Of a stretch of 64,000 nt of DNA, positions 1-64,000 are shown piece after piece. How positions within the stretch are numbered: the stretch's first letter is position 1; every line of letters starts with the position of its first letter. The stretch is from Eledone cirrhosa (lineage: Eukaryota), in assembly GCA_964016885.1 (NCBI GenBank), contig OZ024740.1, positions 145,700,001-145,764,000 of the forward strand, written 5' to 3'. The translations under genes and the position numbers were made by a program. The notes under the pieces are model-generated. The model was not told where the DNA came from and did not search any database. It saw nothing but the letters and a program-made list of their open reading frames with translations.

Positions 1-2958
1 TCACGTTGGACAACATAGTGATGGCTATGATATAATCCATGGAGGCTATGGGGTTGGAAATAGAAATGAGGAGGGCTTCAGAATCCTGGAATTCTGTGAC
101 GCAAATAGCCTAACTATCTGTAACACAAACTTCAAAAAACGTGAAAACCACTTGATCACCTATAGATCAGGGGAACACGCCAGCCAGATAGATTATATCC
201 TTACTAGAAGACGGGACAAATGTCTGTTGTAAACACTAAATCCCTCCCCCGTGAAGAATGCACCTCCCAACATAGCCTAGTAGTTAGTGACCTCAGTCAG
301 GAATAGACGTACTCGATGACAGAGGAGGCCTAGCTTGAGGAAAAGAATATGGAAGTTAAAGGACCCCATAGCCAGTGACAAATTTAAAAGCTTATTACTT
401 GATGCCTTTGACAATAAGGAAGAGCAATTAGAGACGTGCAATATAGAGGAACAGTGGCAATTCTTGAAAGTGAACCTGCTGAAAGCAACGGATGAAATCT
501 GTGGCTGGAGCAGACCTATTGGCAGGAGGAGAGTAACTTGGTGGTGGAACAGTAAGGTGGAAGAGACAATCAAAGCCAAAAAGCAGGCTTGGAAAGTATG
601 GCAGGATGGGGGAAGTAGAGAGCACTATCAAGTGGCCAGGAAAAAAGCTAGGAGACAAGTGTACCTTGCAAAAAGGGTAGCAGAGGATAGAAAGTTCAAA
701 CATGTTCAAACATGTTCTACAACGTGAGGACCAAAAACGTGAGGTGTTCAGGATTGCTAGACAATGTGTCAAGGAAAACCGTGATATTGTCGGGGAGAAG
801 TGTGTCCATAATGATAACGGTGTACTTGCCCTCACTGATACTGATAAGAAGATAGCTTGGAAGTGTCACTACAAGAGACTACTAAATGAGGAGAATAAAT
901 GGGAAAAAGATAGTCTGCCCCAAATCGATCCAATAGAAGGACCAGCAGTGCAAGTTAAAGGTAGTATAATAAGTAAGGCAATCAAACATATGAAGACAGG
1001 CAAGGCAGCTGGGCCTTCAGAGATAGTTGCTGAGATGTTGAAGGCATCTGGTATGGTGGGACACACTACGGTCACCTGTATAGTTAACCAAGTAATACAG
1101 AATGGGGTCATACCAAATGACTGGCGTAGCAGCATCATCATTAACTGCTACAAGGGTAAAGGGGATGCTCTACATAGGGGAAACTATAGAGGCATTAAGT
1201 TAGTTGACCAGGTCATGAAGGTCACAGAAAGAGTTATAGCGTAACTAATCAGAGAGCGAATTGATCTAGATGAAATGCAGTGTGGGTTTGTGTCAGGTAA
1301 AAGTACCACAGACACTCTTTTCCTTGTACGACAACTACAAGAGAAGTACCTAGCTAAAAGTAAACCTCTCTACTTAGCTTTTGTAGACCTGGAGAAAGCT
1401 TTTGACAGAGTCCCCTGCTCCATTATCTGGTAGGCTCTTAGAAAACTAGGTGTAGATGAATGGCTTGTGAGAGCTATACAAGCTATGTATAATGAAACAG
1501 TCAGTAAAGTTAGAATTAACAATGAATATTGTGAAGAATTTAGTGTAAAAAAGTTGGTGTTCACCAAGGCTCTGTCCTTAGCCCCCTCCTATTTATTATT
1601 GCCCTTCAGGCTATAACAGAGGAGTTCAAGACCGGCTGCCCATCGGAACTCCTATATGCAGATGATCTAACGCTCATAGCTGAATCAATGGCTGAATTAA
1701 AGAAGAAATTCCAAACATGGAAGCATGGCCTAGAATCAAAAGGCCTTAAAGTTAACTTGTCTAAGATTAAAGTTCTAGTTTGTAGAAAGGAAAATAGGGC
1801 ACAGGTGCCATCAGGGAAATGGCCATGCTCAGAGTGTAGGAAAGGAGTAGGCAAAAATTCCATTTTATGTCCCAAATGCAAACTATGGGTACATAAAAGA
1901 TGTGGGATCACAGGTAAACTATCTAAGAACGTTGACTTTATATGTGGCCAATGTTCAAGTGCAATAAGTAGCAAATGTCCACAGGATACTAGCTCCTCCT
2001 ATTGCCCAGATGGTTCTATAGAAATAGTAGACACTTTTGGTTACCTGGGTGTCGAAATCAGCAGTGATGGAGGGTGTTTTGAAAGTACAGTAGCCAGAAT
2101 CAGAACGGGATGGAAAAAGTTCAAAGAGCTTATACCGCTGTTGGCCACAAAAGGTTTCTCTCTAAAAATGAAAGGCAGATTGTATGATGCCTGTATATGA
2201 ACAGCAATGCTACATGGCAATGAGACATGGGCATTACGTGCAGAGGACCTGCACAGACTGGAAAGGAACGAAGCATGCATGCTCCGTTGGATGTGTAATA
2301 GCATTATACGTGAACGGCAAAGCATAAATGAACTAAGTGAGAAATTAGGAATAAGATGGATCAGATGCTGTTTACTTGAGAGAAGACTACGTTGGTAAGG
2401 TCACCTGATGCGCATGAAAGATGACAGCTGCATAAAAAAGTGCAGGGCGATCAAAACTGATGTTAGATACGGAGTAGGTAGAACCAGAAAAACCTGGGAC
2501 GATCTGATAAATTCTGACCTTACACACTTACACCTCTCTAAGACAATGTCTTTGGCGCTATGCAGTAATACAGAAGACCCGCCTTGCCTATGTACAAAGC
2601 GAAACCTACAGTCAGTAGGCACCTCTTAACCAAATATACACCCCAATCCACTACCCCTATCCTATCCTCCCACTCCCACCAACACCACGAGATAATGAGA
2701 TCGAGATCGTGTAGGTGTCATGACAAAAAAACGCACAGTCCACGCTGTAATGTGGCCGTGTAGGTAACACGGTAAAAAGTTCCCAGTTCCACACTGTAAA
2801 TGTGGTTGGTATTAGGAAGGGCATCCAGCCGTAGAAAACCTGCCAGATAGTCCTATATGAGCGAGACACGGTCACCCGACCAGCCTTGCCTCAAGTGGGA
2901 CAACTCCCGTCTAACCCATGCTAGCGTGGAAGATGGACGTTAAACGATGATGATGATG
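1..2958 (+). mobile_element. RTE-clade LINE, subfamily A, disrupted (EN C-terminus, RT with PHD-like insert, 3' UTR, (GAT)n tail); runs off the window start
   Basis: Translates to EN motifs (LEFCDAN..NTNF..HLITY..SQIDY) and RT motifs (YRGIKL, DLEKAFD, HQGSVLSP, LLYADD, YLG). Stops and frameshifts are present, including a 10-bp duplication near 700. Ends ggacgttaaac(gat)n. Confidence 0.95.
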
Positions 2959-3048
2959 TATATATATATATGTATATATAAGTATGTATACGTACATACA
3001 TATATGTATACAGACGTACAGTAGTATGTATATATATATATACATACC

Positions 3049-3698
3049 TGCACACATATATATATGTACGTATGGATTCACCAAACATTTATTATAATGC
3101 TCGGTGTGTTTGTAAACAAACATCCCGAATTAAGCCGTACAGTGTCTAGCAACCATCGTTGCTCATTTGTTCAACACTGACAAAGGAACGCTGTACTAGT
3201 TTCAAGCTTATTAGCTATAGTCAGCAACGTATACCTTCCTGCCAGATGGTGGAACGTCTTAGTACGGCTGTTACTTAAATATAAGTATGTATACGTACAT
3301 ACATATATGTATACAGACGTCCAGTAATATATATATATACATACATACACACATATATAAGAGTGAGAAATGAAATTTCGTTTCATTTTTTCCGTTTATC
3401 GTTTTCGGTACCCCGGCCGATTAACTCACTCAATATGCAAATTAGGCTGCTCAGCCGTTAATATGCATAAGGAAAGTATATACTTTCAGACGTTCAACCA
3501 TCTGGCAGGAAGGTATACGTTGCTGACGATAGCTAATAAGCTTGAAACTAGTATAGCGTTCCTTTGTCAGTGTTGAACAAATGAGCAACGATGGTTGCTA
3601 GACACTGTACGGCTTAATTCGGGATGTTTGTTTACAAACACACCGAACATTATAATAAATGTTCGGTGAATCCATACGTACATATATATATGTGTGCA
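3049..3698. repeat. Inverted repeat with ~210-bp arms (3049-3259 / 3488-3698), part of a rearranged unit spanning ~2975-4190
   Basis: The arms are near-perfect reverse complements. The ORFs 3171..3386(-) and 3370..3576(+) share the peptide HLAGRYTLLTIANKLETS. Confidence 0.9.
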
Positions 3699-4035
3699 TC
3701 ATCATCATCAATTCATTTTACGTCCGCTTTTTCCCTGCTTGCAAGGGTGAGACGGTAACTGATTTTGGCTTGATTTCTACAGCTGGATGCCCTTCCTAAC
3801 ACCAACCTCATTTACAGTGAGTGCTGGGTGCTTTTTTGCCGTGGCACCTACACGACCACTTTGCAGTGGAATGATATGGACCCCAGTCCCTATCATCTCA
3901 TTTCTACAGCTGAGTAAACTGGAGCAATGTGAAATAAAGTGTCTTGCTCAAGGAAACAACACATCACCCGGTCTGAGAATTGAACTCACAACCTTTCGAT
4001 TGCAAGGCCAATGTTCTAACCACTAAGCCATGTGC
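3699..4035 (-). mobile_element. tRNA-derived SINE (CORE-like middle, RTE-type tail), copy 1
   Basis: On the minus strand: A box TGGCTTAGTGG, B box GAGTTCAATTC, CCTTGAGCAAGACACTT core, and 3' end cccttgcaagcagggaaaaagcggacgtaaaatga. Closely similar to 25755-26089. Confidence 0.88.
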
Positions 4036-4038
4036 ATG

Positions 4039-4082
<44 letters not shown>

Positions 4083-4256
4083 CTACTGTACGTCTGTATA
4101 TATATATATGTATGTACGTATACATACTTATATTTAAGTAACAGCCGTACTAAGAGTGAGAAATGAAATTTTGTTTCATTTTTTCCGTTTATATATGTAT
4201 ATATATATGTGTGGAAAAGGCAAACAGAAATGACAAAGCAAACGACTATATATATA

Positions 4257-4405
4257 TCATCATCGTTTAACGTCCATCTTCCACGGGTTTGGACGGGAAT
4301 TTTCCCACTTGAGGCAAGATTGGTTGTCTTGCTCGTATAGGACTGTCTGGTGGGTTTTTATACGGCTGGATTCCCTTCCTAACACCAACCACGTTTACAG
4401 TGTGG
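4257..4405 (-). mobile_element. RTE-A 3' terminal fragment
   Basis: Matches the last ~150 bp of RTE-A plus a (CAT)n tail, with (TA)n on both sides. Confidence 0.85.
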
Positions 4406-4449
4406 ATATATATATATATATATACACATACATACATTTTACATCCTAT

Positions 4450-6790
4450 CTCCTACCTCTCTGCTGTCCTCGCACTATCTGTAACCCATTTTTGTTATCT
4501 TCACTATATCTAATCCATCTGTTGTCCCAACTACACCATATATATATTCAAATTTCTTTCTGAAGCATGTACTCTCCTTGCCATTCACTTCTCTCACTTG
4601 GACATGAATAATAAAGAAATTCATTTACTCCGGATCCAAGATTCTCTGCTGCCTCTACCACTCTTTAAATTCCTCCAACCACCCGCAATCATCTCTCTCT
4701 CTCATGGTGTGGATATCTATTTCATTTCACCATTCTCTGAAGTAATTATCTTCAGTGACTTCAATAAACAACTCCTTTTGACTCTCATATACCTCCCTTA
4801 CCACACAGAATCTGAATCATTTGCTAATCTGATATGCTGCATGCACCATTATCTACCTGCACATCTGATCAATACACCAAATCTCCAAATACCCATGACC
4901 AATTTCTCACCTCTAAACCCAATCTTTACTTAGTTATCACTACTACTGTTCCCATCAGATATGTAGGTTGCTTTGTTTTAGCTAAGGTCAGGCTAACATC
5001 TTTCTACTAACAACCATCCTTCTTCTGCCAAACCATCAGGTAAATCAAATTAGCTAATTGGTTGGAGCTCAACCAACTCTATGATAATTACTCTTGGCAA
5101 CAAATGTGCTTTGCCTATGATACATCCAAGGTAACTAAACAGCTGATCAACTCTTTCCTCTAGATATGTCCCTCCACATCCCTCATACAACTGAAGCTCC
5201 ACCAAACCCCCAATCTCCCATAATGTAGTTAACTCTCGGATCCATTGCAACAGTGTAGATGAACACTATTTCAATAGAAAATATTGCCAACAGAGGTGTT
5301 TATTTACCATTGTAATGTCTGTAATCTGACTATATAGAAGGAAAAGGATGTCCCTATATATTGCACAAGCTGCAAGATCTCTCAAATTATGGCCAAGCCT
5401 TATCACTTATCAAAAGGGTCAACTAACTTGATCAAGGTGGCTCTGTAATGATTTGTTCCCTGGTTTGCTTCCAACCCCCCACTGCACATACAAAAAACTT
5501 CTCCCAAATTTTCCTTCATAACTGACAATTTCACAATCACATAATATTCAAGTGTAAAGCTTCTCTGATCACTCCAACTCAACAAGACAACTAATCACAG
5601 TGATTCTATTACCTTCAAACCGCAGAGCTAACTTCTATCATCTACAAATTCGTCAGTGGTGCTCGCTTTTTAAGAATCTGTCATTATCTATGGAAACATA
5701 TGTTCCCTTCAAGAAGGGCAACCACTCTAACCTATTGCCCTAAAAAATGAAGGAAATCTCAAACCTTCATCGCCATCACTCTCTTTCTCTTCTAAATAAC
5801 AGTTTCTGTAAAGCCAAATCTACCATAGAATTGCTCCCTCTATGTGATACATGAAAGTATCTTGCTCTTGAGATCTTCAGCAATAGCAGTTCTGCTGTTT
5901 GACATCAGCAAAATCTTTGGCTGAGAGTTACCTGTCACTTAAATTTTGGCCCAAAATGTTCCTGTCAAACTGTACGTTTGCACCTACATTAATAGGAATG
6001 ATTCACATTCCATGAACTCTGATATAACCAAAGATTCAAGTTGGTGTATAAACACTATGCCCAGCTCATCCTCCCTAGAATGTCAATCTTCTGAAATTCC
6101 TTCACTGTCCATGTTTTTTTTTTTCCTGCAGCAATTGACTTGCAACTGTTCAATAGGAACATTAACTGTGTCAACCTCATTTGTCTAAGAGAGACCGTGA
6201 TGGCCAGAGCACAACCCTTAACACTGAGTCAAACTAATAAAAAAAGACAACATCACTTCTTCTGTACATTAATGATGCCATTACTGTTACTTTTAATGGC
6301 ACACTCCAACATAGTTCTATCACCTTTCAAGCCTTCATACTTGAGTATGAACTTCATTCATCAATGACATATTACATATGCACAGCTTCTGAAAAAAGGC
6401 CTCAAAAACATTTTCCAATAGGGCCATGACAGCAGTCTTCTTCAACAATACCAAGACAACTGCTAAACAAAAGTGAAGCAGGCAGTATTGCACTACACAC
6501 CCACAAATTTTTTAAAGCCCTCAAAAATCACAATCTCTGACAATCTCACACAATGACTGCACATCTATAACATCAAAACTGCATCGTAAAGAGTATGTTT
6601 CCTCTTTTGGAAGGGCCATAACCTTCAGCCTTGATCAGGCACTGATCTACAAAGTCCAAATGTAATCGCCACTGAAGTATTGTCTACATATCTGGGAACA
6701 GAGTCTGCCACATACATACACACATTCTAGACCACAATTAAAAGAAGACCAAAAACTCGCCAAGACACAATTACAGGCTTACGTTGGTCA
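4450..6790 (+). mobile_element. Highly decayed LINE (CR1/Jockey-like) relic
   Basis: EN-like PFSEVIIFSDFN (GDFN motif) near 4740. A C-terminal LIYK..(LE)YC..IW-like remnant lies at 6643-6700. The strand is A/C-rich and boundaries are approximate. Confidence 0.45.
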
Positions 6791-7211
6791 GTGCTTTACT
6801 TAACTAATGGGAGAAATTAATTTTTTAAGAAACTATATAAGCTGAGAAAAAGACTCTAGTTTTATAGAATAGTACCTAGCACGATTCAAAAAGCTTTCAA
6901 GTGATAATTGGACTTTCATTCGAAGAGGAAATTTCAGAACAAGTTATTTAGTTCCAAATCATCCTTAACTGAGCAGATGTATGGTTGAAAGTATTTCAGC
7001 CAAGGCCATCTGGACCTTTTGCTCATTATCTATCTTGAACTTTATCCAATGTGTCACTCATTTTTTAAGATGCTAGGGTGTCATTTGAGGAATATTTTTA
7101 GGAGATCAAGCAATTAGTTCATCCAGAATGATTTAATACGAGAGTAGGTATCAAACAACAAAAGACAAAATAAATGTTGAACATTACAAACATTTATATA
7201 CTAATGTTTAA

Positions 7212-7448
7212 CCCTCTTGATACAGAACCGCCTAAAACTGCCCCTTGTTCTATGTAACAAACTTATCTATTTTTAAAAGTTTATATTTGCCAAAAAACCT
7301 ACCCATCATAATTATATATAAAAACTGCCAAGTTATGTCCCAAACACCAGCTCAATAACCAGAAAGTTATTTTACTAAATCTTTCAAAATTTTTCATTAT
7401 TTTCAAAGTGATTTGAAAATTATAGGCAATGAAAGAGTAATGAAAGAG
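7212..7448 (+). mobile_element. piggyBac-type MITE family 2
   Basis: TTAA flanks at 7208 and 7449. Termini are CCCTCTTGATAC ... TAATGAAAGAG. Homologous to the copies at 7845, 8386, 10390 and 20881. Confidence 0.7.
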
Positions 7449-7844
7449 TTAAGTACTGTAATAATTGGTACTGGGAGATTGCTCCCTTGGTTCTAAACAT
7501 TTTGTTTGTCCATTTAACTCAGATACCATCTTTAAACAAAATTATATCTCTCCAAAATAATAATTGTTGATAGAAAATAAAATATTAAAGTATGCCTTTT
7601 CTTTTCTCTTACTGAATTGTAAGTAAGACTATGCTAAAGAACCATCTGATAAGGTAAATGGAAAACAAATTACCTAGACTCATCTTTTGTATATAAGATG
7701 AGATCAATTGATAGCCTGAAATAATTACACAGAAGACAATATCTTTCAACAAGAAAAAAAAATAAGAAAAAAAAATCATAATTACCACATAGCCCTCCTA
7801 TTTGCTTCATTCTTCCCTAAGCTCATTTATATCAATGTTTTTAA

Positions 7845-8090
7845 CCCTTTCGATACCAAATCGTCAAAAATTACCCTTACTTCTATGATATGAAACTGTT
7901 TATTTTAAAGCAAATATATCTATCTAAAAAACCTTCCGTCATAATTTTATGAAAGAAACTTCATTAACTTATGTTCCAAACACCATATAAATAAGAAAGT
8001 TATATTACTAAATTTCTCAAAATCTTTTATGATTTTCAAAATGATCTTAAAATCGTAGGTAGTGTCATTCATTAGACATATGGTAATGAA
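7845..8090 (+). mobile_element. piggyBac-type MITE family 2 (right end eroded)
   Basis: Starts TTAA-CCCTTTCGATACC. Internal homology to other copies continues to atatggtaatgaa. Confidence 0.65.
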
Positions 8091-8385
8091 CATATCCCTA
8101 TTTCCTTCCTCTACATTAAGCCTATTAGATAATTGTCAAGATTTTTTAATTTACAGTGTACAATGTAAAATATGTAAATTCAAACATAGATAAATATTAA
8201 AATTAGGTTATTTTTCTTTTTAAAGAACTTAAAGTAATCTAATAAAAGTTTTTTCATTAAAGGTAGTCTACCCAATCCAATGTTATCTCAGTTTTCAATA
8301 AGATGAGTGAGCTAGCTTGTGACAATATTAGCTTCTCAACAGCAATCACTCAGGGGTCTCAGATCTCAACATTCAATAAGTTGAA

Positions 8386-8866
8386 CCTTTTGATACCAAA
8401 CCACCTGCAACCACCCCTGGTTTTATAAACAGAGCTGTTTATTTTAAAGTGTGTATATTTATCAAGAAAACTTTCATCTTAACTTTATGTAAGAACCTTT
8501 GTTAAGTTATACTCCAAACAACAACTTAATAATAGTTTCTAATTTAGGCACAAGGACAGCAGTCTAAGGGTAAAGGAAAGTCGATTAAATCAACTCCAGT
8601 ATATAACTGGTACTTTATTTTATTGATGCCAGAAGAATGAAAGATGTAAACCTAGGTGGGATTTGAACCCTAAACGTAAAGGGGTGTAAATAAATGCTGC
8701 AAAGTATTTTGTCCAATGCTCTAATGAATTCTGCCAATCCACCACCCTACACCAGCTTAAGAATGAGAAAGTTATTTTACTAAGTCCCTCTAAATTCTTG
8801 TTTATTTTCAAAATGATTTGAAAATCACAGTCAATGCTTTTCATTAGAAATATGGTAACAAAAGGG
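8386..8866 (+). mobile_element. piggyBac-type MITE family 2, interrupted by a SINE
   Basis: Termini are CCTTTTGATACC ... GGTAACAAAAGGG-TTAA. A SINE is inserted at ~8533-8750. Confidence 0.72.
8533..8750 (-). mobile_element. (ATT)n-tailed tRNA SINE, decayed
   Basis: The reverse complement has the ggttcaaatcc B box, the ctttcattc...aataaaataaagtaccag core and the ccttgtgcctaaattagaaac tail. An imperfect ~16-bp TSD flanks it (acaacaacttaataat / acaccagcttaagaat). Confidence 0.7.
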
Positions 8867-8879
8867 TTAAATTCTACTT

Positions 8880-9800
8880 CATTGTTTAGAAAGGAGTTCA
8901 ATAATGGAACTGTGCTCTATTCAATACAATGTCTGAAAAGTTCTGAAGAACATGCTATAGATTTCTTTCTACAACCAAAAGTTTTCACATAATTTGTTTG
9001 TTTGTTTTTTTAACTTTGATTTTAGCTCAATAATATTTTGCAGCATGACCGATTATTCCTTTATTTCTTCCACTTTCCACAATAGAATGGATTTATTACC
9101 CAATTTGAGGTTGATATCAAATGAAGGCTCTAGCAACCTAGACTTTATGAAATTCATCTATGAGTGCACAATACATTCGGAGATCATCCTCTGGGTTTGC
9201 TTTACTCCTCCAACTCAAAGAGGTTCAAGAACTAGAAGTATTATACATGTTTTATTTTATATTATACATGTATTATACATGTTTTATTATAATACATGTT
9301 TTATTTATTATACATGTTTTATACATGTATAACTTCAACAGAAATGGGACAGGCAACTGATCTGACTGATGAGGTTCTTACTTTTTCCTTGCAATTATAA
9401 AATTACATTACATTGAATTTTCTTAATAATTCAGACAAGTAAGCAATATTATACTGGATATTTTTAGCTCACCACTGAGCAAAGTATTCATATCTACTAC
9501 TGTTTGAAAAAGTAAATAAAAGTGTCTCAGGCAGTTTCCTTTTGACATCCATCTGACTTCAGCATGCAACATAGGGCAGTCAAAATGTTCTTTCTCAATG
9601 TAAAGCTGTCTAAATAGCTGAGAAGTAAAGGCATGTAATTTGAATTTATTCAAGGCTAAAATATGTACTATATGATTTGTGAAGCAAAGAATTTAGGATT
9701 TGTTGTAATAAGCTGTTGCTCTGTGAATTACATAGTGCACTATTATGACCAGTCATTGAGAGTGCCCCATCTGCCACATGAACAATGAAATTTCCTTTCT
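8880..9800 (-). pseudogene. Decayed hAT (Buster/ZBED8/SCAND3-like) transposase
   Basis: Minus-strand peptides are ADGALSMTG (cf. TDGAPAM.G), LHAEVRWMSKGNCLRHFY (cf. LHTEVRWLS.G) and EDDLRMYCA..NWVINPF..IELK..ENFW. Many stops and frameshifts. Confidence 0.75.
9240..9330. repeat. Minisatellite with core TTATACATGTTTT, about 6 degenerate units
   Basis: Repeated atacatgt core, lying inside the hAT relic. Confidence 0.8.
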
Positions 9801-10389
9801 TTTGAAAATTTCTTCCAGCAAAACTGGTTTGAACAACCCACAATCAAAGAGAAGGAGCAAGTTTCCATAAAATGTTCTTAATGTCCTTTATAAATTTGGA
9901 AGATTATTTTAAAAATTGAAAAGTCACATTTTTATTCAACTGAAAATATAACTGCACATATAATATATATAGACATATTAAAATAACATCCACAAATAAT
10001 TTCATAGGAATATCTGTTTGATACTTTTTCATCTGTGAATCACTGTTTTCATTACTAGCATGAGCCACTGTCAATTCCTCTCAGTTTTCCACATCTGTTC
10101 TTATTGCTTTTCCAGCAGGAAGAAACAATGTCAAGGTCAATTTTGAATCCATTAGCAAGAAATATGTTGATATGTATTAGCATTTCTCGGTGAAAAATGA
10201 AAAACTTCTGGTTTGTTAATTAAACTGAAATCCATTGCTGGAGAATGAGTTTTCCAGTACAACACACTTCTACTTTTTCAGTCATTAATTTTTTATATTT
10301 ACTTCCATAACTGATAATTTTATAGTCAGTAGAAATTTAATTAGAAGTCTGATGCTGAGATAACATTTTCAAGGTATTTGAATACTTAA

Positions 10390-10611
10390 CCCTTTTGATA
10401 TCAAACCACCAGAAACCGCTCCTGGTTCTGTTTGTTTTGAAGTGTTTGTCATTATCTAAAAACCTTCCATTCTAATTTTATGTAAGAACCTTTAGTAAGT
10501 TATGTTCCAAAGTTAGTTATATTACTAAATCCCTCCATATTCTTGATCATTTTCAAAATTATTAGAAAAGGAGAGGCAGAGTCTTTTATTAGAAATATGG
10601 TAATGAAATGG
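10390..10611 (+). mobile_element. piggyBac-type MITE family 2
   Basis: TTAA at 10386 and 10612. Termini are CCCTTTTGATATC ... GGTAATGAAATGG. Confidence 0.72.
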
Positions 10612-11299
10612 TTAAATATCAGATTCTGAATTCCTCCATTAACTAAAATATAATCTTATTGTAATATTTTCTTTACTTATGTTATATTGAAATTTGTTAA
10701 CAACAGTGTCATTGGTTGGAGGTTTTCTATGGATTAATTATCGGTTCACTGCATTTTTGATAATGAAAGTGGCAAGGGAGCCTCTTTTAATGATATTTTT
10801 AGTGCAATTCACTATTTCTGTTCACCATCTATCTTCCAAATGTACTTAATTTACTAGACAAACTGTGTAGTCTTCATTGCAATACTAAAATGAACATTGT
10901 CCTCCAATTACTGTGATCTCAGTTTCACTCTTTGACAGCTGCAAACTCTAAAGCTTCAAATAATACAAACAGCACAACAAATTCAGCTAAAACATTTTCA
11001 ATTACAATGATTTGATATTTTTAATATTTTCAAGTAGTATCATTGTCATTCTCAACCTCTTTGGAGAAATATGTCACAGGTGCTTCATACTTTTTAACTA
11101 ACCCTTTTGTTGCAAAAAAAAACTTGCTATCCACTAAATCTTTTGTAATAGTTCATTTCAAACTATATTTTTTCCTGCAGTCCAAGTAATTTCCTTAAAT
11201 TAGGGTTTCTTTACTGATAACCTGCTCAACCTATTTCATCTTAAGATCTTTTTTCCAAGCTTAGATTGTTCATCAGTGCTTAAATATTTCCAGTGAGTA

Positions 11300-14200
11300 G
11301 GTGGGAGTAGGGAAGAATATACAGCCACTAAGAGAGAAGCTAGACGTCAGGTGTACTTAGCACGCAGGGAGGCAGAGAGTAGGAGGTTTGCCAATGTTCT
11401 GCGACGGGAAGATCAGAGGCGTGCGGTGTTCCACATTGCAAGGCAGTGTGTCAATGCAAATCAGGATGTTCATCATCATCATCATCATCAACGTTTAACG
11501 TCCGTGTTCCACGCTTGCATGGGTTTGGACGGGGGTAGTCCCACTTGAGGCAAGAGTGATTGTCTTGCTCGCATAGGACTGTCTGGCAGGTTTTCTACAG
11601 TTGGATGCCCTTCCTAACACCAACCACATTTACAGTGTGGGTCTGGGAGGTTTTTACCGTGTTGCCTACACGGCCACATTACAGCGTGGACTGTGTGTTT
11701 TTTTGTCGTGACACCTACACGATCTCATTTGTTTCGGCCTCGATGGCGCGGCACCAACATAACTTTACATAGAACGGGGTGGTGTGGATCGGGTGGGGGT
11801 GGTGGTGGTGGGACGGGGTGTATTTTGTTAGAGATGCCTACTGGCTGGAGTAGGTTTTACTATATATTTAGGTAAGGCGGGTCTTCTCTGTTACTGAGTA
11901 CCGCCAAAGGTCTCGGTCCAGTGACATTGTCTTGGAGAGGTGTAAGTGTGTGATGTCGGAGTTTATCAGCTCGTCCCAGGTTTTTCTAGGTCTGCCTATT
12001 CCGTGACTACCGTCTATCTTTATTGCCCTGCACTTTGTTATACAGCTATCGACTTTCATGCGCATCACGTGTCCATACCAACGTAGCCTTCTCTCGAGTA
12101 AACAACATCTGATCCCTCTTATCTCTAATTTTTTCCTTAGTTCGTTTATGCTTTGCCGTTCACGTATATTACTGTTACACATCCAGCGGAGCGTGCAAGC
12201 TTCGTTCCTCTCTAGTCTGCGTATATCCTCTGCACACAATGCCCAGGTCTCACTGCCATGCAGCATTGCTGTTCGTATGCAGGCATCGTACAACCTGCCT
12301 TTCATTTTTAGTGAGAACCCTTTAGCAGCTAATAGTGGTATAAGCTCTCTGAACTTTTTCCAACCAGTTCTGACTCTAGCTACAGTACTTTCAGAGCACC
12401 CTCCCCCACTGCTGATTTTATCGCCCAGGTAACGGAAGCTGTCCACTATTTCTATAGAACCCTCTGCGCAATTGAAAGAGCTAGTAGTTTGTGGGCACTT
12501 GCTGCTACTTATTGCACCAGAGCACCGGCCACATGTAAAATCTATGTTCTTAGTTAGCTTACCTGTGATCCCACTACATCTTTTATGCACCCATACTTTG
12601 CATTTAGGACATAAAATGGAGTTTCTACCTACGCCTTTCCTACACACCGAGCACGACCATTTCCCAGAAGGGACCGCCGCCTTGTTTTCTTTCCTACAAA
12701 CTAGTACTTTGGTCTTAGCCAGGTTAATTTTAAGTCCTTTTGACTCTAGGCCGTGCTTCCATGTTTGGAATTTCTTCTCTAGCTCGGCCATTGATTCCGC
12801 TATGAGTGTCAGGTCGTCTGCGTATAGGAGTTCCCATGGGCAGCCTGTCTTGAACTCCTCTGTTATAGCCTGAAGGGCAATAATAAATAGTAGTGGACTG
12901 AGAACAGAGCCCTGATGGACGCCAACTTTTACGCTAAACTCTTCACTATATTCGTTGTTAATTCTAACCTTGCTGACTGTTTCTTTATACATGGCTTGTA
13001 TAGCCCTCACAAGCCATTCGTCAACGCCTAGTTTTCTAAGAGCCCACCAGATAATGGAGCGGGGGACTCTGTCGAAGGCTTTCTCCAAGTCGACAAAAGC
13101 TAAGTAGAGGGGTTTACCTTTAGCTAGGTACTTCTCCTGTAGTTGTCGTACTATGAAAAGAGCGTCTGTGGTACTTTTGCCTGACACAAACCCGAACTGC
13201 ATTTCATCTAGGTCAAGATGTTGTTGGATATAAATGTGTCCGGGATGATGCCGGTGTACTTAGTGTCACGAATGACCAGAAAAAGGAGGCCTGGAAATGT
13301 CATTATGAGAGACTGATGAATGTGGAGAACGAATGGGAGAGAGAGAAATTACCCTTGGTAGATCCGACAGAGGGACCAGCTATTGAGATTGACGAATATA
13401 GGGTCCAAGAGGCGATTAGGGAAATGAAAAATGGTAAGGCGGCCGGACCATCGGGAATAGTTGCTGAGATGCTGAAGGCATCAGGGGACGTAGGCACTAA
13501 ACTGGTTGCACGCATCATCAATCAGGCTATATATGGTGGTGTCATACCCAAAGACTGGTGCAGCAGTATTCTCATAAATTGCTACAAAGGTAAAGGGGAT
13601 GCTTTGGAGAGGAGCAATTATAGGGGTATAAAACTGATAGATCACGTTATGAAAGTGGCAGAAAGGATTTTAGCACAACTAATTAGAGAAAGGGTCAAAC
13701 TAGATGAGATGCAGTTTGGTTTTGTGCCTGGGAAGAGTACAACAGATGCCCTCTTCTTGGTGAGACAAATGCAAGAGAGGTTCTTAGAGAAGAATAAGCC
13801 ACTATACTTAGCCTTTGTTGACCTAGAGAAGGCCTTTGATAGGGTACCCCGATCTGTCATCTGGTGGTCCCTAAGGAAGCTAGGTGTTGAGGAATGGCTT
13901 GTGAGGACAGTGCAAACTTTGTACAGAGGTACTCTCAGTAAAGTCAGGGTAGGAATGGAGTTTAGTGAGGAATTCTAGATACAAGTAGGAGTACATCAGG
14001 GTTCGGTCCTCAGCCCGCTCTTGTTCATTATAGTCCTCCAAGCCATAACAGAGGAGTTTAAGACTGGCTGTCCATGGGAACTTCTCTATGCTGACGATCT
14101 GGCTCTTATAGCAGAATCAATAGAGGAGCTAGAGAATAAATTCCGGCTATGGAAACAGCAGTTGGAAGCAAGAGGACTGAGAGTAAATCTAGCTAAGACA

Positions 14201-15083
14201 AAAGTGTTGATGAGTAGAAAAGAGGACAAAACCCTGATTCCGTCAGGGAAATGGCCATGTTCGATATGCAGAAAAGGAACTGGCATAAATTCTATAAAAT
14301 GCACACAATGCAGGTCCTGGGTACACAAGAGATGTAGTGGGATAGCAGGCAAACTAACAGGTAGGGAGAAATATGTATGCAGTAGATGTACAGGGAAATT
14401 AGACAGTAGAAGTCGCACTGATAGACACATTTTTCAAATGCGAGAGGGCGCTATAGAAGTGGTGGATAGCTTCCGGTACCTAGGAGATCAGATTAGCATG
14501 GTAGGAGGGTGTTCCGAGGCCATAGTATCTAGAATAAGGACGGGTTGGAAGAAGTTTAGGGAGCTGCTTCCTCTGTTGATGAAGAAGGGTTTCTCCCTGC
14601 GTACGAAAGGCCGGTTGTATGATGCCTGTGTGAGGAGCGCGATGCTGCATGGTAGTGAGACATGGGCAGCAACCGCAGAGGATATGCGACGGCTGGAGAG
14701 AAATGAGGCAAGCATGCTCCGTTGGATGTGCAGTGTAAATGTGCGTGAACGACCCAGCATAAATGTGTTGAGAGAGAAACTGTGTCTGAGAGGGATAGAA
14801 TGTAGTGTACGGGAGAGGAGACTGAGGTGGTATGGACATGTGATGCGCATGGAGGATGACCGATGGGTGAAGAAGTGCCAGGAAATGCCAGTTGAAGGAA
14901 GACGTGGTAGAGGTAGACCACGAAAAACATGGGCGGAGGTGGTGAGAACAGACCTCAGATCATTGAAGCTCACGGTGGAGATGACGAGGGACCGTGATGA
15001 GTGGAGAGATGCTGTGCTGAATAAGACCCGTCCCACCCTTGCAAGCAGGGAAAAGCGGACGTAAAATGATGATGATGATGATG
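11300..15083 (+). mobile_element. RTE-clade LINE, subfamily B, 5'-truncated and split by a nested RTE-A (11471-13216)
   Basis: 11300-11470 encodes REARRQVYLARREAESRRFANVLRR. The frame resumes at 13217 and is open to 15064 except one TAG (13976-78). It ends ...KTRPTLASREKRT* followed directly by (GAT)n. Confidence 0.95.
11471..13216 (-). mobile_element. RTE-A, 5'-truncated, with intact 444-aa RT/PHD/C-terminal ORF; nested in RTE-B
   Basis: ORF 11868..13202 has no stops. 3' UTR and (CAT)n lie at 11471-11490. TSD GATGTT at 11465-11470 and 13217-13222. Confidence 0.95.
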
Positions 15084-15500
15084 AGCTATGCTATGTTGTT
15101 CTGAGATATAGAATACTGTGGCACATCTATATTACGGCACCTCTTAAACTAAACATTACTGTTTATTGCAAAACAAATAGCTTATCAATAAAAAGTTGTT
15201 TAATTATTGTGAAAATTTACTTACTAAAGTATGTTAATAACTGTGTTGTTCCAGCAAATGTATAAACAAACCTTAACAGATAAAATGAATCATCATCATC
15301 ATCATTTAATATCCATTTTCCATGCTAGAATGGGTACTTTATAAATTGAAATAGTTTTACTTTCATTCACAATTCATGTATGATAAGAGGCATTGTAGAC
15401 ATCAAAATTTGTAAAATAACATTGAATTGGCAGATCCTTAGAGTGTCAGTCAAAAAGGTTTTTGTTATTTATTCATCCATCTCATGTAATCTGAGTTTAA

Positions 15501-15735
15501 CTTTTTAGCATTTAAACCGGCCATATCTAGTCAAAATTCTCACACCTCTTTCTGTTTAAACCAGCTGTAATTGGCTGCTCATACTTATGTTAAGGTATTA
15601 TTTTCAAAATAAATAATATCAAAATTTCGTAACTTCAATATTATGTGAGATAATTATGTGAAATAAAGTGTTTACTGTGAAAATACAATAGCGCAAATAC
15701 AATAGTAAATATAGAGTAATGTAAATGCTAAAGGG
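15501..15735 (+). mobile_element. piggyBac-type MITE family 1
   Basis: TTAA/CTAA flanks. TIR is C(C/T)TTTAGCATTT...AAATGCTAAAGGG. Confidence 0.8.
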
Positions 15736-15919
15736 CTAAATCTCACTAAGGTCAGCTTTGCCTTTCATCCTTCCACAGTCACTAACTAAAGTACCTGTCT
15801 AGAGCAGTAAGATGGTGTAATAGTTAGAGTATCAGATGGAATGCTTTCATTTTGGCTCTTTGTGTTCTGAGTTCTGCCATGGCCTACTTGGATGGTAGGT
15901 AATCTGTCACCCAGTTTAA

Positions 15920-16827
15920 CTCTTTAGCATTTACATTACTCTATCATCATCATCGTTTAACGTCTATCTTCCACGCTAGCATGGGTTTAGACAGGAATTG
16001 TCCCACTTGAGGCAAGATTGGTCGTCTCACTCGTATAGGACTGTCTGGCAGGTTTTCTACGGCTGGATGCCCTTCCTAACACCAACCACGTTTACAGTGT
16101 GGACTGGGAGGTTTTTACCGTATTACCTACACGGCCACATTACAGCGTGGACTGTTTTTTTGTCGTGACATCTACACGAACTCATCTATTTAGGACTGGA
16201 TGTTGTGGTACCAACATAACTTTACAGAGAAAGGGGTGGTGTTTATGGGGATGGGGGAGTTGGGGTAGTAAGATGGGGGTGTATATTTGATTAAGAGGTG
16301 CCTACTGACTGTAGGTATCGCTTTGTACTTAGGTAAGGCGGGTTTTCTGTATTACTGCGTAGCGCCAAAGATCTCGGTCCAGTGACATTGTCTTAGAGAG
16401 GTGTAAGTGTGTAAGGTCATAATTTGTCAAATCGTCCCAGGTTTTTCTGGGTCTGCCTACTCCGTAACTTCCGTCAATTTTGATCGCCCTGCACTTTTTT
16501 ATACAGCTATCGTCTTTCATGCGCATCATATGACCATACCAACGTAGTCTTCTCTTGAGTAAACAGCATCTGATCTCTCTTATACCTAATTTTTCACTTA
16601 GTTCATTTATGCTTTGCTGTTCACGTATATTACTATTACACTATATATATACTATTGCATTTTCATGGTAAAAGTTTTACCTCACATAATATTGATTCTG
16701 AGAGATTTTGATGTTATTTATTTTGAGAACAATACCTTAACATCAGTATGAGCAGCTGGTTATAGCAGGTTTAAACAGAAAGCAGTGAGAATCGTGGCCG
16801 GATACAGCCGGTTTAAATGCTAAAGGG
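15920..16827 (-). mobile_element. piggyBac-type MITE family 1, split by an RTE-A insertion
   Basis: Starts TTAA-CTCTTTAGCATTTACATTACTCTA, then the RTE insertion. The MITE resumes at ~16642 and ends AAATGCTAAAGGG-TTAA. Confidence 0.8.
15944..16641 (-). mobile_element. RTE-A 3' fragment
   Basis: C-terminal ORF (MRMKDDSCIKKC..GRPRKTW..KTRLT), 3' UTR and (CAT)n. Confidence 0.92.
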
Positions 16828-16991
16828 TTAAACCCAATACCTGATCCTCAAGTGCTTTTAGCAGATCCCTCTTTGTTGCAAGCATTCAGGCCAGGTCTCC
16901 AGTTCAATACTACCTTCCTCCCATCAGTTACTGAGACCCTGAAATTAGCCATGGGCACTGCCCATTCTCTTGGCTAAGCAATAAAAATAAT

Positions 16992-17061
16992 TGTTTCTAC
17001 TTTAGGCACAAGGCCAGCAATTACCCAGTGCATTACTGGTACTTTATTTTATCGACCCCGC
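16992..17061 (-). mobile_element. 5'-truncated (ATT)n-tailed SINE with 16-bp TSD
   Basis: Reverse complement is cggggtcgataaaataaagtaccag...ggccttgtgcctaaagtagaaaca. TSD AAGCAATAAAAATAAT at 16976-16991 and 17062-17077. Confidence 0.85.
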
Positions 17062-17679
17062 AAGCAATAAAAATAATGCACAAAGTTTGTCATTCAAATT
17101 TCCTTAAATATATTTTCACATAATCATAGATATCTTGATCAGAAAGTATTGAAGAACTCATAAATGGCAAAAATCAACACTTGCTTGATTTTTTCATTGC
17201 TCACTACAGCTAAAATCTAGACTTCTTGTTTATATTTGATTCAATTACAATGATTGAATTCTTTATAAATTGTGCACTGCATACAGATGGACTTTTTGGT
17301 TGAAAAGTTTCTTTAGGTAATCAAGTATAGTCTTTAATCTCAGTTTCAACTAAATAAGTGGGTAGAAAACCAAGTCATGTGAACTGGCATGTAATAACTA
17401 CTGCATGACTGTTCACCCATGCAACACAGAGAGCTATACTTATAAATATTTCTTTGAAGCCTTTCCTGGGTTAGAACAACAAATTATGGGCAATGCAACA
17501 AGCACTTCTTTAACCTCATGAATCTACACCACAGGTTTCTCATCCCAAAATAAACTATTCTGTGCTTGTGCAATTTGTTTATTTAACCTTCAATGAATTT
17601 ACATGGAGACTAAATATAAATAGTCACTTAGACTAACACACATTTTACAGAAAAAATGCATGAATGTATGGGTTATGTT

Positions 17680-17895
17680 GGTGCCACAATAAAATGCCCC
17701 CAGTACAATCTGTCAGATGGATGGTGTTAGAAAGGGCATCTAAGCATAGAAACCACGCCAAAAACAGAACATACAAGTGAGACATGATCCTCTAACCTGT
17801 CTAGGAGGGTAGTAAATCCAAATAATAACTAACTTGAATTGTAACCTACCCAATCCCTGCCAGCATGGAAAGCATATGTATTATAATGATGATGT
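17680..17895 (+). mobile_element. Old RTE 3' UTR/SINE-type fragment
   Basis: ggtgccacaataaaatgcccccag...gttagaaagggcatc...ccagcatggaaag...(gat)n. Confidence 0.6.
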
Positions 17896-19334
17896 ATTGT
17901 TAAACACTGACTACCTCTTTGCAATTGAGCTCCATGCTGTCATATACTTCTCCCTTAATACCCATTTAAATCTCCATAATAATTTCTTTATTTAATCATT
18001 TAAATCTCCATAATACCACAAAATTTGTGACGCCACCCACTTTAGGAACCATAGCTTTATGGAATTTGATATTAGCCTATGCGCTCAAGAGTGATGATCG
18101 ATTTCCTCAAATTCATTCTGGATGATCAGCTTTTATAGCAGAGCCACCTACAATCATATAAAGTTATTGTTTGTAAGACTATATCTTTAAATTATCAACT
18201 TTTAACATCCTGTAATAATTTAGCAGAAAATATATTAAAGTTAATTGTAAATTGTTTAATAGTAACTTTATTAGTGGACAGATTGTTGTGAAAATTAGTA
18301 ATCAGAGTAAAGTCTTCAATTTTTATCTTCCTAATGCAGTTTCACACAATACAGGACCTTAAGAGTTAGACTAGCTTACAATAGAAACAAGGGAATGGTT
18401 CAAGACCAAAGTCACAATAAATTTATTGCTGGCACCAACTTGTGAAAAATGTATTAATGAAAATTATTAACTAATCTTAGTTTTCAACATTATAATTCCA
18501 TTTATGATTAAATGAAACTGAAATTATCCATTTAATGTAATATAACTTAATTATAGTATTTAGATTGTTATTTTTGTATAGAATATACACAGAAGTTTAT
18601 AAGTAGAATTGGCAAAAACTGGAAAGTTTGCCAATTCTTTTCCAGTTAATCCAAGAACATCCCTCTAAAATCTGAAGCTCATATTTCTCTTCTCTGTATC
18701 GCCACAACTGAAGTATAAATCTATTTACCCCACTGCTTAAACAGAGGAACTCAGATTTTCCAGAAATATTTTATCAATAAATATTTAGAAGTAAAATAAG
18801 TTGCTCTCTTTTCAACAGGTTCGATACATTTACTTCATTTGGAAAGATAAACAGAGTATAATTAAAATGAGTTATTTTGCTCAATTTCAGATCAGTTATT
18901 TTGTTCATTAGAAAATAAAATATGGTCATGTACCATTCATGCTGGAAATAGGCCAAACATAATGAAAGTTCCTCACATACACTAAGAAACTTTATTCACT
19001 ATTACTGGCATATTTTCTTAGTCTGACTCATTTCATAGTGGAGCTGTTTTTTAGTCTCATGACATTAGCTACTTCCTAGCAGCAGTAGCCAGAAGCAAAG
19101 ACTATTTACTATCCACACACATCTATCCTCCTTACACGCATTAGACATACACAAATATATCCCCTTTTCGCTACATTTAATACACCCACCCACTACCACC
19201 CACAATAAATTTACTATACACACACATACAATATTCACACACTACACACATGCACAGACACATATCCACCCTTACTACATACAATATACATACACATCAC
19301 ATCCACCCTCACTATATACACACTACATTCACCC

Positions 19335-19535
19335 TGTTGGAACTACATGGTCGCTCTACTTGTTTGCGATAGCAGCAAAATCTCCCTTAAATTACTCTCG
19401 ACTATCTGGAAAAGCAAATAACACATTGAATAGTGTAGAGACAGAGAAAAAACAGGGTGGTCATCACCCGAGTTCCTTTCATCATAAATCTACTTAGTAA
19501 GGGCTGACTTAAGGCTAAACAACCACCACCCTAGC
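19335..19535 (+). repeat. Dispersed SINE-like repeat (AATAGCAGCCAAATCTCC family)
   Basis: Homologous segments at 20390-20600, 32520-32625(-), 34310-34350, 36360-36480 and 53360-53420, with (CAA)n-like ends. Confidence 0.55.
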
Positions 19536-19890
19536 AACATTTACATAATTTCAACCTTTACTAAATACACACCCACAAACACTGCAGTTACCCATACTAA
19601 TACACATGCCACATCCACCCTCTGCTCATACAAGAACACCACATCTGCTCACTGTACAAACACCTATCCACACAACACATGCACACTCATTACATTCATT
19701 AAACATGGTACTTTACTATAAACACACATACAAACAAATGGCAACACCACACCCACCCTCACTACACAAACACACCAGTATTAAACCAGGTGACAGATTA
19801 AGTCTATCACATGGCCCATGGGTGCCTTCAGCAGAGTTCACTCTGTTGCAAGCATTTGAACCAAATCTCTGCTCACAACCCCACCACACA

Positions 19891-19928
<38 letters not shown>

Positions 19929-20389
19929 CTCAGAGACCCTGAAAAAAGTCAAGGGGGCTGCCCTTCTTTCTGATTATGCCATTAATTTTGTTTTTTTAAT
20001 TAAAACATCTACTCTTACTAAATAAGCATGCATATGAGCACTTACACAGCCTCACTACACATCTACACTGACACACACAAACATTGTCTTTCTGCTATAT
20101 TTACTCACACAGAAATAACCACACCCACTTTCATTATATACTTTACATAGACATATGCACATCCCACACATTTCATACTTCACAGTCACACTACTTCAAA
20201 CACCCTTAATACAAACCCTTACTATTTCTAGCATTTTCTGTTGGATCCTCATAATCTGACAAAACAGCATCAACGAAACTGATTTCTTTTTTTATCAATG
20301 AGTATGTTATTGTAGGTAACTAGATACTATAAATACCCAAATATACCCTACTAAGAAATAATACTTTTATATATGGGCTAATCCACCAC

Positions 20390-20600
20390 CTTTGAGCTAC
20401 TACGTGGCCATTCGATCTGCTAAAAATAGCAGCAAAATCTCCCTTAGATTATACCCTACCATCTTCAAAAGAGAACACATTGGATAATGCAGTCCTAGAT
20501 AAATAATGCATCTAGACAAGGATAGGGTGGTCATGTCGGGAATATATTTGATCACAGTTCTACTCGGTCAGGGCTGGCAGTGATGAAGGGATGAGACAAC
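20390..20600 (+). repeat. Dispersed SINE-like repeat (same family as 19335)
   Basis: ctgctaaaaatagcagcaaaatctccc...gatagggtggtcatg...tcagggctg. Confidence 0.55.
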
Positions 20601-20880
20601 ATCAGCAACAGTAGTAATAGCAGATGGTATATATTTAAAACTACAATCATATGAGATTTATTTTATTACTAAATACTTTAACTGAAAATATAACAATTGT
20701 CACATTACCTCCTCTATATATCTCAACTGAAATAATGAAAAATTCTTATCTTCAGAACTCACTGGTTTCACCCATCTCCATTTCAATTTACCTGCTTTTG
20801 TCATTTATACAATCTCTAATTAAACTCTACAACTAAACTTACATATAATCCTTCATTTTTAATTTTACTACTTTATTTAA

Positions 20881-21074
20881 TCCTTTTGATATCAACCTAC
20901 TTGGAACCACCCATAACTGCTCAAACTTATGTTAAAATCTTCCATTATAATTCACATGTAGAGTGCATTGCGCAGGCTTCCTTTAGGGGACAAGTGTCTC
21001 GGTTTTCGCAGCACTACATATTTTCTAAATCCATTGATACACAGTGTATTTCATTAGCAATAGTGTCAAAAGGA
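20881..21074 (+). mobile_element. piggyBac-type MITE (family 2-related)
   Basis: TTAA-TCCTTTTGATA ... TGTCAAAAGGA-TTAA. Confidence 0.7.
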
Positions 21075-21205
21075 TTAAATTCTTCTCATTTGTCTAATAA
21101 CTTATTCATATGCCTCGCTCTTCTTATCCTATAGTCTTTGACAATAATAAAAGACTGTTTTCAGTTATGAAGTACTCTATCATTATATAGCCAATATACA
21201 TTTAA

Positions 21206-21423
21206 CTCTTTAGCATTTACATTACTCTATATTTACTATTGTATTTTCATAGTAAAGGCTTTATCTCACAATTATCTCACATAATATCAAAGCTATAAGA
21301 TTTTGATGTTATTTATTTGGAGAACAATATTTAAACATTGGTATTAGTGGAAGGTTATGGCCGATTTGAACAGAAAGAGGTGAGAGAATTCTGGCCAGAT
21401 CAACCAACTTAAATGCGAAAGGG
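21206..21423 (-). mobile_element. piggyBac-type MITE family 1
   Basis: TTAA-CTCTTTAGCATTTAC ... AAATGCGAAAGGG. The body is the reverse complement of the 15501 copy. Confidence 0.8.
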
Positions 21424-22475
21424 CTCACATACATTCTCTGTGCGTGATTTGGCTCAGCTCAGCCAATCAGTGCCAGAGGAAGAGAATGTATCCCTACGCG
21501 TTCTGAGGGAGAAATAGCCCGCAAAGATTTGAGAAATCTCAGACTCGCAGCTTGACCATGCTAAGGTAAACACCACTTGTTCTTTTGCTCCGTAAGCACA
21601 CAAAATATGTAACGACAAAACATTACTACGGGCCTGGTCAAACGCCTCAGCCAGTCGACCGTATTTTCTCTTGTAATCTTAATTGAATTATTTCATTTCT
21701 CTTGGCATGCCAGCTTAATTCACTTCTTAACCTTTGTTAATAAATTATGTAAAAACAAGCTAAAGTCGTTGTCGATATTCCTATCTTTCTACCAAACCTG
21801 GTTCCTCGTGGCAACCTTACCAACTCTCTAAATATAACTTCTCTCCTAAAGGGCTAACAGAATTTTTCTGCACTAACATTAAGTGATTTTCTCATATAAT
21901 ATCAACCATAAGAAAATACAATGACCTAACATTAAATATAAACAAAGTAACAGCAATCCAAATGTTAATAAAACAACTATTTACTTTCACTAATAATCCA
22001 TATAGAATTCAGCTTACAAAATTTATAATAAAATCTGTTATAATAGTGAAAGTAAAAAGATTAAATATGTTTCTGTCCAAACTCTTCAAACTACAAGCAT
22101 AACTTACAATAAATAAGTTATCAAAATATGCTTGGTTATAATGTATCTTATCATCTGAATTTTTGAAACCACTACTTAGTAAGCAAAATCTTTTCACCAT
22201 AAAGAGTGAATCATTAGGCTATTATGAATCAATTTCCATTATTTACATATTTGCCTTAGTACCAGTAATACACTGGGATAATTGCTGACTTGTGCAAAAA
22301 GTAGAAACAATTATTTACATTTGTGTAATTGAAGCTTATTTGTCTATTACGTCAGTTAGCTAGACAAGCAAATCATATATATCATTATCATCACCGTTTG
22401 ACACTTATTTTCCTTGCATGGATTGTCACATTCTGTGACGAGACAGGTCAGATGACAATATCTCACTCATAAATT

Positions 22476-22529
<54 letters not shown>

Positions 22530-22537
22530 ATGAATAT

Positions 22538-22830
22538 GTCATCATCACCGTTAAATGTCTATTTTCCATGCTTGCATGGGTTAGAGAGCAGTCGTGTGCT
22601 GAGATGATTAGGTCTTGTTCATTCTTTGTTTTGACTTGGTTTCTACGACTGGATGCCCTTCCTAATGCCAACAACTTTACAGCATCTATTGGAACATGGT
22701 TTCTATGGCTGGATGCCCTTCCTAACACAAACCAGTGGGAGCATTTTATTATGACTCCAACACCTTACAGGGTGGACTGGGTGCTTTTGTAGTAGCACCA
22801 GCACTATTTCATTACTGCACCAGGGTGCTG
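22538..22830 (-). mobile_element. RTE 3' UTR-type fragment with duplicated GGAAGGGCATCC block
   Basis: (CAT)n tail and ttttccatgcttgcatgggttag terminus. ctggatgcccttcctaa occurs twice (~22650, ~22710). Confidence 0.7.
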
Positions 22831-23387
22831 AGTACATGGTCTTTCTGGGGAAGGGGGAGGCGTCCATCATTTCATAGTTGGAGGGAGTAGGGACATGCTG
22901 GTGCCCAGCCTCTCTTGATAATCTAAAGGAGGGCATTTATAGGCTGGGACATGTGGTTGGGTGGTGTCCATCATTTGGGGGTTTGCCAGGCATTCCTGGG
23001 TTAGTAGAGTGATGGAGGGTACAAGGGTTCAGTAGGGAAAGGTGAACCAGTCATGTTTCCTCCTAGATTTCTATGCTAGCATCTACTGAGCGAAGAAATG
23101 AGGAATTTATTGACAGATGAAGACCTGAGAGTTGTTCTATCATACTACTTCTTCGGGTTTAGGGGCATGCTGGCAGGAGTTTCAGGAGTATACTGACAGA
23201 TGGGAGATGGGGTTAGCCATCCAGCTTCTGCTGCATTTATACCACTTGTATTAGAAGGCAAGTGCTTCATATTATGGAATGTCACCCATTTTCTCAGACC
23301 TGGATCATCTCTTTTATGAGGTTTATCTGCATGAGGTCAACCATCACAGGTACATGCATGTGTATATGGATGTACATATGTATATAT

Positions 23388-25473
23388 AAGCCCCTCTACA
23401 TGGCATTTGTTGACCTCGAGAAAGCTTTTGACAGAGTCCCCCATGCCATGATCAAGCGGGTTCTTAGAAAACTAGGAGTAGATGAGTGGCTTGTGAAGGC
23501 AGTACAAGCCATGTACAGAAGAGCAGTCAGTAAGGTTAGTGAAGAATTTAGCATGCAGTTAGGAGTTCATCAAGATTCCATTCTTAGCTCTCTCCTGTTA
23601 ATTAAAAGCAAGCAGGCTATAACAGAAGAGTTTTAGATTGGCTGCCCATGGGATTTCCTGTATGCTGATGATCTAACCCTTGTAGCTAAATCTATGGCTT
23701 GGCCTAGAATCAAAAAGGTCTTAAAGTCAACTTGGCAAAACTGAAGTCCTAGGAAGTAGAAAGGTAAACAAGGCCCAGATCCCCTCAGGGAAATGGCCAT
23801 ACTCAGTGTGCAGGAAAGGAGTAGGTAGAAATTCCAAGTGCAAACTATGTGCACATGAGATGTAGAGGGATCTCAGGCAGGCGAGGAAAGAACATAGGTT
23901 TTGTATGTGGTCAATACACAGGAGCAGTAAGTAGCAAGAGCTCACAGGAAAAACTAACTCCTTTAACCCTTTAGCATTTAAACTGGCCATATCTGGCCTG
24001 AATTCTTTCACCTCTTTATAACTGGCCACTCTCACTGGATATAACTGGCCACTCACACTGACGTTAAGCTATTGTTTTCAAAATAAATAATATCAAAATC
24101 TTATAGATTCGATATTATGTGAGATAAGTATGTGAGAGAAAGCCTTTACCATGAAAACACTAGTAATGTAAATGCTAAAGGGTTAAATGGCAAGAAGGCT
24201 CAGTAGAAGTCGTTGATAGTTTCTGTTACCTTGGTGACCAAATTAGCAGTGGAGATGGGTGTCCAGGAAGTATACTAACTAGAGTGAGAATGGGATGAAA
24301 AAATTCAGTGAGCTCCTACCACTGCTAGTTACAAAAGTTTTTTTTTTTACCTTCAATATGAAAGGCAGATTGTATGAAGCTTGTGTACAATGTGTGAGGA
24401 GAATGACAGTTGCAAAAAAAAAAGTGAAAAGCACACAAAGTGAATGGAAACTATAGAAGAGGAAGACCTAGGAAAGCATGGGATGAAGTGATAAAAGCTG
24501 ACTTTGCACAATTAAACTGCACAAAGGAGATGACACAGAATCAAGATCTCTGGTGTCAAGCTGTACTGCAAAAGACCCGCCTTCAACATGTAAAAATTGA
24601 AATGAAACAAACATGTAGAGGATGTGCACCAATCTTCTTTTCACCTCTCCCCTGTCTTAATGCCCCACCCTCACCTGCTAAATACCCATGCAGCTCAATG
24701 TTGAACTTGCTTACCTGCCCCTCACTCCAAACTCTCACCCCTGATACACCTTGCCTATTTAACCCATGCATACAAGCATGAAAACTGGACAAGCTCTACA
24801 TCTGATCTCTCACAATGCCATTGCCATAACAAAAAGCACTAAGTCCACCCTGTGTGCTAATCTGGTGCCTCAACAATAAACGGACCTAGTGCATCCTGTA
24901 AGATGATCACATTGGTGACACAGGGAAAAGCACGTAAACCAAACTGTAAAATGGACGTGATCATGCTGGTGACACGACAAAAAGCACCCAGTCAACTCTG
25001 TTTAGGTGCCACCATAAAAAGTACCCAGTCCACACTGTAACATGGTTGGTGTTAGAAAGTACCTGCCCTCCCATATGCTCGAGCTGAGGCATATATCTAG
25101 TAGACAACACCTTCCTCTACCATCTCCCCTCCCATACACCTACCTTGCTGTAACCATCCCTCCCCTATACCTACGTCCTCAATTTCCCCAAGCTTCTTCC
25201 CCACCCACCCAAGTTCCCATCCTACACCATGAAGTGGTCCCTCTGGAGCCACAACAAAAGTGACCAGTCCATGCTGCAAAGTGGTCATGTAGCACCTAGC
25301 ACACACTGTAAATGTGGTTGGCATTATAAGAAGGGTATCCAGCCATAGAAACTAAGCCAAAATCAGTCCATGTGAGCGAAACACAGTCCTTCAACCACAT
25401 CTCGCACAAAGAGACAGCCTATCCTACCCTTGCTACCGTGGAAAATGTACGTTAAACAACGATGATGATGATG
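23388..25473 (+). mobile_element. Older degenerate RTE (RT, PHD, C-terminus, long repeated 3' UTR) with MITE insertion
   Basis: KPLYMAFVDLEKAFDRVP, YADD, GRPRKAW, KTRL motifs. The 3' UTR carries multiple repeat units. Tail gtacgttaaacaac(gat)n. Confidence 0.85.
23967..24182 (+). mobile_element. piggyBac-type MITE family 1, inserted in RTE
   Basis: Perfect TTAA duplication (23963, 24183). TIR CCCTTTAGCATTT. RTE sequence is contiguous across the site. Confidence 0.9.
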
Positions 25474-25754
25474 TATATATATAGAGAGAGAGAGAGTTCA
25501 AGAATAAACGAGACAAACACAAAAGGTCTAATAGGATTCATACATTGGAATGAAAATAAAGAAAAAGGAAATGGGAAGTAAATAAATGTCAATGTATCAG
25601 ACATAAGACTTTCTTCAGGTAAGAGTAAAGTTTGGGGATAGAGAGAAGGTTAAAAAAAAATAAAATCCTGCTATTCTAACCTGTATCTTCACCCAGGAAT
25701 ATCTATGATCTTTAAATTTCTGGACTATATATGTGTGTGTGTATTTATATATAT

Positions 25755-26089
25755 GGAGGCACATGGCTTAGTGGTTAGAGCATTGGGCTTGCAATCGAAA
25801 GGTTGTGAGTTCAATTCTCAGACCGGGTGATGTGTTGTTTCCTTGAGCAAGACACTTTATTTCACATTGCTCCAGTTTACTCAGCTGTAGAAATGAGATG
25901 ATAGGGACTGGAGTCCCTATCATTCCACTGCAAAGTGGTCGTGGAGGTGCCACGGCAAAAAGCACCCAGTACTCACTGTAAATGAGGTTGGTGTTAGGAA
26001 GGGCATCCAGCTGTAGAAATCAAGCCAGAATCAGTTCCTGTCCCACCCTTGCAAGCAAGGAAAAGCAGACGTAAAATGATAATATGATA
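25755..26089 (+). mobile_element. tRNA-derived SINE (CORE-like middle, RTE-type tail), copy 2
   Basis: GGAGGCACATGGCTTAGTGGTTAGAGC (A box), GAGTTCAATTC (B box), CORE-like CCTTGAGCAAGACACTT, RTE UTR block and RTE-B terminus. Flanked by (TA)n. Confidence 0.9.
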
Positions 26090-29000
26090 ATATATATATA
26101 TATATATATACACATATATATTTAATTGGCAGTAGCACTAAAACAGCATTTAAGTATAATAGATATGTATATACAATAAACATATGGGTAGCCCACAGTC
26201 AATGAAAAATATTTTTTTGTAACGAAAAAATATTTTTCTCTATTTTCCTCTGTGAATGTATCACAGAGTTGCCAGTACATTTTGCAAATGTCAGAGAGCA
26301 CTGTTTCAAAATTTGTTAATCATCGAGTGATACTAACTCAACCCATACTGGTATGGAAATAGACTAGAGTCAATATAGAATTTCACGTGATGATCATTTG
26401 CATATAACAAATAGAAAACATCAGCTGGAAATGCTCATTTACATATAGTGCAAAGTTGGTTATATTTAATTGGAAGTAACACTAAGTCTGCAATTAAGCA
26501 TAATAGAGATGTATATATACAATGGGTGCTTGGAGTTTTTTCCCATCATACAGTCTGATCAAGGCCGCCAAACCAAGGTTGATCAGGCCCTGACTCGATT
26601 CCAAATTTATTGATATTACTTCGAATATGACTCCATATAAAGTTTAAATTAACAATCACATTAACATTTCTTCAACTAAAATTCATGTCCCAGTAAAAGT
26701 AAAGTAAGGTAGGTAAAAGGCACTTAACTCCTGATGGAGTTGGACATTTTAAAACCTGGCAGATCCCATCACTCTCCATGTCAGAACTCAGCCGATTTCT
26801 CCCAGAGAGAGAAAAACCTCAAAAGGGTGAAAGACAAAGCTAACCTTGATGGGATTTTAATCCAGAATGCAATGAGTCAGAACAAATACCAAGACATTTT
26901 TAATCGAACACCTTAATGACTCTGCTAATTTGCAGCCTAGAAGTAGAGTACAAGCTAGTAATGTTAGATATGCAAAAAAAACTTGCCAAATAGAATGTGA
27001 CTGAAAAGAAAATGAATAAAAATGTATGAGGTTCAAACTGAAATATGCAAAAATTGATTAATTTTCAATGACACCTTATTATAGAAAGCAACAAGAAAAT
27101 AAATTTGTGAAGCCCTGGGAAGAGAACAGATGACACAAGATAGGGAACATTCAAAAACTTTACTAAACCATTTTTTCCAAAACCATGCCAATATGAATAT
27201 TCAAAAGTTAATAAGGAATTTCACATAAGATTATTCCAGTTTCAGAAAATTGAATTAAAGTTTATGATTTGGCTCTCTGGGAACTAAAAATAGAATAATA
27301 AAATTATGCACTCTTGTGTTGAAGATAAAACTCTTTAATGTAAGTAGCTTTCCCATATCTCTGGATGAGGATCTAACAGTCCGACATAGTTTCATAACAC
27401 TAATAGAATCATTACTTATATAAAGGAAAAACTACACATGAACAACTTTCAAAATCTCATTCCCACAGGTTAGGAATTACCATCTCATGAGCCCTTCTTT
27501 ATCTTTAGCTTTGCCACATATGCTTCAGAGGAAGACAGCTTCTTTTTTTTCAAGGTTCAGAAAGAACTTTTCTTATAACTGGAATGTTGCACTCCTATTA
27601 ATCTTCTAAAAACTATTCGCCTTCTTTTGCAAACAACTATAAGACCTTGACCCACCATTATAAAGTGTTCTTACTGCCTATTTTACAGTTACAACAACTA
27701 TTTTTGCTTTTTTAGCAACAAAACTATATCATGCACCCATTTCTAATTCTAAACAACTCATAAGCTTCACTAGTAAACATTACTTGCAGATATTTGTTAC
27801 AAGGGCTATTATACACTTTCTACTCAACACTAATCTCCAACTTTTCAAGTTATACCTTAACTGACAGATTTCTCCATCCTTCAAATCCAACAAGAATGTA
27901 AGAAATTAATAATCCTCTTTCAGATATAATAAAAAAAAGTAGAATCCATTTTACATAAAAATTAATATTTAAATTGCAGAGAAAAATACAATGCAACAGC
28001 TTTTTTATGATTATATCAAAATAGGGGAGTCACCTTTTGGTCCTGACTGAACATTGGTTTGCATCTAGAAAGTTCCGTTCCAAAGCACAAGCCTAGGCAA
28101 GGCGATTTGGAGGAAAACCAGCAGTCACCCATGCATGCCCATCTCCTCTCTTTGTGTCACTGATGTTGTCCATTTAATTAATGAAAACCACAGTTGACAA
28201 TCCAACATCTGTGTACCAATTAATGTCACTGTAAAGGAATTTGGAGATTCTATAAAAGAGAGAGTGTGAAACTAGCAGTTGTAGCATCACAATTTTTATT
28301 GTCATTGAAATCAATCATCAGCTTTGGCATAGCTGAGGTTTCTTGCCTTCTCAGCATATAAGTGCTTTATATAATTGTCTAAAACTAAACAGGCATGAGT
28401 TTGACAAAAATAGATTTCAATGAAAATTACAGAAAACACCACACAACATATATGTTATTAATTATATGTATAAATATATTTAGTTTACATGAGAAGGAAT
28501 TTTAAAATCCAAGCCAAACCAGTCCATTATCTGCTCTTTCATTAATGAGTAAATAATTTATAGAATTATATGTAAAATCAGTGACTAGAGTTTAATTTTC
28601 TTGCAGAAACAATTTCTTATGGATAAACCTTTGTTTTTATATTGATTAATGAGACAATGAAGCACAGCTGAATGACTTTCGTAGGCCATCTCAGACCAGT
28701 GAAACTCTCTTTCATAAGAATTCTGGTGTAAATGAACTATGCAAGTTTTCTAGTTCAGAAAATTGTAGTGGGTGTAAAAAAAAACGTACATGTGTGAACC
28801 AATGGTTTTAATGTGTGAGCCTTAACTAATAAATTGAATGACCTTCATCTAAATGTTGCTAAAGATATTTGTGGCAGCACTGTCCTAGAAATGTGAGCAG
28901 TACTGAAATGTTAATTTTATTTAAGCTTTGTGGAGGTTCAGCAAAAATGTATGTGTAAGGTTACCATAAAAGTGTCAAAAATTTTGAGTCTAACATTTGT

Positions 29001-29369
29001 AGTGACCTTCAGAGTTTTATTGCATTGATCAAGTGCTACAATTGTTCATGTCTGATGTGAGGTATCTATGTTATATGTAGAGAATATCTATACATAGAAA
29101 ATAAGAAGCTATAAAAGCTGGAATATTCTGCAAAGGAATATATGTGGCTAGAAATAAAAGTAGATAGGTTGTTAAAGAATATGATTATCAAGTTAATTCA
29201 TAGTTAATTACCTAATAAATCAAATATGGACCTATCTCTCTCACGTAAAACTACTAAAATTTCTATGACCTTCTTTGAAAACATTAAACAATTTTATAAA
29301 TTTCAAAGATATATTGAGATTCTCACAACAATCTATTGTATTTCAAATCTAGTTTTCCATTTGTTGCAT

Positions 29370-29617
29370 AAAAGCACCCAGTCCACTCCGTAAACTTGTA
29401 GTGCTGGTACCCCTCATAACGGAGCCATCCAGTTCCCCCACTGCAAATGTGCTTGGTGTTAGGAAGGGCAACCAACTGTAAAATACCCAGCCACATTTAC
29501 AATCCTTGCCAGAACAAAGTGCAACATGCCCAACTCTGGCCAGACTTGCCTCACGGTGTGGTCGACCAGTCTAACCAATGCAAGCATGGAAAAATGGATG
29601 CGAAACGGTGATGATGA
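29370..29617 (+). mobile_element. RTE 3' UTR-type fragment
   Basis: aaagcacccagtccactccgtaaa...gttaggaagggca...caagcatggaaaaatggatgcgaaacggt(gat)n. Confidence 0.7.
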
Positions 29618-29784
29618 TATATATTGTATATATTGATATAAAATCTTAATATATAAATCATAAGATGAGGAAAAAACTAATTGTGTTTTATAAAGCTGTC
29701 ATATTTTATACTTTCCCAATATCATATTCTATGTCTATTTTAAAAACAAATACCAAATAAAATTATAAAAGCATAAATGAATTG

Positions 29785-30374
29785 AATTGAGAGAAAGACT
29801 GAGCATAAGAGGAATCAAATGCTGTGTGCAGGAGAGGCGGTTGCGCTGGTATGGACATGTGATGCGTATGAAGGATGACAGCTGCATAAAAAGGTGCAGA
29901 GCACTAGAAGTCGATGGAAACCGCGGAGTAGGGAGACCCAAGATGACCTGGGATGAGGTGATAAAAGCTGACCTTACCCAATTACACCTCTCAAAGGCGA
30001 TGACACACGACCGTGACCTCTGGCGTCACGCAGTAATACAGAGTACCCGACCTCCCGTGGGTACAAGCTGAAGCATATAGACAATATGCCCCCACATCCC
30101 CAACTGCAAGGTGGTCGTGGAGGTGCCACGGCAAAAAAGCACCCAGCCCACATTGTAAAGTGGACGTGTAGGCGCCACGAAAAAGCACCCAGCACTCACT
30201 GTATATGAGGTTGGTGTTAGGAAGGGCATCCAGCTGTAGAAATCAAGCCAAATCAGTTCCTGTATGAGCAAGGCATGGTCAGCCGACCAGACACTGCCCA
30301 CAACAGGACAACCCGTCTAACCCATGCTAGCATGGAAGAACGGACGTAAAACGGTGATGATGATGATGATGATG
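29785..30374 (+). mobile_element. RTE subfamily C 3' fragment
   Basis: ORF RERLSIRGIKCCVQERRLRWYGH..GRPKMTW, a distinct 3' UTR and a (GAT)n tail. Confidence 0.92.
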
Positions 30375-30732
30375 AATTCTACATTATAAAACAAGTTATT
30401 TAATTATATCAGCTGAATCTCATTTTTAATCAACTTTTGTAATATGAAAAAATAGAAAAATAATTAACATAAGTAATAATATAACCACCAGTAGCCTTCT
30501 GAATAAACTGGTTTCTGAATTTTACTGGTTTCAGTTATTAGACTGGTCATGCTGGGGCACTGATCAATATATCAACCCCAGTGTTTATTATTTTTTGGTA
30601 CTTATTTTAATGATCCATGTTTATTGAAGTTCTGAGTCATTGATCAACCTGAGATTATAGTAGAAGACATATACCAATGGTGCCATGCATTGGGACAAAA
30701 TCCAGAATAACATGATTGCAATGCAAACTTAA

Positions 30733-30950
30733 CCTTTTAGCATTTAAACCAGCTGTATCCAGTCAGAATTCTCTCACCTCTTTCTGTTCAAACCGGCTGT
30801 AACTAGCCACTCATACTGATGTTAAGGTATTGTTCTCAAAATAAATATCAAAATTTCATTGATTCGATATTTTGTGAGATAATTATGGGAGGTAAAGACT
30901 TTACCGTAAAAATACAATAGTAAATATATAGTAATGTAAATGCTAAGGGG
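30733..30950 (+). mobile_element. piggyBac-type MITE family 1
   Basis: TTAA at 30729 and 30951, with TIRs. Confidence 0.85.
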
Positions 30951-31364
30951 TTAAACTACACAATAATGTCTGCACTTCACATTTTGATATATTTTTAATA
31001 AATATATATTTTTAAAGAGGATATTCGGAAAAAGGAATTGTATTGTTATCCTAAACAAAAGGTAGAATCACAACTGACAAAAAAATTCATAAACATCTAA
31101 CAACTCACAGTAAACAAAAATATGCTTGTTAACTCTGCAGTCAATAAATAGGACAAGCCAAAATGTTATATAGCATGCATGACATGTATGGACCTGTAAC
31201 TCCAGAGGGAGTCATAGGGGCACTGTATTGACATACAGCATCTAGGACATTTCTTTTAACCTGGTGGAGCCGATCTCCTCTCCACGTCTGAATACAGCAG
31301 ATTTCTTCCAGAGAAGGATAAAAAGTGAGCGAATGAAAATGAGAAAGAGATATAAAAGAAGAAT

Positions 31365-31512
31365 CGACCCAATACCTAACTGGTACTTTTTTTATCGACC
31401 TCAAATAGATGACGGGCAAAGTTGATCTCAGCAGAATTTGAACTCAGAGAGCCGAAACAAATACCGCAAAGTATTCTGTCCATCATTCTAACTTTTCTGC
31501 CAATTCACCGAC
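31365..31512 (-). mobile_element. SINE fragment ((ATT)n-tailed family or relative)
   Basis: ctggtactttt..atcgacc...gaatttgaactcaga (reverse complement of core and B box). Confidence 0.6.
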
Positions 31513-33299
31513 CTTTAAGATAGCATGTTAGTACTAATATTTAACGTCCATTTTCCTTGCTAGCAAAGGTTGGATGAGTTGGTTTAATCTGAGCAACTGA
31601 GCTCTCAGACGAACCAGGTGGCCCAGCTCTCATTTACATACATCCCCCCCCCCCCCCTAACACATACACAATACATACCACAGTTGATATTTAACCCAAA
31701 GTTAGCCATAATCAAGCAGGCCGAGCAGATACTCAGAGCTGGAATGCTCTGACTATCAAATTCTTTATGACAATAGGGTGATTGATTTGAGGGAGACATG
31801 CCTATTATCTCTAACACTTCAAGTGACCAAACAGAGGTGGGTTATTCCAATGAAATTCAACAGGAGTCCATGATAACAAAACACTTGTTTTCTTTCATTT
31901 CTCATTCCTTCACACATTTGTTTTTCCCTCTCCATCTTTTGCTTTCAGTTTTCTCTTTTCCAAACTCTCTCACTTCCTTGCTGCAGCTATTGTTGGGTAT
32001 AGGTGATTTTTTTTTGTGTGTGTTTGTTTGAACTGAGAGGGAGGAATAGTATTTAGGATAGTCTTATTATAATGTTGAAGGCCGTTGTAGATGTGACAAG
32101 GAGATTGAAAGTGATTGGACACATAGTAGCAAGAGATGCAGTAAGTTGCATCTTGTTACAGAAAGACCATATAAGTCCAGGTGGCTTTTTATTTTGGCTA
32201 ATTTGGTTTTATTCTGTGTGTGAGAGAGAGAGGGGGAGAAAGAGAGAGAGAGAGAGGGGGAGAAAGAAAGAGAGAAGGGAGGTCTGTGTACAGCATCTGA
32301 TGATGCAAAATATATTACTGTGTGTTGTTTGTAGCCTTTGGTAGAGATTAGGAGCCAGACACAGCTTAGGAGCCAGACACAGCTGGTGTAATCCATGATG
32401 AATATATAACACTGTTGGTATACTAAGGTCAGTGTTTCTTCCTATTAATCAAATATAATGCCAATGGGTGCTTTTAGATGGGTTTATGTATTAGTTTCCT
32501 TTTTTACATATGTAATGTGAATGTTGTAGTTTTGTTGTTTAGCTCCTTGTCAGCCTTAATCTAGGAGATTTGGCTGCTATTTCTAACAGGTTCAATGACC
32601 AGGTAGAGATTCCCTCATTAGCTCTTCCATGTATGATATATGTTTATGAGGCTGAATGTGATGGTTGGTTGTATTTGGTTCTCTTTGATGTTGCTATTAA
32701 GGGGGCTGGTGGATTTGGTAGATACTACTTTTAATCTATTTGGTCAGTCTGTGTTTCTTGGTGGTTGATGTAAGATGGAAGTTGGTATATAACTATACCT
32801 GGAGATTAGTGGTAAAAAGAGGAGTCTACATGTTTTGTGTAACATGAAGACATGAATTAAATAGAGTGGGTTAGATGACACATCCTTGCCAAACTCCATT
32901 ACAGATTTTAGATGTGTTATTGTACTTTGTGTATGCTTTACATCAAACTTTTACATCTGTTTTTCCATACTTGCATTTCATCGATCAGCATTTTGTATTC
33001 TTTAAGTTAGTGATTAGTAATTTGACTAAGTAGATAGATAGGACTGGAGTTGACAGCTTTGTTGATATCAATTATAGCTCCAATGATGTACATTGTTATT
33101 GTTTTTCTGTTGCTGTGTAGCAAACCTATTCAAACAGATCATTGGTATATAGGAAGTCAGCTAAACTAGGTGTAATTCACAGATCCATAGTCATTTATAT
33201 GCCATGTCTGCATCTAATTGAGCATCATACAGCACACAAACAGGAAGTAGTTAAATTTTTTTTTTTTTACTCACTTCAAGCAAGACAAAGCCACTAAAA

Positions 33300-34180
33300 T
33301 GCAAGGGGTTATTGAGAAGAGAAAGGGACAAGACACAGAACATAATTCAAGAAGAGAGATGATGATTGATGTTACCTTTGAATTTCTGCAAATTGTAGTG
33401 GTCAAGAAAGCAAGGAGCCAGAAAAGAATTCCATAGGCAAGATGTACAAAAGAAGAAACTACTAGAATTGTATTGAGTGTAGTGTGACAGCCTAAACATA
33501 TTGAATTTTACATGTTTTTAATGTTTTTATTTTGTAAAGGTGGTCTATCAGTGTAGTTTGTGTCCAATGTGCTGTTGTATGTTCTTTGCCATTGGTTATG
33601 ATTTGTTGTGAAAAGATCAACAAATCAGACAAGACTGGCATAATTTACAATGGATCAAATGCATTGTTTGTGTACCATTTTGCTTTCTTTGCTATGTCTT
33701 CTCTGAGTGCTGTAAATACTGTATGTCATTTATAGTATATTTGTCTTTTGTGTATATGGTAAGTTTATGTTGTTAGTGTGATGGTTGGTTGTAATTGTTC
33801 TCTGGTGTTGCTAGTAAAAGAGATAGGTTTATTAAGTGCTACGTGAACTCTGTTGCTTTGGAACTAAGATTTCTAAATGATTGATGTAGGGCTTGATAAG
33901 TTGTGGAGAGAAGTGGAGAGAAGGTGTTTCTATATTGTTATCTGCATATGAGCGGTGTGTTCTGTTCTTGAGGCTAATATGCATGCTGTTTGAATATAGT
34001 GGTCTGAACCTATATAATGATGTGGAAAGAGGAATCTGGGATTGATGATATCGAGAATGAGACATTATAGATACTAAAATTTAATAGATTTGTGTGATAC
34101 AACTACAGTTGGAATTTTGTTAGATTTTAGAATTGCTATAATTTGACCAATTTTTCTGAGTATTGGCATTAGTGTTGCCA
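33300..34180 (-). mobile_element. Decayed CR1/Jockey-like LINE 3' relic
   Basis: The reverse complement near 33420-33470 gives an SFF..TS..LWNS-like terminal motif. Strand skew is strong and boundaries are rough. Confidence 0.35.
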
Positions 34181-34699
34181 TATGTCAGTTTTGATGAAGT
34201 AGACTTTTAATCAAAAACTATCTTTGATCATAACCATTCCGTCTTTTTGTTGGTAAAATGACTAATTCTTTCAGGCCCTAAAGAGACTCAATGTAGTCAC
34301 TTACCCTCATAGAATTAGCAGCCAAATCTCCATCAAACTATAATACTTAAAAAGGAATAGCAGTGAAGAATTTAATTCTGGAAACAATAAGCCAATAAAG
34401 AATCCCAAAAGGATTTTCAGTGAGAATGCTGATCAAACAATATATGAATTTGATAAAAGAAAAAGAACAGTGGGTCCTCCCAACCCTTTTGTTTGGCAAG
34501 ATTTCTATGGTTAGATGCCCTTCCTATCACCACCCACTTTACAGCATGTACTAGGTGTGTTTATCATGTAGGTCACCAAACACTAGGGAGAGTGTGATGT
34601 ACGTAACACGACTGAAAAGTCCTCCCAACATCTTTGTTTTGTTTGTCTGTTTGTTTAGCCCTTCACAGTTAACTCTCAGTTTGCTTATGCTATAGACTC

Positions 34700-36260
34700 A
34701 GTTATGAGGACTAAATCATCAGCATATAGGAGCTCCCATGGCATGCCAGTTTTAAACTCCTCAGTGATGGCCTGAAGCACAATGATAAACAGGAATGTAC
34801 TGAGGACAGATCCCTGGTGAATCCCCACTGTACTCATTGCCAACACTCACTCTGCTGGTAGCTCTTCTATACATGGCTTGCATGGCCCTCACAAGCCATT
34901 CACCTACACCTAGCTTCCTAAGTACCCACCAGATTATAGAGTGTGGGACCTTGTCAAAGGCCTTCTCCAGATCAACAAATGCTAGATACAGTGGCTTACT
35001 ATTAATTAAATATCTCCTGTAGTTGTCTAGCCAAAAAAAAAAGGTATCAGTACTTCTACCTGGCATAAATCCAAACTGCATCTCATCTAACTTGATTCTG
35101 TCCCTAATTAGCTGTGCTATAACCCTTTCAGTAACTTTCATGATCCATTAACTTGATGTCTCTATAGTTACTTCTCTCTAGTGCATCCCCTTTGGCCTTG
35201 TAGCAATTTACAATGACACCTCTGCGCCAGTCATTGGGTGTGACACCATCCTGTATTACTTGATGAAATATGCGCCTGACTAGCTTGTATCCTACCAAGT
35301 CAGATGCTTTTAGCATCTCAGTGATTATACCAGATGGTCCAGCCGTTTTCCCTACCTTCATGTCCTTATTGCTTCATCTGTCAAACTGCTGTCAACTTTT
35401 ACGGCTGGTGCCTCAGTAGGGTCTGTATAGGGTAGGCCCTCACTGTCCCATTCATTTTCCTTGTTTAGCAGTCTCTCACAGTATGTCTTCCATGTCACCT
35501 TTAGCATACTGTCTTGCAATCCTGAATACTTCACACCTCTGATCTTCACAGTGCAGAATATGTACAAACTTTTTCTTTTCTGCCTCTCCCCTTGCTAGAT
35601 ATACTTGGCACCTAGCCTCCCTTCTTGCTATCTGGTATTGATTTCTGTCTCCTCTGTTTTCCTTTATATTCTAATGACTCTTTCTACTTTGTCATTCCAC
35701 CACCATGTCACCCTACATCTTGGTGGGACCTTGCTCCTGCTGCAGGTTGTCCATTAGACATTCTTAATTTTTCTCTATGTCATATGTCCCTAACTCCTCT
35801 TCCTTACTGTCATGGGTGTCAAGAAGGATTTCTCTAAATTTGTTACCTACATAGGGTTCTCTCAACTTCTACGTCTTCCTTCTCCAAACTGTTTTTTGTC
35901 TCTTGGTCCACAAAGCCCTTACTCTAAAGTCACTGACAACTAATCTATGTTGGGAGGTACATTCCTCCTCAGGATAGGACTTGGTATTTACAACCATTTG
36001 TTTGTCTTGTTTCCCCCTGATTGGTAAGTAATCAGGTGGTTGGCTGATTTCTGGAAGTTGGGATTACAGATCATTAATTCAAGAGCATCACAGAACTCCA
36101 GAAGCCTGGTTTCCTCCTCGTTGCTTGTGTCAAATCCGTAGAGTGTGTATGCCAGGGAATCCCTCCTGATGTTTCCCAACATGTCCTTTGAAGTCACCAG
36201 CTGCGATCATAAGATCGCTGTCATCTGTCATTGTGGTAGTCTGTATAAGGACCTCGCAAA
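34700..36260 (-). mobile_element. Degenerate RTE (EN to RT YADD)
   Basis: AGDF, LEFCDA..HLITY, GKTAGPSG, DEMQFGF, DLEKAFD and LLYADD motifs across several frames. Confidence 0.88.
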
Positions 36261-36852
36261 CATGAAAATAATACACTACTGATATTTCAGTAGTATATTT
36301 TTTTCAACCTGATAAACACAGGGAATAACCTCAAACAGCACAACAAAAATGAGCAAATAATAGTAACCATATCTCCCTCAATCACATCCTACCATCTTAG
36401 AAAAAGAACACAGATAATGTGATTATAGGAAAAAAACAAGATGGTCAAAGGTATGACTTGGAGTTCAACAACAACAACAACCATGCAATAGCTCCACCAA
36501 GTTAGAGCTGACCAGAGTCTACAGAGTAACCATTCCTTCTATTAGGTACTAGTGAAAGCAAAAGGGAATTTCCAAAATTTAAAAGCTTTATGCCAATATA
36601 TATATATAGTTTGACTTGGTAGAAATATGAAGATATATATGCCAATGAATTAAATTGTAGAACTTCAGGATTATGAAGCTTAAAATCTGGTATATCACAT
36701 GAAGAAATTTCCAATGCTAACCCAGTCAAGCATACAAGTTAGTCATAAGCTTTGTAGAAAGCTTTAGTTTTTTTTTTTTTCTAAAAGACAAGTTACTATG
36801 CTGCCATAAATTAAACAAGTTTACACATTCAAAGACTCACATGTGCTTTTAA

Positions 36853-37073
36853 CCCTTTAGCATTTAAACTGGCCATATCCAATTAGAATTCTCTCACCTT
36901 TTTCTGTTCAAACCGGTCTCAACCGACTGCTCATAACAACATTAAGGTATTGTTCTCAAAATAAATAATATCAAAATCTTGTAGATTCCATAAAATGTGA
37001 GATAACCATGGGAAGTAAAGCCTTTTCTGTGAAAATACAATAGTAAATATAGACTAATGTAAATGCTAAAGGG
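36853..37073 (+). mobile_element. piggyBac-type MITE family 1
   Basis: TTAA at 36849 and 37074, with perfect TIR CCCTTTAGCATTTA. Confidence 0.9.
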
Positions 37074-37077
37074 TTAA

Positions 37078-37296
37078 CCCTTTAATGTTCAAACCGGCCA
37101 AAACCGGCCAGAATTCTCTACCTCTTTCTGTTGAAACTGGCTGTAACTGGTCACTCAAACTGATGTTAAGGTATTGTTCTCAAAATAAATACTTTCAAAA
37201 TCTCATAGATTCAATATTATGTGAGATATTATGTGAGGTAAAGCCTTTACCATGAAAATATAATAGTATATATAGAGTAATGTGAATGTTTAAGGG
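37078..37296 (+). mobile_element. piggyBac-type MITE family 1, in tandem and sharing its TTAA with the previous copy
   Basis: Junction is AAAGGG-TTAA-CCCTTT. Full-length homology to the preceding copy. Confidence 0.85.
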
Positions 37297-39014
37297 AGAA
37301 ATTTTTTACCAGGGAATATATTTTCAAAATCCAAATCAAATCCAATACAGCTAATATAACTTGCTTTCCATTTGAGGTTTTAAAAATATTGAGTTTTGTA
37401 AATATAGCTACTAAGAAAACTGTTTGAATTTACTTATTAATAATCTAGGATTGTTCAAACAATATATTTCTCTATATTCACCATAAAACAGATAGGATAT
37501 AAACATGAGAACTTGGCACTTGTTTTTATTTCTGTGAATACAGTATCTATACAATGTCCATGTTTCCATTCAATATATAAAATGAAAATATTTGAATGTT
37601 ATCCATTTACTTTCCAAAGTTTATCTGAAGAATTTATTAACTAGAAATAGGAAAAAACTATTTGTAAAATGTACAATTTTGTTTTGCTACTCATTCAAAT
37701 TTCAATTACACTAACTTAAACATCTAAATCTCATCATGTAGCCTTTTTCTTTCTTAGTAAACTAACCATGGTGGTGAAACCATTGCCTTGTAAAGTTTGT
37801 ACAGAAAATACCGTATATAGACATATAAAAGCCAAGAAATATGTACAAAAAAAAAAATTGATGGTAAAATGTGGGGGAGGGGGTTATATTTGAGGTCAAT
37901 ATTTTGCTGATTTTCACCAACTTCAAAATTCTACATAAATGAAGTGCTAAGATGAATATTACACCAGTTTCACTTTGGAGGTGAAGTTCATATTTCCTAT
38001 TGCTTTTGATGTTTTGAATGAAATGGCTGGAAATTTGTAAAAAAAAATGAAAGTAATGGAGTTGTGAAACAAAAGCTATACTCTAAATGATACTTAGATA
38101 CTTGTGAAAAAGAAACTTCTAAGATTGGTGAATATGCAATATCCAAGATATCCATTCAAGACAAATACAGAAATTCAAGCCCTTAGTAAGAAGAAATTCT
38201 TTCAAATTGAACAGTTGCAACTGATTATGTTTATATTGGTTCTGTTTTCTAGATAAACTAAAGTTTAATCACATAAATTTCTGTACTTTTTTCAGATTTT
38301 ATATTGAAGCTGAAATTACAATCAGAAATTGTAGTATTGTTCTGCTTGAATCTAATCATTCAATCATCAAATAGAACTAATATTTATATTTTCAGCTATA
38401 TTCACTGAAACAACATATTTAAATTAAGGCTATACTAAAAAAAAATTGATGGCAGGGATTGAAATTATGACCTTATGATCAACAGTCAGCTGTCTAACCA
38501 TCAAGTCACTGAAACATCTGGCAAAAAAAAAATGATAAGCTCAATTTACCATGATTCTCAGAAAAGTAAATTGGGATGCAAGATAACTGTTGTAAGGAAA
38601 TGATAGTGATATGAACATGTGGGAAAAAAAAAAGAAAGATACTGAGAACCAAGTGAACAGACAAAATGGATTAGTAGTAAGCAAGTAGAAGTAAGCTAAA
38701 GGAAGTTTCTAATAAGGCAATTTCTAGAAGAATTCGATAAGATTTCACTAATAGAGAGAATAACTATACAATAAAGTTTAAGGATCAGCAACAAATTAAT
38801 GTGCAGATGTTGATGGCTTCAAATCATTATAGCAGTGTATGTATTATTATTTAAATTTCTCAACTGCAGTAATTGTAAATGTGAGGCATTTCAACAAAGC
38901 AAGTAGTAAACATTCACAATGATTATGACAGAATCTATTAATATAGTTTTCAGTCTGTTTTCTGTTTGTCTGTCACCCTAGGAACGCTAAAAATATTCTG
39001 ACTGAATTACATAA

Positions 39015-39017
<3 letters not shown>

Positions 39018-39063
<46 letters not shown>
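39018..39063. repeat. (TA)n microsatellite
   Basis: Directly visible. Confidence 0.95.
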
Positions 39064-39067
<4 letters not shown>

Positions 39068-39624
39068 GAGTGGAGTGCAGACTGTTTAATATATACATAT
39101 TTTTTTAATACAGGAACTTATGAATGAAGAATGAATGCTTACAGCGTTTGTATGAAGTTACATTTTCTTTTCACTCTTCTTTCTTTTTGATGAATGGAAT
39201 GTACATAAGAAAATATATTCTGAATTCCAATTTCTGGTATTTATACATTTTTTATTTATTTACCCACAGTCGCAAAAGTATACTCACAAAACTAACTACC
39301 ATACAATGGGTAACACTATTATTCATAATAATTGAATAAACCAAATCCTTGGATGCGCACTTACAAATACCATATTGGGGTACAATTTGAAGTATAAAGT
39401 TTGTTTTTGCTTTTGATTTGCCTGTCATTAGAGATGTTTATATTTCAATACTAGGCACCTATTCAATACAAGGATATCAAAAACAAACTTTCTTTTTATT
39501 TACATTTGACTTCCTGTCGGATGAAAACGCATTGAATAATTTTTGATGCCTTTGAAATATGCACAACGGGATAATGTAATGAAATAAACCAATGTTGAAT
39601 ATGTGATACTATCTCCCTTTCCTT

Positions 39625-40802
39625 GGGTAAAAGAGATGCACTAGATAGAGGAAACTATAGAGGCATCAAGTTAATGGACCAGGTCATGAAAATAACAGAA
39701 AGAGTTTAGCACAACTGATTAGGGACTGGATAAATCTAGATAAGATGCAGTTCAGATTTGTACCAGGCAAAAGCACCACAGATGCTCTATTCCAGGTGAA
39801 GCAGCTACAGAAAAAGTACCTAGCTAAAAGTATGCCACTCTACCTGGCATTTGTTGATCAGGTGAAAGCTTTTGATAGAGTGTCCCATGCCATAATCTGG
39901 TGGGCTCTTAGTAAAAAAATATTAGATGAGTGGCTTGTGAAGGCCGTACAAGCCATGTATAGGGGAGCAGTCAGCAAAGTTAGGATTAATGACTAGAGCA
40001 AGGAATTTAGTGTGCAGGTTGGCATCCACCAAGGCCCTATTCTTAGTCTTCTCTTTATTATTGTACTGCAGGCTATAACAGCAGAGTTTAAGACCGGTTG
40101 CCCATGGAAACTCCTGTACACAGAATCTTACACTCATAGCTGAGTCTATGGTGGAACTAGAGAAGAAATTCCAAAAATGGAAGCAGGGCCAAGAAACAAA
40201 GGGGTTAAAGTCAACCTGACAACAAAGACTAAAGTCCTAGTATGTAGAAGAGACAACAGAGCCCTGATCCCCTCGGAGAAAATGGTCTTGATCAGTATGT
40301 AGGAAAGGTGTAGGTAGAAATTCCATCCTCTGTCCCAAAGCAAACTATGGGTGCACAGGAGATGTAGTGGGATCCCAGGAAGTTTAACTAAGAATGTAGA
40401 TTTTACATGTAGCCGTTGTACCAGAGCAGTAAACAGCAAACGACCACAGGAAATAAGTGCTATCAAATTCTGGGAAGGTTCAGTAGAAGCAGTAGACAGC
40501 TTCTGTTACCTGGGTGACCAAATTAGCAGCGGAGGTGGATGTTCTGAAAATACAGTAGCCAGAGTGAGAACAGGATTGATAAAGTTCAGGGAGTTACTAC
40601 CACTGGTAGCTACAAAAGGCTTTCCCTCAAAATGAAAAGCAGACTGTATGATGCATGCATATGAACAGCAATGTTGCATAATAGTGGGACCTGGGCGCTG
40701 TGTGCAGATGAGTTGCGTAGATTAGAAAGAAATGAAGCCTGCATGCTCCAATAGATGTGTAATAGTAACATACGTGACCGGCAAAGCCTAAACAAACTGA
40801 GA
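39625..40802 (+). mobile_element. Degenerate RTE RT/PHD fragment
   Basis: DALDRGNYRGIKL, MQFRFVPGKSTTDA, HRRCSG..FTCSRC and FCYLGD motifs, with frameshifts. Confidence 0.9.
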
Positions 40803-43800
40803 TATATATATTGCTATTATATATAATAGCAAGAGAGAAAGAGAGAGTATTAAACTGGTCATCTGTGGCAGTATAGCTTTCTTACAAGGCCAATATGGAG
40901 CCCTCTTAAATCCCTATTGCCTTAACAATCAACCTTTCCACTCTTCACCTTTCTATCAAGTATCTTCTTTCTGTCATCTATAATTATTTCAGCTTATCTA
41001 TTGGCAACTCTACATACCTACCCAAGTCTTCACTATCCTTTCCACTTTATACAGTTTTCTAACAGCTTCTTTTCTAATAAAAAGAAAACACCATTACTTA
41101 TATGAACTGGAGACGAGGGGTGGGGGACAATACAGTCTTATGAATAACTTCCAGTTGTCAAAGTACAGATGCTGATAAATCGCTTTTAATAATACTTCTG
41201 ACTAATGTCACGTACTCAACATAACCATGATGCCTGAAGAAAAATGTACTTTGCACCTGAACAGTTGCTCACTTATTACAGAGCTTTAATTGATCCTACC
41301 CAAAAAATACGTTAATCCCAAAGTCAGCAATATTTCAAGTAGAATCTGGGGCAGCTTCAGATAGTTTGGTATCAAAAGGGCTAACAATCCCACTGTTGAC
41401 TCACTAATATTTTCTTTTTGCTCCTTGATGAACAGCTATTTTCTCTTCTGAATCTAGATCTCAAAAAACATTTCAGCAAAACTATTTGTTTGCATCTGAG
41501 CTATATCAGTCTACAGTGACCAACAGCAAACAAACTCTACAATCTTTCCTTCCATCCTTTGAAATGACCATTACATCCATACAACAGAAATCATTTAATA
41601 TATTTATACCTATCCAGATCACACATAAGCAGATTTAATCGTTTTAGCGAGTAACACCTGTTGAAAACCATTTTCATATCTATCAAATAACCATTATAGT
41701 GCAATGGCACTGGTCTGTTATTATAGAATTAAATCGTTTTTTATTATTATTATTCATCTGATGTATATTTTAAACAAATTTTGGAGAACGGTGTATCTTT
41801 ATATTTTTAGTCTGCTAGGCAACTAATGAAATAATCTAAGCCTCCATAGCCTAAGTTGATAGTACTGATTAATTAACAAGTGATCCATTTAGAAAACGAT
41901 ATTTACATTTTTTAAAACTTACATAAAATATATATTTTATGTCACTTTACCTGTGTGGTTATGAAAACTGAAAAACGTAAAATGGTGCTGTCCAAAGACA
42001 AGAAAACGACTATAGTGGGTTTAAACTAAAAATCCACGAGTTATTAATCCAATATTTTACATATATTTAAAAATAAGAATCAACAGATTCTTACAAAAAT
42101 CAACTAATTTGAAGAAACTTTATATGGCTAATTAATAACACATTCCTTCCATATTTAATATTTTATTATTATTGTGCATTAAAAGATATAACAGTTGTAA
42201 CACAAATTTAACTATTCGATCCTAGCATTTTAGTATCAAACTACTGTTGCATTTCTTCAATCCCTCTCTTGGCTTCCTGAAAATAGCTAGTGCTTTTTAC
42301 CTCACCCTTATTTAAAATTCAAAAATCAACTTCCATGAGTTGAGCTAAAAGAGAGCTAGCACCCTTTAAAACAAATATTTTTAATCTGGTTAAATGATAT
42401 TTAACTAGAAAGGTAGGAAGTCGCCTTTGTTTATTTTCTATCCAACTTAAACACTACATGATACAGCATATTTTAAAGTAAATAATATACATCAATAAGG
42501 ACTGAAGTTATAATTTAAAAACAAAAAGAAATTAACGGCGAAACATCTTTATTAATCATAAGATGGTTGATGGTTTCGAACAAATAACGGAATTATTATT
42601 GTAGTAGTGAAAATTTCAGTGACTTCTATATGACAACCAGCTGAAGAGAGAGTAGAACCATTAAATAGACACTAAATTAAATCTAAAGTTTACATAATGC
42701 TAAAACCTTTATTTTATTGAACAAATTTCAATTGACATTAAAGAATAAAGTAACTCGGATGTAAGCTTAAATACTACAGAAACAGAGAGACACACAATTT
42801 CAAGAAGATGTAGAAGGGTATTACATTTTTTTAACTTACGCTCAAGAGACTAATACACTTTTCAGTCCCATGTTCTAGAAAGAGTACAGTCAGAAAATTA
42901 CTCATCACACTTGTTCAATAAAATTGCAACAATGTGATATTTTTAATAGTAAGGTTTTAACTGGATGTCTGTTAGCCATTCATTCAGTGCATTGCTGACA
43001 GCAAAACAAGGGGATATAGTTTTCTCGTCACTATTCTGTCATCTAATGATCACTAATATTCTATCAAGTGTCCACTACAAAATACCCAGGTGTCCATTCA
43101 ATGGCTTTACAGTAATATATTCGTTATCAATTTCTAAAAATTCAGAGTATAAAGACTATAATTTTGTCTTTTAAACATTCGATACAATTCACTGCCAATA
43201 CCAACCGAAAAAAAGCTATTCTTGATTTTAGTCTTCTGATCATAAAGCCCCACCCTAGAAAATGACAATTCTTACACTCAACATTATTACAACTACAAGA
43301 TGTGATGATGAGTTCACAGTTAGATACAGATGATGAGTTCACAGTTAGATACAGATAAGCAAATGCTAAAAATATTGTTGCTAGAGGAATGGTAGCAAAA
43401 AATAAATAAATAAAATAAAAACTTTATATTCATGAGAATGACATTAACATTTCTCAGCAGAAATGTTTTTTTTTTTGGGGGGGGGGGACAAAACACTAGA
43501 TATTTAGGAAACTAGCGGGGGGGGGGGTGAACAAATGCAACAATTAAGCCCTTGTTACTAGATATCGATTAATTATTTCACAAATTTCCAAATAAACTGA
43601 GGTGATCATACTATTACAAAGATAGTGAACGATTTAATTTGTAATGACATTTTGACGAATCTCGAAATCGCTGAAATAATCTATATTCCATTTTTACAAA
43701 AGGAGTAACTAATCGACAGCACTAACCAGATAGGAGATAATTAGACTTTAGACTAGTTACCTATTATAGATAATGTATATAAGAAATATATAAAGTTTTA

Positions 43801-44457
43801 ACAAGAAATGATTAGAACAATAAAAGTTGCTATATGCCAGAATAAATCTAATCTACATTTAAATCTGATCGTCTCGGTTAGGGAGATTGCAAAAACAAGG
43901 CGGGCGATACATGTCACAACAGAAGAAATAGACTACCCGAAAAACAGCAGTTATGAGTGACAGATAATACACTCACTAACACACACCATACATCTACCTA
44001 CATCCGTGTGTGATATGATATATATATATATATATATATGTGTGTGTATGTGTGTTATTTATATGAGTGCGTACATCACATACACGTGTGTGCTACATTA
44101 TTTAAAAGTAAAACACTGAAACTAGAAATTAAAATATATCGATATCAAGGAAGATGTAATAAAGAAAAAACGGATACCGAAAGTAGTATACTTAGCTAAT
44201 TGAAAATGCACTACATACAATCAAACAAATATTGACAACACCACTAACAGCAACAATAGAAATAAATAGAAATGAAAAGTTTTTTCCTGTGAATATATTC
44301 ACAAAAGATGTAACTAGCAATCGTATCCCAGTTTGGGAAGTCCTCAAAAAGAGGTTTTACAAGTTCCAGATACGAAATTATTGTTTGATTTATTCAACTT
44401 TTGACGCCATATAAAACTATGTGAAATAATAATTATTATTACTACTATTATCATATA

Positions 44458-44512
<55 letters not shown>

Positions 44513-45864
44513 TTGTGTACCGTTTCATTCTCGACAGTGCTATTTTTTCATTGCTTTTTCATACATGCTTTAAACATTAGTCACTTGCAAATTTATAAAT
44601 TTTAAGTAAAAAAAAGTATGTACGAACATTTCATTAAATGACAATGATAAAAAGAGGAAAGACAGTGTCAGTTTTGAAAAATAAAAGTCTCAACATGGAA
44701 AAGGGGTCCAGATTTCAGTATTCGGGGACACATAAAGCTTAGTTAGTGGCAGGAAAGCTATCATCCTTTCAAATCAGTAGTCACAGACAGACCACTTGGT
44801 GAACGTAAGGCTGGTGTTAGAAGGAAAGAAATGTATTCATGCACGCATGAGAAAGAAGTTATGATTAAAGATCAAGTACAATGTATTTTAATTAAATTGA
44901 TATTTTGAATAAATAATATTATAACTTGCCTTAAGAAAGAGCTGAAATCCAAGGTCGAGATTTTGAACTCCAAATCCTTCGCCACTGAAAGACTACATAT
45001 TTTGTTGAAGTAGGCTTTCATTAAAGACAACTCAACCACTTTCTCGTGAGTTCTGTCCAAACGTAGGATGCATGTAACAAAATACAGCTATCTTTAAGCT
45101 TCAATTTAACTAATTTGCCATATGGAGGTGGGCAAATTTAAAACTCGTCTATGATAACAAGCTTTCAGCTTATCTTGTAGACTGACAAGAATTTCAGTAA
45201 AATTTTCCGGGATATAAGTCAGTCTTTCATCGAAGATAATGTGATAAATAGTACATATAAGTTAATCCGGTATAATGTATTAGAATTGAAGGCAATGACA
45301 ACTTGAATTTTAAAACAAGATGCGATAAATTTTGAGTGTTTCAAGCAGTTTCTTCCGCCATGATGTCAGCTTTTATGACTAATGTGTTGCGGGTATCGGA
45401 AAACACTCGAATTGAGTTTTTATTTAAATTCCAGTAGTGACAAGTCTTCTCATCGATAAAATGATTTTACCACTTGTAAATTGGTTGTCAAAGTAATTGC
45501 TAATATACATGAGGGTTGTCGGCAATATTTTATAGAACTACTTTTCACTATGTGAGTTCGCCAAGTTAGTACTACGCCAAGAACAGATAACTCTAGTTTT
45601 CCTTTGAAAGAAGTATTCTCCAAGAAATGTGCTATTATAATTCCTTTCGCATCTGGGATGTCTAATAGGAATCGATGCCTTTATGTGGCAGGTACTTTAT
45701 TTAATGGACCCAAGAAGGATGAAAGTCTAATTCGACTTTGGTCGAATTTGAACTCCGAATATAAAGGCTTTAACTATATTAAAATTGTACTCCTAGATAA
45801 CTAAGAATTGGATTTTTTTTTTAATTGAACATATTTCTTCACAATTGTACAAATAACATTGCCA

Positions 45865-46233
45865 CCTGAAAGTAGTTAAACTTAATTATTAAGCGGGTCT
45901 TGGCTCAGGTAAATATCCCCTCAATTCTAGAGCCAGCTGGATTATCCAGAGTTGATGGGAAGTGACTAGATGGTCTTTCCCTTTGTTCCTGGATAAGAGG
46001 TAGATGTCTTATTTGGGATGCCACAATCAGTGACTCTTTTGCTCCTTCCCACATCCTTGATGCTGCACAAAAAATCAGGGTCACTGCTTCCGTAGCTAAA
46101 TGAAATAAAATTCTAAAATATCAGTAAACTATTTTTCCAGGCTATGGCATTCAAGACATTTGGGGGAGCTGGGTCACTGACAACGAAGTTCTTGTCATCA
46201 TTGGTGACTCGCCTTACTGAGGTATCTGGTGAT
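45865..46233 (+). mobile_element. CRE-like non-LTR retrotransposon fragment (restriction-like endonuclease domain)
   Basis: Translates NLIIKRVLAQVNIPSILEPAGLSRVDGK*LDGLSLCSWIRGRCLIWDATISDSFAPSH, then FQAMAFKTFGGAG..RLTEVSGD. This fits the EP.GL.R.DGKRPDG..W..G..L.WD.T pattern. Confidence 0.8.
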
Positions 46234-46515
46234 AATAATAATAATAATGAAAATATTGTGGACAGTGCTCAGGTTCACTACAACTCATCAAAAGTGTATG
46301 TATAGTACATAGGGTAATGTACAAACGTCAGGAAAATGAACAGTGCATGAGTCATGATATACACGTGTGCATGTGTATGGAAGGGATACATCAGGTGTAG
46401 TTTTGGCGAATTTCGGGAAGCATGAGGGTTTTAAAGGATGCAGTGTCTCGGCAGCTAACAACTGGCGCAGGCAGTTTGTTCCATGCTTCAGCAAGTCTAA
46501 GCGTGAAAAAATGTT
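46234..46515 (-). mobile_element. CR1/L2-like LINE 3' end with (ATT)n tail
   Basis: The reverse complement encodes FFTLRLAEAWNKLPAPVVSCRDTASFK*-type terminus, then a UTR ending in (ATT)n at 46234-46248. Confidence 0.7.
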
Positions 46516-47823
46516 TAACTATGAGGATGCTTGATCGTTCAGTGCCTTAGCCTCGCTATCACCTGCAGCTTGTTGGCTTGCCTCGAAAAGTATTAGAGGT
46601 AGGCTCCAGCATCCTTTGTGGTGTGTGACTGATTGACACAGTGTTGAATTCATATTTTCTTTCGTTTTGATTCTATAATTCTATGTGAAATATTTGTGTG
46701 GTTCAACATTGAATATATTCTGGAAGAATTATAAATAATTTGTACTGTTATTTGACTATTTAAAGCAATACTTTATCCAGAAAAAATTTTCTGTTAAAGA
46801 TTTACAATCAATTTATTTGAACATTATTTCAGTATACTTATTTTCAATTCCGAAACTGAATAACTAGATAAGAAAATTATTTTTTAATATTTTTCATCAA
46901 ATATTTGGAAATCAAAAATTACTAAAGAAAAACACAAATTCATCAACAGCTCTTTCTGCATCATATTTATAGACTTTTTTCAATCTTTGGATAAGATGCC
47001 ATAATTCTAATGAGACAGCTTCAAGAAAGGTTCTTAGCAAAGAACAAATAATTCTACTGAAGAAGGAATCTGACAGAGTTACATTATCTATAGTCAAGTG
47101 ACCATAAAGAAACATAAGTGTAAATATACAACTAATGAGGGCTGCTCAAGTGGTTCTCAAATCAAAAATGCTGGAGTTCAGAATTCAATATATTTGAGAA
47201 CTTTATATGATAACTACTTTCTTCTCATTGCAGAATCAGTCAAAATGTGACAGATTCCTCCTCAGAATATCACTCCTCTGGAATTTCCTCCTTGCAGAAG
47301 TCTTTACTACAGCCATCATCTTGAAACTATTTATAAGGAATGTTCAGGATGTTGATCTCTACAGGCTCAGAAGCCTTGCAAAAGCCATGGGTACAGCCCC
47401 TAATAAATGTTTTTATTTAATACAAGCTTTTTCTCTCTCCCATCCCCACCCCCCACACAGTGTCTGTTGTTCTTTTACCCTAGACTCTTCCTTTTTCATA
47501 AATTTCTCCTTTCCATCCATTTTATTAATTTGCTTAATTTAGTGAAAAAATAATTTCTTCATAGTATCTACTTGGTTAAATATTTAATCTGGATTTGTTG
47601 CTGTGTTGAAACTACGACTATTATATTGCTGTAGAAACATAGTGTCCATTTTGAATACACATGCTAGTGTGGAAAAATAGATGTTAAACAGTGATAATGA
47701 TGATGCCCTATTACATTCACCTTACATTTTTACAATAGTATATATGAGTAATTATCAAAGTTGTTTATAATTGGATCAATCATATTCCCTTCAACTGTAT
47801 TTGTTTATTTCATATCAATATAA

Positions 47824-47857
<34 letters not shown>

Positions 47858-47858
<1 letters not shown>

Positions 47859-50835
47859 AAATTCGTGATGTGTGCTTGACTTAGATTGGCTTCATAGACG
47901 AGGACCCGGCTACTGGAAGCTAAACGCGTCCTTACCAGCGCGCAAGGCCTACAGAGACCGGATTAGCAAACTAGTTAAGCGGGCATTGACGGGGGCCATC
48001 GTCAACAACAAGTGGTGGTTTGCTCTGAAAAGAGCGATTAGAATAGAGTCCATTAGGTTTAGTAAGGCTTTAGCAATAGAGAAAAATAGAGCAGAGGGAG
48101 AACTAGTTAGAAAATTAGACGAGGCGCTTAGCAAAGGCATCGCGACCGACGTACTTGCGGCGAAATTGGCCCTTGACCAATTCTTCAATGCAAAGTATGA
48201 ATGCTGCGTTGTCAGAGCTAGGGTGCGTGCTCTCAGACACGAGGGGACGAAAGCCGTTCAATGGCCCCAAGTGGCGGAGGCGCGTCGTGGCAACAAAGCC
48301 ACAATCTGGTCTTTGGTGGACCACGACAGGCGCATGCTACTCGATCCTGGGCAAATGTGTGAAGCTTTTCAGCGACACTTCGCACAGCTGTTCGGGGGCA
48401 GCGGCGGGCTGGATCGAGGGATGGACTTTAGTGTCTACCTCGACGGACAGCCGCGGCTCTCGGCCACTGAGACGGAGTATTGCGAAAAGCCGATAACAGC
48501 TGCTGAAGTACGGGAGGCAATGACTGGCTGCACAAGGGGAAAATCGCCTGGTTTGGATGGTCTGCCCTATGAACTTTACGTACAGATGCCAGACTTGTTC
48601 GGAGGCCTCTTGGCAGATGTCTACTGCAACTGGCAACAGAACGGGTGAATTCCCAGCTCTGTGAGCCGAGGAGCTGTGGCGCTGCTGAGAAAGGATCCGA
48701 ACAAGGGGGATAACATAGATAATTTAGGCCCATAACTCTGCTAAACACAGAGTTCAAGATTTTGGCCAAGGTGCTAGCAAAGAGGTTGGCGCTTGTCGTT
48801 GGTGGTCTGGTGGGAGAGGCGCAGACATGTGCCATGCCCGACAGATCTATCCACGACAACCTCCACCTCATGCGATACATCGTAGAGAGGGTAGCTAGGG
48901 AACCTGGCACGGGTGGGTCCTTGATCAATTTAGATCAGTCGAAAGCTTTCGATAGGGTCGACCATCGTTACCTAGCGACAGTCCTGAGGGCGGCTGGCTT
49001 TGGGCCCGTCTTCAGAAGATGGATCACTGCCATGCACAGCGACATCTGTTCTGTGGTGAGAGTGAATGGTCACCTTTCGGAACCATTCAACATCATGCGC
49101 TCGGCCCGCCAAGGATGTCCCCACTCGTCCTTCTTGTACGTATTGACTCTCGAGCCATTACTGCACAAACTGGAGACGTTGAGGGGGGTCCCGCGCGAAC
49201 TAGGGTGGGGAAGATCCGTGTCAGCATATGCGGACGATGTCACCGTAGTGGTGTCGAACGCCAAGCACATCAAGGCGATCGGCACTACATTAAGAGAATA
49301 CGAAGCGGTGACAGGAGCAATGATCAACCAGGAAAAGTCAGTGGGCCTGCAGCTCGGCACCTGGAGAGGCAGGTCCATGCCGTCCAACAGCGTCGTCGGG
49401 CGCTGGACGGATGGACCGGTTAAATTGCTAGGGGTCTGGTTCGGTCCAGACCTCCAGACGGACAAAAACTGGGACGAGGTGACGAGCAGGGTGGCTTCTC
49501 TCACCCAGAATGGGCGGAGAGGAAGATATCCCTGAAAGGTCGAGTGGAGGTGGCTAACGCGTACATCATGTCCGTCATCTACTACCGCCTGACCGTCCTA
49601 AGCCCCGCCTGACTGCGCTGGAGCGTTTGCTCTTTCGCTTTTTGTGGAAGGGACGCGCTCCGATGGTCAGGCGGTCCATCTGCTGTCAACACCCGCTACA
49701 TGGAGGGCTGGGCATGCCGTGGCTGATGATGCGCAGACACGTGCTCAGGCTACGACATCTCCACCTTTTCCTCGATGGTGCTCAGGTGTGGTCGCCGTTT
49801 GCTAGACGCGTCTTTCCCCAACTCGTCTCCTTGACGGAGCTGCAGTCCTGGGTCAAGCAAAGACTGAGAGGGAGCCCCTGGAGACTGGAATGTCTTCAGG
49901 CGCTCACAGCCCTCCACCAATCGGGCAATGTGATCGGTCGAAACTCCACCTTGGCGTTTTATAGTGGATTAGTGGAGGGGAAGAGCGACGATGTACTTGG
50001 GGAAATTCTAGGCGTCGAAGAAAATCAAATAGCCAATCTCTTCAGAAGAACTTTCGGGCCGGGGCCTATGGACAACTTCCAGAAATCCCTGGCCTGGCAG
50101 TGCTACCAAGGAGCTTTGCCAGTTCGGGATAAACTCTACAGGCATGGAGGTGCCGTCAGCCAGGCATGTCCGAGATGCACGCAGGGCGACGAAACCGTCT
50201 TGCACGCACTCGTCCAGTGTCCGAGCATTGCTGACTTGTGGGTTGATGTCAAACACCTGCTGTCGCGTGTAGGACAGATCCAGCTATCAGCTGAGTCCAT
50301 CGTGAGGATTGCCCCGCCCTCTTCCTTTAGCCTGGAAGGGCAGGCAGTTTTTATCTGTCTGGTGGCCATGGTGAAAGAGATAGTATGGTGGACACGTTTG
50401 AAAGGGCTGAAGACGAGCACTTACCTCCTCGGTGATGCCCTGATTAACTTTTTCAAATTTCATTTGAAAAGGAAAATCAGGGTAGAGAGGGAAGTGCTCT
50501 CTTCCCAGCATTTTGTTGAAAGATGGGTGAGAGAGGCAAGAATGGCCTGAGTGAATGGGCCTACTCTGAGTATGTGTCTGTAAATTAAAGGTGGAAAACT
50601 GGGAGAGGGCACTTGCCCTGGTGGTCAGGGTCACTGTGGCTTTTTAATGGGCTTTCTCCACGAATGTCCCTCGGAAGTCTCCCCCCTATTGGGGAATTTT
50701 TTCATTGTTCTATTATTACATCCTCTGTTTTGGGGGGTTTTTTACATGCAGAAATGCCCTTTTGTACCGTCCAGTATTGTCCTGTACTGTCCTTAATGTC
50801 TACTTTATGTAAACCCTTGTGGTTAATAAAGAAAG

Positions 50836-50873
<38 letters not shown>
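47858..50873 (+). mobile_element. Tx1-clade (L1 group) LINE, 5'-truncated ORF2 with frameshifts
   Basis: GPGYWKLNASL, KSPGLDGLP, RPITLLN, DQSKAFDRVDH, RQGCP, AYADD and C-terminal CPRC..ETVLHALVQC. 3' UTR with AATAAA. (ATT)n on both sides. GC-rich. Confidence 0.93.
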
Positions 50874-50874
<1 letters not shown>

Positions 50875-51009
50875 TTTTTCAGGTTTCACCTGAAAAGGAA
50901 AAATAGGGTGGAAAGGGAAGTGCTTGTTTCCAGCCAGTCTGTTGAAAGGTGGGTGAGAAAGACAAGAATGGCCTGTGTGAATGGGCTTGCCCTGAGAGTG
51001 TGCCTGTAG
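50874..51009 (+). mobile_element. Tx1 C-terminal fragment (second copy)
   Basis: Homologous to 50449-50583 (FF.FHLKRK...ERWV..CL*). Starts immediately after (ATT)n. Confidence 0.85.
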
Positions 51010-51011
51010 TT

Positions 51012-51973
51012 TCGTAGGAGCTGGAATGTCTTCAAGCACTCACAGCCTTCTACCAGCTGGGCACTAGTATCGGTGGAACATCCACCTCAGCGTTCTATAG
51101 AGGACTAGTGGAGGGGAAGAGCGACAACGTTCTTGGGGAGACCCTGTGTGTCAAAGACAAGGGAACTTTCAACCTGGGGCCTATGGACAACTTCCAGAAA
51201 TCCCTGGCCTGGCAGTGCTACCAGGGACATTGCCAGTTTGAGATAAGCTCTACACGCACAGAAGTGCCATCAGCCGAACCTGTCCAAGATGCATGCAAGG
51301 CAACGAAACCTACATGCACGCACTCGTTCAGTGCCCAAGCATTGCTGACTCATGGAGCTATGTTGAACAGTTGCTGTCATGTGTAGGATGGATCCAGTTA
51401 TCGACTGAGTCCATTGTGCAGATAGCCCCGCCATCCTCCTTTAAGGAGGAGGAAGGGCGGGTAGTTTTTGTCTGCCTGGTGGCCATGGCAAAAGAGACAA
51501 GGTTGAAAGGATTGAAGACGGACACTTTCCTCTTCGGTGAATCCCTGATTAATTTTTCCAAATTTCACTTGAAGAGGAAAATCAGGGTGGAGAGGCAAGT
51601 GCTGTCTTCTAGTAAGTTTGTTGAACGATGGGTGAAAGTGGCGAGTCTGGTCCGAGTGAACGGGCCCGCTCTGAGCATGTGCCTGTAGACTGAGGAGTGG
51701 GGGAACTGAGAGAGGGCGCTTGCCCTGGTGGTCAGGGTGGCTGTGGTCTTTTGTGTGGTTTTCACCACGAGTGACCCTCGGAGGTTTCCCCCCTTTTGGG
51801 GAATTTTTGTTGTTCGAATTTTTTTGATTTGTTTTTACACATTTCCATCTTGTTATAACCTTTTTACATGGCCAAAATCCATTTTGCATCGTCCTGTACC
51901 GTTCTGTGCCGTCTGTAATGTTTTTCTTCGTGTTAGCCCTTGTGGCCAAATAAGAAACCATTATTATTATTAT
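51012..51973 (+). mobile_element. Tx1 3' fragment (third copy, diverged)
   Basis: GPMDNFQKSLAWQCY, HALVQCPS and FHLKRKIRVER motifs. 3' UTR ends cccttgtggccaaataagaaacca(tta)n. Confidence 0.9.
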
Positions 51974-52200
51974 GGATTGGCAGTATCGGTAGTGGATTGG
52001 CAGTATCGGTAGAGGGTCAGACGCCATGCTTTCCAGCATAGTTACGTCCCTTTACGGTCTGAGTTCAAATCCCGCCGAGGTTTACTTTGCCTTTCATCCT
52101 TACGGGGTCGATAAAATAAAATACCAGCACTGGGTAATTGCTGTCCTTGTGCCTAAAGTAGAAACAATTATTATTATTATTATTATTTTATTATTATTAT
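51974..52200 (+). mobile_element. (ATT)n-tailed tRNA SINE with GCCTTTCATCCT..GGGGTCGATAAA core
   Basis: Head tggcagtatcggtagag (duplicated 20-mer), B box GAGTTCAAATCC, core, and tail ccttgtgcctaaagtagaaaca(att)n. Confidence 0.85.
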
Positions 52201-52425
52201 CCACTTGTTGCACAGCTGTCCACAACCATTGGACTGAGGTGGCACCATCAATTGTCAAGCACTTTTCTGAGTATCCTGGCGGTTCCAAGGAGTGTTGTTT
52301 TCTACAGGGGGCCTCGTTCTGATGTTGGCCCTAATTTCTTTTAAATACAGTGCCAAGTGCCCCAATTACAACTGGGATCACCTCAACCTTTTTCATTGCT
52401 CACAAATGTTTTATCTCTGAACCTT
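52200..52425 (-). mobile_element. Dong/R4-like non-LTR element, 3' fragment
   Basis: The reverse complement encodes KKVEVIPVVIG...KTTLLGTARILRKVLDN*, a typical R4/Dong C-terminus. It ends in the (TAA)n tract. Confidence 0.75.
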
Positions 52426-52676
52426 CTTGAATTCTTTGTCACAAACCTTATTGTCAGTGAGACACACCAAACCCAGAGAGCAGAGAGCCAAAATGAATAC
52501 CACAAAACATTCTATCCATTGTTCTAATGACTCTGTAAATTCATCACCTATAAAACCATTGTATTAACAATAAGATAGAGAGAAGAAATTGCATTTATTA
52601 GCCAGTGGTTGATGTCTGTTGGTGATTGACTATTTCCCAATCAATTAAATAGTCTTTCTTTTTGGATTCGATCTAG

Positions 52677-52680
<4 letters not shown>

Positions 52681-52753
<73 letters not shown>
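52681..52753. repeat. (TG)n-(TAG)n compound microsatellite
   Basis: Directly visible. Confidence 0.95.
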
Positions 52754-52754
<1 letters not shown>

Positions 52755-52759
52755 CTGCA

Positions 52760-53770
52760 CTATTCCATAATGATACTCCAGTGTAGGTTTTATTTGAGCT
52801 TTTTAGAGGTTTAACTACTGATTATGGATGAAGTATTTCCTGGCTCTAAAGGGGAATCTTTTTTAGTGAGGTTACCATTGAAAATCATCAGAAATTATGA
52901 GGCAAAGTATTAGTTGTGTGTTTTTCATGACTAGAGAGTGTGAAATACGAGCCTGTTTTTTTATATGTGTATTGATTGTGACTTTGTGCAATTGAAAGAA
53001 ACAAAGTTACTATGTCCCCATCAACAGATGCTTTAAAAGTATCTGATCTTGAATTTGGTGTATGTGTAGCATAAAGTATTTAAATTGCTGTGGCACTGGG
53101 GGCTTTGCCAGAAGTGAGCTCAGGATATATATTGATAGGTTCTGGCCAGAGGTTAGTCAGGTAGGGCACTCATGGATATACACTGTCGGGACAAGATCAA
53201 CCAGGGAAATGACCAACAAGGTAGGTGAGATACACTTTTCCTCCCCAACAACATAAATCTGTGCCACAAAGACAGTCATTTAAATGGTTACATGTGAACT
53301 CCAGATCAATTTCTCCACTTAATTGAAAACCACACTGTACACTCTGAGCCAATGTTTTGACTTGCTAGAATTAGCAGCCAAATCACTTTCAAACTACTTT
53401 CTACTATATTAAAAATGGAAAATAACCCCCTTTATTTAAATTACCTACCTATAAATTATGTAGCTTATATAGCAATAATAAAGGAAGTTCATTTAGATTA
53501 AGTGGGCAACCAAAAACATTCACCAGTATCTAAAATTCCTCTTCTAAAACACCCGAAAGATATGACCCTATAAATTGCAGTGAAGGCCTCTTGTCAAGTA
53601 GTTAATCTGTATTTAATAAGATATAAGGTTAAGTGAGATCTTGTGCTTGCAATACAGCTTCTCTGGTATCAAAGCTGCAATAAATACTCCCAGATTGCTT
53701 TGGTTGTGGTTGCTTATAAGAATGGCATCCAATTGGAAATCCCCAGCCATGTACAGTATGACAATTATAA
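52760..53770 (-). mobile_element. Decayed LINE endonuclease-like relic
   Basis: Minus-strand LYMAGDF and ECPT*LTSGQNLSIYILS resemble APE motifs. Weak. Confidence 0.3.
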
Positions 53771-53795
53771 AGGTAATCGACACACTCTCTGATCC

Positions 53796-53799
<4 letters not shown>

Positions 53800-53859
<60 letters not shown>

Positions 53860-53932
53860 CCTCTCTCTCTCTCTCCCTCTCTCTCACACACACACACACA
53901 GTTACACATACACACACACTCACACATACATA
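53800..53932. repeat. (CT)n-(CA)n compound microsatellite
   Basis: Directly visible. It explains the spurious RE/SL-repeat ORFs. Confidence 0.95.
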
Positions 53933-54392
53933 CATGATGGCTATGGAGTTAGTATTGGCAGGCAAACAGGTAGACAGACAGATAGCTATGCATGTACTTC
54001 ACAGCACACATCTCATTCTCCTAAAGATTAGATATTTTCACAGACAGTGTTCAATAAGAAATTAAAAATAATTATTAATTGGCAAAATTGCCTATGTGAA
54101 GGAAAATAGAATGGACAGGAAGAATCTAGAATATATCATACAAAGCAGATATGTATATATTATCTTAATTTGTTAAATAATATTAAATTCTGATGTACTG
54201 GAAATGGAATGAGGCTGAGCTTTAGTAACACATTTATATATATATACTATATGTCTGGATCATCATGGGTTAGCATAAAGAGGATAAAAGGAAAAAAGCC
54301 AAGAGAACAAATGTAATATGTATGTGAACTTAAATGTTTGGCTTATGAAGGATGCTTAAAATATCTCCAGAGGGCCCAATCAAATAAATTGT

Positions 54393-54393
<1 letters not shown>

Positions 54394-54423
<30 letters not shown>

Positions 54424-55726
54424 GTTTAACGTCCATCTTCCACGCTTGGGTTTGGACAGGAATTTTCCCACTTGAGGCAAGATTGGTTGTCCTGCTCATA
54501 TAGGACTGTCTGGCGGGTTTTCTACGGCTGGATGCCCTTCTAGCACCAACCACGTTTACAGTGTGGACTGGGAGGTTTTTACCATGTTACCTACATGGCC
54601 ACATTACAGCGTGGACTGTGTGTTTTTTTGTCGTGACACCTACACGACCTCATTTGTTTCGGACTGGATGTTGTGGTACCAACATAACTTTACATTGAAA
54701 GGGGTGATGTGGATAGGGTGGGGGTAGTGGGACGGGGGTAGTGGGACGGGGGTGTATTTTGTTAGAGATGCCTACTGACTGTAGGTTTGGCTTTGTACTT
54801 AGGCAAGGCGGGTCTTCTGTATTACTGTGTAGCGCCAAAGATCTTGGTCCAGTGACATTGTCTTGGAGAGGTGTAAGTGTGTGATGTCGGAATTTATCAA
54901 GTCGTCCCAGGTTTTTCTGGGTCTGCCTACTCCGTGGCTACCGTCTATTTTTATTGCCCTGCACTTTTTTATACAGCTGTCGTCTTTCATGCGCATCACG
55001 TGACCATACCAACGTAGTCTTCTCTCGAGTAAACAACATCTGATCCCTCTTATTCCTAATTTCTCCCTTAGTTCGTTTATGCTTTGCCGTTCACGTATAT
55101 TACTATTACACATCCAGCAGAGCATGCAAGCTTTGTTCCTCTCCAGTCTGCGTATATCCTCTGCACACAATGCCCAGGTCTCACTGCCATGTAACATTGC
55201 TGTTCGTATGCAGGCATCATACAGCCTGCCTTTCATTTTTAGAGAGAACCCTTTAGCGGCCAATAGTTGTATAAGCTCTCTGAACTTTTTCCATCCCGTT
55301 CTGACTCTAGCTACTGTACTTTCAGAGCACCCTCCACCACTGCTGATTTTGTCACCCAGGTAACGGAAAGTGTCCACTATTTCTATAGAACCATCTGTGC
55401 AATGGAATGAGCTAGTATCCTGTGGGCACTGCTGCTACTTATTGCACCAGAGCACCAGCCACATATAAAATCTATATTCTTAGTTAGCTTACCTGTGATC
55501 CCACTACATCTTTTATGCACCCATACTTTGCATTTGGGACATAAGATGGAGTTTCTACCTACTCCTTTCCTACACACTGAGCATGGCCATTTCCCAGATG
55601 GGACCGGTGCCCTATTTTCCTTCCTACAAACTAGGACTTTAGTCTTAGACAAGTTAATTTAAGGCCTTTTGATTCTAGGCCATGCTTCCATGTTTGGAAT
55701 TTCTTCTCTAGTTCAGCCATTGATTC
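54394..55726 (-). mobile_element. RTE-A, 5'-truncated (PHD, C-terminus, 3' UTR)
   Basis: ORFs 55383..55652 and 54799..55377. (CAT)n tail at 54394-54424. Confidence 0.95.
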
Positions 55727-55852
55727 ATTAAAAAAATTCTACCAAACCCAAGAGTAATTATTCTAGATAAAAGATATTCATATGCTTCTCAGTACACATC
55801 TCAATTCATCTAAAATCGATATCACCACAAACACTTTATTTTTTTTAATCAC

Positions 55853-55920
55853 CAGTCTGATAAGCATATCGATACTGGAGTCAAGTCCATAACTTCCATA
55901 GGTGACCTTGAGCCAATCAT
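55853..55920 (-). CDS. Possible host exon, unidentified
   Basis: Acceptor tgtgttttgcAG and donor ctg|GTgatt. Open frame (D)DWLKVTYGSYGLDSSIDMLIRL. No protein family recognised. Confidence 0.3.
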
Positions 55921-55999
55921 CTGCAAAACACACATAAGTTGATACTATACACAATAAATACATAAAAACATGTTAACGATTCTTCATCGTTTTTTTCTT

Positions 56000-56545
56000 T
56001 TGCCATGTTTTTCAGCATAGAGTTATGGCCCCTTACGTTCTGAGTTCAAATCCCACCAAGGTTAATTTGCCTCTCATCCTTACGGGGTCGATAAAATAAA
56101 GCAGTAATGCACTGGGGCTTATTGCTGGCCTTGTGCCAAAAGTAGAAACAATTATTATTATTATCATTATTGGCAGAATCGGTAGAGCGTCAGACAACAT
56201 GCTTTGCAGCATAGAGTTATGGCCCTTTGTGTTCTGAGTTCGAATCTTGCCGAGGTTAACTTTGCCTTTCATCTTTACAGGTTCGATAAAATAAAGTACC
56301 AGTAACACACTGGAATTGATTTAATCGACTTGCTCCTCCCCAAAAATGTTGGCCTTGTGCCTAAATCATAAACTATTATTATTATTCTAACAACATAGTT
56401 ACGCCCCTTTACGGTCTGAGTTCAAATCCTGCCGAGGTTAACTTTGCTTTCATCCTTACGGGGTCGATAAAATAAAGTACCAGTAATGTACTGGGTAATT
56501 GCTGGCCTTGTGCCAAAAGTAGAAACAATTATTATTATTATTATT
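56000..56545 (+). mobile_element. Three head-to-tail (ATT)n-tailed SINE copies
   Basis: Units ~56000-56165, 56168-56386 and 56390-56545, each with B box, core and ccttgtgcc...aaac(att)n. Confidence 0.88.
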
Positions 56546-57163
56546 TTATATATATAGATATATACTTAATACATTAACAGAGAAACTTTTAGTGATACTC
56601 CGACCAACTCCCATCTCACTCAACAAACATTAGGATATACCTGAGTATAATCCCAATTATACGTTTGGGGTGCTAACTATATTTATTTCGTGGATAGTTA
56701 GCTGTATTATTTTATATGAGACATACGATTGTTTCGTTATAAGATTTCTACAAGGTGGGAAAATAATGTCCAAGTTATGTAGAAGCTTGCATATAATCCA
56801 TAGATATCCATGCAAGAGGGCTCTTATAACTCATCAGTGGATGCCCTGGTAATATCAATATAAAAAAACTACATTGATATTAATATTCAGCGATGGTCTC
56901 CGTCAGTGCTAGAAGGACCGCTAAGTTTGAAAGTCCAGCAGTCCTTCAAAAAGAAATTTCAGAGTCCCCAAATGGGAAGGGGAGGTCATCGTAAAACATA
57001 AAATAATATACGCGTAGGTCATTGAACCCTGTTAGGAATTCTAACCACGTGTGAAGAACTCAACTGGATATTAAAAAAATAAATCTATGTACGTATTATT
57101 TATATATACATAGAGGTATTTTCTCAGGCAAAATAACAGACATGAGATACAGGAAGAAACAAT

Positions 57164-57205
<42 letters not shown>

Positions 57206-57208
<3 letters not shown>

Positions 57209-60200
57209 CATCATCATTATCATCATCATTTTACGTCCGCTTTTCCCTGCTTGCAAGGGTGGGACGGAACCTATTCAGCACAGCATCTCTCCACTTGTCA
57301 CGGTCCTTCGTCATCTCCACCGTGAGCTTCAGCGATCTGAGGTCTGCTCTCACCACCTCCGGCCATGTTTTTTGTGGTCTTCCTCTACTACGTCTTCCTT
57401 CAACTGGCATTTCTTGGCACTTCTTCACCCATCGGTCATCTTCCATGTGCATCACATGTCCATACCATCGCAGTCTCCTCTCCCGCAAACTACAATTTAT
57501 CCCTCTCAGACACAGTTTCTCTCTCAACACATCCATGCTCCGTCGTTCACGCACATTGAGATTGTACATCCAATGGTGCATGTTTGCCTCATTTCTCTCC
57601 AGCCAGCGCATATCCTCTGCAGTTGCTGCCCATGTCTCACTACCATGCAGCATCGCGCACCTCACACAGGCATCATATAACCGGCCTTTTGTACGCAGGG
57701 AGAAACCCTTCTTCGTCAGCAGAGGATCAGCTCCCGAACCCATCCTTATTCTAGATACAATGGCCTCAGAACACTCCCCTCCCATGCTAATCTGATCTCC
57801 TAGATACCGGAAGCTATCCACCACTTCTATAGCACCCGCCTGCATTTGAAAAATGTGTCTATCAATGCGACTTCTACTGTCAAATTTCCCTGTACATCTA
57901 CTGCATACATATTTCTCCCTACCTGTTAGTTTGCCTGCTATCCCACTACATCTCTTGTGTACCCAAGATCTGCATTGTGTGCATTTTATAGAATTTATGC
58001 CAATTCCTTTTCTACATATCGAACATGGCCATTCCCTTGATGGAATCAGAGTATTGTCCTCTCTTCTACTCATCAACACTTTTGTCTTAGCTAGGTTTAC
58101 TCTCAGTCCTCTTAATTCCAACTGCTGTTTCCATAGCCAGAATTTATTCTCTAGCTCCTCTACTGATTCTGCTATAAGAACCAGATCGTCAGCATAGAGA
58201 AGTTCCCATGGACAGCCAGTCTTAAACTCCTTTGTTATGGGTTGGAGGACTATAATGAACAAGAGCAGGCCGAGGACCAAATCCTGATGTACTCCTACTT
58301 GTATCTGGAATTCCTCACTAAACTCCATTCCTACCCTCACTTTACTGACAAAACTTGCACTGTACAAAACTTGCACTGTCCTAACAAGCCATTCCTCAAC
58401 ACCTAGTTTCCTTAGGGATTTAGCGAATAGGATAAAGGGATTTGGGTTTATGTCCAAGTGAGTCTGGAATACCAAATGTTATCCCACACACTAAATTATA
58501 TAATATGAAAGAAGGCAGGAATACAAGAATAGATAAGGAAGGTAGGAAGCAAGATGATGCGATGCAGACAGGAAATGTAATATACATGAATATAGTTCAC
58601 TCATCTGGTTAGCTGGTTATTGGTGGTAATTCAAACATGATAATAATAATAACGATAAGTTTTTCTCAGCAGATTATAAAAGTAATTTTACTCTTTATTT
58701 GTGTGCTTGTGTGTGTTTCAATGATTAAAGAACATCCCTGTGACTTGTTATTGTTAATCCTTATGAGAAGGATTGAAATGCATCTGAGCTGAGCGTTATG
58801 GTAGAGGTCTTCAGCAGATGTGTGCAGCTCGGAGAAGCTGGACCGAAGGAAAGAGATCGAGTGACGACAGAACACTCCCTTATATTCTGGCCACTGGGAA
58901 GTAACTCTAATTAGTTTTGTTTCCCTAGTACAGATGTCGCTACTCACTGCAGGGACCACCAGATGACAGATCTGGGCAACCTATCAACGGCCTTCTCTAG
59001 GTCAACAAAAGCTAAGTATAGTGGCTTATTCTTCTCTAAGAACCTCTCTTGTAGTTGTCTCACTAAGAGGGCATCTGTTGTACTTTTCCCAGGCACAAAA
59101 CCAAACTGCATCTCATCTAGTTTGACCCTTTCTCTAATTAGTTGCGCTAATATCCTTTCTGCCACTTTCATAACCTGATCCATAAGTTTTATGCCCCTAT
59201 AATTGTTCCTCTCCAGAGCATTCCCATTACCTTTGTAGCAATTTATGAGAATACTGATGCACCAGTCTTTGGGTATGACACCACCATATATAGCCTGATT
59301 GATGATGCGTGCAACCAGTTTAGTGCCTACGTCCCCTGATGCCTTCAGCTTCTCAGCAACTATTCCTAATGGTCCAGCGGCCTTACCATTTTTCATTTCC
59401 TTAATCACCTCTTGGACCCTATATTCATTAATCTCAATAGCTGGTCTCTCTGTCAGATCTACTGGGGGTAATTTTTCTCTCTCCCATTCGTTCTGCACAT
59501 TCATCAGTCTCTCATAATGACATTTCCAGGCCTCCTTTTTCTGATCATTTGTGACACTAAGTACACCGGCATCATCCCAGACACATTTATCTCCAACAAC
59601 ATCCTGATTTGCACTGACACTACCTTGCAATGCGGAACACCGCACGTCTCTGATCTTCCCATCGCAGAACATTGGCAAACCTCCTACTCTCAGCCTCCCT
59701 GCGTGCTAAGTACACCTGACATCTAGCTTCTCTCTTAGCAGCTGTATATCCTTCTCTATTCCCATCATTTTTCCAAGCATTCCATGCTAGTCTTTTGTCT
59801 CTAATGGCCTTATCTACAGTGCTGTTCCACCACCAGGTCACTTTCTGTCTGGTTGGAGCTTTGCTCCAGCCACAAGTTTCTTCAGTAGCCTGCAGTAAGT
59901 TGTCACGTAAAAAATTCCAGTTATCATCTATGTCAGATGACTCTAAATCGTCTTCTTTTTCGTCATACACATCTTGAAGAGCTTTCCTGAATTTGTATTT
60001 TAGTGAAAGGTCTTTTAGCTTCCAGACCTTTCTTCTCCACACCTTCCTGTATGTCTCATTCCGTCTTTTGCTTACTGTGATATCACTAACAAGTAACCTA
60101 TGTTGTGGGGTACATTCTTCCCCAGGGTATGCCTTGGTATTTGACACCATCTGTCTGTCTCGCTGCCTAACTAGCAAGAAGTCAATCTGGCTTATGTGCT

Positions 60201-60754
60201 CACCTGATTTGTAGGTTATTAGGTGGTTGGCAGGTTTCTGGAAGTTAGTGTTGCAAATGGTCAGTGCACTTGCATCACAAAATTCAAGAAGCCTCACTCC
60301 TTCTTCATTTCTTCAGCTGTAACCATGTACCCCACTGTAACCATACTGGAGCTGTCCAACATGACCATTGAAGTCCCCTGCTAGCATAAGAATGTCTCCA
60401 TCCTCTGCCATTGCGGCTGTTTGTAAAAGTTGCTCGTAAAAGCAGTCTTTCTCTTCGTTACCTAGGCCTGCCTGGGGGGCATAGGCAGAGATGATTGTCA
60501 GTAGTCTCTTGCCTACAACTAATCTAAGCTTATTTATTCTATTACTAACTCGAACTACCTCTATTGTCTTATCGATCCATCTCTCAACCAGTAAAATGCC
60601 TACTCCACCTAACCCATCATAATTACCCACCCAGAAAAGCTTATAACTAAGATGTTTGCCTGCGATTAGTCTTGCAGAAGCACCTCTCCATCTCACCTCA
60701 TGCATGCAGCACACATCCACATGCCTTCTCTCCAGCATCTCCACTATTTCACCA
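57206..60754 (-). mobile_element. RTE-B, near full-length ORF (EN+RT+PHD), disrupted, containing a solo LTR
   Basis: EN start EMLERRHVDVCCMHEVRW, SAYAPQ, AGDFNGHVG and IDF; RT; ends PTLASREKRT*(GAT)n. (TA)n at both ends. Confidence 0.95.
58419..58951 (-). mobile_element. Solo LTR (Gypsy-like), 533 bp
   Basis: 4-bp TSD GGGA (58415-18, 58952-55) inside RTE-B. Termini TGCAGTGA.../...TCGCTAAA approximate TGTAGCGA/TCGCTACA. TATAA and AATAAA occur in order on the minus strand. Confidence 0.8.
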
Positions 60755-61204
60755 TATATATATATATATGGCCTTGCAGCAGAAGAACTGGAGATCTATG
60801 TGTTATAATGGGATCAGGAACTTCAAGTACGGTTGTATTAATATCCATAGACTAGAGGGAGGAAGAGAAAAGCATTATCAAACATAGCAGCAACATTATC
60901 CAGTAATCCTCATCCTTGCACAATCTGTGGACATGCTTGCAAACCCTTGGCAGTCTAAAATATCATGCCTGATATAAACATCCAAACTGAATGAAGTGAA
61001 TAAGTTGTTTGGATCTTCATACATTGAAATCGACAAGAGATTCCATCCATATATATACATACAGAAAACGTATACACACACACATATATGTTAACATACA
61101 TGCACAAACATTAAACTTAATATAACACTTAAAATGATATTTAATATAAATGACACAATTATCTATATCTATTTTTGTATGTATGTACATTTATCAAGCT
61201 ATCT

Positions 61205-63747
<2,543 letters not shown>

Positions 63748-63796
63748 ATATATATATATATGTATATATATTTATATGTATATATATATATATGTA

Positions 63797-64000
63797 TAAA
63801 AGCACCCAGCCCACACTGTAAAGTGGACGTGCAGGCACCATGGAATAAGGCACCCAGCACTCACTGTAAATGAGGTTGGTGTACGGAAGGGCATCCAGCT
63901 GTAGAAATCATGCTAGAATCAGTTCCAGTATGAGCAAGACAAGGTCAGCCAACCGGACACTGCCCACAACAGGACAACCATTCTAACCCATGCTAGCGTG
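63797..64000 (+). mobile_element. RTE-C 3' UTR fragment
   Basis: Matches 30135-30335 and runs off the window end. Confidence 0.85.

Follow-up and report, generated by a model that had tools for sequence, protein, structure and literature searches.

A tandemly repeated unit of about 50 nt, together with a conserved sequence block that follows it, is common to three LINE families of Eledone cirrhosa (RTE-A, RTE-B, and RTE-C, which we take to belong to the RTE clade from element anatomy) and recurs inside a SINE. The unit occupies three different placements, is conserved between families, is flexible in copy number, and is read straight through when elements are copied. It is quite possible, though we stop short of calling it probable, that unit and block together represent an RTE 5′-UTR piece that would serve as a position-independent, folded RNA signal bound by an RTE-encoded protein. 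The original prediction of an undescribed functional RNA, made from the window (the whole stretch of 64,000 nucleotides analyzed here), is sustained insofar as the unit is uncatalogued, conserved, and probably an RNA-level cis-element of RTE elements.

Architecture and abundance of the unit

Stem 1 of the unit has an invariant core of 3–4 pairs, extends to as many as 7, and closes a loop of 5–7 bases, of which the last 4–5 are complementary to a strand located after an A-rich linker. An invariant CAG comes after this strand, and the unit ends in a predicted second hairpin with an invariant CTGTAA (Table 1). The two hairpins are predicted with fair support; the H-type pseudoknot with its A-rich linker is predicted less firmly, with a geometry of 1–2 bases in loop 1, 0 in loop 2, and 5–8 in the A-rich loop 3, and a stem 2 of 4–5 bp. 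Re-reading the sequence recovered all of the stems, linkers, and hairpins quoted in the original prediction where they had been placed. The AGGT-containing loop is present in the examples quoted there and absent from RTE-B units, RTE-C unit 2, and one RTE-A subfamily. Stem 1 and the second hairpin are present in minimum-energy folds; none of seven stretches folded better than shuffles (z −0.18 to −1.87), using a program that cannot score pseudoknots.

Table 1. Features of the window, numbered from its first nucleotide
Feature	Position	Strand	Basis or remark
RTE-C ORF 3′ end, 5′-truncated copy	29787..30071	+	Translation; stop codon 30069–30071
Lone hairpin upstream of array	30100..30114	+	GNRA-type loop in most copies, one mismatch here
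RTE-C unit 1	30113..30163	+	Sequence, minimum-energy fold for hairpins, family table
Unit 1, stem 1	30114–30119/30127–30132	+	Or one pair longer
Unit 1, predicted pseudoknot stem	30122–30126/30139–30143	+	
Unit 1, A-rich linker	30133–30138	+	
Unit 1, second hairpin	30148–30151/30160–30163	+	
RTE-C unit 2	30162..30214	+	Sequence, fold, family table
Unit 2, stem 1	30165–30168/30176–30179	+	
Unit 2, predicted pseudoknot stem	30171–30175/30185–30189	+	Central C–A mismatch, fixed in family
Unit 2, terminal hairpin	30189–30198/30206–30214	+	
Conserved RTE block after array	30209..30234	+	5′-UTR position in RTE-B, also in other animals' elements
RTE 3′ terminal stem-loop (30322–30335) and (GAT)n tail	30322..30375	+	Sequence
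tRNA-headed SINE	25757..26082	+	tRNA match 25764–25821, body, unit 25937–25988, block, RTE-B-type 3′ tail
RTE-A 3′ UTR units 1 and 2	63498..63598	+	
RTE-A 3′ UTR units 1 and 2, second copy	54548..54649	−	
RTE-B copy	13157..15064	+	ORF runs into tail, no unit at 3′ end

The genome was sampled as the window and 146 further 10-kb stretches chosen at round positions, including two adjacent to the window, for a total of 1,524,000 bases. In this sample a sequence-only profile of the unit returned 365 matches of at least 14 bits, and 0 when the bases were reversed. By extrapolation, the 3.0 Gb genome would hold a few hundred thousand array loci. Within the window, a model of the unit has 26 matches at E ≤ 0.05, and the block motif occurs 19 times, where shuffles predict 0.77 occurrences. 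The sample contains 126 arrays: 56 single, 46 double, 8 triple, and 16 with 4 to at least 46 matches, partial units included in these sizes, so that the expected count of about two units per element does not describe them. The block had been said always to follow the array directly; it does so in 102 of the 126, and arrays are always in sense orientation before it.

At some loci the unit has expanded to form minisatellites, with copy numbers from 6 to at least 46 (L163:1-2200, L358:1-1800, L118:1400-2450, L140, L085, and L130), several of which still end in block and RTE tail. In the RTE-A copies at L119, L131, L291, L313, L314, and L362, unit 2 and block are together duplicated two to four times with a common junction; the two-fold form is dispersed and has therefore moved as an RTE-A subfamily.

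Placement in three LINE families and a SINE

The RTE elements have a single ORF with Pfam RVT_1 and Exo_endo_phos matches (a 1027-aa frame in L160) and (GAT)n tails. Long RTE-C copies contain endonuclease and RT motifs upstream of a 3′ end like that of the window copy, whose 3′ stem-loop and (GAT)n end are common to all 30 of its closest copies. A PHD finger (Pfam PF00628, above cut-off) lies just behind the RT core in RTE-A and RTE-B ORFs (window 11868–13256, reverse strand, and 13979–15061, forward strand). Pieces of another LINE type, with RT and a zinc-knuckle-like C-terminal part and unrelated to the unit, occupy window positions 47869–51688.

The unit had been described as a feature of RTE 3′ UTRs, which is accurate for RTE-C and RTE-A, where it lies between ORF and tail (15 and 24 arrays with both contexts, respectively), and inaccurate for RTE-B, where it lies in the 5′ UTR, and for the SINE, where it is internal. 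No unit or block is present in the approximately 600–650 nt of common 5′ sequence in 12 long RTE-A copies or in 4 long RTE-C copies, the true 5′ ends of which may lie further up. In RTE-B, by comparison, 23 of 29 loci have the block no more than 700 nt ahead of the endonuclease, a native 5′ UTR with 1–4 units before the block is found in 21 of 52 5′ regions, and an ATG is 44–57 nt from the block start in 36 of the 52; none of 10 RTE-B tails adjoining the ORF contains a unit. RTE-A and RTE-C are sister families, 80% identical in amino-acid sequence (as compared with 67%–71% identity to RTE-B), so a single move of the unit would be enough to account for this distribution.

RTE-B subfamilies have swapped the upstream 5′ UTR at one junction inside the unit, with 364 exact junction matches in the genome (swap loci L053, L055, L065, L067, L072, L075, L077, L079, L373, L376, L380, L389, L394, and L399). 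The RTE-B monomer is about 90 bases long (L063, L066, and L370-L399) and may contain a second pseudoknot just before the unit, in which a pyrimidine run is complementary over 7–8 bases to the purine-rich loop of a G4/C4 hairpin; in the first monomer, the two sides of this candidate have changed to match.

The SINE has one unit between body and tail, followed by the block and an RTE-B tail, and 23 SINE-type arrays have this B tail. Its head is identified by an Rfam tRNA match; a search of the window with ARAGORN returned no tRNA gene. Unit and block match the RTE-B 5′-UTR arrangement and the tail is the RTE-B end, such that the SINE, judged by its sequence, has the bipartite RTE-SINE design of an RTE 5′-UTR piece joined to an RTE 3′ tail. 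The unit is of C type, is joined to a B-type tail, and is kept perfect in a non-coding element. At G000:C6:102337000-102476000 and C8:118000-305000, copies of a variant SINE head are spaced about 5.9 kb apart, a periodicity that points to a large tandem array.

Conservation and covariation

Family-level sequences of the unit are 67%–84% identical between RTE-A, RTE-B, and RTE-C. Synonymous sites of the three families are saturated, with four-fold sites of the ORFs identical at 41/115, 41/112, and 34/106 for the A/B/C pairs. Across the family-level set (nine sequences of 5–56 copies each, with one single-copy class dropped), 28 of 50 unit columns are invariant, two of the 28 being poorly filled in RTE-B. 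This conservation could reflect selection or recent exchange between families; exchange does happen, as the joining of a C-type unit to a B-type tail in the SINE demonstrates, and passive carriage of the unit would be possible in a SINE this young.

The claim that pairing is kept while sequence changes holds at family level for the cores of the two hairpins and fails for the pseudoknot stem. In the hairpins, one-sided changes led to G–U four times and to A–C never, and double-sided changes occurred at four pairs (two via a G–U state), with fraying at the ends of the stems. In the pseudoknot stem, a single double-sided change (RTE-A unit 1) stands against five kinds of break. It is broken in two of six unit types: RTE-C unit 2, where the C–A mismatch is the majority state (56 copies, 51 loci), and RTE-A unit 2, which has lost three pairs or adopts a shifted register of 3–4 pairs. 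Terminal mismatches occur in RTE-A unit 1 and RTE-B. At least four contiguous pseudoknot pairs are nonetheless kept in one unit per mobile family (C unit 1, A unit 1, B, and SINE).

The original prediction counted a lack of significant covariation as evidence against itself, and this is what the tree-based test returned: no pair was significant and none had E below 1.3 (150 null replicates for each of two sets, of 97 and 65 unit types), in a test of low power because most unit types are decayed single copies and about six are independent. The best proposed pair ranked 6 of 1081, with E about 10–25; the top four pairs were rejected as base pairs, being lineage markers. Per-pair permutation over the six unit types gave P values of 0.07–1.0 for all seven pairs tested. 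Among 24 hand-picked related units, 75.5% of cells pair, as compared with 33%–46% after sliding the partners. Their covariation score is higher than that of 499 of 500 shuffles under a control that ignores relatedness; the count of seven double-change pairs in these units was reached by 203 of 500 shuffles.

The block outside this genome

The block also occurs in elements of other animals, at 121 loci from two collections, of which 108 represent one short element. In the 100 of these 121 loci that were searched with the model, no unit was found beside the block (best E 0.34), so that the unit cannot be regarded as a signal common to RTEs in general. The earlier statement that a twister can precede the block is supported at one of the 121: a degenerate twister-P1 sequence lies directly upstream of it at L253:320-377 (reverse strand), with a score of 24.1 bits where the gathering threshold is 67.2 (E 0.3). 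Older elements (L117:3400-3530, L129:5240-5370, L136, and L262) have a different hairpin motif upstream of the block. The sequencing runs listed as containing the sequence included no RNA run. Contigs from two other organisms span 27 of 29 bins along the RTE-C end, and two runs that may be RNA yielded 0 and 1 contig.

In the short outside element (L170-L289, metagenome loci), 79 copies have an identical start motif exactly 30 bases before the block, and a possible nested pseudoknot would include the block itself. The loci scanned gave no relevant Rfam match. Owing to its sharp 5′ end without a tRNA head, this element is a better ribozyme candidate than the unit.

Possible roles of the unit

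Under the reading tentatively preferred here, unit and block would be a 5′-UTR piece now located ahead of the RTE-B ORF, behind the ORFs of RTE-A and RTE-C, and within the SINE, with the folded unit bound by RTE protein at template loading, whatever its position in the transcript, and acting alongside the 3′ stem-loop. The 5′ position is presumably ancestral, and the ancestor of RTE-A and RTE-C may have taken a bipartite element of 5′ piece plus tail as its own 3′ end. A role in either UTR, one to many copies, compatibility with a SINE, and a sense-strand preference for G–U are together best fitted by a signal for the RTE protein; a role in translation or Pol II initiation fails to explain the unit, because the non-coding SINE retains it perfect. 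SINEs mobilized by RTEs have repeatedly and independently kept internal 5′-UTR pieces (Kojima, 2018, PMC5786205), and RTE-1 templates are made with both cognate UTRs (2026 review, PMC13708176).

RTEs, almost alone among LINEs, repeatedly spawn SINEs holding a 5′-UTR piece (PMC5786205). The present genome is a natural experiment in which one such piece functions, or at least persists under constraint, in all three settings (5′ UTR, 3′ UTR, and non-coding SINE), narrowing the candidates to position-independent roles. The 50-nt unit, with its natural compensatory variants, is thereby a candidate object for RTE-protein binding. Gene writers based on RTEs, with templates that use both UTRs, are in development (PMC13708176), and a portable loading signal would be practical there.

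A possible but unlikely alternative is that the unit stabilizes or promotes translation of RNA without poly(A), as a nuclease-blocking or translation-enhancing pseudoknot stack in either UTR. Tandem pseudoknots act in this way in some plant-virus 3′ UTRs. The tandem H-type geometry with an A-rich linker is present in the sequence, the elements end in (GAT)n, and an ATG is close to the block in the 36 RTE-B regions noted above; HDV-like ribozymes of other LINEs have been reported to aid initiation (PMC6765202). However, the stems are short (4–5 bp in the pseudoknot) and partly broken, and persistence of the unit in a non-coding SINE suits a role in stability and not one in translation.

We also doubt that the hairpins alone, the block alone, or nothing at all matters, and that the unit is an old, duplication-prone repeat adjoining the functional block, spread by exchange between families and by slippage, with an incidental pseudoknot. 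Such an origin would agree with the nonsignificant covariation, with folding no better than that of shuffles, with the broken pseudoknots of RTE-A unit 2 and RTE-C unit 2, with the minisatellite-like behavior of arrays of 6 to at least 46 units, and with the presence, in older families and in other animals, of other sequences at the site preceding the block. It is harder to reconcile with 28 invariant columns and G–U-biased changes in families with saturated synonymous sites, or with the intact pseudoknot unit in each mobile family. Were the unit only a passenger of the block, it would amount to a modest piece of repeat anatomy.

That the unit is instead a promoter or enhancer monomer acting at the DNA level, with its base-pairing reflecting palindromic binding sites, appears improbable. 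Rodent L1 5′ UTRs contain tandem promoter monomers. The 1–4 monomers of the RTE-B 5′ UTR and the subfamily 5′-UTR swap within the unit are reminiscent of such a system, and transcription-factor binding has been speculated upon (Kojima, 2018, PMC5786205). Against a DNA-level role stand the strand-specific tolerance of G–U in the hairpins, the invariably sense orientation before the block, and the fact that both 3′ UTRs and a Pol III SINE retain the unit.

The position of the unit upstream of the block, where L253 has twister-like sequence, its invariant unpaired bases, and the resemblance of its stem-loop and pseudoknot to the first half of pistol had made a self-cleaving ribozyme worth considering. 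Yet a shared 5′ end of inserted copies, as expected of a ribozyme, was not found; the elements were reverse-transcribed straight through the unit and have no common 5′ junction, contrary to the ribozyme candidacy originally put forward. The SINE-tail set comprises 37 rows, 13 of them tail-only or RTE-B ends; of the 24 unit-bearing copies, 19 (the reference included) begin no more than 8 nt from the head, 4 begin in the body upstream of the unit, and 1 is an array. Rows starting upstream of the array number 11 of 17 for RTE-C and 12 of 28 for RTE-A, and the other rows are accounted for by duplication junctions, by the edge of an array or locus, by chimeras and tail-only copies, and by a small number of scattered truncations. 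Junctions inside units, placed by eye in eight copies, fall at model positions 12, 14, 15, 20, 21, 22, 30, and 34, three of them in the A run. The native RTE-B 5′ UTRs (21 of 52) extend at least 338 nt upstream of the block, and cleavage within a 3′ UTR would separate ORF from tail. A like argument against a ribozyme has been made for SINEs (Kojima, 2018, PMC5786205). Two pile-ups of junctions were rejected as cleavage sites: that at the RTE-B 5′ junction, where the 13 of 52 regions with the junction also share sequence upstream, for which reason we read it as an inherited 5′-UTR swap, and that in RTE-A 81 nt before the block, which is an internal duplication.

Comparison with ribozyme families agrees with the earlier view that the unit fits neither the twister nor the HDV-like, hammerhead, or pistol consensus: in the window and 27 loci scanned with Rfam, no match fell on the unit. 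A pestivirus 3′-UTR match at 63744–63863 was set aside as chance-level (37.2 bits against a gathering score of 90, E 0.85); it overlaps a TA run and a partial array. Twister, characterized by helices P1–P4 with L4, two pseudoknots, and a conserved core, has no match at E ≤ 1 in the window and none at E ≤ 5 in seven further loci, using a scan that does detect the weak L253 twister. There is no Rfam match to HDV-like ribozymes, which have a nested double pseudoknot and a catalytic C, or to hammerhead ribozymes, which have a three-way junction around a conserved core, and by inspection each unit has at most one pseudoknot, although Rfam models may miss divergent HDV-like forms. As regards the P1-loop pseudoknot of pistol, four of six unit types have the complementarity for it, without significant covariation; the P2/P3 arrangement of pistol, with the pseudoknot strand between the two helices and a two-base cleavage junction, is absent, and the linker of the unit runs straight into its pseudoknot strand. 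These observations make a self-cleaving ribozyme unlikely, and we hold it very improbable that the unit is a new ribozyme of slow or conditional activity, or that a pistol-like half-fold cuts a fraction of transcripts (for example, by two-unit or in-trans assembly), in which case partial self-cleavage would throttle or trim RTE and SINE RNA at some hundred thousand genomic sites.

Relation to known systems

Classical H-type pseudoknots have an A-rich loop in the minor groove, and some plant viruses stack such pseudoknots in tandem in their 3′ UTRs. The unit resembles both in its dimensions (stem 1 of 4–7 bp, stem 2 of 4–5 bp, and loop 3 of 5–8 nt) and in its tandem copies. It differs from the viral stacks in having a retrotransposon as host, in moving between UTRs, and in that its fold is predicted and stem 2 is broken in some units.

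With pistol (PMC4604425) the unit shares a short P1 hairpin, a loop predicted to pair downstream after an A-rich linker, and a further hairpin. Unlike pistol, it has no P2 enclosing the pseudoknot strand, hence no P3–P2 cleavage junction, and no Rfam match. Twister ribozymes at RTE 5′ ends (Perere-3 T-variants, PMC8501958; Rfam RF03160) are comparable in their association with RTEs and in the twister-like sequence before the L253 block; the unit, however, lacks a twister core or Rfam match and sets no 5′ end.

The open-access literature searched, PMC10085705 among it, contained no description of the unit, its fold, or a 5′-to-3′ relocation in autonomous RTEs. In the passages searched of two papers on octopus repeats (PMC9115989 and PMC13282606), the word “ribozyme” is absent. 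Three short motifs of unit and block were not found in the searchable text of the supplement to Kojima (2018), where alignments given as pictures or with broken lines could conceal them.

Both the bipartite design of such SINEs and conserved 5′-UTR domains of RTEs have been published. The bipartite RTE SINEs of Kojima (2018, PMC5786205) have, as here, a tRNA head, a CORE-like body, an internal 5′-UTR piece, and an RTE tail, and the RTE domain described in that paper likewise has a mid-5′-UTR position and can be duplicated. Unlike those elements, the 5′-UTR piece described here is also the 3′ UTR of two autonomous LINE families, and a fold is proposed for it.
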